A stretch of 50,637 nucleotides of DNA from Halobacteriales archaeon (GTDB lineage Archaea > Halobacteriota > Halobacteria > Halobacteriales > Hikarchaeaceae): assembly GCA_022450005.1 (NCBI GenBank), contig JAKURE010000004.1, positions 1 to 50,637 on the forward strand. Reading direction: 5' to 3'. The notes beneath the pieces were generated by a model that saw nothing but the letters and a program-made list of their open reading frames with translations, made no database searches and was not told the origin of the DNA. This document shows positions 1 to 50,637 of this stretch, piece by piece; positions within the stretch are counted from its first letter, which is position 1, and every line of letters begins with the position of its first letter. Both the position numbers and the translations under genes were made by a program.

Positions 1-253
1 CAAACACCGCTAGTTCATGAGCTCGCATTTGAAATTCCCCCTTTCAGTTATTCAAATCAGCCCTCAAAAATCGGGTCCCTGTTCTCCCTCTGATCACCAA
101 TGGATTTGCCCCTATCTCTGCACAAATTTCACATAACGCAGTTACTAAATCATCTGCAATGGGGTTCGCATCGATGACAACATTATCTCCCCTTTCTATG
201 GAAGTTGAATGCATCGAAATAATTTTTGCATGTTCCCTAATTCGCTGATCCAT
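1..253 (-). pseudogene. Aminopeptidase (M29/AmpS-like), N-terminal part, with in-frame TGA at 44-46; runs off the window edge
   Basis: MDQRIREHAKII...GDNVVIDANPIADDLV resembles the N-terminus of haloarchaeal M29 aminopeptidases. After TGA the same frame continues KGEFQMRAHELAVF, still family-like. Could be an edge sequencing error rather than a real pseudogene. Confidence 0.55.
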
Positions 254-443
254 GCCCCTTCTTTTACAGGCCATAGTATACGAATTTCGATGTGATTTGT
301 TATTTTCCCCGACTAGATTCAAATCCATCTTTGAATCCCACCACTGCCTTCCTAAGAATCAAATAAAACATAAAAAGGACCAACACAAATCCTCCTATCA
401 CCAAAAAAACAATCACTTCCATATTATACAAATTTCATCTCCA

Positions 444-1655
444 TCAAAACCGTTTCATAGCAAGGAATGCAATGGCCCCAGCCACACTAAATATGGCCAT
501 AGCTGGATATGCTATTGTAATGTCTGTACGTTCCAATATTAAACCAAACACAAATGGTCCGACAGAATTTCCTAGCGCAGACCCCGTCAAAGTTAAAGCG
601 AATAACATACCTGAGAAATCTCTTTTTGCATACACCGACGTTAGTGCATTCATCACCGGAACTGTGGTCCACATCATGGCACCTATCAGGAAAAATAACC
701 CCAACAGAAGTATCTTATTGGGCGGAATTATTCCTGTCAACAAAAGTAAAAATCCTGTCACTACAAAAGTCAATGCACCAAGATTTCTTTTATCAAACAT
801 ATCTGCCAAAGGACCTATCACAATCGTAGATACACCTGCTCCAACAAGCATAACAAAAAACACAGTATTTGCAAAACTAACCACTTCCGAACTTCTCAAA
901 AACACATAAGATGTAGTAAACGTTCTCGCAGCACCGATTTCTACACCCAATAAAAAATTAACGGTCACCAAACCAACTACCCATGGATCCCACGGAAAAT
1001 TCTTTAGCTGAGTCCTTATGTTTTCCCCCCTTGTTACAATTTTTTTCTCTAAATTCCCCACAACGTTATCTGGCTCAGCAAATTTTCTATGGAAAACCAC
1101 GGCGTATACTACCCCAACAATTGCGATTAGGGACAGAGAAAAACGCCAAGAATCAGTCATTAGAATAATTCCACCTATCACTGCTGGAGCCAATGCAGTC
1201 CCGATGGCCCCACCCAATCCATGAAATCCCATGGCCTTTCCTGCGGTATTATCTGCTTCCAAATCCGAAACTGCAGACAAACCCGCAGGATGATAGGTGC
1301 TCCCTCCTATCCCCGCTACAACTTGTGATAACAATAACGCCTGATATGTATCTGCTCTACTTGCAAGAAATACCCCAAATGCCAGCAGAACCAACCCAAA
1401 TCCAAGCACATATCTTTTTCCAATTTTATCCGCTATAATTCCCGCTGGCAATTGGAATATAGCATACACCACATAAAACACAGTCACCAACCAACCTGCC
1501 TGGGCATACGAAATATCAAAATCAATGACAATAAGGGGTATAATTGGTGGTAATGCAACACAATAGAATTCATGTAACGCGTGCGCAATAGCAATAAGTC
1601 CCATTTGCTTGGGATGCGATAAACGGTAGATATTTTTCCATTCAATCGCTCTCAT
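444..1655 (-). CDS. MFS transporter
   Basis: 403 aa, about 12 hydrophobic segments, motif A-like GIIADKIGKR and GPLADMFDKR. Confidence 0.9.
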   Translation of the reverse strand: MRAIEWKNIYRLSHPKQMGLIAIAHALHEFYCVALPPIIPLIVIDFDISYAQAGWLVTVFYVVYAIFQLPAGIIADKIGKRYVLGFGLVLLAFGVFLASRADTYQALLLSQVVAGIGGSTYHPAGLSAVSDLEADNTAGKAMGFHGLGGAIGTALAPAVIGGIILMTDSWRFSLSLIAIVGVVYAVVFHRKFAEPDNVVGNLEKKIVTRGENIRTQLKNFPWDPWVVGLVTVNFLLGVEIGAARTFTTSYVFLRSSEVVSFANTVFFVMLVGAGVSTIVIGPLADMFDKRNLGALTFVVTGFLLLLTGIIPPNKILLLGLFFLIGAMMWTTVPVMNALTSVYAKRDFSGMLFALTLTGSALGNSVGPFVFGLILERTDITIAYPAMAIFSVAGAIAFLAMKRF

Positions 1656-1744
1656 GCACTCTTAGGGGTAGTTTTCACTCTTGTCTTTTGCGATGTCAAA
1701 ATTTTTGTCCTTCCCCTTCAAAACACACGAGATATGAGTCGAAT

Positions 1745-2245
1745 TTACTTATTCTTATCAAGCATAACTTGATTTTTTTTCTTTCTTTTATCCCCATCCC
1801 AAAATTCTAGTGTCTTAGCAGTCCACCAAGTTGGACCTGAAAAATCACTAAAATCAATATTTTTTACACCACTCCCCCTAGCTATAGTTATATGTGGAAT
1901 GTAATTTTCTCCTTCTACCCCTTTGACACAACCAAAAACACTAACAAGAGTTTCATGAATTAATTTCATGCCTATGCTTTTTACTTCTATATATAACACC
2001 GGTGAAGTCCCTCTATCTGCCACCTCAAACATTTCCAAATTTCCAATTTCAACAGTAAATGGTTCTACATTTTCTAATAAAAATTTTATTTCTGATTCTA
2101 TATGCCCATCCAAATCTTCCTTTTCAAAACGTTTGATAACCAGAGTCGGCTCCTCCACAATCTCTTCCCACCCCCCCGACACGGGCGCTATTTCTTCAAT
2201 CGCCCTAACTATCCCTTGTGGAATTGAGACATTTAAACTCCACAC
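1745..2245 (-). CDS. 2'-5' RNA ligase family (2H phosphoesterase) protein
   Basis: C-terminal YIPHITIARG HxT motif and haloarchaeal-type N-terminus (WSLNV..P); the first HxT motif reads PTL. Confidence 0.75.
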   Translation of the reverse strand: MWSLNVSIPQGIVRAIEEIAPVSGGWEEIVEEPTLVIKRFEKEDLDGHIESEIKFLLENVEPFTVEIGNLEMFEVADRGTSPVLYIEVKSIGMKLIHETLVSVFGCVKGVEGENYIPHITIARGSGVKNIDFSDFSGPTWWTAKTLEFWDGDKRKKKNQVMLDKNK

Positions 2246-2261
2246 AACTATCTTCTCCTAT

Positions 2262-2717
2262 TCATACAATCTCATATATGAGAATCCCTGTGACAATTAT
2301 CCCATATATGATGTTCACCACCATAAATTTAATACGAGATTGAATGACTAGTTTGCCCTCCCATACCCAATCCATTTTCATTCCCAATACAATCTCCATC
2401 CCAATTTTATCACCTATTATCCCCACTATCAACCCAACTAAAACTCCCCACACGAGGACATTCACAATAGTCATCGAGATTATTGGGAGTATTGTCGCTA
2501 CAATTCCCCCCATTAAAGATCCATAAATTATACTTAGTAATATCCCTTGATTCAGATATTCATCTGCCTCCCCCGTGCCTATGTATTTAGATACGAATAT
2601 CGACGCAGGTAGGATACTTTTATTTCCTACTCTTTTATCCATCACAGAAACTATTAACAATGTAATCGCACTCGCACCTACGATCCCCGCTATCATTCCT
2701 CCTACAACTGTTGACAT
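2262..2717 (-). CDS. Hypothetical membrane protein (start uncertain; ORF open to 2813)
   Basis: About 4 hydrophobic Gly-rich helices from MSTVVGG; resembles haloarchaeal conserved membrane proteins. Confidence 0.6.
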   Translation of the reverse strand: MSTVVGGMIAGIVGASAITLLIVSVMDKRVGNKSILPASIFVSKYIGTGEADEYLNQGILLSIIYGSLMGGIVATILPIISMTIVNVLVWGVLVGLIVGIIGDKIGMEIVLGMKMDWVWEGKLVIQSRIKFMVVNIIYGIIVTGILIYEIV

Positions 2718-2821
2718 ATAGCTGATCCTTTTTTTTCTACCCTTTTCTAAGTTTTTATTAATATTTCCACACTCGTTACTCTCTTTATCCAAACCCATGT
2801 CTGCCCGTTCCAAACATCATA

Positions 2822-2830
2822 TATTATAAG
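2822..2830 (+). promoter_or_regulatory. TATA box of argG (leaderless-type spacing)
   Basis: TTATAA at 2824-2829, about 25-29 nt before ATG 2853. Confidence 0.5.
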
Positions 2831-2852
2831 CCGTCACTCCAATATACTGATC

Positions 2853-4061
2853 ATGAACCGTGTGGCACTTGCATTCTCTGGTGGTCTCGATACAACCGTT
2901 TGTGTTTCAATTCTTAAAGAAGAATATGGATATGAAGATGTTATTGGAGTTTCAGTCAATGTAGGTCAACCTAAAAACGAATTCGAACAAGCAAAAGAAA
3001 CGGCAAAAGAGATATCTCTAGATTTAAAGATACTCGATGCTAGAACTGATTTTGCCAATTTATGCCTCGATTCTGTTAGAGCAAATGCAAGCTATCAAGG
3101 ATACCCCTTGGGAACTGCACTCGCCCGGCCTATCATAGCAAAAGCCATCCTAGAAGAGGCGAAAAAGACCAAATGCAATGCACTCGCACATGGGTGCACT
3201 GGCAAAGGAAACGACCAATTACGATTCGAAGCCATTTGGCGTGGATCCGGCCTTGAAATAGCAGCCCCTATACGCGATCTGGGGCTAACCAGAACTTGGG
3301 AAATACAATACGCAAAAGAAAATAATTTACCTATCAAATCCGGAAATGATGGGATTTGGAGCATCGATACAAATCTTTGGTCTAGATCAATTGAAGGGGG
3401 TGAACTTGAAGATCCCAGTACTATCCCTCCAAGTTCTATTTATGAGTGGACTCAATCTCCTTCTTCTGAATCTAAATTAGTAACCATAGAATTCGACGAA
3501 GGATATCCTGTCGCAGTGGACGGAACTAACTATTCTCCTGTAGAATTAATCGACCATCTAAACACACTATGTGGCCCTTTCGGAGTCGGAAGAACTGATG
3601 TAATGGAAGATAGGATACTGGGACTCAAAGTCCGAGAAAATTACGAACATCCTGCTGCAACTGCCCTTCTCAACGCACATTCCGCATTAGAAGATCTAGT
3701 ACTTACTAAGGAAGAGCGAAAGTTCAAAATCTCAGTCGATGATGCATGGGCAGAACAAGCATACTTGGGACTAATTTATTCACCTTTTATGGAAGCATTG
3801 AATGGCTTCATTTCTACTACTCAAAAACGAGTAACAGGATCTGTGACGTTAGACCTTCAAGGTGGCCACGCAAGAGCAGTTTCTCGAGAAAGTCCCTACG
3901 CAGTTCATTCTGCATCAGCAGCTTCTTTCAATACCCCTGGAGTCATAGATGACATAACACAATCAGATGCCATAGGGGTCGCAAAATACCACGGCCTCCA
4001 AGAAAGAATGTCTTCAGCACTCTTCGACTCTGAAATCCCTACAACACAAAACAAAAAATGA
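2853..4061 (+). CDS. argG: Argininosuccinate synthase
   Basis: LAFSGGLDT, AHGCTGKGNDQLRFE, SIDTNLWSRSIEG motifs. Confidence 0.97.
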   Translation: MNRVALAFSGGLDTTVCVSILKEEYGYEDVIGVSVNVGQPKNEFEQAKETAKEISLDLKILDARTDFANLCLDSVRANASYQGYPLGTALARPIIAKAILEEAKKTKCNALAHGCTGKGNDQLRFEAIWRGSGLEIAAPIRDLGLTRTWEIQYAKENNLPIKSGNDGIWSIDTNLWSRSIEGGELEDPSTIPPSSIYEWTQSPSSESKLVTIEFDEGYPVAVDGTNYSPVELIDHLNTLCGPFGVGRTDVMEDRILGLKVRENYEHPAATALLNAHSALEDLVLTKEERKFKISVDDAWAEQAYLGLIYSPFMEALNGFISTTQKRVTGSVTLDLQGGHARAVSRESPYAVHSASAASFNTPGVIDDITQSDAIGVAKYHGLQERMSSALFDSEIPTTQNKK

Positions 4062-4072
4062 AAAATAACTCC
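4030..4072 (+). repeat. Left direct repeat (attL-like) overlapping the argG stop and the captured ATG
   Basis: CTGAAATCCCTACAACACAAAACAAAAAATGAAAAATAACTCC matches 5375-5416; identical 14-nt core CACAAAACAAAAAA. Confidence 0.75.
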
Positions 4073-4615
4073 GACCCAACCCCATTTGGAAAGGAAGTTG
4101 AGAAGTTAGAGAACTTCACAGAACTAATACAACGTGGAGCGCGCATGGGGATTTCGTTGTCCATTTTATATATATTAGTTCGGGTAATAGCTGAACGGGA
4201 AATTGATTGGTTAGTTGCAGATATCGTGGTGGTGTTTGCATTCTCTCTGATCTGTCTCATGATGTTTTTAGGGGCATATGTGGGCCATGCACTGGATATG
4301 TTTGAAGATCCACCACAAACAACTAAGCAGATGTTCAAATCACTGGATATCCCTCCCAAAAGTAGCAAAGGGTGGTGGTTTTTGGGAGGTGCAGTTGTGA
4401 CCATTGTGATGGTGACTGTGGTGACTCTGTACTTCCTTGACAGATATTACTGGATGGGTTATCAATGGCAGATAGCACCATTGGTGGGTTTGGCGGTCGT
4501 AATGCTAGAGATGATGCTCATAGGCGCGGGGGGCAGTAATGCTGAATTTGTACTGAAAACTATCCAAGCATCAGGGGTAGTTGGCAGGGGTAATAGACGG
4601 GTAGAAAGAAGGTAG
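4058..4615 (+). CDS. Hypothetical 4-TM membrane protein (element cargo) starting at the apparent ancestral argH ATG
   Basis: 185-aa ORF with 4 hydrophobic segments; ATGA overlap with the argG stop; begins MKNNSD, compare KNDSSD at the ArgH N-terminus. Confidence 0.65.
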   Translation: MKNNSDPTPFGKEVEKLENFTELIQRGARMGISLSILYILVRVIAEREIDWLVADIVVVFAFSLICLMMFLGAYVGHALDMFEDPPQTTKQMFKSLDIPPKSSKGWWFLGGAVVTIVMVTVVTLYFLDRYYWMGYQWQIAPLVGLAVVMLEMMLIGAGGSNAEFVLKTIQASGVVGRGNRRVERR

Positions 4616-4721
4616 GAAATCCACGTCAATAATACGGTTCAGTGTGACATTATATACTGACCAGAGCCTCCCATTATACATGACAGCCGATTATGTCAAA
4701 GTGGAGCTGGGAGAATCTAAT

Positions 4722-4763
4722 ATTTTACAAACTATGAAAGGCATTTTACAAACTATGGAAGGA
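4722..4763 (+). repeat. Tandem 21-bp direct repeat (2 copies)
   Basis: ATTTTACAAACTATGAAAGGC (4722-4742) and ATTTTACAAACTATGGAAGGA (4743-4763). Confidence 0.85.
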
Positions 4764-4796
4764 CCATTTGAGGACATTTTGCCCAATTTCCCATCT

Positions 4797-4812
4797 AAAA
4801 AGAGCTTTATAG
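4797..4812 (+). promoter_or_regulatory. BRE/TATA promoter of the integrase-argH fusion (leaderless spacing)
   Basis: Purine-rich AAAAAGAG followed by TTTATAG (4806-4812), about 23-29 nt before ATG 4835. Confidence 0.55.
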
Positions 4813-4834
4813 TTCGTAAAACATAACTTTTACA

Positions 4835-6844
4835 ATGGTTAGGAAAGTTGAGTTCCCAAAGAAAAAAGGCAAATTTGCCTGCTGGCTAAGCCGTGAGGAA
4901 GTAAAACACCTCATCGAACAATGTACAGAATCAAGAGACGAAGAAATAATTCTCACCCTTTTAGCCTCTGGTTTGAGAGTTCACGAAGCCTGTAAAGCTT
5001 CCTCGGAGGATATTTTTGAAGACGGTCGAGGTCTAATGATAAAAATTTGGGGTAAAAATTCCCAATACAGGGAAGCCCCCATTCCGGCCACCCTGAAAAC
5101 GGCCGACCTACCAATCACACGTAAATACAACGGAATCCACAGGCCCATTTCAACCAACACAGCTTTAGCATGGGTAAAAAAAGCAGGGAAAAACTTGGGA
5201 TGCCCAGAACTCTCACCACATGATTTACGTCGTTCCTACGCCTCGATCCTGCTTGAATCCAATATCGACCCGACCGTTATAATGGAATGGCTGGGCTGGA
5301 GTAGCTGGGAGACATTTCAACGATTCAATATGAACGTGGCAAATCCAGATTTTCAAAAACACGAACGAGAAAAACTGAATTTCCTACCCACAAAACAAAA
5401 AACAAAAAATGACTCCTCCGATATAATACGTGGAACCCGTTTCAGCGGAGGGCCTGCTAGAAACTTCCTCTCTTCAATGGATGTAGATCACCAAATCTTC
5501 GATGCAGATATCGCAGTAGATTTGGCACACGTAGTAATGTTAGCAGAAGAAAATATAATCTCCAAAGACAACGCCAAAGGCATACTAGAAGCTCTTTTTT
5601 CCATTCACGAAATGGGATTTGAAAGCTTACCTCCTGCTGAGGATGTCCACGCAGCAATTGAAACAGCGGTAGTAACTAAAGTTGGAGATTCTGGTGGGAG
5701 AATGCATACTGCTAGGAGTAGGAACGACGAAGTTTCAACATGCATTCGTTATCAATTGCGAAGTGACATTTTGTCTCTACTAAATTCGGTTTTATCTTTG
5801 CGAGAAACTATCCTTTCCATCGCCAAGAGCCACACCTCTACTCTAATCCCTGGGTTCACTCATCTACAAAGTGCACAACCATCAACCCTTTCTCATTGGC
5901 TCGTATCCTACTATGGATCTCTCGAACGGGACACTAACCGATTATTTGATGCTTATAGTCGCATCAATCTATCCCCTCTCGGATCTGCAGCCTTTGCAGG
6001 AACTCCCTTCCCCATCAACCGTGAACGAACCGCAACCCTCCTTGGATTTGAAGGTATAATAGAAAACACAATGGACGCCGTTTCTTCTAGAGATTTTTTA
6101 CTAGAATCTGCGGCAGCTCTGTGCTCTCTTTCTATTACATTCTCAAATATGTCTGAAGATTTAATTTTTTACTCAAATAAGAGCTTTGTTGAGATAGACG
6201 ATGATTACGCGTCTACTTCTTCTATCATGCCTCAAAAGAAAAATCCAGACACACTAGAATTAATACGAGCGGCTGCAGCAACAACCCTTGCCACCTTTTC
6301 CGGTACTTTTACAACTTTAAAAGGCCTCCCCCGTGCTTACAATAGAGACCTTCAATCAGCGACCCCTTATATTTGGAACTCCGTCGAAAAAATGATCGAT
6401 TCCGCAGAAATTCTCTCCAAAATAATAGAAACTTCAACCTGGAATGTCGAACTTCTTTCTAGTTCTGCAGGAGAGGGATTCTCCACCGCAACTGGCGTTG
6501 CCGATACCCTAGCTATGGCCGGAATACCCTTCCGAAAAGCGCACCAAATCATAGCAAAATCAGAAAGTAATTATGAAGATATTTCTTCAAATTTCAACGA
6601 AATAATGGGATCCCCACTCAGTGAATTTTGTACCCAGGATTCAATAGAATCTGCTTTAGATCCCCTCAAAAACGTCGATATGAGGGATTCATTAGGGGGC
6701 CCTTCGCCCACCATTGTTTTAAATTCAATTTCCAATGCTAAAAACAACCTAAAATCAGATTTTTCCCTCCACACGGCGCATAAAGAAAAAATAGACCAAT
6801 CAAAAGAAAAATTGATTCAAGAAGCTATGAGTTACTTGAAATAA
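4835..6844 (+). CDS. argH: Fusion ORF: SNJ2-like tyrosine integrase (aa 1-184) plus argininosuccinate lyase (aa ~190-669)
   Basis: N-part has SGLRVHE, WGK, SPHDLRRSYA, WLGW; C-part has RFSGGP, HTARSRND, GFTHLQSAQP, STSSIMPQKKNPD; no stop between them. Confidence 0.92.
   Translation: MVRKVEFPKKKGKFACWLSREEVKHLIEQCTESRDEEIILTLLASGLRVHEACKASSEDIFEDGRGLMIKIWGKNSQYREAPIPATLKTADLPITRKYNGIHRPISTNTALAWVKKAGKNLGCPELSPHDLRRSYASILLESNIDPTVIMEWLGWSSWETFQRFNMNVANPDFQKHEREKLNFLPTKQKTKNDSSDIIRGTRFSGGPARNFLSSMDVDHQIFDADIAVDLAHVVMLAEENIISKDNAKGILEALFSIHEMGFESLPPAEDVHAAIETAVVTKVGDSGGRMHTARSRNDEVSTCIRYQLRSDILSLLNSVLSLRETILSIAKSHTSTLIPGFTHLQSAQPSTLSHWLVSYYGSLERDTNRLFDAYSRINLSPLGSAAFAGTPFPINRERTATLLGFEGIIENTMDAVSSRDFLLESAAALCSLSITFSNMSEDLIFYSNKSFVEIDDDYASTSSIMPQKKNPDTLELIRAAAATTLATFSGTFTTLKGLPRAYNRDLQSATPYIWNSVEKMIDSAEILSKIIETSTWNVELLSSSAGEGFSTATGVADTLAMAGIPFRKAHQIIAKSESNYEDISSNFNEIMGSPLSEFCTQDSIESALDPLKNVDMRDSLGGPSPTIVLNSISNAKNNLKSDFSLHTAHKEKIDQSKEKLIQEAMSYLK
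5375..5416 (+). repeat. Right direct repeat (attR-like) at the integrase/ArgH junction
   Basis: CTGAATTTCCTACCCACAAAACAAAAAACAAAAAATGACTCC; ACA at 5402-5404 aligns with ATG at 4058-4060. Confidence 0.75.
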
Positions 6845-6871
6845 CTTCTCACAGTACCCAATAATCAAATT

Positions 6872-6885
6872 AGGAAATTTTAAAC
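6872..6885 (+). promoter_or_regulatory. BRE/TATA promoter of lysW/argW
   Basis: AGGAAA followed by TTTTAAAC (6878-6885), about 25-32 nt before ATG 6910. Confidence 0.5.
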
Positions 6886-6909
6886 CGAAGTCTTGTTTAT
6901 TCTCCTACT

Positions 6910-7080
6910 ATGACAAGCACAACTTGTGTGGAATGTGGCTCAGAACTCACAATATCAGACGACGTAGAATCTGGAGAAATTTTGGATTGTGATACTTGTG
7001 GAATCGAACTAGAGGTAATTGGCGTGGGCCCCGTGGAACTCTCCAAAGCACCCGAGCTCGAAGAAGATTGGGGAGAATAA
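6910..7080 (+). CDS. lysW: Amino-group carrier protein LysW/ArgW (56 aa, absent from the ORF track)
   Basis: MTSTTCVECG...CDTCG...APELEEDWGE: two CxxC pairs and the diagnostic C-terminal EDWGE. Confidence 0.97.
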   Translation: MTSTTCVECGSELTISDDVESGEILDCDTCGIELEVIGVGPVELSKAPELEEDWGE

Positions 7081-7135
7081 CAGTTTTAGGTATATAGGAA
7101 CACTTATTAATCGAGTAATCCTAAGTGATCCTCTC

Positions 7136-8002
7136 ATGAATGTCGGGTTTTTATATTCCCAAATTAGGGCGGACGAGAAGTTACTTCTAACCGAATTGAG
7201 GTCTAGAGGCCACGACATACTCAAAATAGATGTCCGAAAACATCAATTTTCTATACAAGGTCCTTCCTCTGAATTCAAAGATTTAGATGTTGTAATCGAT
7301 AGATGTATAGCACAAAGCCAAAGTAAATTTGCTTCTCTCTTTTTTGCTTCATATGGCATTCCTATCATCAACGATCCTATGGTCGTCGAACGGTGTTCTG
7401 ATAAAGTTAAAACCAGTCTTTTACTAGCGAATGCGGGAATACCCACTCCCGAAACAACGATAGCATTTTCTCCGGAAAGTGCTCTCGAAACAATCGAAAC
7501 CATGGGATATCCTTGTGTAATAAAACCAATTGTGGGGTCCTGGGGGCGCCTAATGGCAAAAATAGACACCAGAGCTGCCGCAGAGGCAATTATAGAACAC
7601 AAAGCAACACTTGGGCACTATGAACACAAAATTTTCTATATACAGAAATTTATCAATAAACCCAACCGGGATATCCGTGTAGTTGCAGTCGATGGGAATG
7701 CCATCGCCGCAATGACTAGAACTTCAACACATTGGCTAACAAACGCTGCAAAAGGAGCCACAGTCGATGCATATAATATACCCAAAGAAGTAGCGTCACT
7801 CGTCGAAAAAGCTTCGAAAGTCGTTGGAGGAGGCTTACTCGGGGTCGATCTTATGGAACTCGACGATGGAGGATTTACTGTGCACGAAATTAACCCTGGA
7901 ACTGAATTCAAAGCACTCAATGAATGTGTGGATGTAGATGTTCCTTCTCATATAATTAATTGGATAGAATCCGTTACTAACAAAAAAGGTGAAACCCAAT
8001 GA
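7136..8002 (+). CDS. argX: Glutamate--LysW ligase (RimK/LysX ATP-grasp family)
   Basis: Likely start MNVGFLYS; KPIVGSWGRLMAKI, WLTNAAKG, GVDLME, HEIN motifs; follows lysW within an arg cluster. Confidence 0.92.
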   Translation: MNVGFLYSQIRADEKLLLTELRSRGHDILKIDVRKHQFSIQGPSSEFKDLDVVIDRCIAQSQSKFASLFFASYGIPIINDPMVVERCSDKVKTSLLLANAGIPTPETTIAFSPESALETIETMGYPCVIKPIVGSWGRLMAKIDTRAAAEAIIEHKATLGHYEHKIFYIQKFINKPNRDIRVVAVDGNAIAAMTRTSTHWLTNAAKGATVDAYNIPKEVASLVEKASKVVGGGLLGVDLMELDDGGFTVHEINPGTEFKALNECVDVDVPSHIINWIESVTNKKGETQ

Positions 8003-9039
8003 CATTTTCAGCCTCTGTAATTGGGGCAAGTGGTTTCACCGGAGGAGAGTTGCTAAGGCTACTAACCGACCATCCCCAATTCGAAATAAAGCAAGCTACC
8101 AGTCGTAAATATTCTGGCCGTTCTATCGGATACACACACCCAAACCTTCGAGATTTGAAATTAAAATATTCTTCCCCTGAAGAACTAGAATCTGTCGACG
8201 TACTCTTTGCGGCAACTCCTCATGGGGTTTCTATGAGTAGGATCGATGATTTTTCTGAAGCTTCTGATATTGTGGTGGATCTAAGTGCAGACTTTAGACT
8301 CAAAGATCCTCAGAAATATGATCAATATTACGATGGCCATTCTCGCCCAGAATTACTTGAAAAAGCCGTCTATGGACTCCCCGAGATCCACCGAGAACAT
8401 TTACGATCCGCAAAACTAATTGCTTGTGGTGGGTGCAACTCTACAGTCACCCTTCTTGGCCTGTATCCTTTGTTCAAAACAGGAATACTAACCCCAAAAG
8501 ACACTATCGTAGCAGATATAAAAGTTGGTTCCTCCGAAGGGGGAGCTAGTGGGAGTACCTCCTCTCACCATGCAATCCGATCTGGTATCGTTCGTCCTTA
8601 CGCTCCAACTGGCCATAGACACGAAGCAGAAATAGAACAAGAACTAGGCTCAAACGTAGCCTTCACAGTTCATGCAGTCGATATGATTAGGGGGGCATCT
8701 GCAACATGCCACAGTTTCCCAACAAAACAGAACTTAGACAAACCAATGATTTGGCAAGCATATAGGAATTCTTACGAAAATGAACCATTTGTCAATTTAT
8801 TGAGTGGCGCTGGGGGAAACTATCGCTACCCCGAACCAAAGGTAGTTGCTGGAACCAACAATGTGGAAATAGCATTTGAAATCGATGAAAGGAACAACAG
8901 AATCGTAGTCTTTTCTGTGATTGATAATATGATGAAAGGATCTGCAGGACAAGCTATTCACGCTACCAATATAGCGCTCGGTCTCGACGAAACCTTGGGG
9001 CTTTCATATAGAAGTTTACACCCCACTGGGTCACCCTAA
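7999..9039 (+). CDS. argC: [LysW]-glutamyl-phosphate reductase (ArgC/LysY)
   Basis: GASGFTGGELLRLL, DLSADFRL, DNMMKGSAGQA. Confidence 0.95.
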   Translation: MTFSASVIGASGFTGGELLRLLTDHPQFEIKQATSRKYSGRSIGYTHPNLRDLKLKYSSPEELESVDVLFAATPHGVSMSRIDDFSEASDIVVDLSADFRLKDPQKYDQYYDGHSRPELLEKAVYGLPEIHREHLRSAKLIACGGCNSTVTLLGLYPLFKTGILTPKDTIVADIKVGSSEGGASGSTSSHHAIRSGIVRPYAPTGHRHEAEIEQELGSNVAFTVHAVDMIRGASATCHSFPTKQNLDKPMIWQAYRNSYENEPFVNLLSGAGGNYRYPEPKVVAGTNNVEIAFEIDERNNRIVVFSVIDNMMKGSAGQAIHATNIALGLDETLGLSYRSLHPTGSP

Positions 9040-9062
9040 TTTAACAGCATTATAACTTAATT

Positions 9063-9884
9063 ATGACTATTGTATTGAAAATTGGAGGGGCGAAAGCAGT
9101 TGATCCAGCAGGGGCTCTAGATGACATTGCCCACTTATCTTCTCAGGGAAATTCACTCATCATAGTCCATGGGGGGTCAACCGCAATAGATGAAAATCTA
9201 GAGCGAATGGGACTATCTCCAAATTATGTAGAAACACCCGCAGGTGTTATAGGGCGTTTCACCGACGAAGCCACAATGAAGGTATTCACCATGACCATGG
9301 CGGGGTCACTCAATACGAATCTCGTAGTAAAATTACAAAATTTAAATATCAATGCCGTGGGCCTTTCTGGCGTCGATGGGCGTTTACTATATGGACCTAG
9401 AAAAGATTCTATCCGTGCCATCGAAAATGGAAAGAAAAAAATCCTCAGGGGAGACCATTCTGGTAAGATCACTTCTGTCAACACAGACCTGATACAACTT
9501 TTACTTGACAATGGCTATGTCCCTGTGATCTCCCCCCCTATGCTGGCCGAAGATGGTATAGCAGTCAATACGGATGCTGATAGGGCCTCATCATCACTTG
9601 CAGGATCCCTATCTGCAACTTTAGTTTCCCTAACAGACGTTTCAGGTATCTACCGCGATATATCCGATCCTACTACTCTCATCCCTTCTGCACAAACACC
9701 GGAACAATATTCCCTTCTTCAAAACGCGGCAGAAGGATTTATGACACGCAAGTTAATGGCTGCTACAGATGCACTCCAACAAGGAGCAGAAAAAGCCATA
9801 ATAGCTAGTGCAAACGAAGAACATCCTCTCCTTTCTGCACTCGATGGTGGTGGAACTCATATCTACCCTGAGGCGATATTGTGA
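9063..9884 (+). CDS. argB: [LysW]-glutamate kinase (ArgB/LysZ)
   Basis: VLKIGG, VHGGS, NTDADRA. Confidence 0.95.
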   Translation: MTIVLKIGGAKAVDPAGALDDIAHLSSQGNSLIIVHGGSTAIDENLERMGLSPNYVETPAGVIGRFTDEATMKVFTMTMAGSLNTNLVVKLQNLNINAVGLSGVDGRLLYGPRKDSIRAIENGKKKILRGDHSGKITSVNTDLIQLLLDNGYVPVISPPMLAEDGIAVNTDADRASSSLAGSLSATLVSLTDVSGIYRDISDPTTLIPSAQTPEQYSLLQNAAEGFMTRKLMAATDALQQGAEKAIIASANEEHPLLSALDGGGTHIYPEAIL

Positions 9885-11017
9885 ATAATTTTATTTTTTC
9901 TAGGAAAAATATCCAAATAACTCATGGAAATGGGGTTCACCTCTATGACACTGATGGCACCGAATATTTAGATTTAGGAGCTAGTTATGCATGCGTTCCT
10001 GCAGGACATAACCATCCACATGTACTCTCCGAAATACAAAACCAACTAGAAAAAATAACCTACATACAAGGGTCCTATCCAATTTCCATACGTGATGATT
10101 TCTATAATAAATTAGTTGAAATATCTCCTGGGGACATAAAAAATATTTGGCTCTCCAATTCAGGAACCGAAGCCAATGAGGCAGCCATAAAATTCGCCCG
10201 TCATGCAACTCAAAGGTCTCAAATTATATCAACTAAACAAGCTTTTCATGGCAGAACTATGGGTTCTCTTTCTGCCACTTGGAAACCAACTTACAAGAAA
10301 GGATTTGGACCACTTATCTCCGACATCAATTTCGTTAACTTTGGAGACGTCGAATCTTTGACAGATTGTATATCTGAAAACACAGCTGCTGTTATAGTTG
10401 AACCCATACAAGGGGAAGGAGGAGTAAATCTCCCTCCTTCTAACTACCTACAAGAAGTTAGGAAAATCACTGAAGAAGTCGGCGCAGTCATGATACTCGA
10501 TGAAATCCAAACCGGTCTTGGAAGGACTGGTTCATTTTGGAATTGTAATCATACCAATGTAGTCCCGGACATACTTACTTCTGCAAAAGGACTAGCAAAT
10601 GGATTGCCCATTGGAGTAACCTTATGTAAAGATTGGATTGCAGAGAATCCTGGGAATCATGGAAGCACTTTTAGCGGAGGACCCGTTGTTTGCGCCGCAG
10701 GCAACGCTACTATAGATGTCATTTTGAATGAAAATCTACCTGAAAACGCATCTAAAATTGGTTCCTATCTACTCAAAGAATTAAAAGAAACCATCGGAAC
10801 AAGAACACGTGATATACGTGGTTCTGGTCTGTTAATCGGAATTGAGGTAAAACGTGGATCTGGTTCTATACTCGGGAAACTTGCGAGAGATCATGGAATT
10901 CTGGCATTACCTGCAGGAAAAACAGTCGTCCGTATTTTGCCACCTTTAACCCTCGATCGTTCCCATGCAGACGATTTCATATCTGCAATGGATAGCCTCC
11001 CGGAGGATATATTATGA
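9881..11017 (+). CDS. argD: [LysW]-ornithine aminotransferase (ArgD/LysJ), class III
   Basis: NSGTEANEAAIK, FHGRT, EPIQGEGG, DEIQTGLGRTG, AKGLANG. Confidence 0.95.
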   Translation: MNNFIFSRKNIQITHGNGVHLYDTDGTEYLDLGASYACVPAGHNHPHVLSEIQNQLEKITYIQGSYPISIRDDFYNKLVEISPGDIKNIWLSNSGTEANEAAIKFARHATQRSQIISTKQAFHGRTMGSLSATWKPTYKKGFGPLISDINFVNFGDVESLTDCISENTAAVIVEPIQGEGGVNLPPSNYLQEVRKITEEVGAVMILDEIQTGLGRTGSFWNCNHTNVVPDILTSAKGLANGLPIGVTLCKDWIAENPGNHGSTFSGGPVVCAAGNATIDVILNENLPENASKIGSYLLKELKETIGTRTRDIRGSGLLIGIEVKRGSGSILGKLARDHGILALPAGKTVVRILPPLTLDRSHADDFISAMDSLPEDIL

Positions 11018-12084
11018 GTTCCAAATGGAGCAAAAAAGAAGCAAAATCTTTACTCTTCGATTTGGTATCTACCCCCTCTTATTCGGGAAAAGAAGCACAA
11101 TGTGCAGAAAAACTAATGAATTTTTTCCAAACTCACCAACGGGAGGCATGGATAGACGAAGCTGGAAATGTGCATTCTCCCTCAAATGATGCAGTTCTTC
11201 TAACTTCTCACATGGACACTGTGCCTGGAGATATTCCCGTTAAACTAGATGGAGATGTGCTTTGGGGCCGGGGTTCTGTGGATGCAAAAGGACCACTCGC
11301 TTCCATGGCCATTTCTGCAATTTCCACTGGAGTAAGTTTTGTAGGAGTTGTAAGTGAAGAACACAATTCATATGGGGCAAGACATTTAGTCAAAACCAGA
11401 GAATCCATTCCTGACAATGTGATCAACGGAGAGCCTAGTGGATGGGATGGTATTGCTCTTGGTTATAGGGGTCTACTCAACGGAACATACGTAGCAACAA
11501 GCAGATCTGGACACACCTCCCGTCCTGAAAAAAATGCCCTCCAAGATGCAATAGATTGGTGGTCCACTGTCGAGGCACGTTTCACAGCAGACGATTGGCC
11601 ATCTGAAATTTCACAAACACATCTTGAAAATTCTATTTTCGAACAGGTTACCCCAAAACCGATTACAATCACTGGTGGTATTAGCGAAGATGGACTTTCT
11701 GTAGAAGTCACTTTCGACGTCCAATTCCGCGTCCCACCAAATTTATCCGTAGATGAGGTCCGTGAAATAGCCGACAACGAATTGACCACCGGAACCGTCC
11801 GCTGGAAAGATATGGTCAATCCAGTTATGATGAGCGCTAGGACCCCCCCTGCAAGAGCATTCCGCGCGGCAATACGAACTTTTGGAGGAGTTCCTAGGCA
11901 ATTACGAAAAACCGGAACTAGTGATATGAATATTTACTCCGAATCCTGGGATGTCCCTATGGTTACATATGGACCTGGTGATTCTTCACTTGACCATGCT
12001 CCAGACGAACGAATTTCGATATCAGAATTCTATCTCAGCATAGATGTTCTCAACAACGTTTGCAAAAGACTATCAAAATTATGA
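11014..12084 (+). CDS. argE: [LysW]-ornithine hydrolase (ArgE/LysK, M20 family)
   Basis: SHMDTVPG, GRGSVDAKG, EE, GTSDMN, YGPGDSSLDH. Confidence 0.93.
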   Translation: MSSKWSKKEAKSLLFDLVSTPSYSGKEAQCAEKLMNFFQTHQREAWIDEAGNVHSPSNDAVLLTSHMDTVPGDIPVKLDGDVLWGRGSVDAKGPLASMAISAISTGVSFVGVVSEEHNSYGARHLVKTRESIPDNVINGEPSGWDGIALGYRGLLNGTYVATSRSGHTSRPEKNALQDAIDWWSTVEARFTADDWPSEISQTHLENSIFEQVTPKPITITGGISEDGLSVEVTFDVQFRVPPNLSVDEVREIADNELTTGTVRWKDMVNPVMMSARTPPARAFRAAIRTFGGVPRQLRKTGTSDMNIYSESWDVPMVTYGPGDSSLDHAPDERISISEFYLSIDVLNNVCKRLSKL

Positions 12085-12998
12085 CCCACTTACTAGATAT
12101 AGATGATTTAACTAAAACGGATATTGATTCTATTTTAAAACTCGCAACAGAATTAAAACAGTCCCAAATTGATGGAAACGTTCCATCTTTACTCCATGGG
12201 AAAACGCTATCTATGCTATTCGAAAAACCTAGTACTCGCACACGTGTTTCATTTGAGGTTGGGATGAATATGCTCGGGGGAGATGCAATAACATTTGATT
12301 TATCCCAATTACAATTAAGTAGAGGGGAAACACTTTCCGATACTACAAAATCTCTTTCACTTTATGTAGATGCAATCTTGGCAAGAGTCACTGATCATTC
12401 CCTGTTAGAACAATTATCGTTAACATCTACAATTCCCATTATTAATGGTTTATCGGATAAATCTCACCCCTGCCAAGCCCTAGCAGATTTATTAACTATT
12501 TATGAAAATTTTGGAAACTTTGATGTCCAAGCAGCTTGGGTTGGAGATGGTAATAATGTCGCAAATTCTTTCGCCAGGGCATGTTCCATTATGGGAATAG
12601 ATCTAGTCATGGCCACTCCTAAAGGGTATGAACTTTCACCCGAAACTTTATCGAAAATAGAATCTTCCGGAATTTCTTTTTCTGCAACACATGACCCCCG
12701 AAAAGCGGTTTCAGAAGCCGATGTGGTATATACCGATACCTGGGTTAGTATGGGAGACGAATCTACAAGAGACAAACGTTTATCCGACTTCGATGGTTTC
12801 CAAATAAATTCTAAATTATTAGACAAAACCGAAGCTTTGGTTATGCATTGTTTACCTGCACACAGGGACGAAGAAATTTCTACAGATATCCTTGATGGGA
12901 ATAGATCTTTGGTCTGGACCCAAGCAGAAAATAGACTCCACGCACAAAATGGACTGTTAGTTCATATCCTCAACCCCACCCAAGACATCCCCGAATAA
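12081..12998 (+). CDS. argF: Ornithine carbamoyltransferase
   Basis: FEKPSTRT, HPCQALAD, MHCLPAHR; start MTHLLDID overlaps the argE stop. Confidence 0.97.
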   Translation: MTHLLDIDDLTKTDIDSILKLATELKQSQIDGNVPSLLHGKTLSMLFEKPSTRTRVSFEVGMNMLGGDAITFDLSQLQLSRGETLSDTTKSLSLYVDAILARVTDHSLLEQLSLTSTIPIINGLSDKSHPCQALADLLTIYENFGNFDVQAAWVGDGNNVANSFARACSIMGIDLVMATPKGYELSPETLSKIESSGISFSATHDPRKAVSEADVVYTDTWVSMGDESTRDKRLSDFDGFQINSKLLDKTEALVMHCLPAHRDEEISTDILDGNRSLVWTQAENRLHAQNGLLVHILNPTQDIPE

Positions 12999-13030
12999 CA
13001 CCGAATATCTCCTCCAAAATTCATTAATCC

Positions 13031-13855
13031 ATGGAAATTTTTGACCTTTGGTATTTCGCTATAATCACTCTATTTTTTCTCGGTTATTTTCTTCATAGAC
13101 ACCATACAATCACAACAAAAATACCCTTTAGCCCACTTTTTGGAAACCTCAAAATAGGAAGTAACTATTTGTCCAACTACGATCTCCCCCTTTCGCCCCC
13201 TCCCAATGGAGAGATAGATGATATAAACCATTTTTCTGGACCTAATTTTGACCCAACTATTCTCTCACCCTCTGTCAAACATTTTTACGAACAAACTTCT
13301 TCTTATTCACTCAATTATCGCGTATTTTGGCATTTTCCATTTAGAACTGGAGCATTTGTGGCTAGCTACTTGACTTCCTACATCGAACAATTAAACCTCC
13401 CTGGAAAAAACGGCGAACTCCACGAAATGAAAAGCGAATTTGTCACCATTCCCCCTTCAATTGACCCTCGAAGTGGAACTAGGGCCTGGATTCGAACCAA
13501 TTCTTCCAATGAAACCATCTTCGTCGCGTTCTATGCCACTCATAAGAAAGAATCCACAACCTATGTTAATATCGCAGCACCCTTGCCTTTCTCCAATCTT
13601 AGCACTGTTTTAAATATCAAAAATTTTGAATCTGGAATTGAGCTAAACACTCTTCCATCTACCAGCGATGGGGGTATCTACCTAATCACTCCTATAGGGC
13701 CAATTTCTCTTCCCCTATCACAAAGATTCCAAGTTTTACCCTCTACCTTTTCTCCCTCCTCGAACCTCCCCCCTGAAACTATAATTGCAACCCATGAAAT
13801 GTGGGTATGTGGACTTAAATTTCTTACAATATCCTACATAGCTAATAAAACCTAA
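13031..13855 (+). CDS. Hypothetical protein with N-terminal membrane anchor (possibly YndG-like)
   Basis: 274-aa ORF, one N-terminal TM, FYEQTS.Y.L and YVNIAAPLPFSNL segments; family assignment tentative. Confidence 0.6.
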   Translation: MEIFDLWYFAIITLFFLGYFLHRHHTITTKIPFSPLFGNLKIGSNYLSNYDLPLSPPPNGEIDDINHFSGPNFDPTILSPSVKHFYEQTSSYSLNYRVFWHFPFRTGAFVASYLTSYIEQLNLPGKNGELHEMKSEFVTIPPSIDPRSGTRAWIRTNSSNETIFVAFYATHKKESTTYVNIAAPLPFSNLSTVLNIKNFESGIELNTLPSTSDGGIYLITPIGPISLPLSQRFQVLPSTFSPSSNLPPETIIATHEMWVCGLKFLTISYIANKT

Positions 13856-13893
13856 CTCGATGACTTTAATTGCAACTCAAAAGTACTCCGACT

Positions 13894-15060
13894 ATGGTCG
13901 AAGACTTTTTGATGCTAAACCCCGGTCCGGTACCTCTCTCAAAAAATGTAAGAGATGAAATGGCCCGCACGTTAGTTTCTCATAGGTCCCCTGAATTCGC
14001 AGAAACATATCAACAATTTAGAGATGGTCTGGACTATGTGTTTCGACACTCCACGATCGATGGCAGCTCTAGTACTGATAATGGAATGAGCATACCACTT
14101 ATGGGGACTGCAACCATGGGGATGGAATCGGCAATCATCAACCTAGCTGGCCCAAAAGACGAAGTAGTCGCACTAGATAATGGAAAATTTGGAGAACGCT
14201 TTGTGGATATTGCAGATCGAAATTGTATGGTCAAACCCATTCGAGCGAATTGGGGTGATTCTTTCGACATGGAATCTATCAAAGAAACAATTACTTCCAA
14301 TACCCATCTAGTCGCAATGGTCCACCAAGATACCTCTACAGGAATCTTGAATCCTATCAAAGAAGTTGGGGAAATAGCGAAAGAAAATGGGGCCTTTTTC
14401 GTAGTTGATGGGGTCTCCTGTATTGGGGGAGATGAATTTAAAATTGATGAATGGGGTGTAGACGTAGTTGTAGCAGATGCACAAAAAGCGTTAGCTTCTC
14501 CCCCTGGAATTAGCGCAATTTTTGCCACCGAACACGCGCTCGAATCCTTCGACAACACCCACGCTGGATATTACCAAGACCTCCCTGCGTATGTCAAAAC
14601 AACAAAACAAAACAAAACACCATTTACTAGTGCTGTAACTCTAGTACGGGCGTTCGTAGTTGCACTAGAGAACATCAAAGAAGAAGGAATTCAAAATAGA
14701 ATTTCCCGCCACAGGACACAAGCTATAGCAAATCGTGCAGCATTTGCAGATATGGGCCTTCCAATGTTTCCAAATTTAAATGACCATAGTGACTATTCAA
14801 ATACCGTGACTGTTGTCAATCTACCCGATCCAATTTCTGGTAATTCTTCGGATTTTTTCAACGCGATGAAACAAAGAAATGTTACTGCTAGCGGGGGGCA
14901 TGCACACCTCAAAGACCTCATCTTGCGTATGTCTAATATGGGAGATCTTTCAACTGCACAAGTACTTCGGGGAATTCAAACAGTCGGAGAAGCTCTATGT
15001 GATTGTGGAGTTAACGTAGACACTGATTCTGCTCTTGATATCGCGGGAAAAATACTATAA
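13894..15060 (+). CDS. Class V PLP aminotransferase (serine-pyruvate/alanine-glyoxylate family)
   Basis: MLNPGPVP, SHRSPEF, NGKFGERF, DTSTG, VDGVS, QKALASPPG. Confidence 0.92.
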   Translation: MVEDFLMLNPGPVPLSKNVRDEMARTLVSHRSPEFAETYQQFRDGLDYVFRHSTIDGSSSTDNGMSIPLMGTATMGMESAIINLAGPKDEVVALDNGKFGERFVDIADRNCMVKPIRANWGDSFDMESIKETITSNTHLVAMVHQDTSTGILNPIKEVGEIAKENGAFFVVDGVSCIGGDEFKIDEWGVDVVVADAQKALASPPGISAIFATEHALESFDNTHAGYYQDLPAYVKTTKQNKTPFTSAVTLVRAFVVALENIKEEGIQNRISRHRTQAIANRAAFADMGLPMFPNLNDHSDYSNTVTVVNLPDPISGNSSDFFNAMKQRNVTASGGHAHLKDLILRMSNMGDLSTAQVLRGIQTVGEALCDCGVNVDTDSALDIAGKIL

Positions 15061-15191
15061 TTTATATCCACTTTTCCAGTAAATATTCGCAATTATTAGT
15101 TATATTTATTCAAATAATTATACGTAACAGTTATATTACCCCCCATAAATATACATAATACAAAACTTTGGTCTACAAAGAGGAAAACATC

Positions 15192-16391
15192 ATGAATACC
15201 ACACGAGACATAGTGGATCTCGGCGAATTCACATTCGCTTGCGGCGAATCCATCTCAAATCTAACACTAGCATACGAAACTTACGGCGAATTCACCGGGG
15301 ATAATGCTATCCTAGTTTGCCATGCACTAACTGGGAGTACCCATATTGCTGGTCATCACCGAACTGATACCACTGGCCAAGCACGTGCGTGGTGGGACAC
15401 TATGGTTGGTCCTGGAAAATCAATCGATACCACTGATTATTATATCGTCTGTGTCAATTTAGTTGGATCTTGTTATGGTTCATCTGGACCTTCTTCAATT
15501 TCTCCAGAGACTGGGTCTCCCTACGCCACTACATTCCCTCCCGTAACTGTCACCGACTGGACACATTCCCAAAGAATGCTACTAGACCACTTAGGAGTCG
15601 GACGGTTACACGCCGTTATTGGGGGATCTGTAGGAGGCATGAATGCTCTGGAGTGGGCCAAAATCTATCCTGATGATATAAATCGACTCATACCAATTGC
15701 AACCGCAGCAAGATTAGATTCCCAATGCATCGCATTGGATTCCATCGCAAGTAGATCTATTACTGGCGATCCAAACTGGAATGGAGGGAATTACTACGGT
15801 TCCACTCCCCCCTACCAGGGATTGGCACAAGCAAGAAAAATTGGCCATGTAATGTATCTTTCAAAAGAATCAATGCTAGCTAAATTTGGTAGGAGATCTG
15901 CTGGGAGGGATTCACTCTATGACTTTTCACCATCGGATCAAGCAGCAGCATTCTTTCCCTACACCGAAGTCGAATCTTATTTAGATTATAATTCTGAAAA
16001 GTTCACAACTAGATTCGATCCTAATAGTTACCTATACTTGCTCCGAGCAATGGATAATTATGATTTATCTTCTGGATATGAGTCTGATTCCGATGCAATT
16101 TCTGCATTTACCGGAGAAGTTCTCTTGATATCTTTTACCGGAGATTGGCATTTCCCTAGTTCTGCCTCCGAAGAACTAGCACATTCCTTTAGAGATGCAA
16201 ATATCAACACAATCCATCATGTCATCGATTCACCATATGGACACGACGCGTTTCTTGTAGAGCCAAACAACGTTGGTCCTCCCATCTCCGGATTCCTCTC
16301 AGATGGAATAAATTCAAGTTCAATTACAGATACGCTATCCGAACCAAAAAGCAAATTCGCCCCTGTCCATAATAGTCTCTTCTCCAATTAA
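15192..16391 (+). CDS. metX: Homoserine O-acetyltransferase
   Basis: LVCHALTG, GGSVGGM nucleophile elbow, RFDPNSY, GHDAFL. Confidence 0.93.
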   Translation: MNTTRDIVDLGEFTFACGESISNLTLAYETYGEFTGDNAILVCHALTGSTHIAGHHRTDTTGQARAWWDTMVGPGKSIDTTDYYIVCVNLVGSCYGSSGPSSISPETGSPYATTFPPVTVTDWTHSQRMLLDHLGVGRLHAVIGGSVGGMNALEWAKIYPDDINRLIPIATAARLDSQCIALDSIASRSITGDPNWNGGNYYGSTPPYQGLAQARKIGHVMYLSKESMLAKFGRRSAGRDSLYDFSPSDQAAAFFPYTEVESYLDYNSEKFTTRFDPNSYLYLLRAMDNYDLSSGYESDSDAISAFTGEVLLISFTGDWHFPSSASEELAHSFRDANINTIHHVIDSPYGHDAFLVEPNNVGPPISGFLSDGINSSSITDTLSEPKSKFAPVHNSLFSN

Positions 16392-16404
16392 GTGCCCTTC
16401 TATC

Positions 16405-17040
16405 TCACAAAATATTTTTTTCTGTTAACAACTCTCGTAATTCTCCCACCGTATCCACAACAACATCACAATACTGCTTCACAATTCCCTTCGGTCTGAA
16501 TCCTATGGAGAAACCAGCCCTTTCTAACATAGGGATGTCATTAGCCCCATCTCCAATGGCGACCACTTCTTCTATTGATATCTTTCCCATTGCACAAATT
16601 TTATCTAGGGCCTCTCTTTTTGATTTATGCATAAATTCTCCCCGCACTTCTCCTGTAAGATGCCCTTTCTCTACCATGAGGTCATTAGCAACAATCCAAT
16701 CTACACTCGTATCTGAATTTTCTAGTGCCCTTTCTACCCCCTCTACAAATCCCCCTGTTATGATTGCAATTTTTATATTTTTTTCCTTTAAATTTTCTAA
16801 TAATTCTCCCATCCCCGGGCGTAAATACGTATTTTGATAAACCTTACCTGCATCTTTCTCCGAGAGGCCTTTTAACAAACCTGTCCGTAAATTGAGACTC
16901 TCACCAAAACTTATCTCACCCCTCATACCCCTTTCTGTAATTTCACTTATCTGGGATCTGTGGCCCACTTCCGTAGCTAATTCAACTATCATTTCCCCTT
17001 CCGATAATGTCCCATCGAAGTCAAATACCACAAGCTGCAC
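16405..17040 (-). CDS. serB: Phosphoserine phosphatase (HAD)
   Basis: FDFDGTL, ITGGF, GDGANDIPML; divergent from serA. Confidence 0.93.
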   Translation of the reverse strand: MQLVVFDFDGTLSEGEMIVELATEVGHRSQISEITERGMRGEISFGESLNLRTGLLKGLSEKDAGKVYQNTYLRPGMGELLENLKEKNIKIAIITGGFVEGVERALENSDTSVDWIVANDLMVEKGHLTGEVRGEFMHKSKREALDKICAMGKISIEEVVAIGDGANDIPMLERAGFSIGFRPKGIVKQYCDVVVDTVGELRELLTEKNIL

Positions 17041-17136
17041 AACACTTTCCAGGTCTCTTTATATATATATTTTCTTAAAACTCCCTATTGCTTCCATAAG
17101 AAAGTGTTAATAATCGTCGACTAGTCTTCCCAAGTC

Positions 17137-18717
17137 ATGAAGGTCATAGTAGCAGAACCTATCGACAACTCTGGCTTAGATACTCTCAAAGAAGCTGGTC
17201 ACGAAGTGGAATTGGCATACGATTCCACCGAAACAGAACTTTTAGATATGGTTAAAAACGCTAGTGGACTCGTAGTTAGATCTGGTACTTCTGTTAATAG
17301 AACCTTAATCGAGGCTGCACCAAATCTTATCATCATTGGGCGTGCTGGGGTTGGGATAGATAATATCGACCTGGACGCTGCTTCTGATAATGGTGTTATT
17401 GTTGTGAATGCACCAGAAGGAAACATACGTGCTGCAGCTGAGCACACCGTTGCAATGACATTTGCAATAGCGAGAAAAATTCCCCAAGCTCATATCTCCC
17501 TTAACGATGGAAAATGGGAGAAGAAAAATTTCATTGGGTTGGAACTTGATGGAAAAACTGCAGGAATAGTAGGACTCGGGCGAGTGGGCCAAGAAGTAGC
17601 CAAGAGATTTCTTTCACTTGGAATGAATATTGTGGCATTCGATCCTTATATTTCTCAAGATCGAGCAGACCAACTTGGTATCACCCTAATGGATCTTCCC
17701 ACTTGTATGGACCACGCAGACGTCCTTACAATTCACACTCCACTCACTCCTGAAACAAAAGATCTCATCGGAAAGGAAGAACTCACAAAATTAAAAGGTG
17801 GTTATCTGATCAACTGCGCACGGGGTGGCATAGTAAATGAGCCTGCATTAGCAGAAGCGATATCAGATGGTGTCCTCGCAGGCGCTGCTATAGACGTTTT
17901 TTCTGAAGAACCCGTTTCTCCTGACAATCCTCTTCTTGGATTGCAAAATGTTATTGTCACCCCCCATCTCGGAGCGAGCACAGAAGCTGCACAAGAAAAT
18001 GTTTCTCTCGATATAGCAAAACAGATAATCGCAGCATTAGATGGAAGCCCTGTTGAAAACTCTCTTAACTCTCCCTCCATCGACGAGGCAACTTTCTCAA
18101 AAATATCTCCCTATCTAGGCCTCATGGAAACTGCAGGAAACCTCGCTGTTCAATTACTCGAAAATCCTGTTAATTCCATTGAATTAACCTATTCTGGAGA
18201 GATTGCATCTTTAGATATCAGTCTTGTCACGGCAAGTGCACTCAAAGGTGTTTTTACCTCACTTGGGTGGCGAATTAACTCTGTAAATGCTCTCCGGGTG
18301 GCCCAAGAACGTGGGGTAAATATTCAAGAGAACAAACACCCTCATATAGATGGTTTTCAAAGTTTAGTATCTGTCACTCTCCGAAGCGAAACTAAATCTA
18401 TATGCATAGAAGGCACCGTCTTTGCCAATAACGACCCCCGAATTGTCAGCATAGATGGCTTCCGAGTCGACGCAATTCCCTCTGGCCATATGCTCATATC
18501 TCGAAATCTAGACCGTCCTGGAGTTATCGGATTCATAGGTACAATCCTGGGTGAACATACAATAAATATTGGGGCGATGTTTAACTCTAGAGAAAATATT
18601 GGTGGCGGAGCACTCACTGTGTATAACATCGACGACCCCATCTCCGAAGACCTTCGAAACCAATTGATATCTGACGACCGTATCACTGATATCTATTACA
18701 TCTCTCTAAACGGATGA
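17137..18717 (+). CDS. serA: D-3-phosphoglycerate dehydrogenase (long form)
   Basis: GRAGVGIDNID, GLGRVG, INCARGG, TPHLGAST, C-terminal ACT-like domain. Confidence 0.96.
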   Translation: MKVIVAEPIDNSGLDTLKEAGHEVELAYDSTETELLDMVKNASGLVVRSGTSVNRTLIEAAPNLIIIGRAGVGIDNIDLDAASDNGVIVVNAPEGNIRAAAEHTVAMTFAIARKIPQAHISLNDGKWEKKNFIGLELDGKTAGIVGLGRVGQEVAKRFLSLGMNIVAFDPYISQDRADQLGITLMDLPTCMDHADVLTIHTPLTPETKDLIGKEELTKLKGGYLINCARGGIVNEPALAEAISDGVLAGAAIDVFSEEPVSPDNPLLGLQNVIVTPHLGASTEAAQENVSLDIAKQIIAALDGSPVENSLNSPSIDEATFSKISPYLGLMETAGNLAVQLLENPVNSIELTYSGEIASLDISLVTASALKGVFTSLGWRINSVNALRVAQERGVNIQENKHPHIDGFQSLVSVTLRSETKSICIEGTVFANNDPRIVSIDGFRVDAIPSGHMLISRNLDRPGVIGFIGTILGEHTINIGAMFNSRENIGGGALTVYNIDDPISEDLRNQLISDDRITDIYYISLNG

Positions 18718-18726
18718 AAAATACTT

Positions 18727-19992
18727 TCAGTTTAAAATAGCTTGCATAACATCTTCCACACTTGCGGGAATTTCTTTTGGAGCCTCCCTAGCAAAACTTG
18801 CTGCATCTGGATCTTTTAGTAATATTCCTGTGGCCAAACAGACAACATACTCTTCTTTTCTAACTATACCCTCTAAACGCAGTTTCCTTAAACCCGCAAC
18901 CGAAGCAGCAGAAGCAGGTTCCACTCCAATTCCTTCTTCTGCCAATTCACATTGAGCTGCTAATATTTCCTCATCTGAAACAGTTATCGCAGTCCCCCCT
19001 GTCTCCAGTATTGCTGGAATGGCTTTCGGAGCGTTTACCGGATTTCCAATCCTAATCGCTGTCGCCTTTGTTTCTACATTTTCCCATCTTTGAATGTGAC
19101 TAGCATTACTGTTTATTGCTTCAACAATAGGCGCTGCACCTTCTGCTTGTATAGCTGTGATTTTTGGTACATCTTCCACTTTAAGAGCCCCACTAGCCAC
19201 TAATTCTCTAAAACCTTTGTACAGTGCTGCCGTATTTCCTGCATTACCCACTGGTAATATAATTCTATCTGGATATCTGCCCACTTCTTCTAGCGATTGC
19301 TCGAGTATTTCAAATCCAATAGTTTTCTGACCTTCTAATCGAAATGGGTTTACAGAGTTCAATAAATAAACCTCACCCTCATCTGCCAACTTGGTCACAA
19401 TATCAAGACATTCATCAAAATTCCCGTCTAATTGTAATATTTTTGCACCATGCAAACTTGCTTGAGCAACCTTGCCCATCGCAACCTTACCTGCGGGAAG
19501 CAATACGATTACTTCCAAACCAGCCCTCGACCCATAAGCTGCCAGAGAGGCGCTAGTATTTCCGGTCGAAGCACAGGCCAATCTTTTTACACCCAATTCT
19601 TGAACTACTCGGACACCCACCGTCATTCCCCTATCTTTGAAGCTCCCTGTTGGATTCATCCCCTCATGTTTAATTCTTAAAGCCTCTACTCCTACGTCGG
19701 ATTCTATTCTAGGCACTGTGTACAACGGAGTGTTTCCCTCCTTTATGCTAACTCCCATTTCAAATGGTAATGACGCCTTGTACCTCCAAACACCACTCCC
19801 TGAAAAATCTTCAAACGTCGGGAGATTTTCATATCTTACTTCCAATAGTCCTCCACATTTTTGACATCTATATATCACAAAATCGAATGGGGGGTATGCC
19901 TTTCCACATTCAATACAAGTTAACCAGACATCCCCTTTAATGGAACTAGGTTTATTTTGTCCAATACCTTCGATTGTTAGGTCTACCATCAA
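18727..19992 (-). CDS. thrC: Threonine synthase
   Basis: N-terminal CxxC...CxxC, NPTGSFKDRG, CASTGNTS, PVGNAGN. Confidence 0.95.
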   Translation of the reverse strand: MMVDLTIEGIGQNKPSSIKGDVWLTCIECGKAYPPFDFVIYRCQKCGGLLEVRYENLPTFEDFSGSGVWRYKASLPFEMGVSIKEGNTPLYTVPRIESDVGVEALRIKHEGMNPTGSFKDRGMTVGVRVVQELGVKRLACASTGNTSASLAAYGSRAGLEVIVLLPAGKVAMGKVAQASLHGAKILQLDGNFDECLDIVTKLADEGEVYLLNSVNPFRLEGQKTIGFEILEQSLEEVGRYPDRIILPVGNAGNTAALYKGFRELVASGALKVEDVPKITAIQAEGAAPIVEAINSNASHIQRWENVETKATAIRIGNPVNAPKAIPAILETGGTAITVSDEEILAAQCELAEEGIGVEPASAASVAGLRKLRLEGIVRKEEYVVCLATGILLKDPDAASFAREAPKEIPASVEDVMQAILN

Positions 19993-20104
19993 TAATTCTC
20001 AAATGGTGTCTGTGGTCAAAAAAGAAGTGGTCTATACGATCTAACAATCTAACCCCCTGGCCCATCAAGATAGTTTCAAAAACCTCGGAAACATATCTCT
20101 TATA

Positions 20105-21832
20105 ATGGATAGAAATGATATCCTTTCTTGGACATCCGACTTCCCCGCAAAACCGGGTGTATATTTATTTTATTCCCAAGATTTTCCAATCTATATCGGA
20201 AAAGCAGTTAACCTCCGTTCACGAATCCGATCCTATACTGATCCTAGATCTCCTCGAATCCAACAAATGGTGCAGAAAGCAGATCGAATTGATATCTCTA
20301 TAACCAACACAGAAACCCAGGCGTTACTGCTAGAAGCAAATCTAATCAAACGCCATGCTCCCAAATACAACGTCCGTTTGCGAGACGACAAATCTTACCC
20401 TCTCATTCAAATTTCTAACCATGCCTTCCCCCGTATAGAAGTAACCCGGGATCCCGATACTAAAGCAAAAGTATATGGGCCTTTCACCGACCGGAAAAAA
20501 GTGAATGAAACAGTCAAAGCAATACGAGAAACTTTTGGAATTAGGGGATGTTCTGACCACAAATTTTCAGGTAGATCCCGTCCCTGTCTGGATTACGACC
20601 TTGGTTTGTGCACCGCCCCTTGTGTTGATTATATATCTCAAGACCAATACCTAGTGGATATTTCATCCACAGAAGCATTCTTTCACGGAGCAACCGGAAC
20701 TTTACTCGAACCTCTATTGGAAAAAATGGAATCCTCCGCAACCAACCAACAATACGAACAAGCGGCCACTCTTCGAGATCGAATAGATGCAGTCCGAGGA
20801 CTCCATGGAGGCGGAGATGCCGTTCAAAAACATGGGGAATCAAAAACAACTGATGTTCTTGCAGTTTCTATAGAAGGTACTCATTCTATCGTTTCTCGTT
20901 TTCATATTGAAAAAGGAATGCTACTCGACCGTGAACAACATTTACTCGATACCCCTGATCACTCAACACCCGAAACAGTACTCTCAGCTTTCATATCTCA
21001 ATATTATGCAGATAGAATTCTGCCCAACAATTTAGTCTTATCTGACCGACCCAACGACTCTGAAATTTATACTTGGCTAGATTTAGAACATGTCGAAATA
21101 TCCACCCCAACCACCGGAAGAGAAGCCGTTTTAGTCGAAATGGCACTCAAAAACGCCCGTCAAAATTTTGTTTCCACCGATGCCATTCTTGCACTTCAAA
21201 ATTCTCTTTCAATTTCAAAAGCAACCCGAATAGAGGCTTTCGATATAAGCCATTCTACTGGAGAAGATGTAGTCGGAAGCAATGTCGTCTTCGTAGACGG
21301 TTACCCCGAAAAATCTTCTTACAGACGACTTAAGCTCAACGAAACCAACGACGATTACTCTAACATGTATGATCTTCTCGCCTGGAGGGCAGACCGTTCC
21401 ATCTCTGGAACAGATTCACGTCCAGATCCCGATTTACTCATAGTCGATGGAGGTCCAGGCCAACTGAACGCAGCTTTAAAAGCCCTTTCTGATCTAAAAT
21501 GGGATGTACCTGTTATCGCACTTAAAAAACCAAATGATATGGTCATAACCCCCACTGGAAATCAAACTTGGCCATCAAACGCTTCTCATTTACATCTGGT
21601 CCAACGCATCCGAGATGAAGCACATAGATTTGCTCTCACTTACCACCGCTACTTACGCGACGACGTCACAACAACCCTGGATTCTGTATCTGGAATAGGA
21701 CCCGAACTTAGAAAAAGACTTTTCCAAAATTTTGGATCTATAGATGGAATCCGCCGCGCTTCAGTCGTCGAACTTTGTGGTATTAAAGGAATTGGAAAAC
21801 AAACAGCAATCAAACTTAAAAACCAACTTTAA
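20105..21832 (+). CDS. uvrC: Excinuclease ABC subunit C
   Basis: GIY-YIG (PGVY...YIGKA), EAFDISH, VDGGPGQ, RDEAHRFA, HhH. Confidence 0.97.
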   Translation: MDRNDILSWTSDFPAKPGVYLFYSQDFPIYIGKAVNLRSRIRSYTDPRSPRIQQMVQKADRIDISITNTETQALLLEANLIKRHAPKYNVRLRDDKSYPLIQISNHAFPRIEVTRDPDTKAKVYGPFTDRKKVNETVKAIRETFGIRGCSDHKFSGRSRPCLDYDLGLCTAPCVDYISQDQYLVDISSTEAFFHGATGTLLEPLLEKMESSATNQQYEQAATLRDRIDAVRGLHGGGDAVQKHGESKTTDVLAVSIEGTHSIVSRFHIEKGMLLDREQHLLDTPDHSTPETVLSAFISQYYADRILPNNLVLSDRPNDSEIYTWLDLEHVEISTPTTGREAVLVEMALKNARQNFVSTDAILALQNSLSISKATRIEAFDISHSTGEDVVGSNVVFVDGYPEKSSYRRLKLNETNDDYSNMYDLLAWRADRSISGTDSRPDPDLLIVDGGPGQLNAALKALSDLKWDVPVIALKKPNDMVITPTGNQTWPSNASHLHLVQRIRDEAHRFALTYHRYLRDDVTTTLDSVSGIGPELRKRLFQNFGSIDGIRRASVVELCGIKGIGKQTAIKLKNQL

Positions 21833-21838
21833 TTAGTT

Positions 21839-23845
21839 CTATTCTTCAGGGAGTATCCAATTATCTTCACTTTTAAATTTTTTCTGCAATTCTCTAATTC
21901 TATCCCTAATATCCGCTGCGAGTTCAAACTCAAGATTCTCTGCAGCCTCTCTCATCTTTTCACCTAGAACTTCACATACCTCTAAAGCCTCACCATAATC
22001 TTTTGGCTGTGCCTTCCCAATGCCACCTGTATTCGTTCGCATACCCGGTAAACCCGAATCCCCAACCGGCTTTTCAATCGATTTAGGAACATGCCCATAT
22101 TCCCTATTAAAAGCTTCCTGTGTCGCACGCCTACGTTCGGTCTCAGCCATGGCAGCTTCCATCGACCGAGTAATCCGATCTGCGTACAATACAACCTCTC
22201 CATTTATATTCCGTGCCGCTCGCCCAATTATCTGAATTAGTGCCCGTGTAGAACGTAGGAACCCTTCTTGATCTGCATCTAATACCGCCACCAACGAGAC
22301 TTCTGGAAGATCAAGTCCTTCTCTTAACAGATTAATTCCAACTAATATGTCAAACTCCCCCAACCGCAAACCCCGAATTAATTCATATCTCTCCAATGTT
22401 TTTGTCTCACTGTGCATATATTCTGCATCAAAACCGGCCCCAACTAAATACTCTGTTAGATCTTCGGCCATTCGTTTCGTCAATGTCGTCACTAAAACCC
22501 TTTCCCCACCCTCAATTTTCAAACGAATTCTCTCCATCAAATCATCTATTTGATTTTTAGCAGGCATAACTACTATTTCGGGATCAACCAAATACGTCGG
22601 CCTTACTATTTGTTCTACGATCTGATCTGAAACTTCCAATTCGTAATCTCCTGGGGTGGCAGACATATAGAGAGTTCGAGTATCTATACTTTCAAATTCT
22701 TCAAATGTCAACGGGCGATTATCATAAGCAGTAGGCAATCGAAATCCATTTTCCACTAGTGCCTCTTTCCGTGATCGATCCGCTGCAAATTGTCCCCGGA
22801 TTTGGGGCAACATTTGATGCGATTCGTCTACGACAATCAAAAATTCTTCTGGGAAGTAATCAATCAAAGTATATGGGGAATCCCCTGAAACCCGATTAGA
22901 AAGATGCACCGAGTAGTTTTCTATCCCTGGAACATGACCCATTTCCCTCAACATTTCAACATCGAACCTAGTCCTGTCTTCTATCCTCTGAGCAGCAACC
23001 AAATCTCCTCTCCGTTCAAAATATTTTATCTGCTCTTCCATTAGAGATTCAATTTCTGAAATAGCATTGTCCAATCTTTCCATCGGAATAGAATAGTGCT
23101 CGGCAGGGTGAATCAAGACCACAATATCTTCTCCTTTTAACTTTCCCTCTAGTGGATCAAACCTAGTTATTCTCTCAATTCGATCGCCCCAAAACTCAAT
23201 TCGTATTGAGTATTGCCCATAAATAGGATATATCTCAATCGTATCTCCTCTGACTCTAAATTTCCCATGAGAAAAATCAATATCATTTCGCCGATAGTTT
23301 AGATTGACTAGATCTCGAACCACTTCATCTCTATCAATCTTCTGCCCTTTTGATAATCTAATGGCCATGTCCTCATAATCTGCAGGATCTCCCAAGCCGT
23401 ATATTGCAGAAACAGAAGCCACTACGATAACGTCCTTCCTGGTTAATAGAGAATGGGTTGCAGAATGACGGAGGCGCTCTATTTGTTCATTTATCGACGC
23501 ATCTTTTCCGATATATGTGTCCGTCTGTTCTATATATGCTTCCGGTTGATAGTAATCGTAATGCGAAACAAAATATTCCACTGCATTATCTGGAAACAAT
23601 GTTCTAAATTCTTCGTATAGTTGTGCAGCAAGTGTTTTATTGTGGGTAATAACTAGAGTTGGAATCCCTAACTTTTCAATTGCCCACGAAACTGTGTTTG
23701 TTTTACCCGAACCTGTTACTCCTAACAATATTTGACGTTTCATTCCCTCTTGGAATCCCTTCACAACATTCTCTATGGCATTTGGCTGATCCCCCGCGGG
23801 ATCAAACCCGGCATCCACACGAAATTCATTCCCATCCAGCCCCAT
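21839..23845 (-). CDS. uvrB: Excinuclease ABC subunit B
   Basis: [35 protein letters not shown]-terminal UVR domain. Confidence 0.97.
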
Positions 23846-23908
23846 TATCTCACGCTAGCAACTGTAACTATTTCAGACAAACGTTATTCCACTTGATCTA
23901 CTATTTTT

Positions 23909-24124
23909 TCAAACCCATTCTTTCAATACGATGGAATCAAACATAGAAGCACATATCCAAGCCCCATCTTCTGTAATATCTGCTATTATGAGGTTTGGAG
24001 TCTTCCCATCCATGTCAATAGAAGCCATGACCTCGTGGCCATCTCTGCTTCTTGATACTCCTACCATATCGTGCGAATTGCTGTCATTTAACATAAACCC
24101 GTCGAAATACTTTTCGTCACCCAC
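23909..24124 (-). CDS. Small hypothetical protein (haloarchaeal-type; start uncertain)
   Basis: EVMASID...LIIADITEDGAWI resembles a conserved haloarchaeal small-protein family. Confidence 0.55.
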   Translation of the reverse strand: MGDEKYFDGFMLNDSNSHDMVGVSRSRDGHEVMASIDMDGKTPNLIIADITEDGAWICASMFDSIVLKEWV

Positions 24125-24157
24125 CTTTCACAAGCTAAAAGACAGTAATTAAAATCC

Positions 24158-25891
24158 ATGACCAATATAGATGTCCTAAATGAGCTGGCAAAACGCAGGG
24201 GATTCTTTTTTTCTGCAAATGATTCTTATGGTGGATTGGCAGGATTTTACGCGTATGGTCCTATGGGTGCCGCATTAAAAAGTAATATTGAAAATTCTTG
24301 GAGAACGAAATTCGTTATTGGAGAAGGTCACTTTGAAATTTCAACCCCCACCATCTCCCCTTCTCCTGTATTCAAAGCATCGGGACATTTAGATGGATTC
24401 GATGATCTTCTTATAACTTGCTCAACATGCGAAATATCCTATCGAGCTGACCATTTACTTGAGAGTCAACACACACTTCTTCAGTCCTCAGATGTTTCTG
24501 CTAAGGAGTTCAAAAAACTCCTCTCTAAGTATTCCCTCACTTGCCCCTCTTGTAAAAATACCTTGGACGATTCAACCTTGCAGGAATTCAATCTCATGTT
24601 CGCCACAAAAGTTGGACCAGGTTCTCAAACCCCTGGATATCTCCGCCCCGAGACTGCACAAGGAATTTTTGTTGAATTTCCAAGACTATCTGATTATGCG
24701 CGTGGAAAATTACCATTTGGAGTAGCCCAAATTGGAACTTCTTATCGAAACGAAATTAGCCCCAGAAAGGGACTCACCCGCTTGAGGGAATTCACACAAG
24801 CAGAATTAGAACTATTCATTCACCCCACTGACCTTGGCCCAGAAATTACTCCAACAACTACTAAACTTCCTCTCTATTCCGTTTCTCAACAAGAATCAAA
24901 TGGGAATATCGAATTTGTAACACCCATCGAAGCAATAGATCAAAACATAATTGAAAATCGATGGCTAGCCTATTATTTAGAACTCTCTACCAATTGGTAT
25001 GATTCCATTGGCATTGACCTCACTCGATTCCGGTACCGACAGCATATGCCCAGTGAATTAGCACATTATGCATCAGACTGTTGGGATGCTGAAGTAGAAA
25101 TTGATGGGGATTGGATCGAAATAACTGGATTCGCACATCGTGGAAATTATGACCTTTCTAAACACAACACCCATTCATCAGCTGATTTTACGATGTTTAT
25201 TCCTCTCGATGAACCCCAGGAGAAACTACAAACTAATCTAAACCCAGACATGGGTTACTTCGGACCAACTTTCGGAAAATTAACCCCCGAAATACTATCT
25301 AAAATAGATGAAATGGCATCGGAAGATTCCACTATTTTTGATTCCCCTGAATTATCTGTAGAAATCGATGGAACTACACATTCCATTCCTTCAGAATATC
25401 TTCATCCTACAACAGAAAAAATCACCGTGACCGGTGAACGCATACTACCTCATGTGATAGAACCATCATTTGGCATTGATAGAATTATCTACTCTATACT
25501 TGCCCACACTTTCCATGAAGATACGATAGATGGTGAGGTACGATCCTTACTTTCTCTCCCCTCTTCAATCTCCCCAATTTTTGTGGGCGTATTCCCACTA
25601 CTAACCCGCGATGATTTAGATACGGTCTCACAAGATATAGCTTCCAATCTCCGTACAAGTGGCCTCTCTGTCCTTTACGACGAGTCCGGTAGTATCGGAA
25701 AACGTTACCGCCGCCAAGATGAGGTTGGAACTCCTTTTTGTGTCACCGTTGATCACCAATATTTTGAAGACCAAACCGTGACCCTTAGAGAACGAAATTC
25801 AGCGATGCAAATAAGGATCGATGTTGATTCTCTGTCTACAATATTGGAAAGTCTTCGAAATGGATCTTCTATCTTTTCTGATCTTAAATAA
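24158..25891 (+). CDS. glyS: Glycine--tRNA ligase (archaeal/eukaryal type)
   Basis: LAKRRGFF, YLRPETAQGIF, RNEISPR, REFTQAE, IEPSFGIDR, GKRYRRQDEVGTP. Confidence 0.97.
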   Translation: MTNIDVLNELAKRRGFFFSANDSYGGLAGFYAYGPMGAALKSNIENSWRTKFVIGEGHFEISTPTISPSPVFKASGHLDGFDDLLITCSTCEISYRADHLLESQHTLLQSSDVSAKEFKKLLSKYSLTCPSCKNTLDDSTLQEFNLMFATKVGPGSQTPGYLRPETAQGIFVEFPRLSDYARGKLPFGVAQIGTSYRNEISPRKGLTRLREFTQAELELFIHPTDLGPEITPTTTKLPLYSVSQQESNGNIEFVTPIEAIDQNIIENRWLAYYLELSTNWYDSIGIDLTRFRYRQHMPSELAHYASDCWDAEVEIDGDWIEITGFAHRGNYDLSKHNTHSSADFTMFIPLDEPQEKLQTNLNPDMGYFGPTFGKLTPEILSKIDEMASEDSTIFDSPELSVEIDGTTHSIPSEYLHPTTEKITVTGERILPHVIEPSFGIDRIIYSILAHTFHEDTIDGEVRSLLSLPSSISPIFVGVFPLLTRDDLDTVSQDIASNLRTSGLSVLYDESGSIGKRYRRQDEVGTPFCVTVDHQYFEDQTVTLRERNSAMQIRIDVDSLSTILESLRNGSSIFSDLK

Positions 25892-25944
25892 TCCCAACGA
25901 ATACCTTAACACCACAGGTTTCGAATTTACAAATTGAATTGGTG

Positions 25945-28221
25945 ATGCAAGAAGAGAATTCAGTTAGTGTTCAACACCCACTCATACGTCCGGGCACTCT
26001 CGAATCGAGACCGTATCAATTAAAACTCGCCGAAAAATCACTTTCTGAAAATACTCTGGTTTGCTTACCAACCGGTCTCGGAAAAACTGCAATTAGTCTA
26101 TTAGTAACTGCCCATCGACTAAATCAAAATGGAGGAAAATCTTTGCTCCTTGCCCCCACAAAACCACTCGTAAATCAACATACAAACGATTACCGAAACT
26201 GGCTGAATTTATCTACATCTGATATTGTATCTTTCACTGGAGAAATACCCCCTAAACAACGCAGTGAGTTGTGGGAGCACGCCACTGTTATCGTATCAAC
26301 TCCCCAGGTTATCCAAAACGATCTAATCAGCGGGAGAATTTCACTCAAAGATGTAGTTCACTGCACCTTCGATGAATGCCATAGAGCAACTGGAAACTAT
26401 GCCTACACTTATATTTCAGAACGATATGTTTCCGATGCATCAAATCCTCTTTCCACTGGTCTTTCTGCATCTCCTGGAAATGATGTTGAGTCCATTCTCG
26501 CCGTTTGCAATAATCTCTCCCTTTCAAAAACTGAGATACTCACAGAAGAGGACCCCGAAGTTGCTCCTTTTGCTGGAAAAACCAATATTGAATGGGTCCG
26601 AGTGAACCTATCTTCGGAGGCAATAGAAATTAGAAACTTACTCCGTAGCCTACTGAAAAAACGTCTCTCTCGAATGAAAGCTATCGGAATTTCAGTCCCT
26701 TCTTCAAATAGTTTATCCGAGAGCGATCTCCGAAAACTTAGATCCCAAATTCAATCTCAAATCGACGCAGGGAATGGAGATGGTTACGAAGCCCTTTCTC
26801 TCCATGCAGAACTTAGAAAAATAAAAGTCGGAATCAACTACGTAGAAACCCAAAGTGTAGATGCATTAAACCAATACCTTGAACGTCAAAAGAATGCATC
26901 CCGAACATCTGGGGCTTCGAAAGCAGCTCAAAGATTTATATCCGACCCATTAACTCAACAAGCAAAACACCTATCAAAAAAACATCAAGGACTTCACCCA
27001 AAATTTGAAACTACCCGTGTCCTAATCGCAGAGGAACTCGGAATTTCCGGCGGTGTACGTGTTATTGTTTTCACCGAATCACGAGATACTGCAGATTCCC
27101 TCACTGAATTTTTATCCCCCGTTTTTTTGACAGAACGATTTGTTGGGCAAACTACTAGGGACGGATCCACTGGAATGACACAAAAACAGCAACACGAAAC
27201 AATCTCTAAATTTAAGAACGGGGATTTCAACGTTTTAGTTTCAACTTCCGTCGCCGAAGAGGGCCTAGATATTCCTGACGTAGATCTAGTCATTTTCTTT
27301 GAACCTGTCCCCACAGCAATTCGGACCATACAACGCCGAGGTAGAACTGGGAGAGGGACTCGCGGAAAAGTAATTGTTATTATAGCAAACGACACTCGTG
27401 ATGAAACTTATTTTTGGATTTCTCGAAAAAGAGAACAACAAATGCACAACGAACTGAGGTCTTTAAGATCTTCCATTGCAAAATTAGACACCAAATTGCC
27501 CCCCATAAATCCCCCTCTTCATCCCCAACCAACGCTCACAGATTTTGCTACCACCGATGCCCCATCTGATATCGAAATCATCATCGATCAAAGGGAGCTA
27601 AACTCTTCAATAACCAAACAATTAGCTTCCAACGAAAATATACAAATTAAGCTAGAAACCCTCTCAGTGGGGGACTATATACTCTCTGACCGTGTTGCAG
27701 TCGAACGAAAAACAATCGATGATTTCCTAGATACACTTGTTGGGGCCGACCGATCCTTATTTGATCAAGTGAAAAACCTATCTCAAAACTACTCCCGCCC
27801 ACTCGTTATCATAGAAGGGGAGGGATCTTTATACTCTAAACGAAATATACATCCCAACGCAATCAGAGGGGCTCTGGCCTCCCTCGCAATAAATTTCGGA
27901 GCTAGTGTATTAAGAACATCCGACGAAGACGACACTGCACAAATGCTTGAACTAATCGCACGCAGAGAACAAATTTCCACAGGGAGATCTATACAGATTC
28001 ACGGGTCAAAATCCCAAAAAACCCTCTCCGAACAACAAGAATATGTAGTTTCTTCAATGGCAGAAATAGGCCCGATAACCGCCCAACTATTGTTATCTCA
28101 CTTCGGCACTGTCGAAGCTATTATGTCAGCTAGCGAAGACCAACTCCAACAAGTAAAAGGAGTTGGAAAAATAACAGCAGAACGTATTAAGAAAATCACT
28201 TCTTCTTCTTATTCTCCGTAA
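25945..28221 (+). CDS. hef: Hef: DEAH helicase fused to ERCC4/XPF nuclease
   Basis: PTGLGKT, DECH, EEGLDIP, QRRGRTGR; GDY..S..VAVERK nuclease motif; HhH. Confidence 0.93.
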   Translation: MQEENSVSVQHPLIRPGTLESRPYQLKLAEKSLSENTLVCLPTGLGKTAISLLVTAHRLNQNGGKSLLLAPTKPLVNQHTNDYRNWLNLSTSDIVSFTGEIPPKQRSELWEHATVIVSTPQVIQNDLISGRISLKDVVHCTFDECHRATGNYAYTYISERYVSDASNPLSTGLSASPGNDVESILAVCNNLSLSKTEILTEEDPEVAPFAGKTNIEWVRVNLSSEAIEIRNLLRSLLKKRLSRMKAIGISVPSSNSLSESDLRKLRSQIQSQIDAGNGDGYEALSLHAELRKIKVGINYVETQSVDALNQYLERQKNASRTSGASKAAQRFISDPLTQQAKHLSKKHQGLHPKFETTRVLIAEELGISGGVRVIVFTESRDTADSLTEFLSPVFLTERFVGQTTRDGSTGMTQKQQHETISKFKNGDFNVLVSTSVAEEGLDIPDVDLVIFFEPVPTAIRTIQRRGRTGRGTRGKVIVIIANDTRDETYFWISRKREQQMHNELRSLRSSIAKLDTKLPPINPPLHPQPTLTDFATTDAPSDIEIIIDQRELNSSITKQLASNENIQIKLETLSVGDYILSDRVAVERKTIDDFLDTLVGADRSLFDQVKNLSQNYSRPLVIIEGEGSLYSKRNIHPNAIRGALASLAINFGASVLRTSDEDDTAQMLELIARREQISTGRSIQIHGSKSQKTLSEQQEYVVSSMAEIGPITAQLLLSHFGTVEAIMSASEDQLQQVKGVGKITAERIKKITSSSYSP

Positions 28222-28294
28222 CATTTCGACCATTTACCATGGGTTGTATTTGAGTCGCCGCTACACATATGCCCAACCAGACCCACTATCTTTC

Positions 28295-28678
28295 ATGGTA
28301 ACTGTAATAGCCATGCAAATAGTAGGCGCAGTCTGCGTCATTATCGGAATAGTAATGAATATCGATCCAGTCGGCTTCAACGAGAGAATAATGGGTAAGG
28401 TTGTCAAATCAGCCGTTAAACCGCTTGCCGGCCTGAGGCTCCCACTCGGAGGCAGTCTCATGGCCATTGGTATTATCAATCTCTACTGTAGTTTGACGAT
28501 AACGAGCGGCGATGCGCTGAAATCTATCCTTCTGGCAACTGCAATTGGGGCAATAGTTATAGCGGCTACTGTCATTTCTGCAAAACTCCGTGGTTTCAGT
28601 GATGGAATCCCACCAATTCCAATTGCCGTGTTAAGCATTCTGACAGCCATTTGCCTCTATGCCTCATTGATCGCATAG
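28295..28678 (+). CDS. Hypothetical membrane protein (about 4 TM)
   Basis: Hydrophobic ORF; ATG 28295 preferred over TTG 28244. Confidence 0.6.
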   Translation: MVTVIAMQIVGAVCVIIGIVMNIDPVGFNERIMGKVVKSAVKPLAGLRLPLGGSLMAIGIINLYCSLTITSGDALKSILLATAIGAIVIAATVISAKLRGFSDGIPPIPIAVLSILTAICLYASLIA

Positions 28679-28807
28679 CCCGAATATACACTACTCCAAA
28701 CGAGGTAGTGACGGGATCAAGATCTTGTAGGCCAACTTTTGCGATCTATTATAAAATTTCTAATAGTGGACAACAGATATCTATTGCAATATGTCCCTTT
28801 ATTAGTT

Positions 28808-29233
28808 TCAATCACTAATTTCATCCATAGCCTGAAGAACTTCAGTGGCTTCTTTTATCGCACTTAAGTATTCTTTCATCTTCTGTATATCTTCTTCTTG
28901 TTCTACCTTTTTTGTGAGGTCTTCTATCGTATCTAGTATCGCAGAACGAACCCCGGTCAGGTGTTCTCCTCTTCCCTCTCGTTCAACTTGACCCTCTTGA
29001 GTATCTACATTTTTTCCAGTTGTGACTTGTTCTCCGTTTTTGCAACTTGGGCAAAATTCTTCCCCCTCCTGACGAAAAATAGGATCTCCACATGTTTTAC
29101 AGTGTTTTCTAGTCATAGTTGCACCTTGCAACAAGAGAGCACTCATCACCCGCGCCGATTCCCTGCTTTTGGCTTCCTTTTCAAATTGCAAACGAAGTTT
29201 TTCCCTTTCCGCTTCTTTATCAATTTTTGCCAT
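28808..29233 (-). CDS. UPF0148 / Sjogren autoantigen-1 family Zn-ribbon protein
   Basis: MSALLLQGATMTRKHCKTCGDPIF...FCPSC. Confidence 0.88.
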   Translation of the reverse strand: MAKIDKEAEREKLRLQFEKEAKSRESARVMSALLLQGATMTRKHCKTCGDPIFRQEGEEFCPSCKNGEQVTTGKNVDTQEGQVEREGRGEHLTGVRSAILDTIEDLTKKVEQEEDIQKMKEYLSAIKEATEVLQAMDEISD

Positions 29234-29337
29234 TGATATCTCTAAAAATCCATCGGCACAAAAATCCTCCGAAGAGCCAGTTATTCTCCCGTCCCTTTTC
29301 GAAGCACTTTAAATATTCGACTGAGTTGTTTCTGATA

Positions 29338-30255
29338 ATGTCAAAAATTTCTATTATCGGAGCAGCAGGAACGGTAGGCTCTTCATTTGGATATCATTTA
29401 GCAGTTCAAGCCATAGCAGATGAAATAATATACGTCGATATTCCCTCGAAATACTCTTTCACGGTTGGACAAGCAGAGGACACAAACCACGCCCTTGCCT
29501 ATCATTCTGACACCAATGTCTCTTGTGGGGACTATTCAGACACAGAAAATTCCGATATCATAGTTATCACCGCCGGAAAACCAAGACAACCTGGACAAAC
29601 TAGAATCGACCTAGCCGCTGATAATATTGCTATTTTGGATTCTATTATTAATTCCCTTTTAGAATACAACGACAATTTTATATCGATTATAACAACCAAT
29701 CCTGTAGATTTACTCAATCGACATGTATTCGAATCGGGTGACCGCCCCCGGGAAAGCGTACTAGGGTTTGGTGGTATTCTCGATTCTGCACGATTCCGTT
29801 ACACACTTTCTAAAAAACTTTCTCTCCCTGTCACTGACATCGACGCAACAATTTTAGGTGAACATGGTGATTCTCAAGTGCCTATTTTTTCTCAAATCAA
29901 ACTCCCTGGAAACACTACCCCTTCATTTTCAACCGATGAAAAAGAATCCATTCTCTCTAGCTTAAAAGAATCTGCAATGCGCGTAATTGAACAGAAAAAA
30001 GCTACCCAATGGGGGCCCTCAGCAGGATTATACCACATGGTAGCTTCCATCCTAGAAAGCAATAATCAGACCTATCCTTGTTCCGTGGTACTCGACGGAG
30101 AGTATGGTTTATCCGATGTTAGCCTTGGTGTTCCCATCCACCTTTGCCCCACGGGAATGAAGGAAATTCTTGAATGGAATCTTTCTCCCACGGAGGAAGA
30201 TGCTCTCAAAAAATCAGCAGAAAAATTAGCTTCTGAATACGCCCTTTTAAAATAA
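29338..30255 (+). CDS. mdh: Malate dehydrogenase (LDH-like)
   Basis: IIGAAGTVG, TAGKPRQPGQTRIDL, NPVD, LDSARF, GEHGD; TTTAAATA box ~25-30 nt upstream supports this start. Confidence 0.93.
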   Translation: MSKISIIGAAGTVGSSFGYHLAVQAIADEIIYVDIPSKYSFTVGQAEDTNHALAYHSDTNVSCGDYSDTENSDIIVITAGKPRQPGQTRIDLAADNIAILDSIINSLLEYNDNFISIITTNPVDLLNRHVFESGDRPRESVLGFGGILDSARFRYTLSKKLSLPVTDIDATILGEHGDSQVPIFSQIKLPGNTTPSFSTDEKESILSSLKESAMRVIEQKKATQWGPSAGLYHMVASILESNNQTYPCSVVLDGEYGLSDVSLGVPIHLCPTGMKEILEWNLSPTEEDALKKSAEKLASEYALLK

Positions 30256-30269
30256 TTCGATCGAATTCC

Positions 30270-30512
30270 TCATACAACCCTATTTCCTGCATCATCATAT
30301 AATTTTATTGCATCAACCGGACATACCCGTGCAGCCATTTCCGCCTCAAATTCTTCTCCCTCTGGAACTTCCATTATGAATATGTCTTCTCCTTCTTCTA
30401 TTGAATCTCTTAAATCAGCTTTCCCCCGTTTGAGATTTTTCTGAAACCCTTCCCATTCATAAACACATTGAAACATCCCTGTGCAGGTATATCTATCAAA
30501 TTCTATTTTCAT
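30270..30512 (-). CDS. Ferredoxin (3Fe-4S-type motif)
   Basis: CTGMFQC...VCPVDAI. Confidence 0.88.
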   Translation of the reverse strand: MKIEFDRYTCTGMFQCVYEWEGFQKNLKRGKADLRDSIEEGEDIFIMEVPEGEEFEAEMAARVCPVDAIKLYDDAGNRVV

Positions 30513-30624
30513 ATTTACCCCTTCGTCTTAGTTTGTCTTATGTATACCGAGATTTAGCAACTAATATCAAAAAATTCTATCCACCATACTCATTACTTCT
30601 GCTAACTTCTTATTATCAACAGAC

Positions 30625-32859
30625 GTGAATGTAGATGACCTATCCGATCTGCCTAATAATGCAATAGATCTGCTCAAATCTAGCGGAGTACACACACTCT
30701 ACCCTCCCCAAATAATAGCTGTCGAAGCAGGAATTACTCAAGGAAAAAGTGTAGTAGCCAGTGTCCCCACAGCCAGTGGGAAAACTTTCATAGCCGAGTT
30801 AGCAATGCTTTCGACAATAGCCCGTGGAGGAAAGGCACTCTACATAGTCCCCTTGCGAGCCCTAGCCAACGAAAAAAAACAAGAATTCGATAGATTCGAT
30901 TCCATTGACATATCTGTAGGAAGTTCAACCGGAGATTATGAAAGCACCGACGATTGGCTATCAACCAAGGATATTATCGTTGCAACTTCTGAAAAAGTAG
31001 ACTCTTTAATTCGAAATTTTGCCCCTTGGATTTCCGATTTAACTTGTGTTGTCGCAGACGAAATTCATCTCTTAGACGATGCTTCTAGAGGGCCAACCCT
31101 AGAAATGACTTTGGCAAAACTGATTCATATAAATCCCAATATACAAATAGTTGGCCTATCTGCCACTGTCGGGAATGCCGATCAAATCGCAACTTGGCTC
31201 GACGCAACCTTGATTACATCAACATGGAGACCTATCTCTCTGCGAACTGGTGTTTACCATGACACTTCCATTCATTTCGACGATGGAACTATTCGTGACA
31301 TTCCTAAAAAATCCAACCCGGTTGAGGACATAATTCACGATGTCTTGCAAGAAGATGGATCTGCTCTAGTTTTTGTAAGTTCTCGCAGAAATGCAGAATC
31401 TGCAGCAAAAAAAATAGCTAGTGTAACTGATGGTTTTACCAACGAAACCAAACCAAATTTAATTGAACTAGCAAACCAAGTCCGGGATGAAGGCGAAACC
31501 CAATTGGCGAACACATTGGCCAATTCCATTGAAATGGGATCTGCATTTCACCACGCTGGATTGGTAAATAATCATCGCAGATTGGTTGAAAAGTCTTTTC
31601 GAGAACGTACAATAAAAGTGGTATGTGCCACTCCCACTTTGGCAGCCGGTGTCAACACACCTAGTAGACGTGTCATAGTTCGAGATTGGCGTAGATATAA
31701 TTCTTTCCGTGGAGGTATGGAGCCACTCTCCGTCATAGAAATGCATCAAATGTTTGGTCGGGCTGGCCGACCCAACTTAGATCCTTATGGGGAAGCAATA
31801 CTGTTGGCTTCGACACCCGACGAATTCAATGAACTTTTCGACCGATATATTGGAGCAGAACCCGAGTCCATCGAATCAAAGTTAGCTGTAGAACCTGCTT
31901 TAAGAACTCATATTTTATCTGCTATAGCTACTGGATTTGCTACCACTACGGAAGGACTCCTAGACTTTTTAGATGGAACTCTCTACGCGACACAAACCAC
32001 CGATACAAGAAGATTAAAATTTGTTACACATTCTGTGCTTGAATATTTAGAGGTCAATGGATTTCTAACTATGGTTGATGGCGATCTCTCCGCTACAAAG
32101 ATAGGGGAAGAAGTTTCTCGAATTTACCTCGATCCAATGTCTGCAGCCGAGATAATCTATGGACTAAAAACTTCTGAAAATCCTAGCCCCTTAGGTCTAT
32201 TCCATCTCATCAGTCGTACCCCCGATACTTACCCTTTATACCTCAAATCTGGAGACCGAGAATTTTATTACCAATTGGCATACGAATCTCAATCAGACTT
32301 TTTAGGGTCTTCTCCCTCTGAATTTGATCCCCATTGGGAAGATTGGCTTTCCGCTCTTAAAACAGCAAAAATGATAGAAGACTGGACTCAAGAAACGGAT
32401 GAAGAAACAATTACCAAACACTATCGAATGGGACCCGGGGACATACGTGCTAAAATAGATACCGCAGATTGGCTACTACGCGCAGCAGAAAGACTTGCCC
32501 TCTCTTTAGATCTACAATCCACTTCCACCATCCGAAATCTCCAAAGACGGGTAAAATATGGTGTAAAAGAAGAATTACTCGAATTAGTTGCAGTCCAAGG
32601 TGTGGGAAGAATTCGGGCCAGGCAATTGTTTAACCATGGAATCCACACCCGATCCGATCTACGCACAGAAGACAAACAACTTATTCTCACTGCCCTTTCT
32701 GGAAGAAAACTCACCACCGAACAAATCCTCCAAAACGCAGGGCGAACTGACTCTTCGTTGGAGGATATTTCTCCCAACCGACCATTTTCTTCTATAACAC
32801 ACAAAAAAACATCCAACCGGGAAGATGAAGATCAAGCGAATTTAGGAGATTTTAAATGA
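30625..32859 (+). CDS. hel308: Ski2-like DNA helicase Hel308/Hjm
   Basis: PTASGKT, DEIH, LSAT, FHHAGL, TLAAGVNTP, QMFGRAGRP. Confidence 0.95.
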   Translation: MNVDDLSDLPNNAIDLLKSSGVHTLYPPQIIAVEAGITQGKSVVASVPTASGKTFIAELAMLSTIARGGKALYIVPLRALANEKKQEFDRFDSIDISVGSSTGDYESTDDWLSTKDIIVATSEKVDSLIRNFAPWISDLTCVVADEIHLLDDASRGPTLEMTLAKLIHINPNIQIVGLSATVGNADQIATWLDATLITSTWRPISLRTGVYHDTSIHFDDGTIRDIPKKSNPVEDIIHDVLQEDGSALVFVSSRRNAESAAKKIASVTDGFTNETKPNLIELANQVRDEGETQLANTLANSIEMGSAFHHAGLVNNHRRLVEKSFRERTIKVVCATPTLAAGVNTPSRRVIVRDWRRYNSFRGGMEPLSVIEMHQMFGRAGRPNLDPYGEAILLASTPDEFNELFDRYIGAEPESIESKLAVEPALRTHILSAIATGFATTTEGLLDFLDGTLYATQTTDTRRLKFVTHSVLEYLEVNGFLTMVDGDLSATKIGEEVSRIYLDPMSAAEIIYGLKTSENPSPLGLFHLISRTPDTYPLYLKSGDREFYYQLAYESQSDFLGSSPSEFDPHWEDWLSALKTAKMIEDWTQETDEETITKHYRMGPGDIRAKIDTADWLLRAAERLALSLDLQSTSTIRNLQRRVKYGVKEELLELVAVQGVGRIRARQLFNHGIHTRSDLRTEDKQLILTALSGRKLTTEQILQNAGRTDSSLEDISPNRPFSSITHKKTSNREDEDQANLGDFK

Positions 32860-33347
32860 TTCTCATCGAAGGACACCTAGTCGACACAGATACCTCTTCT
32901 TTTCTCGAAAACCTCACCGGAATAGCCACCGAGCAAGAATGTGTTATTCAATCATTCGATGCGCGGTATATAGCTGGGAAATCCCATCTAATTCTAGCAA
33001 CAGAATATTCTAAAAGGGCATTTGAACGTGGGGATTCCATCGCAAAAAATCCTGCAATAGAGCTTCTTTTATACGCTTCTGGAAGGCGTCAAATAAATCG
33101 TGCGATGGAGATGTGTATCAGCCCCAAAACCACCGATGTAGTCATAGCTATTTACGGGGAAAACGAGACTAATTCTTCCGATCTACTACAGGAATTAATT
33201 CTACCCTCTGATGTGATAAATCCCACTAAAAATCTCGAATTACTTTGTACTTTTTTCGACATAACCAAACAAGAACTCGAAGTTTCCTCTACTGATATAG
33301 AATCATTAGTCCTCGAACGCGTAGCACTTCTCAATCTATCTAAATAA
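32856..33347 (+). CDS. cgi121: KEOPS complex subunit Cgi121
   Basis: QSFDARYI, ELLLYASGRRQI, LVLERVALL; coupled to hel308. Confidence 0.92.
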   Translation: MILIEGHLVDTDTSSFLENLTGIATEQECVIQSFDARYIAGKSHLILATEYSKRAFERGDSIAKNPAIELLLYASGRRQINRAMEMCISPKTTDVVIAIYGENETNSSDLLQELILPSDVINPTKNLELLCTFFDITKQELEVSSTDIESLVLERVALLNLSK

Positions 33348-33409
33348 CCCCCTTTTCATTTCCTGTAGTTTTATGCACTAGCACGTCGTATGGGGGTCAG
33401 GTAAAATTC

Positions 33410-33670
33410 ATGCACCGTTACACACAACAAATCTTATTCGCTATAGTTATGTTACTAATAGATCTCCTCGTACTCCTTCCCCTTTTCATCTTCCGCGTCA
33501 GCGGAATCGCTGGATATGGTGGCTGGGGATACCCCGGCCCCGGGGTCATGTTTGTAAATGTCTTACTCATTTGGCTCCTTTACATTGGAATCTTCAATGT
33601 TTTCTTGGCGGACTACGGAGGAAACATAGGAAAAAGTGTAGCAAAAGCTATCTTTGACAAATTTCTATGA
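33410..33670 (+). CDS. Small hypothetical 2-TM membrane protein
   Basis: 86 aa, two hydrophobic helices joined by a Gly/Tyr/Pro loop. Confidence 0.55.
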   Translation: MHRYTQQILFAIVMLLIDLLVLLPLFIFRVSGIAGYGGWGYPGPGVMFVNVLLIWLLYIGIFNVFLADYGGNIGKSVAKAIFDKFL

Positions 33671-33721
33671 TGATTCACCCCACACATTCCCTCTCTATTC
33701 TTAATTAGAAACACCCCCCCT

Positions 33722-36082
33722 ATGACAAATTCGATAGGATCTCGGATTCCTTCAAAATTAGGGGAAATTTTTGTCACTGGATCTGGTACTTTCGTCGATG
33801 ATATGGCGTTTCCCGGAATGCTCCATGCACGTTTCGTCCGTTGCCCACATCCACACGCAAAAATCGTTTCAATAGATACTTCGCATGCCCTTTCTATCCC
33901 CGGAGTTGAATTAGTTTGGACTTGGAAGGATCTATCACCTTATCTAAGCTCTAATCATTTTGGGCATGATATCCTCGATGAAGAACCCCTTGCTATCGAT
34001 CGAGCTCGTTATGTAGGTGATGAAGTTGCTATAGTTCTAGCCCAAGACGCTCATACAGCCCTCGAAGCATCTGAAGCCGTTAATATCACCTACGATCTCC
34101 TACCCTCAGTCACTAGCGTCGAAGACGCTCTTTCATCTACATCTCCGCTGCTACATCCCCGCCTAGATGAGGATCCTAGCTCTTCAGTCAAAGGAAATTT
34201 ATTACATTCCTTTTCAATTAAAACCGGGGATGTCCCGGCGGCTCTAAAATCTCCTCATGTTTCTGCATCCGGATCCTTCAAAACCAACCGAACTAGTCCA
34301 TCTGCACTCGAGCCCCATGGAGTCATAGCTAGCTACACACCCGGAAGGGAGCTTGCTATTCATTCTCCCAATCAAAAACCCCATTCGATGGTGACTAATT
34401 TAGAAACTATATTTGGGTTTGAACCCGGATTTATCACCTGGAATGTACCTGACATTGGGGGTTCTTTTGGTACTAAAGCAGAATTACTTTCTCATGAAAT
34501 TTGTGCCTCTGCACTTACACTCGCCACCCGTAAACCTGTAAAGATAATCCTCGATCGATTAGAAGAATTACAGACAGGAAGAGGTCGGCCAGAAGAACAT
34601 TTTAATGCGTGCTTAACCGCAGATAAAAATGGTAATTTTATATCACTCACGGTCGACATGATTCAAAACACTGGAGCATACGCTTCATACGGCATCCACA
34701 CCTCCGAAACACCCGGACTCCTTGCAGCCTGTCCGTATCTAATCGAACATCAAAACATATCTGGAAAAGTTGTCTATACAAATGTGGTACCCTCTGGGGC
34801 TGTTAGGGGGTTCGGCGATTCTCAATATACTTTCGTCAGAGAACAACTAGTTGATGCAATCTCTAGAAAACTCAATAGAGATCCCATCGATTTGAGATTG
34901 CAAAATATAGCCACGAAAGACCAAATGCCAGTTACAACGGCAACTGGCATTAAATGGAGAAACACGGATTTACCTTCTTGTATTACTGCAGTAAGAGATT
35001 CACTTTCTCTACCATCCGCTCCTCCTTCAAACAATAAACTTCGAGGTATAGGACTAGCCGTTTCTGTCAAACGAAATGGAAAAAAAGGTGCGAACTCTGA
35101 TTTCTCTAAAGCCACAGTTGAGGTCAATAACAAAGGCACGGTTTACATATACTCCGACGTTATCAGCGTTGGTCAGGGCACCGAGACTGGTCTTGCTCAA
35201 ATAACATCAGAAATTTTGGGAATTTCTCAAAAGAGAATAAAAGTTATAACTGGAAACACAGATACAATTGCAGATGGCCACGGAGTAGGCGCCGATAGAG
35301 GCACTGTATTCATTGGAAGTGCAACTGCAAAAGCCGCAGAAAATCTTCGAGAAAAAATTATCAAAATCGCATCTAATTTCTTACAAATAGAATCTAAATA
35401 TGTAACCCTTTCTTCTGATAGGATCTTCGATGCATCCAACCCTGACAATGGGATGGAATTCACAGAATTCGCTCGCCGCGCTAGATTCGACGATCCCTCT
35501 ACTAAATTAAATCAAAATGAAACTGGGGTGTCCCTGATAGGGCATGCAACTTTCGAAAGTTTAGAAGCACAAACCGTAGATCCTAAAACCAGGTTGGGGA
35601 ACGTTTCTCATACTTACACCCATTCTGCTGTCGGAGTAATTGTAGATGTAGACCTAGGTACTGGGGATATTGACATACTCGATATATGTGTTGCAGAGGA
35701 CTTGGGTTGTGTAATTAACCCCCTTTTAGTCGAGGGACAAATTCAAGGGTGTATCGGCCACGCAGCAGGGGACGTTTTTCTCGAGAACTTTACGTATGAT
35801 TCCCATGGACATCCCCACAATGGAACTCTAGTTGACTACCACCTTCCAACTACCATTGACGTCCCCTTGCTAACTAAAATGCATAAAATTGAATCTCCCG
35901 ATCCTGCCACTTCCCATGGGCAAAGAGGAGCTGGAGAAGGTGCATTATTACCATTCCCCGCCGCGATAGCAAATGCTATTCGTGATGCCACAGGTGTTCG
36001 TTTCAGAGAGCTACCACTCTCCCCTCAAAAAATTCTCCCCTCTCTCATAGACCATGGGTTTTCAATCCACGAAAAATCATAG
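33722..36082 (+). CDS. Xanthine dehydrogenase-family molybdopterin-binding (large) subunit
   Basis: PGMLHARFVR.PHPHA, IGGSFGTK, GAVRGFG, GQGTET, INPLLVEGQIQG, RGAGE. Confidence 0.93.
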   Translation: MTNSIGSRIPSKLGEIFVTGSGTFVDDMAFPGMLHARFVRCPHPHAKIVSIDTSHALSIPGVELVWTWKDLSPYLSSNHFGHDILDEEPLAIDRARYVGDEVAIVLAQDAHTALEASEAVNITYDLLPSVTSVEDALSSTSPLLHPRLDEDPSSSVKGNLLHSFSIKTGDVPAALKSPHVSASGSFKTNRTSPSALEPHGVIASYTPGRELAIHSPNQKPHSMVTNLETIFGFEPGFITWNVPDIGGSFGTKAELLSHEICASALTLATRKPVKIILDRLEELQTGRGRPEEHFNACLTADKNGNFISLTVDMIQNTGAYASYGIHTSETPGLLAACPYLIEHQNISGKVVYTNVVPSGAVRGFGDSQYTFVREQLVDAISRKLNRDPIDLRLQNIATKDQMPVTTATGIKWRNTDLPSCITAVRDSLSLPSAPPSNNKLRGIGLAVSVKRNGKKGANSDFSKATVEVNNKGTVYIYSDVISVGQGTETGLAQITSEILGISQKRIKVITGNTDTIADGHGVGADRGTVFIGSATAKAAENLREKIIKIASNFLQIESKYVTLSSDRIFDASNPDNGMEFTEFARRARFDDPSTKLNQNETGVSLIGHATFESLEAQTVDPKTRLGNVSHTYTHSAVGVIVDVDLGTGDIDILDICVAEDLGCVINPLLVEGQIQGCIGHAAGDVFLENFTYDSHGHPHNGTLVDYHLPTTIDVPLLTKMHKIESPDPATSHGQRGAGEGALLPFPAAIANAIRDATGVRFRELPLSPQKILPSLIDHGFSIHEKS

Positions 36083-36097
36083 TTCACCGCTTTAATT

Positions 36098-37831
36098 TTA
36101 CTCCACCACATGAAGAGACAAAAACGATTCCTTATCTGATTCATGATAGATAGTATTGGTGGCAATCTGCATATCTCCCATTGCTGCATCACATGGGTGA
36201 ATTTCAGTATTTGAATTCCTATCCCATCTTGGGAAACTACTCGAAGAAATTTCCAATCTAATTCTATGACCTGGCTTAAATGTATGGGCAACATGCCACA
36301 AATCTACAGAGATCTCATACACATCTCCTGGTTGCATGAATGTAGCTTCTTCCATTGAATCTCTATATCTAGCTCTCAAAATACCCTCTGTAACATTTCC
36401 ACAGTATCCATTTGGTTCCACGTCTACTAGTTTAGCTGTGAAATCCGTGTCCACTGCTGAACTTGATATGAATAACTTTGCCTCAACAGGACCTGCTATC
36501 GTAACCGCCCTATCCAAACGAGGTGTTGTGTATACTAACACATCTTCTCTTTCTTCAATCACCGACTGATCTTTTACCCCTGCCTCTTGCACCTCCGGCA
36601 TTTGAATTCGACCACCCATGGTTGGAACTGGATCAAGTGGATCATACTGGTAACTATCTGGACATTGTATATCTGGGGTATCCAACAACAATGTCCCATT
36701 CCCAAACCTCGTATTTGCCTGTCCCGCACTATGCAAATAATATTTAACATCTCTGCCCTCCGGAGGCCACGCATCCGCGTTGGTCCACTCTCTAGACCCT
36801 ATATCAAAATAACGAACAAGAGGCAGTTCTTTGAGTTTCTCAGTTTCTCCTTTCAACCACGCGTCGAACCACGAAAATATAAATGGTCCAACAAAACCTG
36901 CAGCGCTGGACGCTATAGGTCCAAATACTTTATCCCCGACCCTATCATTCGCATATCCCATATATGATTCATGGGCCCATGGTCCAATTAACAATCTTTG
37001 TTCATTTTTCGGAATATCCTTTCCACTTTCTTGCAAAGCGTTGTACATATCCATATGACCTCTAGAAAAGAGATCTTGCCACCCTGTTATATCCAAAGTT
37101 GGGGCGGATACGGCAGATGCTTTCTGCGTTGCATCAATAGATTTCCAATACTCATCATAGGTTGGATGATCCAACCAATCTTGATAGTAACTCACTAATT
37201 CTCTTTCCAATCCTGGAGCCTTTCTGTGTGGCAAATAAGACATACTTTCTTGCAAATGAGCGGCCGCATAGGTCAGATGTTTTTTTGCTATTTCTCTCTT
37301 ACTTTCCTCCAACCCTGACACAGCCCCTAAAGCTAATTTTATTGCCCATCTGTGGTTAAATCCCAATTCAAATGCTCCACCTGTGTATGTCCAACCTTGA
37401 TGATAATTAGCCCCTGTTAGATATGCAACAGCGGCTTCCAAATGAGGTGGATTTGAAACAACAGCCTGCCTGACAGTAACGCCGAGATATGAATTTCCAT
37501 ATCTCCCTACTTTCCCATTACCCCATTCTTGTTTGGCAACCCACTCAACCGAATCATACCCATCATCAGCTTCGGTATAAAACGGAACAAATTCTCCATC
37601 TGATGTAAATCTCCCCCTGGTATCTTGAACAACAATTACATAACCGCGCTCTGGTCCTTGGATGGGATTTACCATCGGGGCCCCTGTGGACTGAGCACTA
37701 GATTTATTGTATGGAATGCGTGTTAGCAGCGCTGGGTATTCTCCATCTTCACTAGGTCGATAGATATCTGCTCTAAGAATAACCCCATCTCTCATGGGCA
37801 TCGGCACATCACGTTCTACATAAAATTGCAT
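36098..37831 (-). CDS. CocE/NonD family serine hydrolase
   Basis: MRDGVILRADIYRP, QDTRGRFTSDG, GNSYLG nucleophile, GWQD, IGPWAH. Confidence 0.93.
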   Translation of the reverse strand: MQFYVERDVPMPMRDGVILRADIYRPSEDGEYPALLTRIPYNKSSAQSTGAPMVNPIQGPERGYVIVVQDTRGRFTSDGEFVPFYTEADDGYDSVEWVAKQEWGNGKVGRYGNSYLGVTVRQAVVSNPPHLEAAVAYLTGANYHQGWTYTGGAFELGFNHRWAIKLALGAVSGLEESKREIAKKHLTYAAAHLQESMSYLPHRKAPGLERELVSYYQDWLDHPTYDEYWKSIDATQKASAVSAPTLDITGWQDLFSRGHMDMYNALQESGKDIPKNEQRLLIGPWAHESYMGYANDRVGDKVFGPIASSAAGFVGPFIFSWFDAWLKGETEKLKELPLVRYFDIGSREWTNADAWPPEGRDVKYYLHSAGQANTRFGNGTLLLDTPDIQCPDSYQYDPLDPVPTMGGRIQMPEVQEAGVKDQSVIEEREDVLVYTTPRLDRAVTIAGPVEAKLFISSSAVDTDFTAKLVDVEPNGYCGNVTEGILRARYRDSMEEATFMQPGDVYEISVDLWHVAHTFKPGHRIRLEISSSSFPRWDRNSNTEIHPCDAAMGDMQIATNTIYHESDKESFLSLHVVE

Positions 37832-37872
37832 ATCGTGAAAAAGACCTTCTCGAGTCTTATACTTGTATATGC

Positions 37873-38859
37873 CTACTTAAGCAGCGGGAGAACTTCTTCC
37901 CCTATCAAATCCATACAATAATCATAATCGTGCAATCTAAAACGAAGGTCAAAGACAATATGATCAACTCCAGCTTCAATAAATTTTCCCACCTCTTGCG
38001 CAATGTCTTCTGGTGTTCCTGCCATAATTACCCCTTCCAAGTCCTCTAGATTCTCGAATTTTCCTGATTTTGGTTTGAGCCACCATCTCTGATTATTTGC
38101 AGCATTTAGCAACCCTTCTACATTCACGGGCTCTAAAGCCTTCTCACGTGTCGTATCTGGACTGGTAGGAGGAACCACCCCTACCGTTGGCATATCCTTT
38201 CCACTCTCTTCTGATAATTCTCTCAATTGGCGCATTCTCACTCTAAATGTAGGAATGGTGATTCTCCCCGGAAACCACCCGTCACAATATTCAACCGCCC
38301 TTCTCGCAGATGCCGGTGTGGACCCCCCATACCAAATAGGTATCTCCCTCTTTGGTCTTGGGGCAATTCCCAATCCTTCTACTGGAAACAATCTTCCATC
38401 ATAGGTTATTTCATCATTTCCCCATGCCAATCTCATAATTTCAACCGCTTCTCTCACAGCATCAACTCTATCATCTAAACCCAATCCTACTAGCTCGAAT
38501 TCATCTTTAAACAATGTCGCACCTGCTCCCATTCCTGCAATAACTCTCCCTTCAGATAACCAATCCAAACTAGCAAATAAATGTGCCATATACAATGGAT
38601 GTCTCCACGGAACTGCAACGGCAGTTCCCAATTTTAATTTTTTAGTTGCAGCTGCCAACCCTGCTAATACAACAAAAGGTTCCACCATTGTGGCACTTGA
38701 TCCTTCAAACCCATGCCCATGAAACCGTAAGAAATGATCTCTAACCCACACAGAATCAAATTCTAGTTCTTCTGCTCTTTTTGCCCCTTCTATCAGCGAC
38801 GAAGCAGACGCATGCTCTCCAAAATGTGGTAACAATAATCCATAACTAACTTTTCCCAT
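37873..38859 (-). CDS. LLM-class flavin/F420-dependent oxidoreductase
   Basis: FDSVWVRDH, EPFVVLAGLAAAT, LSEGR, PIWYGG, DGW. Confidence 0.9.
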   Translation of the reverse strand: MGKVSYGLLLPHFGEHASASSLIEGAKRAEELEFDSVWVRDHFLRFHGHGFEGSSATMVEPFVVLAGLAAATKKLKLGTAVAVPWRHPLYMAHLFASLDWLSEGRVIAGMGAGATLFKDEFELVGLGLDDRVDAVREAVEIMRLAWGNDEITYDGRLFPVEGLGIAPRPKREIPIWYGGSTPASARRAVEYCDGWFPGRITIPTFRVRMRQLRELSEESGKDMPTVGVVPPTSPDTTREKALEPVNVEGLLNAANNQRWWLKPKSGKFENLEDLEGVIMAGTPEDIAQEVGKFIEAGVDHIVFDLRFRLHDYDYCMDLIGEEVLPLLK

Positions 38860-38904
38860 GTCTAACTATTTGACGACTTGTATACCTATTTCTTTGCTTT
38901 GTGC

Positions 38905-39261
38905 TCACACATCTAGATATACTGTTTGCTCTTCAACCACGATTTTGTATGTTGGAATCCTTATATCTGGATCCCCTGCATGCTCCCCGGTTTTAATATC
39001 ATATGCCCATCCATGCCAAGGACATATTACTACATAATCCTCTGTGAAATATTCCTCTGGAAGTTTTCCAAGAGGAGGGACGTCTCCTCCTACTCTTTTT
39101 CTTATATCTCCTGTACACACCGGGCCCCTTTGATGGCAACAAGAGTTAAGCAGTGCATAAAATTCCCCATCTATGTTAAATATCCCCACTTCGACACCTT
39201 TCACTTTAACCACTTTACCCTCTCCGTGCTCTACTTCTTCTACTTTACAAACCTCAATCAT
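38905..39261 (-). CDS. Rieske [2Fe-2S] ferredoxin
   Basis: CCH (CxH) ... CPWH (CxxH); overlaps the amidohydrolase stop codon by 4 nt. Confidence 0.93.
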   Translation of the reverse strand: MIEVCKVEEVEHGEGKVVKVKGVEVGIFNIDGEFYALLNSCCHQRGPVCTGDIRKRVGGDVPPLGKLPEEYFTEDYVVICPWHGWAYDIKTGEHAGDPDIRIPTYKIVVEEQTVYLDV

Positions 39262-40334
39262 ACTCCAAAGACCTCCTCTGCATTTTTCCCTAGTATCCCC
39301 TCCTTTTCCTCCTCTGTTAAAAACGCCAGTTCATTTATCGCACTTGGATCATCAAAATCTTCGTGAGGATAATCCGACGCATACATAAGACGATCCGGAC
39401 CCCCAATCATTTCGATAACATATTGTAGATATTTCTTATCTGGAACTATTTCCATCGGTTGAGTTCCATAATAAAATTCTTTCATATATTCTGAAGGGCG
39501 TTTTCTCATTAAGACAGCCTCATCTTGCATTCTAAGATATTCCATGTCCATCCGATACATCATCATTGGTATCCAAAACAAACCAGTTTCTTGAAATACA
39601 AAATCTAGTTTAGGGAACTTCTCAGGAACTCCTTGGGAAACAACGTTCGCGATAGTTGTCATATTGTCAAATAAAAATCCTAGTGCATGCGTCTCCATTA
39701 TTGTTGTAAAACCCGATAACCACCCAAAGTTATCTAGAGTCGCACTTCCACCGTGGTACAACACAGGCAAATCTGCACGTTGACACGCATCGTAGATCGG
39801 ATCGTATTTCCTGTGTCCCATTGGAGGTTCAATCCGCGCTGTTAGCACACAAGCACCAATAATTGCTTTTTCACTAGCGTAGTCATCTATGAGTTCTGCG
39901 GCCTTCACCGGATCATTATATGGGACTGGAATTGACATATACATGCCCTCATCCGCATCCGCTATTTTATCAAGCATGTACTGTATATATGCCTCCGCAA
40001 ATTTCGTCTGGCGCTTGTCTTCCTCTAACATAGCAAATGTGAGAATTTGTTCAGACAATAACAATATTTTGTCAAATGACATTTCTTCCATTAGCTGCAC
40101 AACTCCCTCCTTTGTATTGAAATCCACATCCCGCCTCTTAATACTAGGATAATTAAATCCATCTGGTCTCGATAGGCTCGGCCAAAATGATATGGGAACG
40201 CTCCTGTTGGCTGTACTCCCATACTCAAATTTTAATTTCCACGGGTCATCATCATCAATATAATCCACTATATCATACAACGTCTCTACGTAGTGGGCAT
40301 CCGTATCAAAAATGGTCTTTCCACCTATTGCCAT
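39258..40334 (-). CDS. Amidohydrolase_2-fold metalloenzyme (candidate dinuclear oxygenase)
   Basis: DTDAH, LYH, ETH, FQE, YASDYPHEDFD. Confidence 0.85.
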   Translation of the reverse strand: MAIGGKTIFDTDAHYVETLYDIVDYIDDDDPWKLKFEYGSTANRSVPISFWPSLSRPDGFNYPSIKRRDVDFNTKEGVVQLMEEMSFDKILLLSEQILTFAMLEEDKRQTKFAEAYIQYMLDKIADADEGMYMSIPVPYNDPVKAAELIDDYASEKAIIGACVLTARIEPPMGHRKYDPIYDACQRADLPVLYHGGSATLDNFGWLSGFTTIMETHALGFLFDNMTTIANVVSQGVPEKFPKLDFVFQETGLFWIPMMMYRMDMEYLRMQDEAVLMRKRPSEYMKEFYYGTQPMEIVPDKKYLQYVIEMIGGPDRLMYASDYPHEDFDDPSAINELAFLTEEEKEGILGKNAEEVFGV

Positions 40335-40427
40335 ACCGATCTATTGGATCTTGAAATACCAAATATAAGTCGATTCAGTCATCCAGGAAGATTGGCCATT
40401 TCTTGGATACAATATACTATTTCTATA

Positions 40428-42119
40428 TCAATCTGAAAATTTAACATGTATCACCGCAGGTTTCCCATTCTCAGTCGCTTCTATTGCTCCCCTCAGTGCA
40501 GCTTCCAACCGATCTAATTCAACAACCGATTCAGTGTGACTACCCACAATTTGCGACGGGGCTGTAAAGTCAATCGGGTGATTAAATCTACTCTCTGGAA
40601 TCCCATCTTGAACAGCTATCCCTTCGGGATGAGTCCTCTTAGTTGAACCTCTAACCGCATTCCATCCTTCATTATCATACACCACTGTCAGGGTAGGCAC
40701 TTTCCTCTCTGCGGATAGCCACGCCGTAACTGAAGGATGTGTGAAAAGATATGCACCATCTCCTACCAAACACCAAGTTTCTCTATCTGGAAATGCCATC
40801 TTAGCCCCCACTGCAGCTCCCCCTGCAAACCCAAGCCCAGCTCCATATTTTGCAATATAACTCCCCGGATCGACCAACTCTAAATTATTTAGTATCCCTC
40901 CTGTGCTAGTGGTCGCATCAGTTACCACCATCGCATTTTTATCCTTTACCCGATTTATGACTGCAGAAATAGTTGCAGAATTTAATTTGTTATCCTTAAT
41001 TTGTTTATTAACACTTACTTTTAGGTTTTCTCTTTTTTCCGCACTGAAATTTTCCCAAAACAGACGTCCACTTTCACCATCTATTGGGTCTAACTTTTCA
41101 GATACTAATTTTAGTGTCTTAATGGGATCTGCCGCTATCACCATGTCTACATCAAAATCCCAATGTGGGTATGTATGCTTCAGTGGATTATTTTCAATTT
41201 GAATTATTGGAATATTTTCCGCAGGGGCTGAAATAGAGGGGACCCATGGTACATCTGTCTCGGCTAATATTATTAAATCAGCATGATCAAATACATTACC
41301 TGGAACGAAACCCACATGTTGCGGATGATTTCGTGGAAAATTCAATACACATGGCGCATGCTCAACTACCCCTGCCCCTGAAACTTCAACAAATTCTATC
41401 AACGCAGAAACGTTTTCATTTACGGGAGGCTTTCCCATTCGACTGGTAATTATCACCGGACGCTCCGCCGATTCAACAAGCAAAGAAATATCTTTAACCG
41501 CCTTTTCGTCCGCACCCGTCGTTCTAATTGAAATTGGACCTTTGGAATCCAATGAACATTTTACTTCTAATGCTTCTCTTGCAGCTGTCAAATAGACTGG
41601 ACCTGCTGGAGGTCCTTTGGATAACGAAACCGCACGTCTGATCATAGAAACTGGATTCGCAGGGGGTCTATATTCTGTCACCCACCTGCAGTACTCCCTC
41701 ACGATATCTGATTGTTGAAAAGTATCCTGTAGGTAGTGTACCACATGATCCCTTGACCCAACATGACCCATGTCGGTTACTGGGGCCAACCCCGATATTA
41801 TTACCACTGGGATATTCGACCGGTGGGCATTATGCATTGCTGCACCTAGATTTTGAGTTCCTACATCCACATGAACCAAAACTGCCTGAGGTTTCCCAGT
41901 CGCAGCAGCATATCCATGCGCAGCACTAAGTGCAACAAATTCATGGGGGCAAACAACAACTTCTGGCATCTTTCCATCCTCTCTTCTGATCTTTGCAGCC
42001 GCTTCTATCAATGGAGTATGATCCGTACCATAATTGGCAAATAAATACTCTACACCCTGGAGAGACAATGAACGAAGAATGGCTTCTGCAGCAGTAATTT
42101 TCTCTTTTTTGGAGCTCAT
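40428..42119 (-). CDS. Thiamine diphosphate-dependent enzyme (acetolactate synthase/decarboxylase-like)
   Basis: FANYGTDH, PHE..A..AAHGYA, GDG...YDNEGW ThDP-binding motif. Confidence 0.92.
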   Translation of the reverse strand: MSSKKEKITAAEAILRSLSLQGVEYLFANYGTDHTPLIEAAAKIRREDGKMPEVVVCPHEFVALSAAHGYAAATGKPQAVLVHVDVGTQNLGAAMHNAHRSNIPVVIISGLAPVTDMGHVGSRDHVVHYLQDTFQQSDIVREYCRWVTEYRPPANPVSMIRRAVSLSKGPPAGPVYLTAAREALEVKCSLDSKGPISIRTTGADEKAVKDISLLVESAERPVIITSRMGKPPVNENVSALIEFVEVSGAGVVEHAPCVLNFPRNHPQHVGFVPGNVFDHADLIILAETDVPWVPSISAPAENIPIIQIENNPLKHTYPHWDFDVDMVIAADPIKTLKLVSEKLDPIDGESGRLFWENFSAEKRENLKVSVNKQIKDNKLNSATISAVINRVKDKNAMVVTDATTSTGGILNNLELVDPGSYIAKYGAGLGFAGGAAVGAKMAFPDRETWCLVGDGAYLFTHPSVTAWLSAERKVPTLTVVYDNEGWNAVRGSTKRTHPEGIAVQDGIPESRFNHPIDFTAPSQIVGSHTESVVELDRLEAALRGAIEATENGKPAVIHVKFSD

Positions 42120-42150
42120 CTTTGACTATATTAGTATCTTCATTCGTTTA

Positions 42151-42795
42151 TCACTTCTGCGACATCGATCCTCCGATCTCATCAGGATATTTTTGGGATT
42201 CCTCTTTAGTTTTCCGTGCAACAAGCGACGCCACCGCCATCGATCCCCTTTCCACTCTTCGAATTCCCTCCTTATAATATAAGACTGTTAGTTCTCTGAA
42301 ATGGTTCAGCAGCTCGTTTGATTTAAATCGATATTTATCTTTACTTGGCCCCCTTTCCATTCGATCTTCTGTTCTAATGTGATGCTCATATATGATCATC
42401 CCCCCCGGTTTCAGTGATTTCTTAATTGTTTGAATCATATCCTTTTCACAAAAAAAGAAGTCAACTATGATCACATCATATTCCTCCTCGACGAACTCAA
42501 ATTCCTCAATATCTGCCAATATCCAATTAACATTTACTCCCGCATTTTCCCCTCGCTCCTTTGCCCTTGACAAAGCAATAGTAGAAACATCTATTGCATC
42601 CACCTCGTAACCCCTCTCTGCTAAATACACGGCATTCCTCCCATTTCCACAAGCCACTTCCAAACAACGTTTCCCGATCCCTTCTGTCCCTTCTACTGCT
42701 ATCTTTATTAGAGAAGACGCTTCACTCCTCGGACGATACTCTCCCGACAAGTATCTTTCATCCCATTTAGCACCTTGATCACTTTTATTTGTCAT
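42151..42795 (-). CDS. Class I SAM-dependent methyltransferase (TehB-like)
   Basis: KWDERY, LEVACGNGRNAVYLA, LKPGG. Confidence 0.88.
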   Translation of the reverse strand: MTNKSDQGAKWDERYLSGEYRPRSEASSLIKIAVEGTEGIGKRCLEVACGNGRNAVYLAERGYEVDAIDVSTIALSRAKERGENAGVNVNWILADIEEFEFVEEEYDVIIVDFFFCEKDMIQTIKKSLKPGGMIIYEHHIRTEDRMERGPSKDKYRFKSNELLNHFRELTVLYYKEGIRRVERGSMAVASLVARKTKEESQKYPDEIGGSMSQK

Positions 42796-43375
42796 TTCTT
42801 GCCATTCTTTCCCATAAACCAATTGTTTCTTGTACCATCCCTTCTACTCTACTTTTCACCTCCGGATTCTCCAAGTCAAAACCCTCGCCCCCAAAATCAG
42901 GCTCTACCGCGAAGACGCTCGTATTAGCAACTTCTACCCCTAGATATACAAAAATTGGCCTCAATTGAGAATCAATTACTAAATTATGTTGTCTATTCCG
43001 TCCAGACATCACAATACCTGCAACTCTTTTTTTCTTTTTGAATTCTTGCCATGGTGTGTGATCAATAAGATTCTTAAGTGCCCCTGAAATTCCTAAAAAA
43101 TACACCGGAGAACCAATGAAATAAATATCTGCATCAAGATACTTCTTTACAGTCTCCTTAGTCAAATCATTCCATTCATTTTGATCTTTACTCCTGAAAA
43201 CTGGCAGTTCTATACTCCCTAGATCTATATTCTCATATTGTAAATTTTTACTTTCTAACACTTCCCCCACATACTCCATCAACGCCCTAACTCTAGATGG
43301 CTCCCTTCGACTCCCACAAATCACTGCGATGTTAGCTGGGTTAGTAGATTCCATACTAGCGATATATGGTTTCAT
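42785..43375 (-). CDS. NAD(P)H-dependent FMN reductase
   Basis: [23 protein letters not shown]; SD-like GAGGT upstream of ATG 43375. Confidence 0.88.
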
Positions 43376-43478
43376 CCCTTTTACCTCTTCTTCATATTTT
43401 TTGTCAATCCAGAACAGTAATCTTTTCACCCATTCGAAGAAGATTTCTTTCACAGATACCCATATAAAGTATATAATC

Positions 43479-44714
43479 GTGAAACAAAAAACCACTCCCG
43501 AAGTCAATATAGGTCTTGTCGGCCACGTCGACCATGGGAAAACAACACTAGTAAAAGCATTATCTGGAACTTGGACTGACCAACACTCCGAGGAACTGAA
43601 ACGTGGAATTTCGATCCGGCTTGGTTATGCAGATGCAACTTTTAGAAAGTGCCCCGAATGTGAAGACCCAACTTCTTATCTTCTAGCCGAAAAGTGCCCT
43701 CATCATAATAAAAAAACGGACTTTTTGCGTACTGTCTCTTTCGTAGATGCACCTGGCCACGAGACTCTCATGGCGACCATGCTATCTGGCGCGGCTCTCA
43801 TGGACGGGGCCGTACTAGTTGTCAGCGCAACTGAATCTGTACCTCAACCTCAGACAGAAGAACATCTAATGGCCCTAGAGACCATTGGAATCTCAAACAT
43901 TGTCATCGCCCAAACTAAGATAGATCTAGTCGACTTGGAAACTGCAAAAGAGCACTATGGAAAACTCAAAGAATTTTTTTCTGGAACCATAGCTAAAAAT
44001 GCACCTATAATTCCCATCTGCGCTGATCAAAATATCAATATAGATTCTCTCATTAAATCCATAGAAGAACATATCCCCACACCCAAACGGGATGGGAAAT
44101 CACCGCCTCTAATGTATGTGGCCAGGAGCTTTGATATAAACCGCCCCGGTGCAACCTGGGATCAATTAGTCGGAGGGGTTTTAGGAGGAAGCCTTGTCCA
44201 AGGACAGTTCTCTGTTGGAGACGAATTAGAAATTTCCCCTGGGCAGCGAATATCCACTTCAGGTAAAGTTGAATATCTCCCCATCATCGCAACAATAAAA
44301 TCCATCCGAGCTGGTAATTCATCTCTTGACGAAGTTGGCCCCGGGGGACTCATAGGAATTGGAACCGGACTAGATCCTTCTCTCACAAAAAGTGATGGTT
44401 TGACCGGAAGATTGGCAGGAAAACCAGGAACCCTTCCTCCTCTTTGGGATTCCTTCACTATGAATGTAGACCTTCTAGACCGTATTGTTGGTACCTCCGA
44501 ATCCGGGGAAGTTGGCCCAATAAACACCGGAGAAGCTCTGATGCTATCTGTCGGTACCACCACCACGGTAGGAATTGTCACAAGCGCTAGAAAGTCTGAA
44601 TGTGAAGTTTCACTCAAACGGCCCATAAGTGCACCCCTACAAGCACAAATAGCTATTAGCAGACGTGTCGGTTCTCGTTGGAGGTTGATTGGAATTGGAA
44701 CACTTTTAAATTGA
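43479..44714 (+). CDS. eif2g: Translation initiation factor 2 gamma subunit
   Basis: [37 protein letters not shown]; GTG start. Confidence 0.96.
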
Positions 44715-44717
44715 GTC

Positions 44718-45101
44718 ATGGTCATTGTCGCTCTCGATACCAATGCATTGATGGTCCCTGTCGAACTCGAAATCAGAATTTTTGAGGAACTAGAGCTATT
44801 ACTACCCTCTCCTGAATTTGTGATACCCGAACCCGTACTCCAAGAACTTTCTTCCCTAAAACATGGTAAGGGAGTAGCTTCTCGTGCCGCTCGTGTTGGT
44901 CTCGATTTGGCCAAAATGAGATGTAAAATTATCAAAACAGAGAATGCTGCGGCAGACGAATCATTTTTGGAGCTTTCTTATACTAGTCAAATAGATTACG
45001 TTGTAACAAACGATTTGTCCCTGCGCGACAGACTCTTGGGAGCTGGTATCCCCGTAGTTGGCGTTAGGGGCCAAAATACGTTACATATCATGGAGCCCTA
45101 A
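44718..45101 (+). CDS. PIN-domain protein (Fcf1/Utp24-like)
   Basis: LDTNALM, V..EL, ADE, VVTND; conserved position between eif2g and rpoE1. Confidence 0.88.
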   Translation: MVIVALDTNALMVPVELEIRIFEELELLLPSPEFVIPEPVLQELSSLKHGKGVASRAARVGLDLAKMRCKIIKTENAAADESFLELSYTSQIDYVVTNDLSLRDRLLGAGIPVVGVRGQNTLHIMEP

Positions 45102-45102
45102 T

Positions 45103-45663
45103 ATGTTTAAAAAGGTTAGAATAATCGACACAGTAGAAGTACCGCCAGACAAACTCGGAGATGTAAACAAAGATTTAGTCAAAGTGTTGCTTCAAGACAA
45201 ACTCGAAGGTCGCGTAGATAAATCTGTAGGTAGTGTGATAAGTGTCACTAAAGTACACAATCTCGAAGAAGGTGTTGTCCTCCCCGGACGTCCGGGAGTT
45301 TATTATCCCACCGAATTCGATGCTATCACTTTCGACCCTTCGATGCAAGAAGTAGTCGACGGAACCGTAGTAGAGGTCGTCGAATTCGGCGCGTTTGTAG
45401 GAATTGGCCCTATCGATGGTCTTCTGCACGTTTCCCAAATTTCTGATGAATATTTGAGCTTCAATGGAGAAAACCAACAGCTAAACTCGAACGAGTCTGG
45501 CAAATCAATTAAAGTCGATGACCCTGTCCGAACTAGAATCGTAACCAAGAGCATCGACGAACGCAACCCCCGAGAATCCAAGATCGGTTTAACCGCAAAA
45601 CAACCTGGTCTTGGAAAACACGGATGGCTCACAGACAAGCGGGAGCGAGAGGCCGATAATTAA
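45103..45663 (+). CDS. rpoE1: RNA polymerase subunit E' (Rpo7)
   Basis: GAFVGIGPIDGLLHVSQI, KIGLTAKQPGLGK. Confidence 0.96.
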   Translation: MFKKVRIIDTVEVPPDKLGDVNKDLVKVLLQDKLEGRVDKSVGSVISVTKVHNLEEGVVLPGRPGVYYPTEFDAITFDPSMQEVVDGTVVEVVEFGAFVGIGPIDGLLHVSQISDEYLSFNGENQQLNSNESGKSIKVDDPVRTRIVTKSIDERNPRESKIGLTAKQPGLGKHGWLTDKREREADN

Positions 45664-45866
45664 TGCCCGCAAAAAAACGCCTCGCTTGTAGAGATTGTCT
45701 CAGAGTGTTAAATGATAAAAAAGCAGAAACGTGTCCTTCATGTGGCTCTGCTAGTATCACTGACGATTGGAGCGGTTATATTGTTATTATCCACCCTCAA
45801 CAATCCGATGTAGCAAAAATTATGGGAATAAACGAGCCCGGCCGTTATGCTCTAAAAGTCAGATAA
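45663..45866 (+). CDS. spt4: Transcription elongation factor Spt4 (RpoE'')
   Basis: ACRDC...CPSCG, DWSG, PGRYALKVR. Confidence 0.95.
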   Translation: MPAKKRLACRDCLRVLNDKKAETCPSCGSASITDDWSGYIVIIHPQQSDVAKIMGINEPGRYALKVR

Positions 45867-45869
45867 CTA

Positions 45870-46412
45870 TTGCCAAATTCAGTCCATCTCCCCCCTCAAC
45901 TACGAGATAACTTAAGAGAACCAATGGGTCCTCTGTATCTATCTATAAACGACCTAATTCCCCATATGGGGTTTCCTATTATCACTATAGGCGACGTAGT
46001 AACTTCCCACTTTGAACTTGCAGGAGTTTCTCCAAACGTATCTATAATTGACCAATTAACAAAACGCGAACCCATTGATTTCCCCCCACCCTTTCAAAAC
46101 ATAGATTTTCACATTGAAGTTAAAAATCCCCCTGGCGTTCTGACAGACGAACTAGTCCATGCGATCAACCAATCAATCAATAATCATGACGAACCTTCTC
46201 AAATTTTAGTAATTGGAGAAGAAGATCTAGCAACTTTACCTGCAATTGTGCTAGCCCCTCTTAAATCTAGTATAATCTATGGCCAGCCAGATCTGGGAAT
46301 GGTCCACATACTCGTAACTACTGATGCCAAACGTGATGCATGGGATCTACTTTCCCAATTTGATGGAGATCTTGATTCAGTGTTCTCTACGATCGCACAA
46401 TCTGACCTGTAG
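45870..46412 (+). CDS. GTP-dependent dephospho-CoA kinase (DUF359)
   Basis: IGDVVT, NPPG, GEEDLATLP, YGQP; conserved synteny. Confidence 0.9.
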   Translation: MPNSVHLPPQLRDNLREPMGPLYLSINDLIPHMGFPIITIGDVVTSHFELAGVSPNVSIIDQLTKREPIDFPPPFQNIDFHIEVKNPPGVLTDELVHAINQSINNHDEPSQILVIGEEDLATLPAIVLAPLKSSIIYGQPDLGMVHILVTTDAKRDAWDLLSQFDGDLDSVFSTIAQSDL

Positions 46413-46457
46413 TGCCTTCGAAATACTTTTGCACGCGACTGGAAAATGTACCCAATA

Positions 46458-46757
46458 ATGGAAATAACTATTTTATCTGAAACTTCCAACCCTTTGTTAC
46501 ACAGGGTAGATGTTTCTTTCCGCATTGACCACACAGACTCAACTCCAAATCGTATTGAAGTTCGAGACAACCTAGCAGCGAGATTGAACAAAAACACAGA
46601 CGAAGTAATAATCCGAAAACTCAGAACTCAATTTGGAACACGAAAAACCATTGGAGATGCAAAGATTTATGAAAATTCTGATTTTGCCCAGTCAATTGAA
46701 CAAGATCATATCATTCTTCGAAATCAATCTACCACTGAAGACACCGAGGAAGAATAA
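46458..46757 (+). CDS. rps24e: 30S ribosomal protein S24e
   Basis: NPLLHR, TPNR, T.FG...G.AKIY. Confidence 0.95.
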   Translation: MEITILSETSNPLLHRVDVSFRIDHTDSTPNRIEVRDNLAARLNKNTDEVIIRKLRTQFGTRKTIGDAKIYENSDFAQSIEQDHIILRNQSTTEDTEEE

Positions 46758-46892
46758 ATGGGGGCTCGCGAAAATTATGGCAATGATGGTTCTACTCCCA
46801 ACGAACGTTGCCCCGAATGCGACGATTCTTTTTTAGCAGAACACAACGATCGATTCCACTGCGGGAAATGTAGTTATACTAGATGGAAATAA
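46758..46892 (+). CDS. rps27ae: 30S ribosomal protein S27ae (44 aa, absent from the ORF track)
   Basis: MGARENY...ERCPECDDSFLAEHNDRFHCGKCSYTRWK, directly after rps24e. Confidence 0.95.
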   Translation: MGARENYGNDGSTPNERCPECDDSFLAEHNDRFHCGKCSYTRWK

Positions 46893-46980
46893 CACCTATT
46901 GAAAATTTTCTACACAGAACTCTCAATCAATAGAGATAATCATCTCCCCTTCTTACATCAATAAGAACGGCGCTCTCACT

Positions 46981-48558
46981 ATGACTGTTACTTTGGGCAT
47001 TGAAGGAACTGCTTGGGCAGCTAGTGCTGCAATTTTTGATTCTAAATCCGACACCGTGCACATAGAGACTCTTCCATATCTACCCGACAGTGGGGGATTA
47101 CATCCCCGAGAGGCAGCGGAACATATGAGACAAGCGTTACCAAAAGTCCTCGAAACTATCTTCACTAACTTAGAAAATCCTCCAGATGCAGTGGCCTTTT
47201 CTAGAGGGCCTGGACTGGGCCCATGCCTCCGCATATGTGCAACCGCAGCCCGTGCACTTGCTGGAACTTTCAACGTACCTCTTATTGGCGTTAATCATAT
47301 GCTTGCCCATCTAGAAGTAGGCAGACATTTTTCAGGATTTTCCACTCCCGTCTGTCTCAATGCGAGCGGCGCGAATGCACATCTTCTGGGCTACCACAAT
47401 GGCTATTATAGGGTACTAGGAGAGACAATGGACACTGGGGTAGGAAACGCCTTAGACAAATTTGCTCGCCATGTCGGATGGGCACATCCCGGGGGGCCAC
47501 AAATAGAAAAAACAGCGCTAGATGGTAGTTTTTTCGACCTCCCCTATATAGTCAAAGGAATGGACTTTTCCTTTTCTGGATTAACAACTGCGGCAATCTC
47601 TGCTTATGACAAAGGCCACCCCATAGAAGACGTCTGCTTTTCACTCCAAGAAACCATATTTTCTATTCTAGCAGAAGTTTCAGAACGTGCCCTATCTTTA
47701 TTACATTGCGATGAATTCATACTCGGAGGTGGAGTTGGAAATAACACACGTCTGCAAGATATGCTAGAAACCATGTGCATTGACAGAGGTGCAAAATTCT
47801 TCGCCCCAGAACCACGTTTCCTCAGTGACAATGCAGGTATGATCGCCATTTTAGGATCCTATATGTTCGATGTGGGCGATACAATCCCAATTGAAGATTC
47901 TCATGTTCTCTCTAACTTTAGACCAAATACGGTCAAGGTAACCTGGCCCGTCCCTAGTAGATCTCTTTCCCCCCCATCCCAGTCTACCATACAAGGATCT
48001 GAAGCACGTGTGGACTTTGATGCAAATACCGTGTGGAAACGAAGACTTCCAAAACCCTATCGAAATCCTGACATGGATCTCCGCCTCCGACGCCATCGAA
48101 CCAATGTCGAGGCACGACTTACTCACGAAGCCCGAAAAATAGGTATTCCTACCCCCTTAATCAAAGGCATCGACCCCCTTAATTTCACTCTGGAATTCCA
48201 AAAAGTTGGAGACGCCGACCTCTCCGAAGGATTAAACCTACAAAGAGTAGAAAACGTCGTTAACTATTTATCATTACTCCATTCCTCTGGCATCGTCCAC
48301 GGAGACCCGACCACCAGAAACATTAGGATAGATTCCACCTCTGATAAGGTATACCTCATCGATTTTGGTTTGGGATTTCATACAGACAATATAGAGGACT
48401 ACGCCATGGACCTTCATATATTCAAAGAGAGCCTCGTTGGAACTTCTTCTAACTATGAGGAACTTTGGAATCGTGCCACATTTGTCTACGAGACCCAGGT
48501 ATCTCCTCATGTACTAACACGACTCCAAGAAATAGAATTACGTGGCAGATATCTCTAA
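46981..48558 (+). CDS. kae1: Bifunctional Kae1-Bud32 (t6A synthesis / KEOPS kinase)
   Basis: LGIEGTA, NHMLAHLE, GNALDKFAR, DNAGMIA; kinase VHGDPTTRN, IDFGL. Confidence 0.95.
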   Translation: MTVTLGIEGTAWAASAAIFDSKSDTVHIETLPYLPDSGGLHPREAAEHMRQALPKVLETIFTNLENPPDAVAFSRGPGLGPCLRICATAARALAGTFNVPLIGVNHMLAHLEVGRHFSGFSTPVCLNASGANAHLLGYHNGYYRVLGETMDTGVGNALDKFARHVGWAHPGGPQIEKTALDGSFFDLPYIVKGMDFSFSGLTTAAISAYDKGHPIEDVCFSLQETIFSILAEVSERALSLLHCDEFILGGGVGNNTRLQDMLETMCIDRGAKFFAPEPRFLSDNAGMIAILGSYMFDVGDTIPIEDSHVLSNFRPNTVKVTWPVPSRSLSPPSQSTIQGSEARVDFDANTVWKRRLPKPYRNPDMDLRLRRHRTNVEARLTHEARKIGIPTPLIKGIDPLNFTLEFQKVGDADLSEGLNLQRVENVVNYLSLLHSSGIVHGDPTTRNIRIDSTSDKVYLIDFGLGFHTDNIEDYAMDLHIFKESLVGTSSNYEELWNRATFVYETQVSPHVLTRLQEIELRGRYL

Positions 48559-48607
48559 TCATATAATTTACGACGCCTATTTCTCCCCTCGACACTCTCA
48601 CTGCTCC

Positions 48608-49168
48608 ATGGTGCTTTTTGCTACCACCAATGCCGAAAAAGTTCGCGAGGCACAAGCATATCTAGGACCCACAGTTGAACAGTTTGATTATGATTATCTC
48701 GAATTACAATCTGAGAGTCTATCCGAGATCGCCATCTCTGGTGCCCAAGAGGCCTTCCAAGCCGCAGGCGGAACTCAACCTATAATCACCGATGACTCTG
48801 GCATCTTCATCGATGACATAGGCGGATTCCCCGGTCCCTATTCTTCATATGTATATCACACCATTGGTCTCTCTGGAATTCTCACTTTACTCGAAGAATT
48901 TGATTCCCCCCGTGCATACTTTAGAACCTCAATCGCATATTGCTCTAAACACGAAACTGTAGCCTTTGAAGGTTCTATTAGAGGCACTATAGTCCCTCCC
49001 CGTGGAACTGAGGGATTTGGATATGATCCCATATTTGAATATAACGGCAAAACATTGGCAGAAATGAATCTAACTGAAAAAAACGCAATTTCTCATCGGG
49101 GTAGGGCCCTTTCTAAGCTAGCGTCTTGGCTTGATAACGACCCCGTTGAACACCGCGGAGTCAGATAA
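48608..49168 (+). CDS. rdgB: Non-canonical purine NTP pyrophosphatase (Ham1/RdgB)
   Basis: FATTN..K, DDSG, FPGPYS, GFGYDPIF, KNAISHRGRA. Confidence 0.93.
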   Translation: MVLFATTNAEKVREAQAYLGPTVEQFDYDYLELQSESLSEIAISGAQEAFQAAGGTQPIITDDSGIFIDDIGGFPGPYSSYVYHTIGLSGILTLLEEFDSPRAYFRTSIAYCSKHETVAFEGSIRGTIVPPRGTEGFGYDPIFEYNGKTLAEMNLTEKNAISHRGRALSKLASWLDNDPVEHRGVR

Positions 49169-49571
49169 TATTTTCAAATAACTTCACAAAAGCATCTGGT
49201 CTTTTAACACTAGTTTCAATTTTTGTTCTAATCGCTACTCCTGCTTTGGCATTAGTCAACATCTCATCCCCTGAAATAATATGCTGTGCATTCCCCACAT
49301 ACGCAGAAGCAAGTGCCGGATGATCTCCTTCTAAATGGTCTACAATTTCACACATACTCTCTATGTCTTCTCGCCATTTCTTCGCCAATTCCTCCCCAAA
49401 ATCTGTCTCAATCACTGTTTGTGCTTCATCCAGTAGGGGAATACTAGCGATAATTACTATCCATGGTGACCTTCGAATAATCTCCATCACAATTTTCGCC
49501 GATTTCTCCTTTTTGACATCTCCTGCCAATACACCCGAATCAACTACAACACGCACTGTAGGTCTACTCAT
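49161..49571 (-). CDS. Conserved hypothetical protein (PIN-like fold)
   Basis: RVVVDSGVLAGD, ASIPLLDEA, DHPALASA; resembles a haloarchaeal conserved family. Confidence 0.7.
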   Translation of the reverse strand: MSRPTVRVVVDSGVLAGDVKKEKSAKIVMEIIRRSPWIVIIASIPLLDEAQTVIETDFGEELAKKWREDIESMCEIVDHLEGDHPALASAYVGNAQHIISGDEMLTNAKAGVAIRTKIETSVKRPDAFVKLFENII

Positions 49572-49602
49572 CTCTCTATTTGTGACCTTGCAAATACTTT
49601 AA

Positions 49603-50472
49603 CTACTGCACTCCTGCTCCATCTAGTAGATTTTTGAGGCCCTCCTTTTCGGCCCCACCAACCCCACGATGCGGACTACGAGAAAACCCAGCAGGTGCGC
49701 CTCGCATTTCCATTGCTGCCTTCAAACCAGAAATGCCATATGTTCCTGTGACTCCTTGGTTCAATTCTACTAACTCGTCGTTTAATATTTTGGCATTTTC
49801 ACTGTCTCCTTTTTTATACAATTGATAAATCTCAGAGCATTTTTCGGGTGCGATATTTGCTAGTGCCAATACACCCCCCGTCGCACCCATTTCCAATGCC
49901 TGTGCATAAATTCCTCCTGCCCCAACCAACATATCGAACTCCTTCTCTTTCGTCACCTCCACCTCTTGTTGGAATAAGTCTGAGTTCCCACTAGAATCTT
50001 TCATACCTTTGATATTCTCCTCGTCTGACAACCTAGCTATCGTATCTGGCTCAAGGCTAACGTGAGTAAATTTCGGCACGCTGTACAAATATACGGGGAT
50101 CGAGATCAATTCGGCCAGTTTTTTATAATATATGACCATGTCTTCTTGACTATGTGAAAAATAAAATGGGGTTACAATTAGCGCAGCATCTGCACCTGCC
50201 GATGCAGCCAATTCTGTCTGTATAGTACTTTCCCGTAGACCTGGGTGCCCTGTCCCTGCCAATATGGGAACTGAGGCAGATTCTACCACTATTTCGACCA
50301 CTCGTGCTCTTTCTTCCGCCGTCATTAATTCCGCTTCACTATTCGACCCACAAGGAACAATAAAATCAACTCCCTTCTCTTCTACCCATCCCACCAATTC
50401 GGCAAGTTTCGATTCATCGATGTCTCCCCTTTCGTCAAAAGGGGTAACCAATGGAACTCCTGTACCTTCCAT
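49603..50472 (-). CDS. Dihydrodipicolinate synthase (DapA/NanA) family aldolase
   Basis: PLVTPFD, GSNSE, LYSVP, GMKDSSG Schiff-base Lys; start MEGTG. Confidence 0.9.
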   Translation of the reverse strand: MEGTGVPLVTPFDERGDIDESKLAELVGWVEEKGVDFIVPCGSNSEAELMTAEERARVVEIVVESASVPILAGTGHPGLRESTIQTELAASAGADAALIVTPFYFSHSQEDMVIYYKKLAELISIPVYLYSVPKFTHVSLEPDTIARLSDEENIKGMKDSSGNSDLFQQEVEVTKEKEFDMLVGAGGIYAQALEMGATGGVLALANIAPEKCSEIYQLYKKGDSENAKILNDELVELNQGVTGTYGISGLKAAMEMRGAPAGFSRSPHRGVGGAEKEGLKNLLDGAGVQ

Positions 50473-50637
50473 ATAGTTTTCTCCCCTCTCCCAGTAAAAA
50501 AACACGCGATTAGACCCCACCAAAACTTTTCACACCCATTTTCACACATAAAAGTTATTCCCATAATTACCCATAGTAATTAACACCTATCTAAAATATT
50601 CTACATAGGATATTATGGCAATTTCCCTCCCCCCATC

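Follow-up and report, generated by a model that had tools for sequence, protein, structure and literature searches.

The junction between argG and argH in one clade of a marine archaeal genus is occupied by what is probably the fixed relic of a small integrating element, whose catalytically dead yet conserved integrase domain and promoter would now serve argH. The DNA analyzed here (hereafter the window) is the complete stretch of 50,637 bp from a Halobacteriales archaeon (GCA_022450005.1, contig JAKURE010000004.1, positions 1-50,637), taken from a MAG of 79 contigs that is 71% complete (G000). The host genus is an uncultured, marine genus of Marine Group IV (Hikarchaeia-like).

Organization of the argG-argH locus

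A 1344-bp segment with att-like direct repeats at its ends and an integrase gene alongside interrupts the argG/argH junction. The features of the locus are as follows.

2853-4061, plus strand: argG, argininosuccinate synthase, 402 aa (ORF list; Pfam Arginosuc_syn_C 7.2e-73, Arginosuc_synth 8.3e-57)
4030-4072, plus strand: attL, left att-like repeat, running from the argG 3' tail across the ATGA junction into the opening codons of ancestral argH (36/43 match to attR)
4058-4615, plus strand: ORF1, a chimeric 185-aa predicted membrane protein (ORF list, comparison with congeners)
4616-4721, plus strand: spacer, long form only, with the start of a 60-aa ORF at 4644-4826 (alignment of long and short forms)
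4722-4757, plus strand: 15-nt motif ATTTTACAAACTATG, two direct copies at 4722-4736 and 4743-4757 (repeat and motif search)
4806-4822, no strand assigned: TATA-like TTTATA at 4806-4811 and an inverted motif copy (sequence, motif search)
4835-5389, plus strand: integrase-derived domain, codons 1-185, without a stop codon (Pfam PF00589 1.4e-19; XerA alignments; model; dN/dS)
5375-5416, plus strand: attR, right att-like repeat, read as the linker between integrase domain and ArgH (repeat search, alignment)
5402-6844, plus strand: argH, argininosuccinate lyase, lacking its own start codon in the window allele (ORF list; Pfam Lyase_1 1.6e-52, ASL_C2 4.6e-09)

The argG stop codon (TGA, 4059-4061) overlaps an ATG at 4058, with which ORF1 begins. 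No tRNA gene was found across the 50,637 bp, in agreement with the first-pass annotation, which had noted the lack of one at the site. Beyond the integrase, searches of Pfam and PHROG returned no family match to replication or structural element genes in the insert, and the 60-aa ORF matched no Pfam family. The insert is single-copy, as no second copy was found in the MAG, where further copies of the element had been proposed as something to look for.

ORF1 had been read as cargo of the element, an assignment that did not hold. Its first ~10 codons are attL, that is the relic argH start, and its body (~4089-4611) is a host gene that is present at other chromosomal loci in the congeners G002, G004, and G005. 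ORF1 has no match in Pfam or PHROG, and its dN/dS of ~0.5 derives from very few changes. That this membrane-protein gene sits at three different loci within one genus is a second puzzle.

Flanking repeats

A repeat search recovered the direct repeat at 4045-4072 and 5389-5416 (28 nt, 89% or 25/28 identical, spacing 1344 bp), and gapped local alignment lengthened it to 4030-4072 and 5375-5416, with 36 of 43 columns identical and one gap. The ~43-bp imperfect repeats described by the first-pass annotation are thus confirmed. Among all 28-mer pairs at offsets of 200-3000, this is the sole pair in the window with at least 25 matches, and a comparable pair arose in 0 of 20 window simulations under a first-order Markov model, which answers the concern raised earlier that an A-rich match might be expected by chance. 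The repeats are also much cleaner in sister genomes (L033, 41/42; L035, 35/35; L036, 34/34; L039, 39/40), which marks them as a real feature. While they range from 34/34 to 41/42 in short-form carriers, they are most degenerate in the window genome. Lineage-specific variants are found in the left and right copy alike within a genome (CCTACCCAC in L036, CCTACACAC in L035); the two repeats therefore still exchange sequence, through gene conversion or, conceivably, a recombinase acting in trans.

Distribution and empty sites in relatives

Uninterrupted argG-ATGA(-like)-argH junctions are found in the congeners G007 (L007) and G002 (L008), whose ArgH proteins are 83% and 82% identical to that of the window. 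Both are close to the empty site that had been predicted, and attL is homologous to them; comparison with sister genomes thus bears out an insertion at this junction, flanked by att-like repeats and next to an integrase. The insert occupies five of the eight genomes of the genus, all species-level (G000, G001, G003, G004, and G005), and none of 11 genomes from other genera of the family carries it. All four carrier-type contigs from metagenomes (L037-L039 and L044) have the insert as well. The predicted empty junction was also sought in metagenomic data, and no joint across the insert was found in the contigs of four sequencing runs.

Integrase and argH have diverged to a similar extent (7.7% and 7.3% variable sites), and the insert is a relic that is fixed and passed on vertically, though not in a purely clonal manner, given that the integrase tree disagrees with the argH tree and that integrase dS exceeds flank dS for some pairs.

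A chimeric assembly or misassembled contig joining an element to argH might be suspected in a fragmented and incomplete MAG such as that of the window. The same architecture, however, recurs in four other species genomes from different records, in four metagenome contigs and in Logan contigs of X1, X4, and X15 (three runs, three studies). These independent assemblies refute an artefact, the probability of which we regard as negligible.

An integrase domain lacking its nucleophile tyrosine

Residues 17-165 of the 190-aa integrase match PF00589 with 70.9 bits (cut-off 27.1), and two PHROG integrase families are matched at 2.1e-27 and 1.4e-24. An AlphaFold2 model based on a 50-sequence alignment (pLDDT 92, pTM 0.83) gave XerH, XerA, IntI4, and Cre as best Foldseek matches (probability 1.00, TM (query) 0.61-0.68); as modelled, the domain has the catalytic fold of tyrosine recombinases. 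Its closest solved relatives, judged from structure and sequence comparison, are of the Xer type. The earlier assignment to SNJ2-type integrases is not supported: SNJ2-family proteins carry a SAM-like N-terminal domain together with a Phage_integrase domain, as described in part of PMC8371274, whereas Pfam detected PF00589 alone in the single-domain protein.

The active-site residues R48, K74, H129, and R132 are kept (the same residue in 143, 141, 144, and 147 of 147 homologues, respectively), as is W155, in a column that holds His in 104 and Trp in 41 of the 147. The nucleophile column, by contrast, holds Tyr in 144/147 homologues and Asn165 (AAT, 5327-5329) in the window. All eight carrier sequences read RFNMN at this position, while all five close homologues have Tyr. 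The Tyr region of Pyrococcus abyssi XerA (4a8e) aligns onto the Asn165 region, and no other Tyr occurs between W155 and ArgH in the window ORF. According to passages of bioRxiv 10.1101/2022.10.21.513154, replacement of this Tyr by Phe or Ala inactivates Cre, XerH, and lambda Int. Judged by sequence alone, the domain might conceivably use a nucleophile other than Tyr. Only one other PF00589 gene was found in the MAG (on C75); as the MAG is incomplete, a helper integrase may have escaped detection.

These data bear directly on the earlier proposal of an active mini-element whose excision and re-integration toggle argH, a regulatory switch in the manner of 'active lysogeny'. In its favor, neither att-like repeat is broken and the two could recombine to restore argG-ATGA-argH, their shared lineage-specific variants suggest exchange, and every catalytic residue but Tyr is retained. 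Nevertheless, the nucleophile is Asn in 8/8 carriers, neither a second integrase copy nor more than the one other PF00589 gene was found in the MAG, all five carrier genomes and all four carrier-type contigs are occupied, and the repeats are most degenerate in the very genome for which the switch was proposed. Moreover, as the argH ATG is kept in seven of eight carriers, the insertion does not switch argH off. In view of the invariant Asn, the full occupancy and the co-divergence with argH, we consider such a switch highly improbable.

Fusion to argH and start-codon alleles

Integrase domain and ArgH form a single in-frame ORF (4835-6844, 669 aa) in the window and an open frame of 674 aa in G001, G003, G004, and G005; no stop codon separates them in any of the eight carriers. 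The window argH is 97-99% identical to those of G001, G003, and G004. The corresponding public cluster of 669-aa proteins (P0006, 57 members) is named argininosuccinate lyase, so that public records label the fusion as argininosuccinate lyase alone.

The first-pass annotation had ascribed a start-codon swap to the flanking repeats themselves. The ACA in the right copy of the window (5402-5404, argH frame) stands; as a trait of the repeats the swap does not, since sister genomes have ATG in both repeats and the attR ATG is retained in seven of the eight carrier sequences. The window allele, in which ACA AAA replaces ATG ACA, amounts to three later substitutions and was seen only in the window, in L044, in X1 and in one X4 contig, run X4 holding both alleles. 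Because ATG has become ACA, translation of the window ArgH has to begin within the frame of the integrase, and is predicted either to yield the full 669-aa fusion or to begin at Met166 or Val168. In the carriers that keep the ATG, a separate ArgH is possible, with the fusion as a minor by-product.

Upstream of the integrase gene, the two direct copies of ATTTTACAAACTATG belong to a 21-bp tandem repeat that is conserved in G001, G003, and G004. TTTATA precedes the integrase ATG by ~26 nt and is overlapped by an inverted copy of the motif on the minus strand (4808-4822, 12/15 matches). We infer that TTTATA and the inverted motif are promoter and operator of the integrase-argH ORF. The mobile-element relatives L041 and L043 have a homologous promoter region, and the promoter and start of the integrase now appear to drive argH.

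Selection on the integrase-derived domain

For the eight carrier sequences (28 pairs), pairwise dN/dS of the integrase domain is 0.02-0.11 in the 27 pairs with dS above zero, with dS reaching 0.46. Variable codons are synonymous-only in 51 cases and amino-acid changing in 16, and for the window and L036 the comparison of substitutions is highly skewed (Sd 41.5, Nd 13.5, binomial p 9e-17). By these estimates the integrase domain is under strong purifying selection. For comparison, dN/dS is 0.055-0.18 for ArgH (0.055 for window versus L034) and 0.03-0.20 for integrase homologues borne by mobile elements.

Low dN/dS might reflect mere tolerance of the fusion rather than a new activity, the integrase sequence being functionless as a domain and kept for the promoter and start that express argH, with harm to ArgH from any leader that misfolds or is truncated. 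The uninterrupted frame in 8/8 carriers fits this, as do an intact window argH despite loss of its ATG (dN/dS 0.055 versus L034), the TATA-like box 26 nt before the integrase ATG and the ATGA coupling of argG and argH that the insertion broke. Yet the integrase domain is as constrained as ArgH or more so, falls within the range of its mobile-element homologues and retains all DNA-contacting catalytic residues except Tyr, where a sequence that was no more than a leader should have shrunk or drifted over a dS of 0.2-0.46. A role as leader only is therefore unlikely in our estimation.

The dead integrase might instead serve to defend the host against related incoming elements (for example those of contigs L040-L043), blocking their integration or replication either as a dominant-negative subunit or through occupancy of att DNA, its fusion to ArgH being incidental. 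Close homologues with Tyr (70-79% identity) do lie on ORFan-rich, mobile-element-like marine contigs and have the integrase promoter region in common, and purifying selection continues despite lost catalysis. Against this, the integrase genes of these relatives end at an FLN-stop and lack the arg att-like sequence, and so may use other targets, and a search of a viral contig collection gave no match. We rate defence as the less probable of these two readings, and as quite unlikely overall.

Strong selection on a dead integrase domain suggests a recruited function, be it in regulation, immunity or assembly, and the domain appears to have been retained in a role of its own.

Proposed history and function

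In the history that we favor, a small mobile element would have entered the argG-ATGA-argH junction in the ancestor of one clade of the genus, by site-specific recombination across an att sequence of ~42 bp. Because the integrase ORF ends within att, the integrated gene would have lacked a stop and been translated into ArgH. The element would then have been reduced to its integrase gene, the promoter region of that gene and the two att copies. Replacement of the nucleophile Tyr by Asn would have left an integrase that forms no phosphotyrosyl intermediate, making the element immobile and precluding an excision switch. In the lineage of the window, the host membrane-protein gene would later have come to lie after the relic argH start of attL, and the argH ATG would have mutated to ACA.

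Known systems parallel parts of this history. Archaeal integrated elements, as summarized in part of PMC8371274, have direct repeats of 8 to >100 bp, and integration into protein-coding genes is also reported there. Like tyrosine-integrase elements described in that source, the insert has an integrase beside att, repeats of tens of bp and a rebuilt 3' end of the target gene. Its target, however, is the stop/start overlap of two operon genes, and all that is left is an integrase and promoter, with Tyr lost, fused to a downstream host gene; the integrase is moreover a single-domain protein of ~190 aa, unlike SNJ2/XerA-type proteins with their SAM-like domain. The 'suicidal' integrases of the SSV type (passages in PMC8371274, PMC7253208), in which attP lies inside the integrase ORF and integration partitions it into N and C parts, are a partial parallel. 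In the insert, too, att lies within the ORF and integration alters the gene product, but att covers the last ~10 codons only, leaving the catalytic domain whole and its tail swapped for ArgH. The FLN at which the mobile-element homologues terminate coincides with the start of the host-like part of the repeat.

YopR of the Bacillus phage SPbeta likewise has a tyrosine-recombinase fold without recombinase activity, and is retained as a DNA-binding regulator, a role that the window protein may share. As described in part of bioRxiv 10.1101/2022.10.21.513154, however, YopR is phage-encoded and unfused, has CB and CAT domains and keeps Tyr while having lost other catalytic residues. 'Active lysogeny', skin and nifD elements (sections of PMC8987985) also place a degenerate element and recombinase in or beside a host gene, but those switches depend on a working recombinase and on excision that is reversible or developmental, while here the nucleophile is gone and no empty site was seen in the carrier clade. 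Crypton-derived domesticated genes (as presented in part of PMC3212892) are a further case of a mobile tyrosine-recombinase domain recruited into host proteins; unlike the window fusion, they are eukaryotic, ancient, and joined to other partners. No prokaryotic fusion of an integrase to a metabolic enzyme was found in the literature searched.

As to function, we tentatively suggest that the dead domain could bind DNA at the three 15-nt motif copies near the promoter, giving an autoregulating ArgH akin to a 'trigger enzyme'. More speculatively, the 669-aa two-domain protein might use the dead integrase as a sequence-specific DNA-binding module on ArgH that recognizes the three motif copies at its promoter, possibly the att repeats too, coupling the state of the arginine pathway to transcription of argH-lysW-argXCBDE. 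If true, this would be a prokaryotic 'trigger enzyme' made by recombinase domestication, its binding domain having been acquired from a mobile element of marine archaea. On the history favored above, the locus stands as a stepwise record of a selfish element becoming host coding sequence, from integration at the junction, through loss of all but integrase and promoter, loss of Tyr and obligatory fusion to the essential biosynthetic enzyme ArgH, to loss of the ATG in one allele.

Organization of the argG-argH locus

The window corresponds to contig C34 of a metagenome-assembled genome (MAG; G000) that totals 1.01 Mb in 79 contigs and is 71% complete; the MAGs compared here are 58-78% complete. 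The following features are found at the argG/argH junction.

2853-4061, forward strand: argG, the TGA end of which overlaps the ATG at 4058
4058-4615, forward strand: ORF1, 185 aa, hydrophobic, opening at the 4058 ATG, without a Pfam or PHROG family
4722-4757, forward strand: two direct copies of a 15-nt motif (starts 4722 and 4743), after a spacer behind ORF1
4808-4822, reverse strand: third copy of this motif, inverted (12/15), lying over TATA-like TTTATA
26 nt before the ATG at 4835: TATA-like TTTATA, called from sequence
4835-6844, forward strand: 669-aa ORF; residues 17-165 match Phage_integrase (PF00589, 1.4e-19), the rest argininosuccinate lyase (Lyase_1, 1.6e-52; ASL_C2)
Downstream of the 669-aa ORF: lysW, argX, argC, argB, argD and an argE-like gene, named from their translations alone

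No stop codon separates the integrase part from the ArgH part, and the right-hand repeat (attR) is translated as a linker. The 15-nt motif has eight matches in the window at up to three mismatches versus 2.67 expected, a number reached in none of 100 shuffles; a similar motif is repeated upstream of the integrase gene of marine metagenome contig L043. A scan of the window for bacterial promoters and terminators did not rise above shuffle expectation, the scan model being bacterial and inapplicable to archaea.

Flanking repeats and unoccupied junctions

The first-pass annotation had described imperfect direct repeats around the 1344-bp insert, and these are real. A repeat search of the window recovers the 28-nt pair 4045-4072 and 5389-5416 (25 matches, spacing 1344), which gapped alignment extends to 36 identical positions in 43 columns (attL, 4030-4072; attR, 5375-5416). 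Among all 28-mer pairs of the window spaced 200-3000 apart, this one alone has at least 25 matches, and no pair of that quality was obtained in 20 first-order Markov simulations. As the peptides encoded by the shared DNA differ between the argG frame and the integrase frame, the similarity lies at the DNA level. Repeats of about 42 bp are found in the carriers, i.e. loci with the integrase between argG and argH, and the window has the most degenerate pair among them.

Identity of attL and attR in the carrier sequences (gapped alignment)
Window: 36/43
L033: 41/42
L034: 36/42
L035: 35/35
L036: 34/34
L037: 34/39
L038: 37/42
L039: 39/40

The unoccupied junction reconstructed in the annotation is resembled by those of two congeners. 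In G007 the argG tail runs through an ATGA stop/start overlap into argH (MTSDSPDII...), only the argG tail being visible there since no more than 81 nt of the contig lie upstream of the ATG; in G002 the equally uninterrupted junction places the argH ATG 8 nt before the argG stop. The observation that no tRNA is present also holds, as no tRNA gene was found anywhere in the window. Passages of a review of archaeal tyrosine recombinases (PMC8371274) give att sites of 8 to over 100 bp and also record integration into protein-coding genes.

Integrases of the type found on L040-L043, marine metagenome contigs on which the nucleophilic tyrosine is kept, end in ...DFLN-stop. The similarity between these mobile-element int genes and the window int ends at ...TTCCT(A/T)A, where host argG-tail sequence starts in attR. 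A fuzzy search (≤7 mismatches) found no arg-att-like sequence in L040-L043. In the simplest history, the element would have integrated via an attP bearing about 42 bp of the host junction.

Lineage-specific variants are common to both repeats of a single genome (CCTACCCAC in the two L036 repeats, CCTACACAC in the two L035 repeats), suggesting that the repeats still exchange sequence. The pattern suggests that the two 42-bp repeats, 0.75-1.3 kb apart, evolve in concert, which we would attribute to gene conversion, and it counts against a fully inert relic. The presence of AAAAAT in both window repeats is a weak sign of such exchange, since L037 has AAAAAT in attL only. We also rejected an inverted repeat (4611-4623 and 5376-5388) as a half-site of att bordering ORF1; it is probably a chance match, because by our own estimate about one such 13-nt match is expected per 1.9 kb and because the sequence also occurs in the G005 copy of ORF1 at another locus. 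When window 4030-4061 is compared with sister genomes, the A-rich argG tail shows single-base indels between lineages, and argG then terminates at one of two closely spaced codons, TGA or TAA, in the first or the second ATGA-like motif; the first motif is ATAA in L039.

The integrase domain lacks the catalytic nucleophile

PF00589 is the only domain family detected in the integrase part. SNJ2-type integrases, as characterized in parts of the same review (PMC8371274), have a SAM-like domain besides Phage_integrase, and the window integrase is therefore not of that type. An exhaustive search yielded 2612 proteins (E≤0.001), many being single-domain proteins of ~180-230 aa; five close homologues (184-212 aa, 70-79% identity) come from a set of 5.8 billion proteins. 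In an alignment of 147 of 155 retrieved homologues (eight outside 160-450 aa were dropped), the columns of R48 (R in 143), K74 (K in 141), H129 (H in 144) and R132 (R in all 147) are nearly invariant, and the W155 column holds H in 104 and W in 41 sequences. Of the 147, 144 have Tyr in the nucleophile column, where the window has Asn165, preceded by Phe. All eight carriers read RFNMN, versus Tyr in all five close homologues. In P. abyssi XerA (4a8e), the Tyr-bearing segment aligns to the Asn165 position (HMMER).

The domain model, built on a 50-sequence alignment, has a pLDDT of 92 and a pTM of 0.83, with high values for residues 1-165 and lower ones for the linker, and Foldseek matches it to XerH, XerA, IntI4 and Cre. 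Single-sequence AlphaFold2 gave no usable model of the whole 669-aa fusion (pLDDT 34). Replacement of the nucleophilic Tyr inactivates Cre, XerH and lambda Int, as stated in sections of the YopR preprint (bioRxiv 10.1101/2022.10.21.513154), and we predict that the window integrase cannot cleave DNA by the mechanism of its family. Elsewhere in the MAG, PF00589 matches a single 263-aa open frame (G000:C75:993-1565; L076), which we presume to be the chromosomal Xer-type recombinase.

These data bear directly on the excision-controlled switch of argH expression that the annotation had envisaged on the basis of the repeats. Regulatory-switch elements, in the portions of PMC8987985 that describe them, require an active recombinase, and the nucleophile of such an enzyme is replaced by Asn in all carriers. 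An active switch thus appears highly improbable.

The integrase domain is under purifying selection

For the integrase domain, 27 of the 28 sequence pairs have dS above zero (the remaining pair is identical); their pairwise dN/dS (NG86) is 0.02-0.11 and their dS reaches 0.46. Between the window and L036, Sd is 41.5 and Nd 13.5 (pN/pS 0.09, binomial p 9e-17), and across the eight sequences 51 variable codons differ by synonymous changes only, whereas 16 alter the amino acid. For comparison, dN/dS is 0.055-0.18 for ArgH (five sequences, excluding L036 and L037, which are partial, and the frameshifted L039) and 0.03-0.20 for the mobile-element homologues. By these substitution patterns, the domain is strongly conserved despite its missing nucleophile. 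The reading in which it has no function beyond carrying a promoter and a start, which we rank second among roles for the dead domain, is rather unlikely.

Carriers are confined to one genus and come in two forms

ArgH matches were obtained in 36 of 41 genomes. The ArgH proteins of G001, G003 and G004, congeners sharing a 674-aa open frame, are 99%, 97% and 97% identical to that of the window; those of G007 and G002, with open frames of 507 and 505 aa, are 83% and 82% identical. The integrase is present in five of the eight genomes of the genus (G000, G001, G003, G004, G005); none was detected in the remaining three, G002 (70% complete), G006 (75%) and G007 (58%), or in 11 genomes from other genera in the family. 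G000, where the annotation had suggested looking for further copies of the element, has a single copy of the integrase. A scan of all species genomes returned four loci only, all of this genus, and a metagenome scan returned eight, four carrier-type (L037-L039 and L044) and four more distant relatives (L040-L043).

A long form, with about 1360 bp between anchors, is found in G000, G001, L037 and L038. A short form of 742-764 bp without ORF1 is found in G003, G004, L036 (by its coordinates probably the contig of G005) and L039, as well as on one contig of sequencing run X15. Short-form L036 is the first branch among carriers in an integrase tree rooted with mobile-element integrases, so the short form is probably ancestral. 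The proportion of variable sites among four genomes is similar for integrase (7.7%) and argH (7.3%). Between the window and L034, dS is 0.18 for integrase, 0.066 for argH and 0.04 for ORF1. Integrase dS exceeds that of flanking genes for some carrier pairs, and the genomes are grouped differently by the integrase tree and the argH tree; lineages have therefore undergone homologous exchange within the locus. In L039, argH is frameshifted in its last third and the fusion frame meets a stop after ...NSIEK, which may reflect an error of assembly or mark a pseudogene of that population.

The contigs bearing the Tyr-keeping relatives are marine and 1.9-6.5 kb long. L040 and L042, the longer ones, are rich in ORFans, several of them predicted membrane proteins; a block of 231-, 276- and 171-aa proteins is conserved between the two, and neither has a terminal overlap. 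L040 also encodes a 301-aa P-loop/HTH-like protein with weak DnaA-like and HTH matches, and has one PHROG match of unknown function (1.3e-13). None of 53 pattern matches in a viral contig collection was an integrase relative. L040-L043 are probably an undescribed family of small mobile elements or viruses of marine archaea. The predicted integrase promoter region is common to the window and these mobile-element relatives. Interference of the dead domain with related incoming elements, ranked third among its roles, seems improbable.

Loss of the argH start codon in one allele

In seven of the eight carrier sequences attR reads ...AAAAAATGACAAATGAC..., and the argH ATG is kept in the integrase frame (KQK-M-TND...). 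In the window and in L044 it reads ...AAAAAACAAAAAATGAC..., with ACA AAA replacing ATG ACA through three substitutions that leave the length unchanged. The start-codon swap noted by the annotation thus exists in the window but is not general. The ACA allele is confirmed in run X1 (Logan contigs), perhaps the very sample from which the window derives, and X4, a run of another study, contains contigs of both alleles over 5329-5482 at depths of 5.6 and 4.56; that the locus is an assembly artefact is next to inconceivable.

The out-of-frame ATG at 5409 opens a 5-codon ORF only. The nearest in-frame starts for the window argH are ATG 4835 and, internal to the integrase ORF, ATG 5330 (Met166) and GTG 5336. 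As this argH has lost its ATG, is intact (dN/dS versus L034 0.055) and is the only argH found in the MAG, ArgH of the ACA allele is most likely translated from the integrase frame, and a read-through fusion or a long N-terminal extension would most likely be its functional form. In public data the 669-aa form falls into a single 90% cluster, which has 57 members and bears the name 'argininosuccinate lyase'. Run X15, of which the RNA label is a guess, holds one 1364-nt contig across argG, the short form, integrase and the argH 5' end; run X17, an RNA library, holds one 253-nt contig over 3804-4053 only, short of the fusion; neither run gives evidence that the fusion is transcribed. No empty-site joint is listed in the runs examined, as contigs, in which rare excised forms are invisible.

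ORF1 is found at several loci

ORF1 had been taken for cargo of the element. Its body (about 4089-4611) is, instead, 83-94% identical to a single-copy gene located elsewhere in congeners: between class II ribonucleotide reductase-like (nrdJ-like) and TPP-enzyme genes in G002 and G004 (L053, L054), and between methyltransferase and ATP-synthase genes in G005 (L064), where it makes up an insertion of ~672 bp bounded by a 7-10-bp direct repeat. The former locus is empty of the gene in G000, G001, G003, G005 and G007, the latter in G000-G004. The gene therefore occupies three loci within one genus, including attL of the arg element (window 4089-4630), and unoccupied sites are clean; it looks like a moving gene without a recombinase of its own. 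The first ~10 codons of the window ORF1 are the relic argH start from attL (MKNNSDPTPF...), so that ORF1 and the argG stop are now coupled. An estimate from four sequences with very few changes puts ORF1 dN/dS at about 0.5. A tblastn search of L040-L043 gave no match to ORF1, and the best score in a protein atlas was 0.88, below the reliable range, with no family assigned.

Discussion

In origin, the locus is an integrated archaeal element encoding a tyrosine integrase. The overlap of att with the end of int is reminiscent of SSV-type integrases, but here the catalytic domain is unsplit. YopR of SPbeta, as far as described in the preprint sections cited, likewise keeps a recombinase fold without recombinase activity; Crypton-derived eukaryotic genes offer a more distant likeness of the same kind. 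No papers on this locus were found in the literature searched, and the word 'integrase' is absent from both main Hikarchaeia papers. A limited literature set yielded nothing relevant on an integrase with argH or argininosuccinate lyase, or on in-frame fusion or exaptation of an archaeal integrase.

We consider it likely that the insert is an immobilised, vertically inherited relic, the int ORF and promoter of which are now part of argH expression and the dead domain of which is kept by selection. Among roles for this domain we rank first, tentatively, a predicted one in DNA binding or autoregulation at the motif copies, through which a former integrase may have been retained in the arginine gene cluster of these archaea.

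What the first reader, a model, noticed from the sequence alone, without database searches (positions are those of the whole stretch)
4835..6844. Tyrosine integrase fused in frame to argininosuccinate lyase (Int-ArgH)
Seen: one uninterrupted 669-aa ORF. Residues 1-184 are a short, catalytic-domain-only tyrosine recombinase (CWLSREEV, GLRxxE, HDLRR, WLGW, ending EREKLNFL). After a K/Q/T linker comes a complete ArgH (RFSGGP...SSIMPQKKNPD). Knowledge: this architecture matches the small SNJ2-type haloarchaeal integrases, which as I recall end right after an ERxK-x-x-W/F-L-like tail, so the integrase stop appears lost at the junction. ArgH has no in-frame ATG at its normal N-terminus; the nearby ATG at 5409 is out of frame (MTPPI*), and the next in-frame Met lies past the conserved RFSGG. 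Inference: the last enzyme of arginine synthesis now depends on the promoter and start codon of a mobile element. This may be host dependence on, or domestication of, the element, possibly giving ArgH a DNA-binding appendage.
Basis: partly seen in the sequence, partly recalled or inferred. Interest (0 to 1): 0.9.

Follow-up and report, generated by a model that had tools for sequence, protein, structure and literature searches.

The report
Dead integrase fused to arginine enzyme
A small mobile element inserted long ago between two arginine-synthesis genes of a marine archaeon, and its integrase gene, which has lost its catalytic tyrosine but is still conserved by selection, now reads without a stop into the argininosuccinate lyase gene.

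Summary
The 669-aa ORF (4835-6844) is real. Residues 17-165 match Phage_integrase and residues 208-639 match ArgH. It is not an assembly artefact: 8 of 8 copies from relatives and metagenomes are also open across the junction.

The junction is attR of a 0.75-1.35 kb insert at the old argG/argH overlap. Direct repeats of 34-43 nt flank the insert (window 4030-4072 and 5375-5416). Two congeners have the empty site, with the argG stop overlapping the argH ATG.

The integrase belongs to a family of ~190-aa, catalytic-domain-only recombinases that end at about residue 184. It is not SNJ2-type.

New here: the nucleophile Tyr, present in 23 of 24 aligned family members, is Asn165 in all 8 fused copies. 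Even so, dN/dS is 0.03-0.11, as low as for ArgH. This is an immobilised integrase domain kept by selection, necessarily made as Int-ArgH.

7 of 8 copies keep an in-frame ATG at codon 190, and reads show both alleles. What the dead domain does is not known.

The parts
2853..4061 (+). argG (argininosuccinate synthase). Its 3' end carries the left att repeat.
   Evidence: NF010392 scores 597 bits against a cut-off of 512.
4030..4072 (.). attL: the left copy of the direct repeat. It holds the argG tail, the argG stop and a duplicated argH start codon.
   Evidence: Local alignment of attL against attR. The repeat finder D1 gives 4045-4072 / 5389-5416 at 89%. The same repeat is 34-42 nt long at 97-100% identity in L033, L035, L036 and L039.
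4058..4615 (+). 185-aa membrane ORF that starts on the duplicated argH ATG. It is a host gene body relocated into the insert and is present only in the 'long form' of the insert.
   Evidence: The native locus is emptied in G000, G001 and G003 and is still occupied in G004 and G002. dN/dS is about 0.5 (5 synonymous and 9 non-synonymous differences).
4722..4762 (+). Two tandem 20-21-nt repeats upstream of int. They are candidate protein-binding sites (inferred).
   Evidence: the repeat finder D3. Two copies are conserved in 7 of 8 copies; L036 has one. There is no other copy in the own genome at up to 3 mismatches.
4798..4811 (+). Purine-rich stretch plus TTTATA (4806-4811), 24-29 nt before the int ATG. 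Candidate archaeal BRE/TATA for a leaderless int-argH mRNA (inferred).
   Evidence: Sequence. The TTTATA hexamer is identical in all 8 aligned copies; one copy (L036) has one change in the purine-rich stretch. The region is homologous to the upstream regions of the standalone int genes. Function was not tested.
4835..5386 (+). Integrase domain, aa 1-184 (catalytic domain only).
   Evidence: Pfam and NCBIfam. AF2 model with pLDDT 92.5, whose best fold matches are XerA and XerH. dN/dS 0.03-0.11.
5327..5329 (+). Codon 165, AAT (Asn), at the position of the nucleophile Tyr.
   Evidence: Tyr in 23 of 24 aligned family members. The family Tyr aligns with the Tyr of XerA 'qiYtk'. Asn in 8 of 8 fused copies.
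5375..5416 (.). attR: the right copy of the direct repeat. It forms the int/argH junction.
5387..5431 (+). Linker, aa 185-199, rich in K/Q/T and encoded by the att core. It is poorly constrained.
   Evidence: 6 of 15 codons vary, none by synonymous changes only. dN/dS 0.2-1.8. Coil with pLDDT of about 70 in the model.
5402..5407 (+). Site of the native ArgH start. It reads ACA AAA here and ATG ACA in 7 of 8 fused copies.
   Evidence: In run X6 the ATG-ACA allele has depth 4.56 of 10.2, and run X13 shows the window's allele.
5402..6844 (+). ArgH part (aa 190-669) of the fused ORF.
   Evidence: TIGR00838. The N-terminus aligns with the MT(N/S)(N/D)S... starts of ArgH in the empty-site congeners. 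It is the only ArgH found in the own genome.
6910..12998 (+). The rest of the arginine cluster: lysW, lysX/argX, argC, argB, argD, argE-like, argF.
   Evidence: NCBIfam hits above cut-off for all but the carrier_LysW domain model; TIGR01206 lysW is above its cut-off.

Best explanation
The ORF is the attR junction of a small integrative element that became fixed in a subclade of one Marine Group IV (Hikarchaeia) genus.

Shown. Originally the argG stop overlapped the argH start. An element carrying a ~190-aa, catalytic-domain-only tyrosine integrase recombined at that overlap. It carried its own copy of the ~40-bp argG-end/argH-start core, so both host genes stayed whole. The core covers the last codons of int, so in the integrated state int has no stop and runs in frame into argH.

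Shown. The integrase then lost its nucleophile Tyr (Y to N165) before the sampled lineages diverged. The other active-site residues (R48, E51, K74, H129, R132, W155) remain, and the domain stays under purifying selection as strong as that on ArgH.

Inferred. Because the int codons are selected at the protein level and no stop follows, an Int-ArgH polypeptide is made in all carriers. It is probably translated from a leaderless mRNA driven by the element's own TATA-type promoter. The dead domain serves either as a DNA-binding or regulatory module or as a required N-terminal module of ArgH. It cannot recombine DNA.

Inferred. In most carriers free ArgH may also start at the retained ATG190. In the window's strain that ATG is gone, so ArgH must start at M1 (or at M166 or V168), all on element-derived sequence.
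For: Fusion present in several genomes: the same open frame occurs in G001, G003 and G004 (674 aa open) and in G005 (cut by a contig end). It also occurs in 4 genome contigs records and 4 metagenome contigs.

Insertion: direct repeats of 34-43 nt flank the insert in 7 of 7 copies examined. The empty sites in congeners G002 and G007 have the argG stop overlapping the argH ATG and have no int.

Natural end of int: 5 standalone homologues at 70-79% identity end ...DFLN. The 18 more distant family members in the alignment mostly end ...WL.

Tyr loss: Tyr in 23 of 24 aligned members, and Asn in 8 of 8 fused copies. The family Tyr aligns with the XerA Tyr.

Selection: pairwise dN/dS is 0.029-0.114 over 184 codons in the 26 pairs with measurable dN and dS, with dS up to 0.47. 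Of 66 variable codons in 7 distinct copies, 51 are synonymous-only, 11 non-synonymous-only and 4 mixed. For ArgH, dN/dS is 0.055-0.18. There is no acceleration on the fused branch: its stem is 0.069 against 0.13 for the nearest standalone, P0003.

No stop-separated variant: the only protein of 367-1171 aa that matches the int part is the 669-aa P0006. None of the 5 short hits is of the fused type.

Start codon: 7 of 8 copies have ATG190. The window's ACA-AAA allele is seen in runs X13 and X6, and X6 also holds the ATG allele. Only one ArgH was found in the own genome, which is 71% complete.

Promoter: TTTATA lies at -29 to -24 and is identical in 8 of 8 copies.

Weak hints of expression: a metatranscriptome run (X18) holds a 160-nt contig inside int (5030-5189) and one in argG, though DNA carry-over is not excluded.
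Against: No direct evidence shows that the fusion protein exists. There is no proteome and no mapped RNA 5' ends, and the RNA runs were contigs only.

The retained ATG190 in 7 of 8 copies means ArgH need not depend on int in most carriers.

The function of the dead domain is unknown. The 21-nt repeat occurs nowhere else in the own genome, so there is no sign of a regulon.

Low dN/dS could reflect a need to keep an N-terminal appendage folded rather than a function of its own.

No free (circular) form or second integration site of the fused-type int was found, so attP is inferred and not seen.

The carriers are close relatives (ArgH 97-99% identical) and recombine with each other. The 8 copies therefore trace to one event and are not independent.

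All genomes are MAGs, 58-78% complete.
Confidence: 0.7

Rival explanations
1. Hostage domain. The integrase part has no function of its own. It is conserved only because it is physically attached to ArgH and supplies ArgH's promoter and start, so mutations that unfold it or stop its translation would cost arginine synthesis.
For: The window's strain lacks ATG190. int brings a conserved TATA-like promoter. The repeat motif is not found elsewhere in the genome. The linker is unconstrained.
Against: dN/dS of 0.03-0.11 is as low as for the enzyme itself. All five remaining active-site and DNA-contact residues are kept in 8 of 8 copies. 7 of 8 copies keep ATG190, so a stop after codon 184 would be easy (the AAA and CAA codons are one step from TAA) and probably harmless, yet none is seen.
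Confidence: 0.2
2. Obligate bifunctional enzyme across the whole clade. Under this reading ArgH is made only as Int-ArgH and depends everywhere on the element's start codon.
For: There is no stop in 8 of 8 copies. Loss of ATG190 is tolerated in one lineage. N-terminal fusions to ArgH exist in NCBIfam models: NF002563 matches ArgH at model positions 435-816 of 890.
Against: ATG190 and about 35 nt of native upstream context are retained in 7 of 8 copies. That would be unexpected if this start were never used.
Confidence: 0.15
3. Int and ArgH are separate products. A -1 shift on the A-runs of the junction puts ribosomes in the old argG frame. They then stop at the duplicated argG TGA and re-initiate at the argH start, as in the ancestral coupling.
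For: The duplicated argG TGA is kept in the -1 frame just after the A-runs in all copies (sequence).
Against: The heptamer is not a canonical slippery site (my reading). There is no stable structure downstream: z = 0.26, and 112 of 200 shuffles fold at least as well. The TGA lies inside conserved Asn-Asp codons, so keeping it needs no special explanation. In the window's strain there is no ATG to re-initiate on.
Confidence: 0.05
4. The element is still mobile. The integrase recombines using another nucleophile or a Tyr supplied in trans.
For: attL and attR co-vary within genomes: L036 has CCC in both, and L039 has GACCC in both. A host gene body was moved into the insert.
Against: The Tyr is missing in 8 of 8 copies, and there is no other Tyr after residue 135. 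All fused-type copies sit at the same site. No second family member was found in the carrier genomes. No empty-site joint was seen in the 4 runs laid, though contigs drop rare variants. Co-variation is also expected from gene conversion between the repeats.
Confidence: 0.04
5. Assembly or binning artefact (a chimeric contig or a homopolymer error at the A-rich junction).
For: The junction is A-rich. One metagenome contig (L039) does have a 1-nt homopolymer loss elsewhere in argH.
Against: The same frame occurs in 8 assemblies from different records. Contigs of runs from different studies match the window across 4765-5479. The change at codons 190-191 is three substitutions, not an indel.
Confidence: 0.01

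Closest known systems
Integrative elements that target a protein-coding gene and carry a replacement end (archaeal examples in PMC8371274, section 19, read whole; phage 21/e14 in icd is recalled, not checked)
   Same: The insertion is site-specific and lies inside coding sequence. The element carries a copy of the target's end, so the host genes stay intact, and direct att repeats flank the insert.
   Different: The target is the overlap of two genes. The core also covers the 3' end of int, so int becomes fused in frame to the host gene. The element is now reduced to int and little else.
SSV-type 'suicidal' integrases (PMC7253208 abstract; PMC8371274 passages)
   Same: The attachment site lies within the int reading frame, so integration changes the int gene product.
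   Different: SSV-type int is split into two inactive halves. Here only the last codons and the stop are exchanged and int stays whole. The active-site motif here is H-x-x-R (HDLRR), not the K-x-x-R given for SSV-type. Inactivation here is by a Tyr-to-Asn substitution.
MrpR/YopR of prophage SPbeta (PMC10516654, abstract) and SroF of phi3T (PDB 9rgl, fold match at rank 45)
   Same: A tyrosine-recombinase fold that has lost recombinase function and is kept. In MrpR it acts as a repressor that binds a repeated element.
   Different: Those are free-standing bacterial phage repressors. Here the domain is fused to a biosynthetic enzyme in an archaeal chromosome, and DNA binding is untested.
TnsF of Tn6022 (PMC10293859, passages)
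   Same: An inactivated tyrosine-recombinase domain derived from an active relative and co-opted for site recognition.
   Different: TnsF works inside a Tn7-like transposon and has zinc fingers and both recombinase domains. Here there is a catalytic domain only, in an immobile locus.
Archaeal XerA (PDB 4a8e, 5hxy)
   Same: It is the best sequence-profile match (6.7e-20) and the best fold match (TM 0.70 over the query).
   Different: The N-terminal core-binding domain is absent here: NF040815 matches model positions 82-252 of 263 only, at 73 bits against a cut-off of 220. The Tyr is also absent.
Integrase-domain fusion proteins of Halobacteria, fam30-04 (Phage_integrase + BAT + HTH_10; PMC8371274, section 9 passage)
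   Same: An integrase domain sits in a larger, non-mobile-looking protein in the same class of archaea.
   Different: The partner domains there are regulatory. Fusion to a metabolic enzyme was not found in the papers I searched.

Membership tests
Tyrosine recombinase superfamily (Pfam PF00589) | Catalytic-domain homology and fold | tested here: met
   PF00589 scores 65.8 bits against a cut-off of 27.1. AF2 model pLDDT 92.5. Foldseek top hits are XerA and XerH, E 5.6e-08.
Tyrosine recombinase superfamily (Pfam PF00589) | Active-site residues R-I, K, H-II, R-II and H/W-III | tested here: met
   R48, K74, H129, R132 and W155 lie in columns that are invariant or at least 90% conserved. They are kept in 8 of 8 fused copies.
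Tyrosine recombinase superfamily (Pfam PF00589) | Nucleophile tyrosine | tested here: not met
   N165 stands where 23 of 24 aligned members have Tyr, and it is Asn in 8 of 8 fused copies. The protein is therefore a homologue, not an active recombinase.
SNJ2-type integrases | Glu/Asp-I replaced by Gly/Ala, and His/Trp-III replaced by Ala/Val (PMC5861418, section 20) | tested here: not met
   E51 and W155 are present.
SNJ2-type integrases | SAM-like N-terminal domain plus catalytic domain; att site in a tRNA gene | tested here: not met
   Only PF00589 is found and the protein starts 16 aa before it. The review states that the SNJ2 family carries Phage_int_SAM. There is no tRNA in the window, and the att site is the argG/argH overlap. 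No haloarchaeal virus appears among the listed tblastn hits in the phage collection: 20 of 166 records listed, best identity about 30%.
SSV-type (suicidal) integrases | attP inside the int ORF, so that integration splits int; R...KxxR...Y tetrad | tested here: not met
   int is whole, and only its last codons lie in the att core. The motif is HDLRR, i.e. HxxR. The tetrad criterion comes from PMC5861418.
Integron integrases | TIGR02249 membership | tested here: not met
   25.8 bits against a cut-off of 265.
Argininosuccinate lyase (ArgH, TIGR00838) | Full-length equivalog match above the curated cut-off | tested here: met
   458.6 bits against 279.5, covering model positions 14-454 of 455. The N-terminus is collinear with ArgH of the empty-site congeners from codon 190.
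Argininosuccinate lyase (ArgH, TIGR00838) | Enzyme activity and tetramer formation with a 189-aa N-terminal extension | not testable with these tools
   Needs complementation and biochemistry. That ArgH is a homotetramer is established knowledge (recalled).

The most novel reading that the evidence does not exclude
Int-ArgH may be a 'trigger enzyme'. On this reading the ArgH tetramer displays four catalytically dead integrase domains. These would bind the tandem 21-nt repeats and the att cores at its own promoter and so couple arginine-pathway status to transcription of argH and the downstream lysW-argF genes. Alternatively they would occupy the att cores and block integration or excision by related elements. 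Either way, an integrase would have been exapted as the DNA-binding arm of a metabolic enzyme in an uncultivated marine archaeon.
Probability: 0.15. Interest if true: 0.8.

Novelty: new variant of a known kind. Interest (0 to 1): 0.6.

Why it matters
This is a clean, datable case of a mobile-element gene becoming part of a core biosynthetic gene. The empty site, the att duplication, active-looking free relatives and the fixed, Tyr-less but selected copy are all available for comparison.

It shows that integration at a gene overlap can, in one step, create a translational fusion between an integrase and a host enzyme, and that such a fusion can persist through speciation. In one strain it has become the only way to start ArgH.

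If the dead domain binds DNA, it would add an archaeal, enzyme-fused example to the few known exapted tyrosine-recombinase folds (MrpR, TnsF).

In public records the protein is simply named 'argininosuccinate lyase', so the fusion is invisible to annotation-based surveys.

Tried and rejected
- Compositional anomaly: GC is 0.37-0.48 across 1-12000 with no step at the insert, and int is 0.44 against 0.42 for the window. This says nothing about foreign origin.
- tRNA target: there are no tRNA genes in the window.
- Viral origin: a scan of IMG/VR viral contigs found no relative. tblastn against phage records gave only ~30% matches to bacterial phage integrases among the 20 listed of 166.
- Neighbours of the standalone int in L040 (9 ORFs) gave only one solid PHROG hit (phrog_6004, 1.3e-13, unknown function) plus weak hits.
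- Circularity of L040-L043: no terminal overlaps.
- Regulon search: the 19-nt repeat core occurs only at 4723-4762 in the own genome. The reversed control gave 2 hits.
- Frameshift stimulator: none.
- Reads: no joint corresponding to an empty site was listed in the 4 runs laid. The only joint was the short-form replacement 4078 to 4711, in X15. These are contigs, which drop rare variants, so this is not evidence of absence. X15 is only guessed to be RNA, so its 1364-nt contig spanning argG-3'/int/argH-5' is not counted as a transcript. Parts of the stretch without cover in the RNA runs are not interpreted.
- Literature: no paper held both 'tyrosine recombinase' and 'lacks the catalytic tyrosine'. 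The search 'integrase' + 'argininosuccinate lyase' + 'fusion' gave 12 papers, and none of the 10 listed concerns such a protein, judging by title and abstract start. The two Hikarchaeia papers have 0 occurrences of integrase, recombinase, arginine or argininosuccinate in their main text. Their supplements were not seen because supplements are closed, and they could list the gene.
- Long versus short insert: I could not decide which came first, because the int tree and the long/short pattern disagree and the lineages are mosaic.
- Complex prediction, the protein atlas and a full-length fold were not used, since no binding claim is made.
Full report
**1. The observation**

The window holds one uninterrupted ORF at 4835-6844 (+), 669 aa.
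- Residues 17-165 match Pfam Phage_integrase (E 5.5e-18, profile positions 2-166 of 172).
- Residues 235-482 match Lyase_1 and residues 549-613 match ASL_C2.
- NCBIfam's argH equivalog scores 458.6 bits against a cut-off of 279.5, over residues 208-639.
- The archaeal XerA model matches only through its C-terminal part (model positions 82-252 of 263) and scores far below its cut-off. The integrase part is therefore a catalytic domain without a core-binding domain.
There are also in-frame M166 and V168 within the integrase part.

**2. Not an artefact, and where it occurs**

A search of 41 related genomes found the same open frame in four other species representatives of the same genus. G001, G003 and G004 are complete, and G005 is cut by a contig end. 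Three congeners (G002, G006, G007) had no match. The own genome has a single copy.

Scans of genome and metagenome collections returned the fused type in four named MAG records and four metagenome contigs. The record titles read Halobacteriales archaeon or Marine Group IV archaeon. The four MAG records appear to be the same genomes as G003, G001, G004 and G005.

In the 5.8-billion-protein collection, the only protein of 367-1171 aa that matches the integrase part is a 669-aa cluster named 'MAG: argininosuccinate lyase [Halobacteriales archaeon]'.

Contigs of public runs from different studies match the window across the junction. X13 has one 715-nt contig over 4765-5479 with a single difference, elsewhere.

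The surrounding genes are argG, then the ORF, then lysW, lysX/argX, argC, argB, argD, an argE-like gene and argF.

**3. What the junction is**

In G003, G004 and G005, about 40 nt at the int/argH junction recur at the 3' end of argG. Local alignment gives direct repeats of 34-43 nt in all 7 copies examined:
- In the window: 4030-4072 and 5375-5416, with several mismatches and one indel.
- In L033: 41 of 42 identical.
- In L035: 35 of 35 identical.
- In L036: 34 of 34 identical.
- In L039: 39 of 40 identical.

Two congeners whose ArgH is 82-83% identical (G002, G007) have no integrase. There the argG stop overlaps the argH start by 11 nt. That is the empty site.

The insert is therefore bounded by a duplication of the argG-end/argH-start core. 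This is the signature of site-specific integration by an element that carries a copy of its target.

The insert is 0.75 kb in the 'short form' (L033, L035, L036, L039) and 1.35 kb in the 'long form' (window, L034, L037, L038). Both forms hold a conserved ~130-nt region with two tandem 20-21-nt repeats and a TTTATA box 24-29 nt before the int ATG, followed by int.

**4. The integrase family and its natural end**

Five standalone proteins of 184-212 aa are 70-79% identical to the int part and end ...DFLN at the position of residue 184/185. An exhaustive HMMER search gave 2612 hits. The best ~25 are 180-230-aa proteins that align to residues ~3-184 and mostly end ...WL.

The name was not:
- SNJ2-type integrases are defined by Gly/Ala at Glu/Asp-I and Ala/Val at His/Trp-III, and by tRNA targets (PMC5861418, section 20).
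- They also carry a SAM-like N-terminal domain (PMC8371274 passage).
- This protein has E51 and W155, has no N-terminal domain, and has a non-tRNA target.

The standalone genes lie on short metagenome contigs among small orphan ORFs and convergent membrane-protein genes, which looks like a mobile element of unnamed type. Their int stop follows ...TTCCTTAAT directly. In the fused copies the homologous ...TTCCTAC runs on into the duplicated host core.

**5. The integrase is catalytically dead but selected**

In the 24-sequence alignment the column of the nucleophile Tyr holds Tyr in 23 sequences and Asn (N165) in the window. The profile aligns that Tyr with the Tyr of Pyrococcus XerA.

All 8 fused copies have F164-N165 and keep R48, E51, K74, H129, R132 and W155. 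No Tyr follows residue 135. The AF2 model is confident (pLDDT 92.5), and its best fold matches are XerA and XerH.

Selection on the int codons is strong:
- Pairwise Nei-Gojobori dN/dS over the 184 int codons is 0.029-0.114 in the 26 pairs with measurable dN and dS, with dS up to 0.47. For ArgH it is 0.055-0.18.
- Across 7 distinct copies, 66 int codons vary: 51 by synonymous changes only, 11 by non-synonymous changes only, and 4 by both.
- The fused clade is monophyletic (support 100/96) and sister to standalone P0003. Its stem (0.069) is shorter than P0003's own branch (0.13), so there is no sign of relaxation.
- The linker (aa 185-199, encoded by the att core) is the only poorly constrained part.

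Tyr-less N165 is shared by all copies, so their divergence accumulated after the loss. The selection therefore acts on the dead protein.

The int codons are selected as protein and no stop follows. From this I infer that the Int-ArgH polypeptide is made in every carrier.

**6. The ArgH start**

Seven of eight fused copies have ATG ACA at codons 190-191. This is the native ArgH start, with about 35 nt of native upstream sequence supplied by the repeat.

The window has ACA AAA there, which is three substitutions and not an indel. Contig L044 is identical to the window over the part it holds. Run X13 shows the window's allele, and run X6 shows both alleles (ATG-ACA at depth 4.56 of 10.2). L037, otherwise nearly identical to the window up to int codon ~107, has the ATG.

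The loss is thus a real polymorphism of one lineage. There, the only ArgH found in the 71%-complete genome must start at M1, M166 or V168. M215 would remove the conserved N-terminal motif.

It is not shown for the clade.

**7. How it probably works**

Shown:
- the insertion and the duplication;
- the in-frame run-through;
- the Tyr loss;
- the purifying selection;
- the strain-specific loss of ATG190.

Inferred:
- The TTTATA at 4806-4811, preceded by a purine-rich stretch, is a promoter placing the transcript start at or next to the int ATG, giving a leaderless mRNA. The spacing rule is recalled from haloarchaeal promoters. The hexamer is identical in 8 of 8 copies.
- The product is an ArgH tetramer carrying four N-terminal dead-integrase domains on flexible linkers. 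The tetramer is recalled knowledge. The linker is coil with pLDDT of about 70.
- N-terminal extensions of ArgH exist elsewhere (NF002563).

What the domain does is open. Two options are site-specific DNA binding (at its own repeats or at the att cores) and a purely structural, 'hostage' role. Precedents for kept, inactive recombinase folds are MrpR of SPbeta (abstract), SroF of phi3T (fold match at rank 45) and TnsF (passages). I found no sign of a regulon.

**8. Comparison and novelty**

Integration into protein genes is known in archaea (PMC8371274, section 19), and so are int genes that contain their own att site (SSV type).

What differs here:
- the target is a gene overlap;
- int is left whole and fused in frame to a host enzyme;
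- the element has shrunk to int;
- int is dead yet selected through several speciation events.

I found no description of an integrase-ArgH fusion in my searches or in the main text of the two Hikarchaeia genome papers. Their supplements were not seen. The protein is in public databases, named only as ArgH.

I rate it a new variant of a known kind, with interest 0.6. The anatomy and history are now ordinary and well explained. The selected dead domain on a core enzyme is the unexplained and interesting part.

**9. Limits**
- All genomes are incomplete MAGs, and the carriers are close kin that recombine.
- The RNA evidence is contigs only.
- dN/dS is from pairwise counts, not a codon model.

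Noticed in passing
window 4058-4615; L049 1450-2022; G000:C31:3728-3734: The 185-aa membrane ORF behind attL is a relocated host gene. G004 and G002 keep it (190 aa, 83-84% identical) at a native locus between an RNR-like ORF and a TPP-enzyme ORF. In G000, G001 and G003 that locus is precisely emptied, leaving 5-12 nt of filler. G000 and G001 carry the gene body (window 4088-4611) fused to the duplicated argH start codon, and G003 has no copy. The mechanism is unknown. Its dN/dS is about 0.5 on few changes.
   Followed up: partly
window 4611-4623 and 5376-5388: A 13-nt inverted repeat (12 of 13 complementary). The reverse complement of the left half of the att core sits exactly at the right end of the relocated gene segment. 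It may be a secondary recombination site or a chance match.
   Followed up: no
attL/attR of L036 and L039: The two repeat copies co-vary within genomes: CCTACCCAC in both copies of L036, and GACCC in both copies of L039. This suggests gene conversion or past recombination between attL and attR.
   Followed up: no
window 4835-5400 compared with L037, L034 and others: Mosaic divergence. The window and L037 are identical from -130 to about +320 of int and then differ at 9-13 sites per 150 nt. dS of int (0.18-0.47) exceeds that of argH (0.07-0.16). The int tree and the argH similarities disagree. Together these indicate homologous recombination among lineages.
   Followed up: partly
L039, argH codon ~519: One metagenome contig has a 1-nt loss in an A-run inside argH (A6 to A5), which shifts the frame. 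It is either an assembly error or a broken allele.
   Followed up: no
window 4030-4061: In the window and L037 the argG tail has one extra base compared with the other copies. This changes the last residues of ArgG (...EIPTTQNKK) and makes the argG stop overlap the membrane-ORF ATG by 4 nt (ATGA) instead of the 11-nt overlap seen at empty sites. Run X15 lacks this base at 4043.
   Followed up: no
L040-L043: Standalone, Tyr-bearing relatives of the integrase sit on 1.9-6.5 kb marine metagenome contigs (GC 0.33-0.43) with orphan ORFs, two convergent multi-pass membrane proteins and palindromes upstream of int. This is a candidate small virus or plasmid family of Hikarchaeia-like hosts.
   Followed up: partly
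L039 attL: The duplicated argH start codon in attL reads ATA instead of ATG in L039, and the short-form ORF behind it is only 12 codons long in G003. The left-hand duplicate start is evidently dispensable.
   Followed up: no

Follow-up and report, generated by a model that had tools for sequence, protein, structure and literature searches.

An integrase domain with asparagine in place of its catalytic tyrosine shares one reading frame with argininosuccinate lyase in a lineage of Halobacteriales

What becomes of a mobile-element integrase once it has lost the residue with which it cuts DNA? The question is raised by a stretch of 50,637 nucleotides from a Halobacteriales archaeon of the Hikarchaeaceae (assembly GCA_022450005.1, contig JAKURE010000004.1), here called the window, in which a tyrosine integrase devoid of a catalytic tyrosine runs, in a single open reading frame, into argininosuccinate lyase (ArgH). 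The features of the locus are collected in Table 1.

Table 1. Features of the argG-int-argH locus, in window coordinates
Feature	Position	Strand	Remarks
argG (argininosuccinate synthase)	2853..4061	+	named from sequence reading; last 9-10 codons inside attL
attL, left imperfect direct repeat	4030..4072	+	argG 3' end and first codons of the old argH start
185-aa membrane ORF, secondary cassette	4058..4615	+	four helices by sequence reading; no Pfam or PHROG family
Two tandem 20-nt repeats	4722..4762	+	upstream of int
TATA-like TTTATA	4806..4811	+	about 26 nt before the int ATG; candidate promoter
int-ArgH ORF	4835..6844	+	669 aa, single open reading frame
Integrase catalytic domain, codons 1-183	4835..5383	+	PF00589; R48, E51, K74, H129, R132, W155 intact
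Active-site codons R48, K74, H129, R132, W155	4976-4978, 5054-5056, 5219-5221, 5228-5230, 5297-5299
F164 (TTC)	5324..5326	+	variable H/Y/F column of the integrase family; not the nucleophile
N165 (AAT)	5327..5329	+	in the family's invariant catalytic Tyr column
M166 (ATG)	5330..5332	+	nearest in-frame ATG upstream of ArgH; candidate alternative start in the window's lineage
attR, right direct repeat	5375..5416	+	last int codons (..LNFL), linker, argH start region
Former argH start	5402..5407	+	ACA AAA in the window; ATG ACA in other carriers
ArgH body (argininosuccinate lyase), stop included	5408..6844	+	TIGR00838, Lyase_1, ASL_C2

An insert at the junction of argG and argH

The integrase gene (int) lies within an insert of 0.75-1.34 kb between argG and argH, flanked by att-like direct repeats of 34-43 bp. 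In the window, where the insert measures 1344 bp, the two repeats agree at 36 of 43 columns of a local alignment with one gap; in other carriers they agree at 41/42 (G003), 35/35 (G004), 34/34 (G005) and 36/42 (G001) positions, the insert being about 0.75 kb long in G003, G004 and G005. Two genomes of the same genus, G002 and G007, have empty sites at which argG abuts or overlaps argH (in G002 the overlap is direct), and argG orthologues of relatives are 404 aa long. Related integrases end ...DFLN-stop or ...WL-stop exactly where the repeat starts. Because the flanking repeats duplicate the junction, empty sites exist and the ORFs of relatives end at the repeat, the comparison indicates that the element was inserted by site-specific recombination at the argG/argH overlap junction. 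The usual stop of the family (...FLN-stop or ...WL-stop) is missing in the carriers, and the int frame therefore continues straight into argH.

The insert of the window also holds a membrane ORF, whose start codon is the former argH start, overlapping the argG stop. At the argG/argH site this ORF was found only in G000, G001, L050 and L052, and it is absent from the inserts of G003, G004 and G005; its orthologues in G002 and G004 stand in a different, conserved host context. We considered a split of the SSV kind, with a circular form joining int to this ORF (4058-4615), and rejected it, since G003, G004 and G005 have int and the repeats without the ORF, which possesses a host locus of its own in G002 and G004. 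Upstream of int, the 20-nt repeat is present in two copies in G000, G001, G003 and G004 and in one copy in G005; no copy turned up ahead of int in the Tyr-bearing relatives L046-L049. The TATA-like block is nearly invariant in the five carrier genomes and recognisable upstream of the Tyr-bearing L048 and L049. From the geometry of archaeal promoters, we infer that it is a promoter giving a leaderless int mRNA.

The same insert with the same asparagine occurs in five species-level genomes (G000, G001, G003, G004 and G005) and in the metagenome contigs L050-L053. The integrase is present in five of the eight genomes examined of the window's genus; in the window's own genome (71% complete), one copy and no further member of the family were found. 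That five species-level genomes of one genus carry the element at the same site fits the proposal of an earlier note on this DNA that it is locked in place. The frame measures 674 aa from stop to stop in G000, G001, G003, G004 and L052, and in G005, L050 and L053 it runs uninterrupted to where the contig stops; the stop-less int-argH frame is seen wherever a carrier contig extends far enough. Relatives of the integrase (E ≤ 1e-10) were found in 72 of 301 genomes, and at all integrase places listed outside the window's genus the open frame is 96-344 aa long; within this set of 301 genomes, the fusion is therefore confined to the clade.

Marine metagenome contigs contain relatives of the active type, which bear the tyrosine and share 70-79% identity with the window's integrase; the ORFs around them have no Pfam family (0 of the 16 ORFs scanned in L046-L049 had one). 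The downstream flanks of L046-L049 show no likeness to the att repeat of the window, and these relatives probably target other sites. We detected no match to a haloarchaeal virus: among 50,697 phage records, tblastn with the integrase as query yielded only bacterial-phage integrases of less than 31% identity, and a search of PHROGs gave generic integrase families only.

The missing nucleophile

In the single ORF, Pfam recognizes first a Phage_integrase domain (aa 17-165, E 5.5e-18; score 65.8 bits, cutoff 27.1) and then Lyase_1 and ASL_C2. No Pfam domain was found on the N-terminal side of the catalytic domain, whose match starts at residue 17, and the integrase has neither an N-terminal DNA-binding domain nor a SAM-like one. 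Its AlphaFold2 model (mean pLDDT 93.4) has XerH (5jjv) and XerA (5hxy) as top Foldseek matches, with a probability of 1.00 to XerH, XerA, IntI and Cre, and the fold is confidently predicted to be intact despite the loss of the tyrosine. Both sequence and fold place the protein in the tyrosine recombinase superfamily (PF00589), and Arg-I, Lys, His-II, Arg-II and His/Trp-III are present as R48, K74, H129, R132 and W155, but Asn165 stands where the nucleophilic tyrosine is expected and no tyrosine occurs anywhere in residues 150-200. Residue by residue and codon by codon, this bears out the claim of the earlier note that the active-site set is kept while the tyrosine is missing.

That note had named two candidate positions for the lost tyrosine, F164 and N165, and had pointed out that each codon is one base away from a tyrosine codon. 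The latter is correct, as TTC AAT in the window stands opposite TAC/TAT TAT/TAC in the nearest Tyr-bearing relatives; of the two positions, only N165 stands. Column 165 is Tyr in all 20 aligned relatives, both the 15 distant ones (30-37% identity, motif ...ETF[RL]xHY) and the five close ones (70-79% identity, motif RK[YFH]Y), and in 144 of the 150 best representatives from a library of 1.84 billion proteins, none of which has Asn (the remaining six are gaps, fragments or doubtful rows). The other catalytic columns are conserved to a similar count over these 150 representatives (R 144, K 138, H 144, R 148, H/W 145). Column 164, on the other hand, is H, Y or F in relatives. The candidacy of F164 came from an ungapped pairwise alignment to the archaeal XerA (4a8e), in which the XerA tyrosine falls opposite F164, and it is ruled out by the family alignments. 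No stand-alone form with Asn165 was found among proteins of 105-335 aa; the sole longer form found is the 669-aa fusion itself (cluster P0167, 57 members), which gene callers call as one protein.

The missing tyrosine is not an assembly slip, because TTC AAT is present in all eight full copies compared (five genomes and three metagenome contigs) and the contigs of three DNA runs from three studies agree, covering positions 5324-5329 with no other letter, as assembled contigs rather than raw reads, in which rare alleles would stay hidden. An RNA library covers int by only one contig of 160 nt (5030-5189), possibly as DNA carry-over, and it does not count as a sign of expression or of its absence. 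No joint across the insert was found in the contigs of four runs, which, being assembled contigs, speak neither for nor against excision.

Selection on the integrase part and the fate of the element

Over the 10 pairs of carrier genomes, dN/dS of int is 0.035-0.114 (Nei-Gojobori), compared by the same measure with 0.055-0.18 for argH, 0.066-0.087 for argG and 0.020 for int of the Tyr-bearing pair L047-L048. Among eight copies, the variable sites of int are distributed 14/12/55 over the three codon positions, at least 62 synonymous events stand against 18 non-synonymous ones (binomial against site proportions, P = 2e-26), and in none of the copies is int interrupted by a stop or a frameshift. 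Divergence among carriers reaches a dS of 0.48 (G000-G005, with 41.5 synonymous and 13.5 non-synonymous differences), with dN at most 0.034. Judged by these substitution patterns, the dead integrase is evidently not decaying, its amino-acid sequence being under selection as tight as that on argG and argH and almost as tight as that on its active relatives. The earlier note had explained the intact pocket either by recent loss of the tyrosine or by a retained binding role; the excess of synonymous events and the low dN/dS contradict the former, and the latter fits better. The 18 non-synonymous events are too few to show special protection of the DNA-binding and active-site residues, as only about 0.5 hits would be expected by chance over five pocket residues. 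Nearest neighbours are also discordant, since G001 is closest to G003 in int (dS 0.062) and to G000 in argH (dS 0.066); some recombination between lineages must therefore have taken place, and strict vertical descent is a simplification.

The C-terminal 478 aa reach 460.1 bits with TIGR00838, for which the equivalog cutoff is 279.5, and this ArgH body is the sole argH-grade match in the 71%-complete genome. The ATG of argH is kept in seven of the eight full copies (G001, G003, G004, G005, L050, L051 and L052). One run, X6, holds both start alleles (5403 C>T, 5404 A>G, 5406 A>C), and the start allele of the window, seen in assemblies from three studies, is also that of runs X1 and X14 and of contig L053. 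In the lineage without the ATG, argH is still under purifying selection (G000-G001 dN/dS 0.055). The protein deposited as 'argininosuccinate lyase' (cluster P0167) has an unrelated N-terminal domain of 190 aa. It had been proposed that the tyrosine was lost in response to forced co-expression with ArgH. Tied to the loss of the argH ATG, the proposal fails: Asn165 is common to all carriers, but only the window's lineage has lost the ATG, and the tyrosine therefore disappeared before any co-translation that this forced. A weaker form may hold, in which co-translation dates from integration, since the stop-less frame is present in every carrier.

The explanation that we favour, with moderate confidence and from sequence comparison, is that the integrase is an immobilised and exapted dead enzyme, now translated ahead of ArgH as its leader or N-terminal domain, which may have kept the ability to bind DNA. 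Insertion would have broken the translational coupling of argH to argG, and a single TAT to AAT change would have taken away the nucleophile; an integrase so altered could not cut DNA, hence could not excise the element, which would have been inherited with the chromosome since. Transcription would start from int's own TATA-like promoter, ribosomes would initiate at the int ATG, probably on a leaderless message, and read-through would yield a fusion protein, Int(Y165N)-ArgH. The only ArgH of the cell would then carry the folded, dead domain as an obligatory N-terminal part, and it is for this reason that the frame would stay open, the sequence be conserved and the window's lineage be able to drop the argH ATG. 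The intact phosphate-binding pocket (R48, K74, H129, R132 and W155) may still engage DNA, either at the att repeats or at the 20-nt repeats upstream of int, and such binding could be regulatory or could block related active integrases.

Two observations touch on the fusion from the other side. As most copies keep the argH ATG (7/8), a separate ArgH could be made by internal initiation in most carriers; in addition, if the N-terminal domain were a passenger, one would expect a looser constraint on it than a dN/dS of about 0.05. The tight conservation therefore suggests a function of the integrase domain itself. A more far-reaching form of the favoured explanation, which we put forward only tentatively, is that integration made a new chimeric host gene in which selection maintains the dead integrase domain as a functioning part of the one ArgH that the cell has, maybe tethering or regulating the enzyme on DNA, or guarding the duplicated argG/argH att sites against active Tyr-bearing relatives.

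Alternatively, the dead integrase could be kept for a DNA-binding job of its own, read-through into ArgH being incidental. It might regulate the arg genes or its own promoter, or it might guard the att repeats by occupying them and poison related incoming integrases. Such a job would agree with a conservation as tight as that of active relatives, with the intact phosphate-binding residues, with the conserved tandem repeats upstream of int and with the existence of the active Tyr-bearing relatives (70-79% identity) in marine metagenome contigs; moreover, MrpR of phage SPbeta, described as a repressor with a recombinase fold, offers a precedent (PMC10516654), and the model of the integrase matches the phage repressor chain SroF at Foldseek rank 38. 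We nevertheless think this unlikely, as the family is without a separate DNA-binding domain and has no known binding site, no inverted repeats were found (with a seed of 6) within the att repeats or close to them, the sequences downstream of the Tyr-bearing L046-L049 are unlike the att repeat, and there is no stop codon to release the domain alone.

It is equally improbable, in our opinion, that loss of the tyrosine was positively selected because an active integrase became harmful once made together with ArgH, through excision, nicking or off-target recombination. The stop-less frame in every carrier, by which co-expression may date from integration, would be in line with this, as would the retention of the remaining pocket and the change of both hydroxyl-bearing residues of the YY pair of relatives, to F and N. 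However, the loss of the argH ATG, confined to one lineage, is younger than Asn165; an element that excised precisely would leave the native argG-argH junction behind, and harm to the host is not obvious; column 164 is F in the Tyr-bearing P0004 as well, and Y164F need not belong to an inactivation; and, on present data, a single fixed substitution is indistinguishable from drift.

A neutral relic, the pseudogene of a dead element too young to have decayed, would suit an enzyme without a nucleophile in an insert of about 0.75 kb (G003, G004 and G005) from which all cargo has gone, but this reading is already contradicted by the dS, the event counts and the uninterrupted frames given above, and we consider it very improbable. 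Least credible of all is an integrase that still recombines by another nucleophile or with a tyrosine donated in trans by a partner, as Flp does: all activating residues are indeed kept, but residues 150-200 contain no tyrosine, no second family member was found in the window's genome (71% complete), all carriers have the element at the same single locus and, as a weak point, no contig of the four runs joins across the insert.

The locus thus offers a natural case of what may happen to an integrase after loss of cutting, with strong purifying selection across species and a frame fused to that of an essential biosynthetic enzyme. Here a mobile element has targeted the overlap of two protein-coding genes rather than a tRNA gene and has created an in-frame fusion, and the case suggests a testable route from a selfish integrase to a domain of a host protein. 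It also points to a large and little-studied family of integrases of about 190 aa, consisting of the catalytic domain only, in Halobacteria-related archaea. For annotation, the 'argininosuccinate lyase' entries of cluster P0167 include the N-terminal domain of an integrase. If the more far-reaching form of our explanation is true, a prokaryotic tyrosine recombinase would have been domesticated through fusion with a core metabolic enzyme. Among the papers listed in literature searches there was no report of such a domestication, nor any on a Hikarchaeia integrase, an archaeal ArgH-integrase fusion or a Tyr-less recombinase of this kind. The literature on domesticated inactive tyrosine recombinases yielded the eukaryotic Cryptons.

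Comparison with known recombinase systems

The earlier note had compared the integrase with the SNJ2-type enzymes. These resemble it, by their published description, in being integrases of haloarchaeal mobile elements with an R...HxxR tetrad and an att core near the 3' end of int (PMC5861418). However, in the same source the type is defined by the change of Glu/Asp-I to Gly/Ala and of His/Trp-III to Ala/Val, and its members integrate into tRNA genes and are often accompanied by the helper genes orf2 and orf3; its domain set is given as an N-terminal Phage_int_SAM domain with PF00589 (PMC8371274). E51 and W155 are retained in the window's protein, as they are in its relatives; the protein lacks a SAM-like domain at the N-terminus; and the repeats are made of the 3' end of argG and the 5' end of argH, with no tRNA gene in the window. 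On these three grounds the protein does not belong to the SNJ2 type.

The 'suicidal' integrases of the SSV type share with the one studied here, as they are described, an att site that overlaps the int ORF, so that integration alters the int product (PMC7253208, PMC8371274). In the SSV type, int is split into Int(N) and Int(C), whereas here the repeat starts at the last three to four codons of the family ORF, and int exchanges only its last few codons and its stop, the catalytic domain remaining whole and becoming joined to a host enzyme; in addition, the tetrad has HxxR, not KxxR. Archaeal XerA (4a8e, 5hxy; NF040815) is the best sequence match among solved structures (E 8.4e-15) and has the same catalytic fold. 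The window's integrase nevertheless differs in having no N-terminal domain, a spacing from Trp/His-III to the Tyr column that is one residue longer and no tyrosine, and it scores 78.1 bits with NF040815, below the cutoff of 220.

A review of archaeal tyrosine recombinases lists single-domain families of Halobacteria that consist of PF00589 only, namely HSTV2-like, fam30-07, fam30-17 and fam30-28 (PMC8371274). The window's protein is like them in its catalytic-domain-only make-up and in a size of about 185-230 aa, and it is widespread in the order to which the window's genome belongs, as the relatives in 72 of 301 genomes show; it is set apart by Asn in place of Tyr, by a target at a protein-gene junction rather than in a tRNA gene and by the fusion to ArgH. 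Finally, MrpR/YopR of the Bacillus phage SPbeta, reported to have a tyrosine-recombinase fold, to have lost recombinase function and to act as a repressor (PMC10516654), and SroF of phi3T (PDB 9rgl, the rank-38 match above) are, as far as these accounts go, free-standing phage repressors with mapped operators, whereas the window's domain is fused to a metabolic enzyme. The likeness lies in the fold and in the loss of the nucleophile: in each case, a recombinase fold would have been kept, and another role selected, after recombinase function was lost.

Position of the missing tyrosine

The earlier note had described an integrase that keeps the remaining catalytic residues but has no tyrosine after LGW, and this description stands. 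R48, K74, H129, R132, W155, F164 (TTC, 5324-5326) and N165 (AAT, 5327-5329) are all in place, and residues 150-200 contain no tyrosine. F164 and N165 had both been proposed as the site of the loss. A pairwise alignment with archaeal XerA (4a8e, E 8.4e-15), ungapped at the site, sets the Xer tyrosine opposite F164, but alignments within the protein's own family rule this candidate out and retain N165. Tyrosine faces N165 in all 20 relatives compared, whereas the F164 column holds H, Y or F. Five of these stand alone, are closely related (70-79% identity, 184-212 aa) and carry ...WETFRK[Y/F/H]Y...; the 15 others, more distant (32-37% identity), come from further genomes of the order and carry ...ETF[R/L]xHY.... 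Among the best 150 representatives from a library of 1.84 billion proteins, the N165 column contains tyrosine in 144 and asparagine in none, the other six being gaps, fragments or doubtful rows. On these alignments, N165 is the position of the lost tyrosine. The window reads TTC AAT where the closest Tyr-bearing genes read TAC/TAT TAT/TAC. TTC AAT occurs in 8/8 full copies compared, and assembled contigs of three DNA sequencing runs from three studies span 5324-5329 with no alternative letter.

The integrase gene (int) forms the first part of a longer ORF (see table). Pfam places a Phage_integrase catalytic domain at aa 17-165 (E 5.5e-18), followed by Lyase_1 (aa 235-482) and ASL_C2 (aa 549-613). 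The lyase part passes the NCBI argH equivalog model (460.1 bits, cutoff 279.5) and is the sole ArgH detected in this genome. The fusion has already been called as a single protein, in a cluster of 57 members (P0167) named 'MAG: argininosuccinate lyase [Halobacteriales archaeon]' at NCBI. An AlphaFold2 model of the integrase part, for which 45 sequences were aligned, has high confidence (mean pLDDT 93.4), with XerH, XerA, IntI and Cre as best structural matches. RNA-library coverage at int consists of one 160-nt contig inside the gene.

Features in and around the insert
Feature	Coordinates	Strand	Remarks
Direct repeat, two copies	4030-4072 and 5375-5416		Flanking the insert between argG and argH
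Membrane ORF, 185 aa	4058-4615		Four helices, counted by reading the sequence; starts on former argH start codon
Tandem 20-nt repeats, two copies	4722-4762		~75-110 nt upstream of int start
int-ArgH ORF, 669 aa	4835-6844	+	From the ORF list
LysW-like 56-aa zinc-ribbon ORF, LysX/ArgX-like ATP-grasp ORF, ArgC-like ORF	6910-9039		Downstream of argH; names from reading the sequences

Insertion at the argG/argH junction

The flanking repeats consist of the native junction, that is, the final argG codons and the initial argH codons. Their copies have diverged in the window (36/43 columns match) and are near-perfect in the sister genomes G003 (41/42), G004 (35/35) and G005 (34/34). In two genomes of the same genus, G002 and G007, the site is empty: argG runs directly into argH, and ArgH begins MTNNSHDII... 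and MTSDSPDII..., respectively. Related integrases terminate in ...DFLN* or ...WL* precisely at the repeat start, so that the integrated gene lacks a stop of its own and reads into argH. Such a pattern is the hallmark of site-specific integration through an attachment site overlapping the int 3' end. No tRNA gene lies in the window.

The integrase is present in 5/8 genomes compared from the genus. Where the contig allows, a 674-aa stop-to-stop frame runs from int through argH (G000, the window's own genome, G001, G003 and G004); in G005 it is open up to the contig end. Four further copies lie on metagenome contigs (L050-L053). In one, L051:3986-6006, the frame is broken inside argH (524 aa + 165 aa), either by a frameshift in that population or by a contig error. 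Outside the genus, no open frame exceeded 344 aa among the places listed in a search of 301 genomes. A family of catalytic-domain-only integrases of ~190-250 aa (loci L026-L040 among them), which lack a core-binding domain and have the C-terminal motif ...GGWxDWETFxxHY...WL*, occurs in 72 of these 301 genomes, all from the same order, with more than one copy in some. The closest Tyr-bearing relatives (70-83% identity) stand alone in four marine metagenome contigs (L046-L049) that probably represent archaeal mobile elements or viruses not yet characterised. Pfam assigns no family to any of the 16 neighbouring ORFs scanned, the DNA downstream of int bears no likeness to the argG/argH repeat, and the haloarchaeal viruses of the phage collection include no close relative.

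In G003, G004 and G005 the insert (~0.75 kb) comprises only a ~170-nt spacer and int. Only G000, G001, L050 and L052 have the membrane ORF, whose start codon overlaps the argG stop, at this position. In G002 and G004 its orthologues have a conserved context between zinc-ribbon-like and acetolactate-synthase-like genes, and that of G005 has a third context. Being absent from the insert of three carriers and at home elsewhere in the host, the ORF is a secondary arrival, and it appears from its neighbourhoods to be a host gene relocated into the left att site. A free element encoding an integrase-membrane fusion was accordingly dropped from consideration. Some database homologues (P0015, P0016) have an extra N-terminal part of ~70-85 aa; one homologue belongs, per one source, to Candidatus Hikarchaeum yamanae. 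The tandem repeats, which could be a protein-binding site, are conserved in four carriers, with one copy deleted in G005, and have no counterpart upstream of int in the Tyr-bearing relatives. Downstream of argH, the order of the LysW-, LysX/ArgX- and ArgC-like ORFs would be compatible with a cluster for a carrier-protein pathway to arginine or lysine.

Age of the loss and selection on the protein

Since Asn165 is common to all carriers, differences between them postdate the loss of the tyrosine, assuming a single origin. Pairwise Nei-Gojobori dN/dS over int codons 1-183 is 0.035-0.114 across ten genome pairs; the most distant, G000-G005, has 41.5 synonymous and 13.5 non-synonymous differences (dS 0.48). 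By the same measure argH gives 0.055-0.18, argG 0.066-0.087, and an active-looking Tyr-bearing pair (L047-L048) 0.020. Variable sites among eight copies fall 14/12/55 by codon position, with a minimum of 62 synonymous and 18 non-synonymous changes (P = 2e-26, tested against the share of sites that are non-synonymous). Selection thus acts on the amino-acid sequence of the Tyr-less integrase, and the suggestion that the tyrosine was lost recently is rejected. Adjacent genes disagree in their affinities, G001 being nearest to G003 in int (dS 0.062) and to G000 in argH (dS 0.066), which suggests homologous recombination between carrier lineages inside the locus. Between G000 and G003, synonymous divergence in int is about twice that in argH.

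In the window, codons 190-191 read ACA AAA: argH has lost its own start, leaving M166 (5330) as the closest upstream ATG in frame. ATG ACA is kept in G001, G003, G004, G005, L050, L051 and L052. The L050 integrase is identical to the window's over residues 1-184, yet its argH ATG is present. Both alleles occur in one sequencing run (X6), and the window's allele in two others (X1 and X14). Judged from these copies, the ATG loss is real, recent and limited to a single lineage; Asn165 predates it and is common to the carriers. The proposal that the tyrosine was lost once the integrase had to be expressed to make ArgH therefore fails in that form. Purifying selection persists in the ATG-less lineage (G000-G001 argH dN/dS 0.055). 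Together with the stop-less frame in all carriers and the broken argG-argH overlap, which presumably coupled translation of the two genes, this suggests an existing supply of ArgH from ribosomes that initiated at int.

Interpretation and comparison with known recombinases

The reading we favour, with slightly better than even confidence, starts from what is established (an att-like-flanked insert at the argG/argH junction, nucleophile loss and a fused frame, in several species and under purifying selection) and adds a predicted immobility, message and product. The Asn165 protein would be unable to cleave DNA, so that the element could not excise and would be inherited with the chromosome. A probably leaderless int-argH message may be driven by a TATA-like TTTATA (4806-4811) located ~26 nt ahead of the int start codon, within a block that all carriers conserve and that can also be recognised in relatives with the tyrosine. 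The product of this message would be an Int(Y165N)-ArgH fusion in which the dead domain has to fold, at a minimum, and could retain DNA binding through its intact pocket. However, a dN/dS near 0.05 is tighter than expected of a mere passenger domain.

That inactivation was positively selected owing to co-expression with ArgH seems unlikely, as a single substitution is not separable from drift and excision would restore the native junction. It is likewise doubtful that the dead integrase serves as a DNA-binding protein in its own right, whether regulating or guarding the att sites, and that the fusion is a by-product. MrpR of SPbeta, a repressor with a recombinase fold and lost recombinase function, offers a precedent (PMC10516654), and the repressor SroF is among the fold matches (rank 38), but the domain lacks its own stop codon and no inverted repeats were found in or near the att repeats. 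A neutral relic is very improbable given the dN/dS range and excess of synonymous changes in int, and continued activity through another nucleophile more so still.

Sequence and fold place the protein in the tyrosine-recombinase superfamily, but it lacks the defining nucleophile. SNJ2-type integrases have Gly/Ala at Glu/Asp-I and Ala/Val at His/Trp-III (PMC5861418), SAM-like N-terminal domains and tRNA targets (PMC8371274), whereas the window protein retains E51 and W155, lacks an N-terminal domain and targets a protein gene; by these published criteria it is not of SNJ2 type. SSV-type identity is excluded by the unsplit catalytic domain and HxxR tetrad, and XerA identity by score (78.1 bits, cutoff 220). 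The protein is consistent with the account in PMC8371274 of haloarchaeal families whose sole domain is PF00589 (HSTV2-like, fam30-07, fam30-17 and fam30-28). Integrase relics and recombinase-fold proteins with changed jobs are known. Our literature search found no report of this integrase-ArgH combination; what is new is that three features coincide: an insertion where two biosynthetic genes overlap, a translational frame fused to the sole ArgH detected in the cell, and a dead domain kept under strong purifying selection across species.
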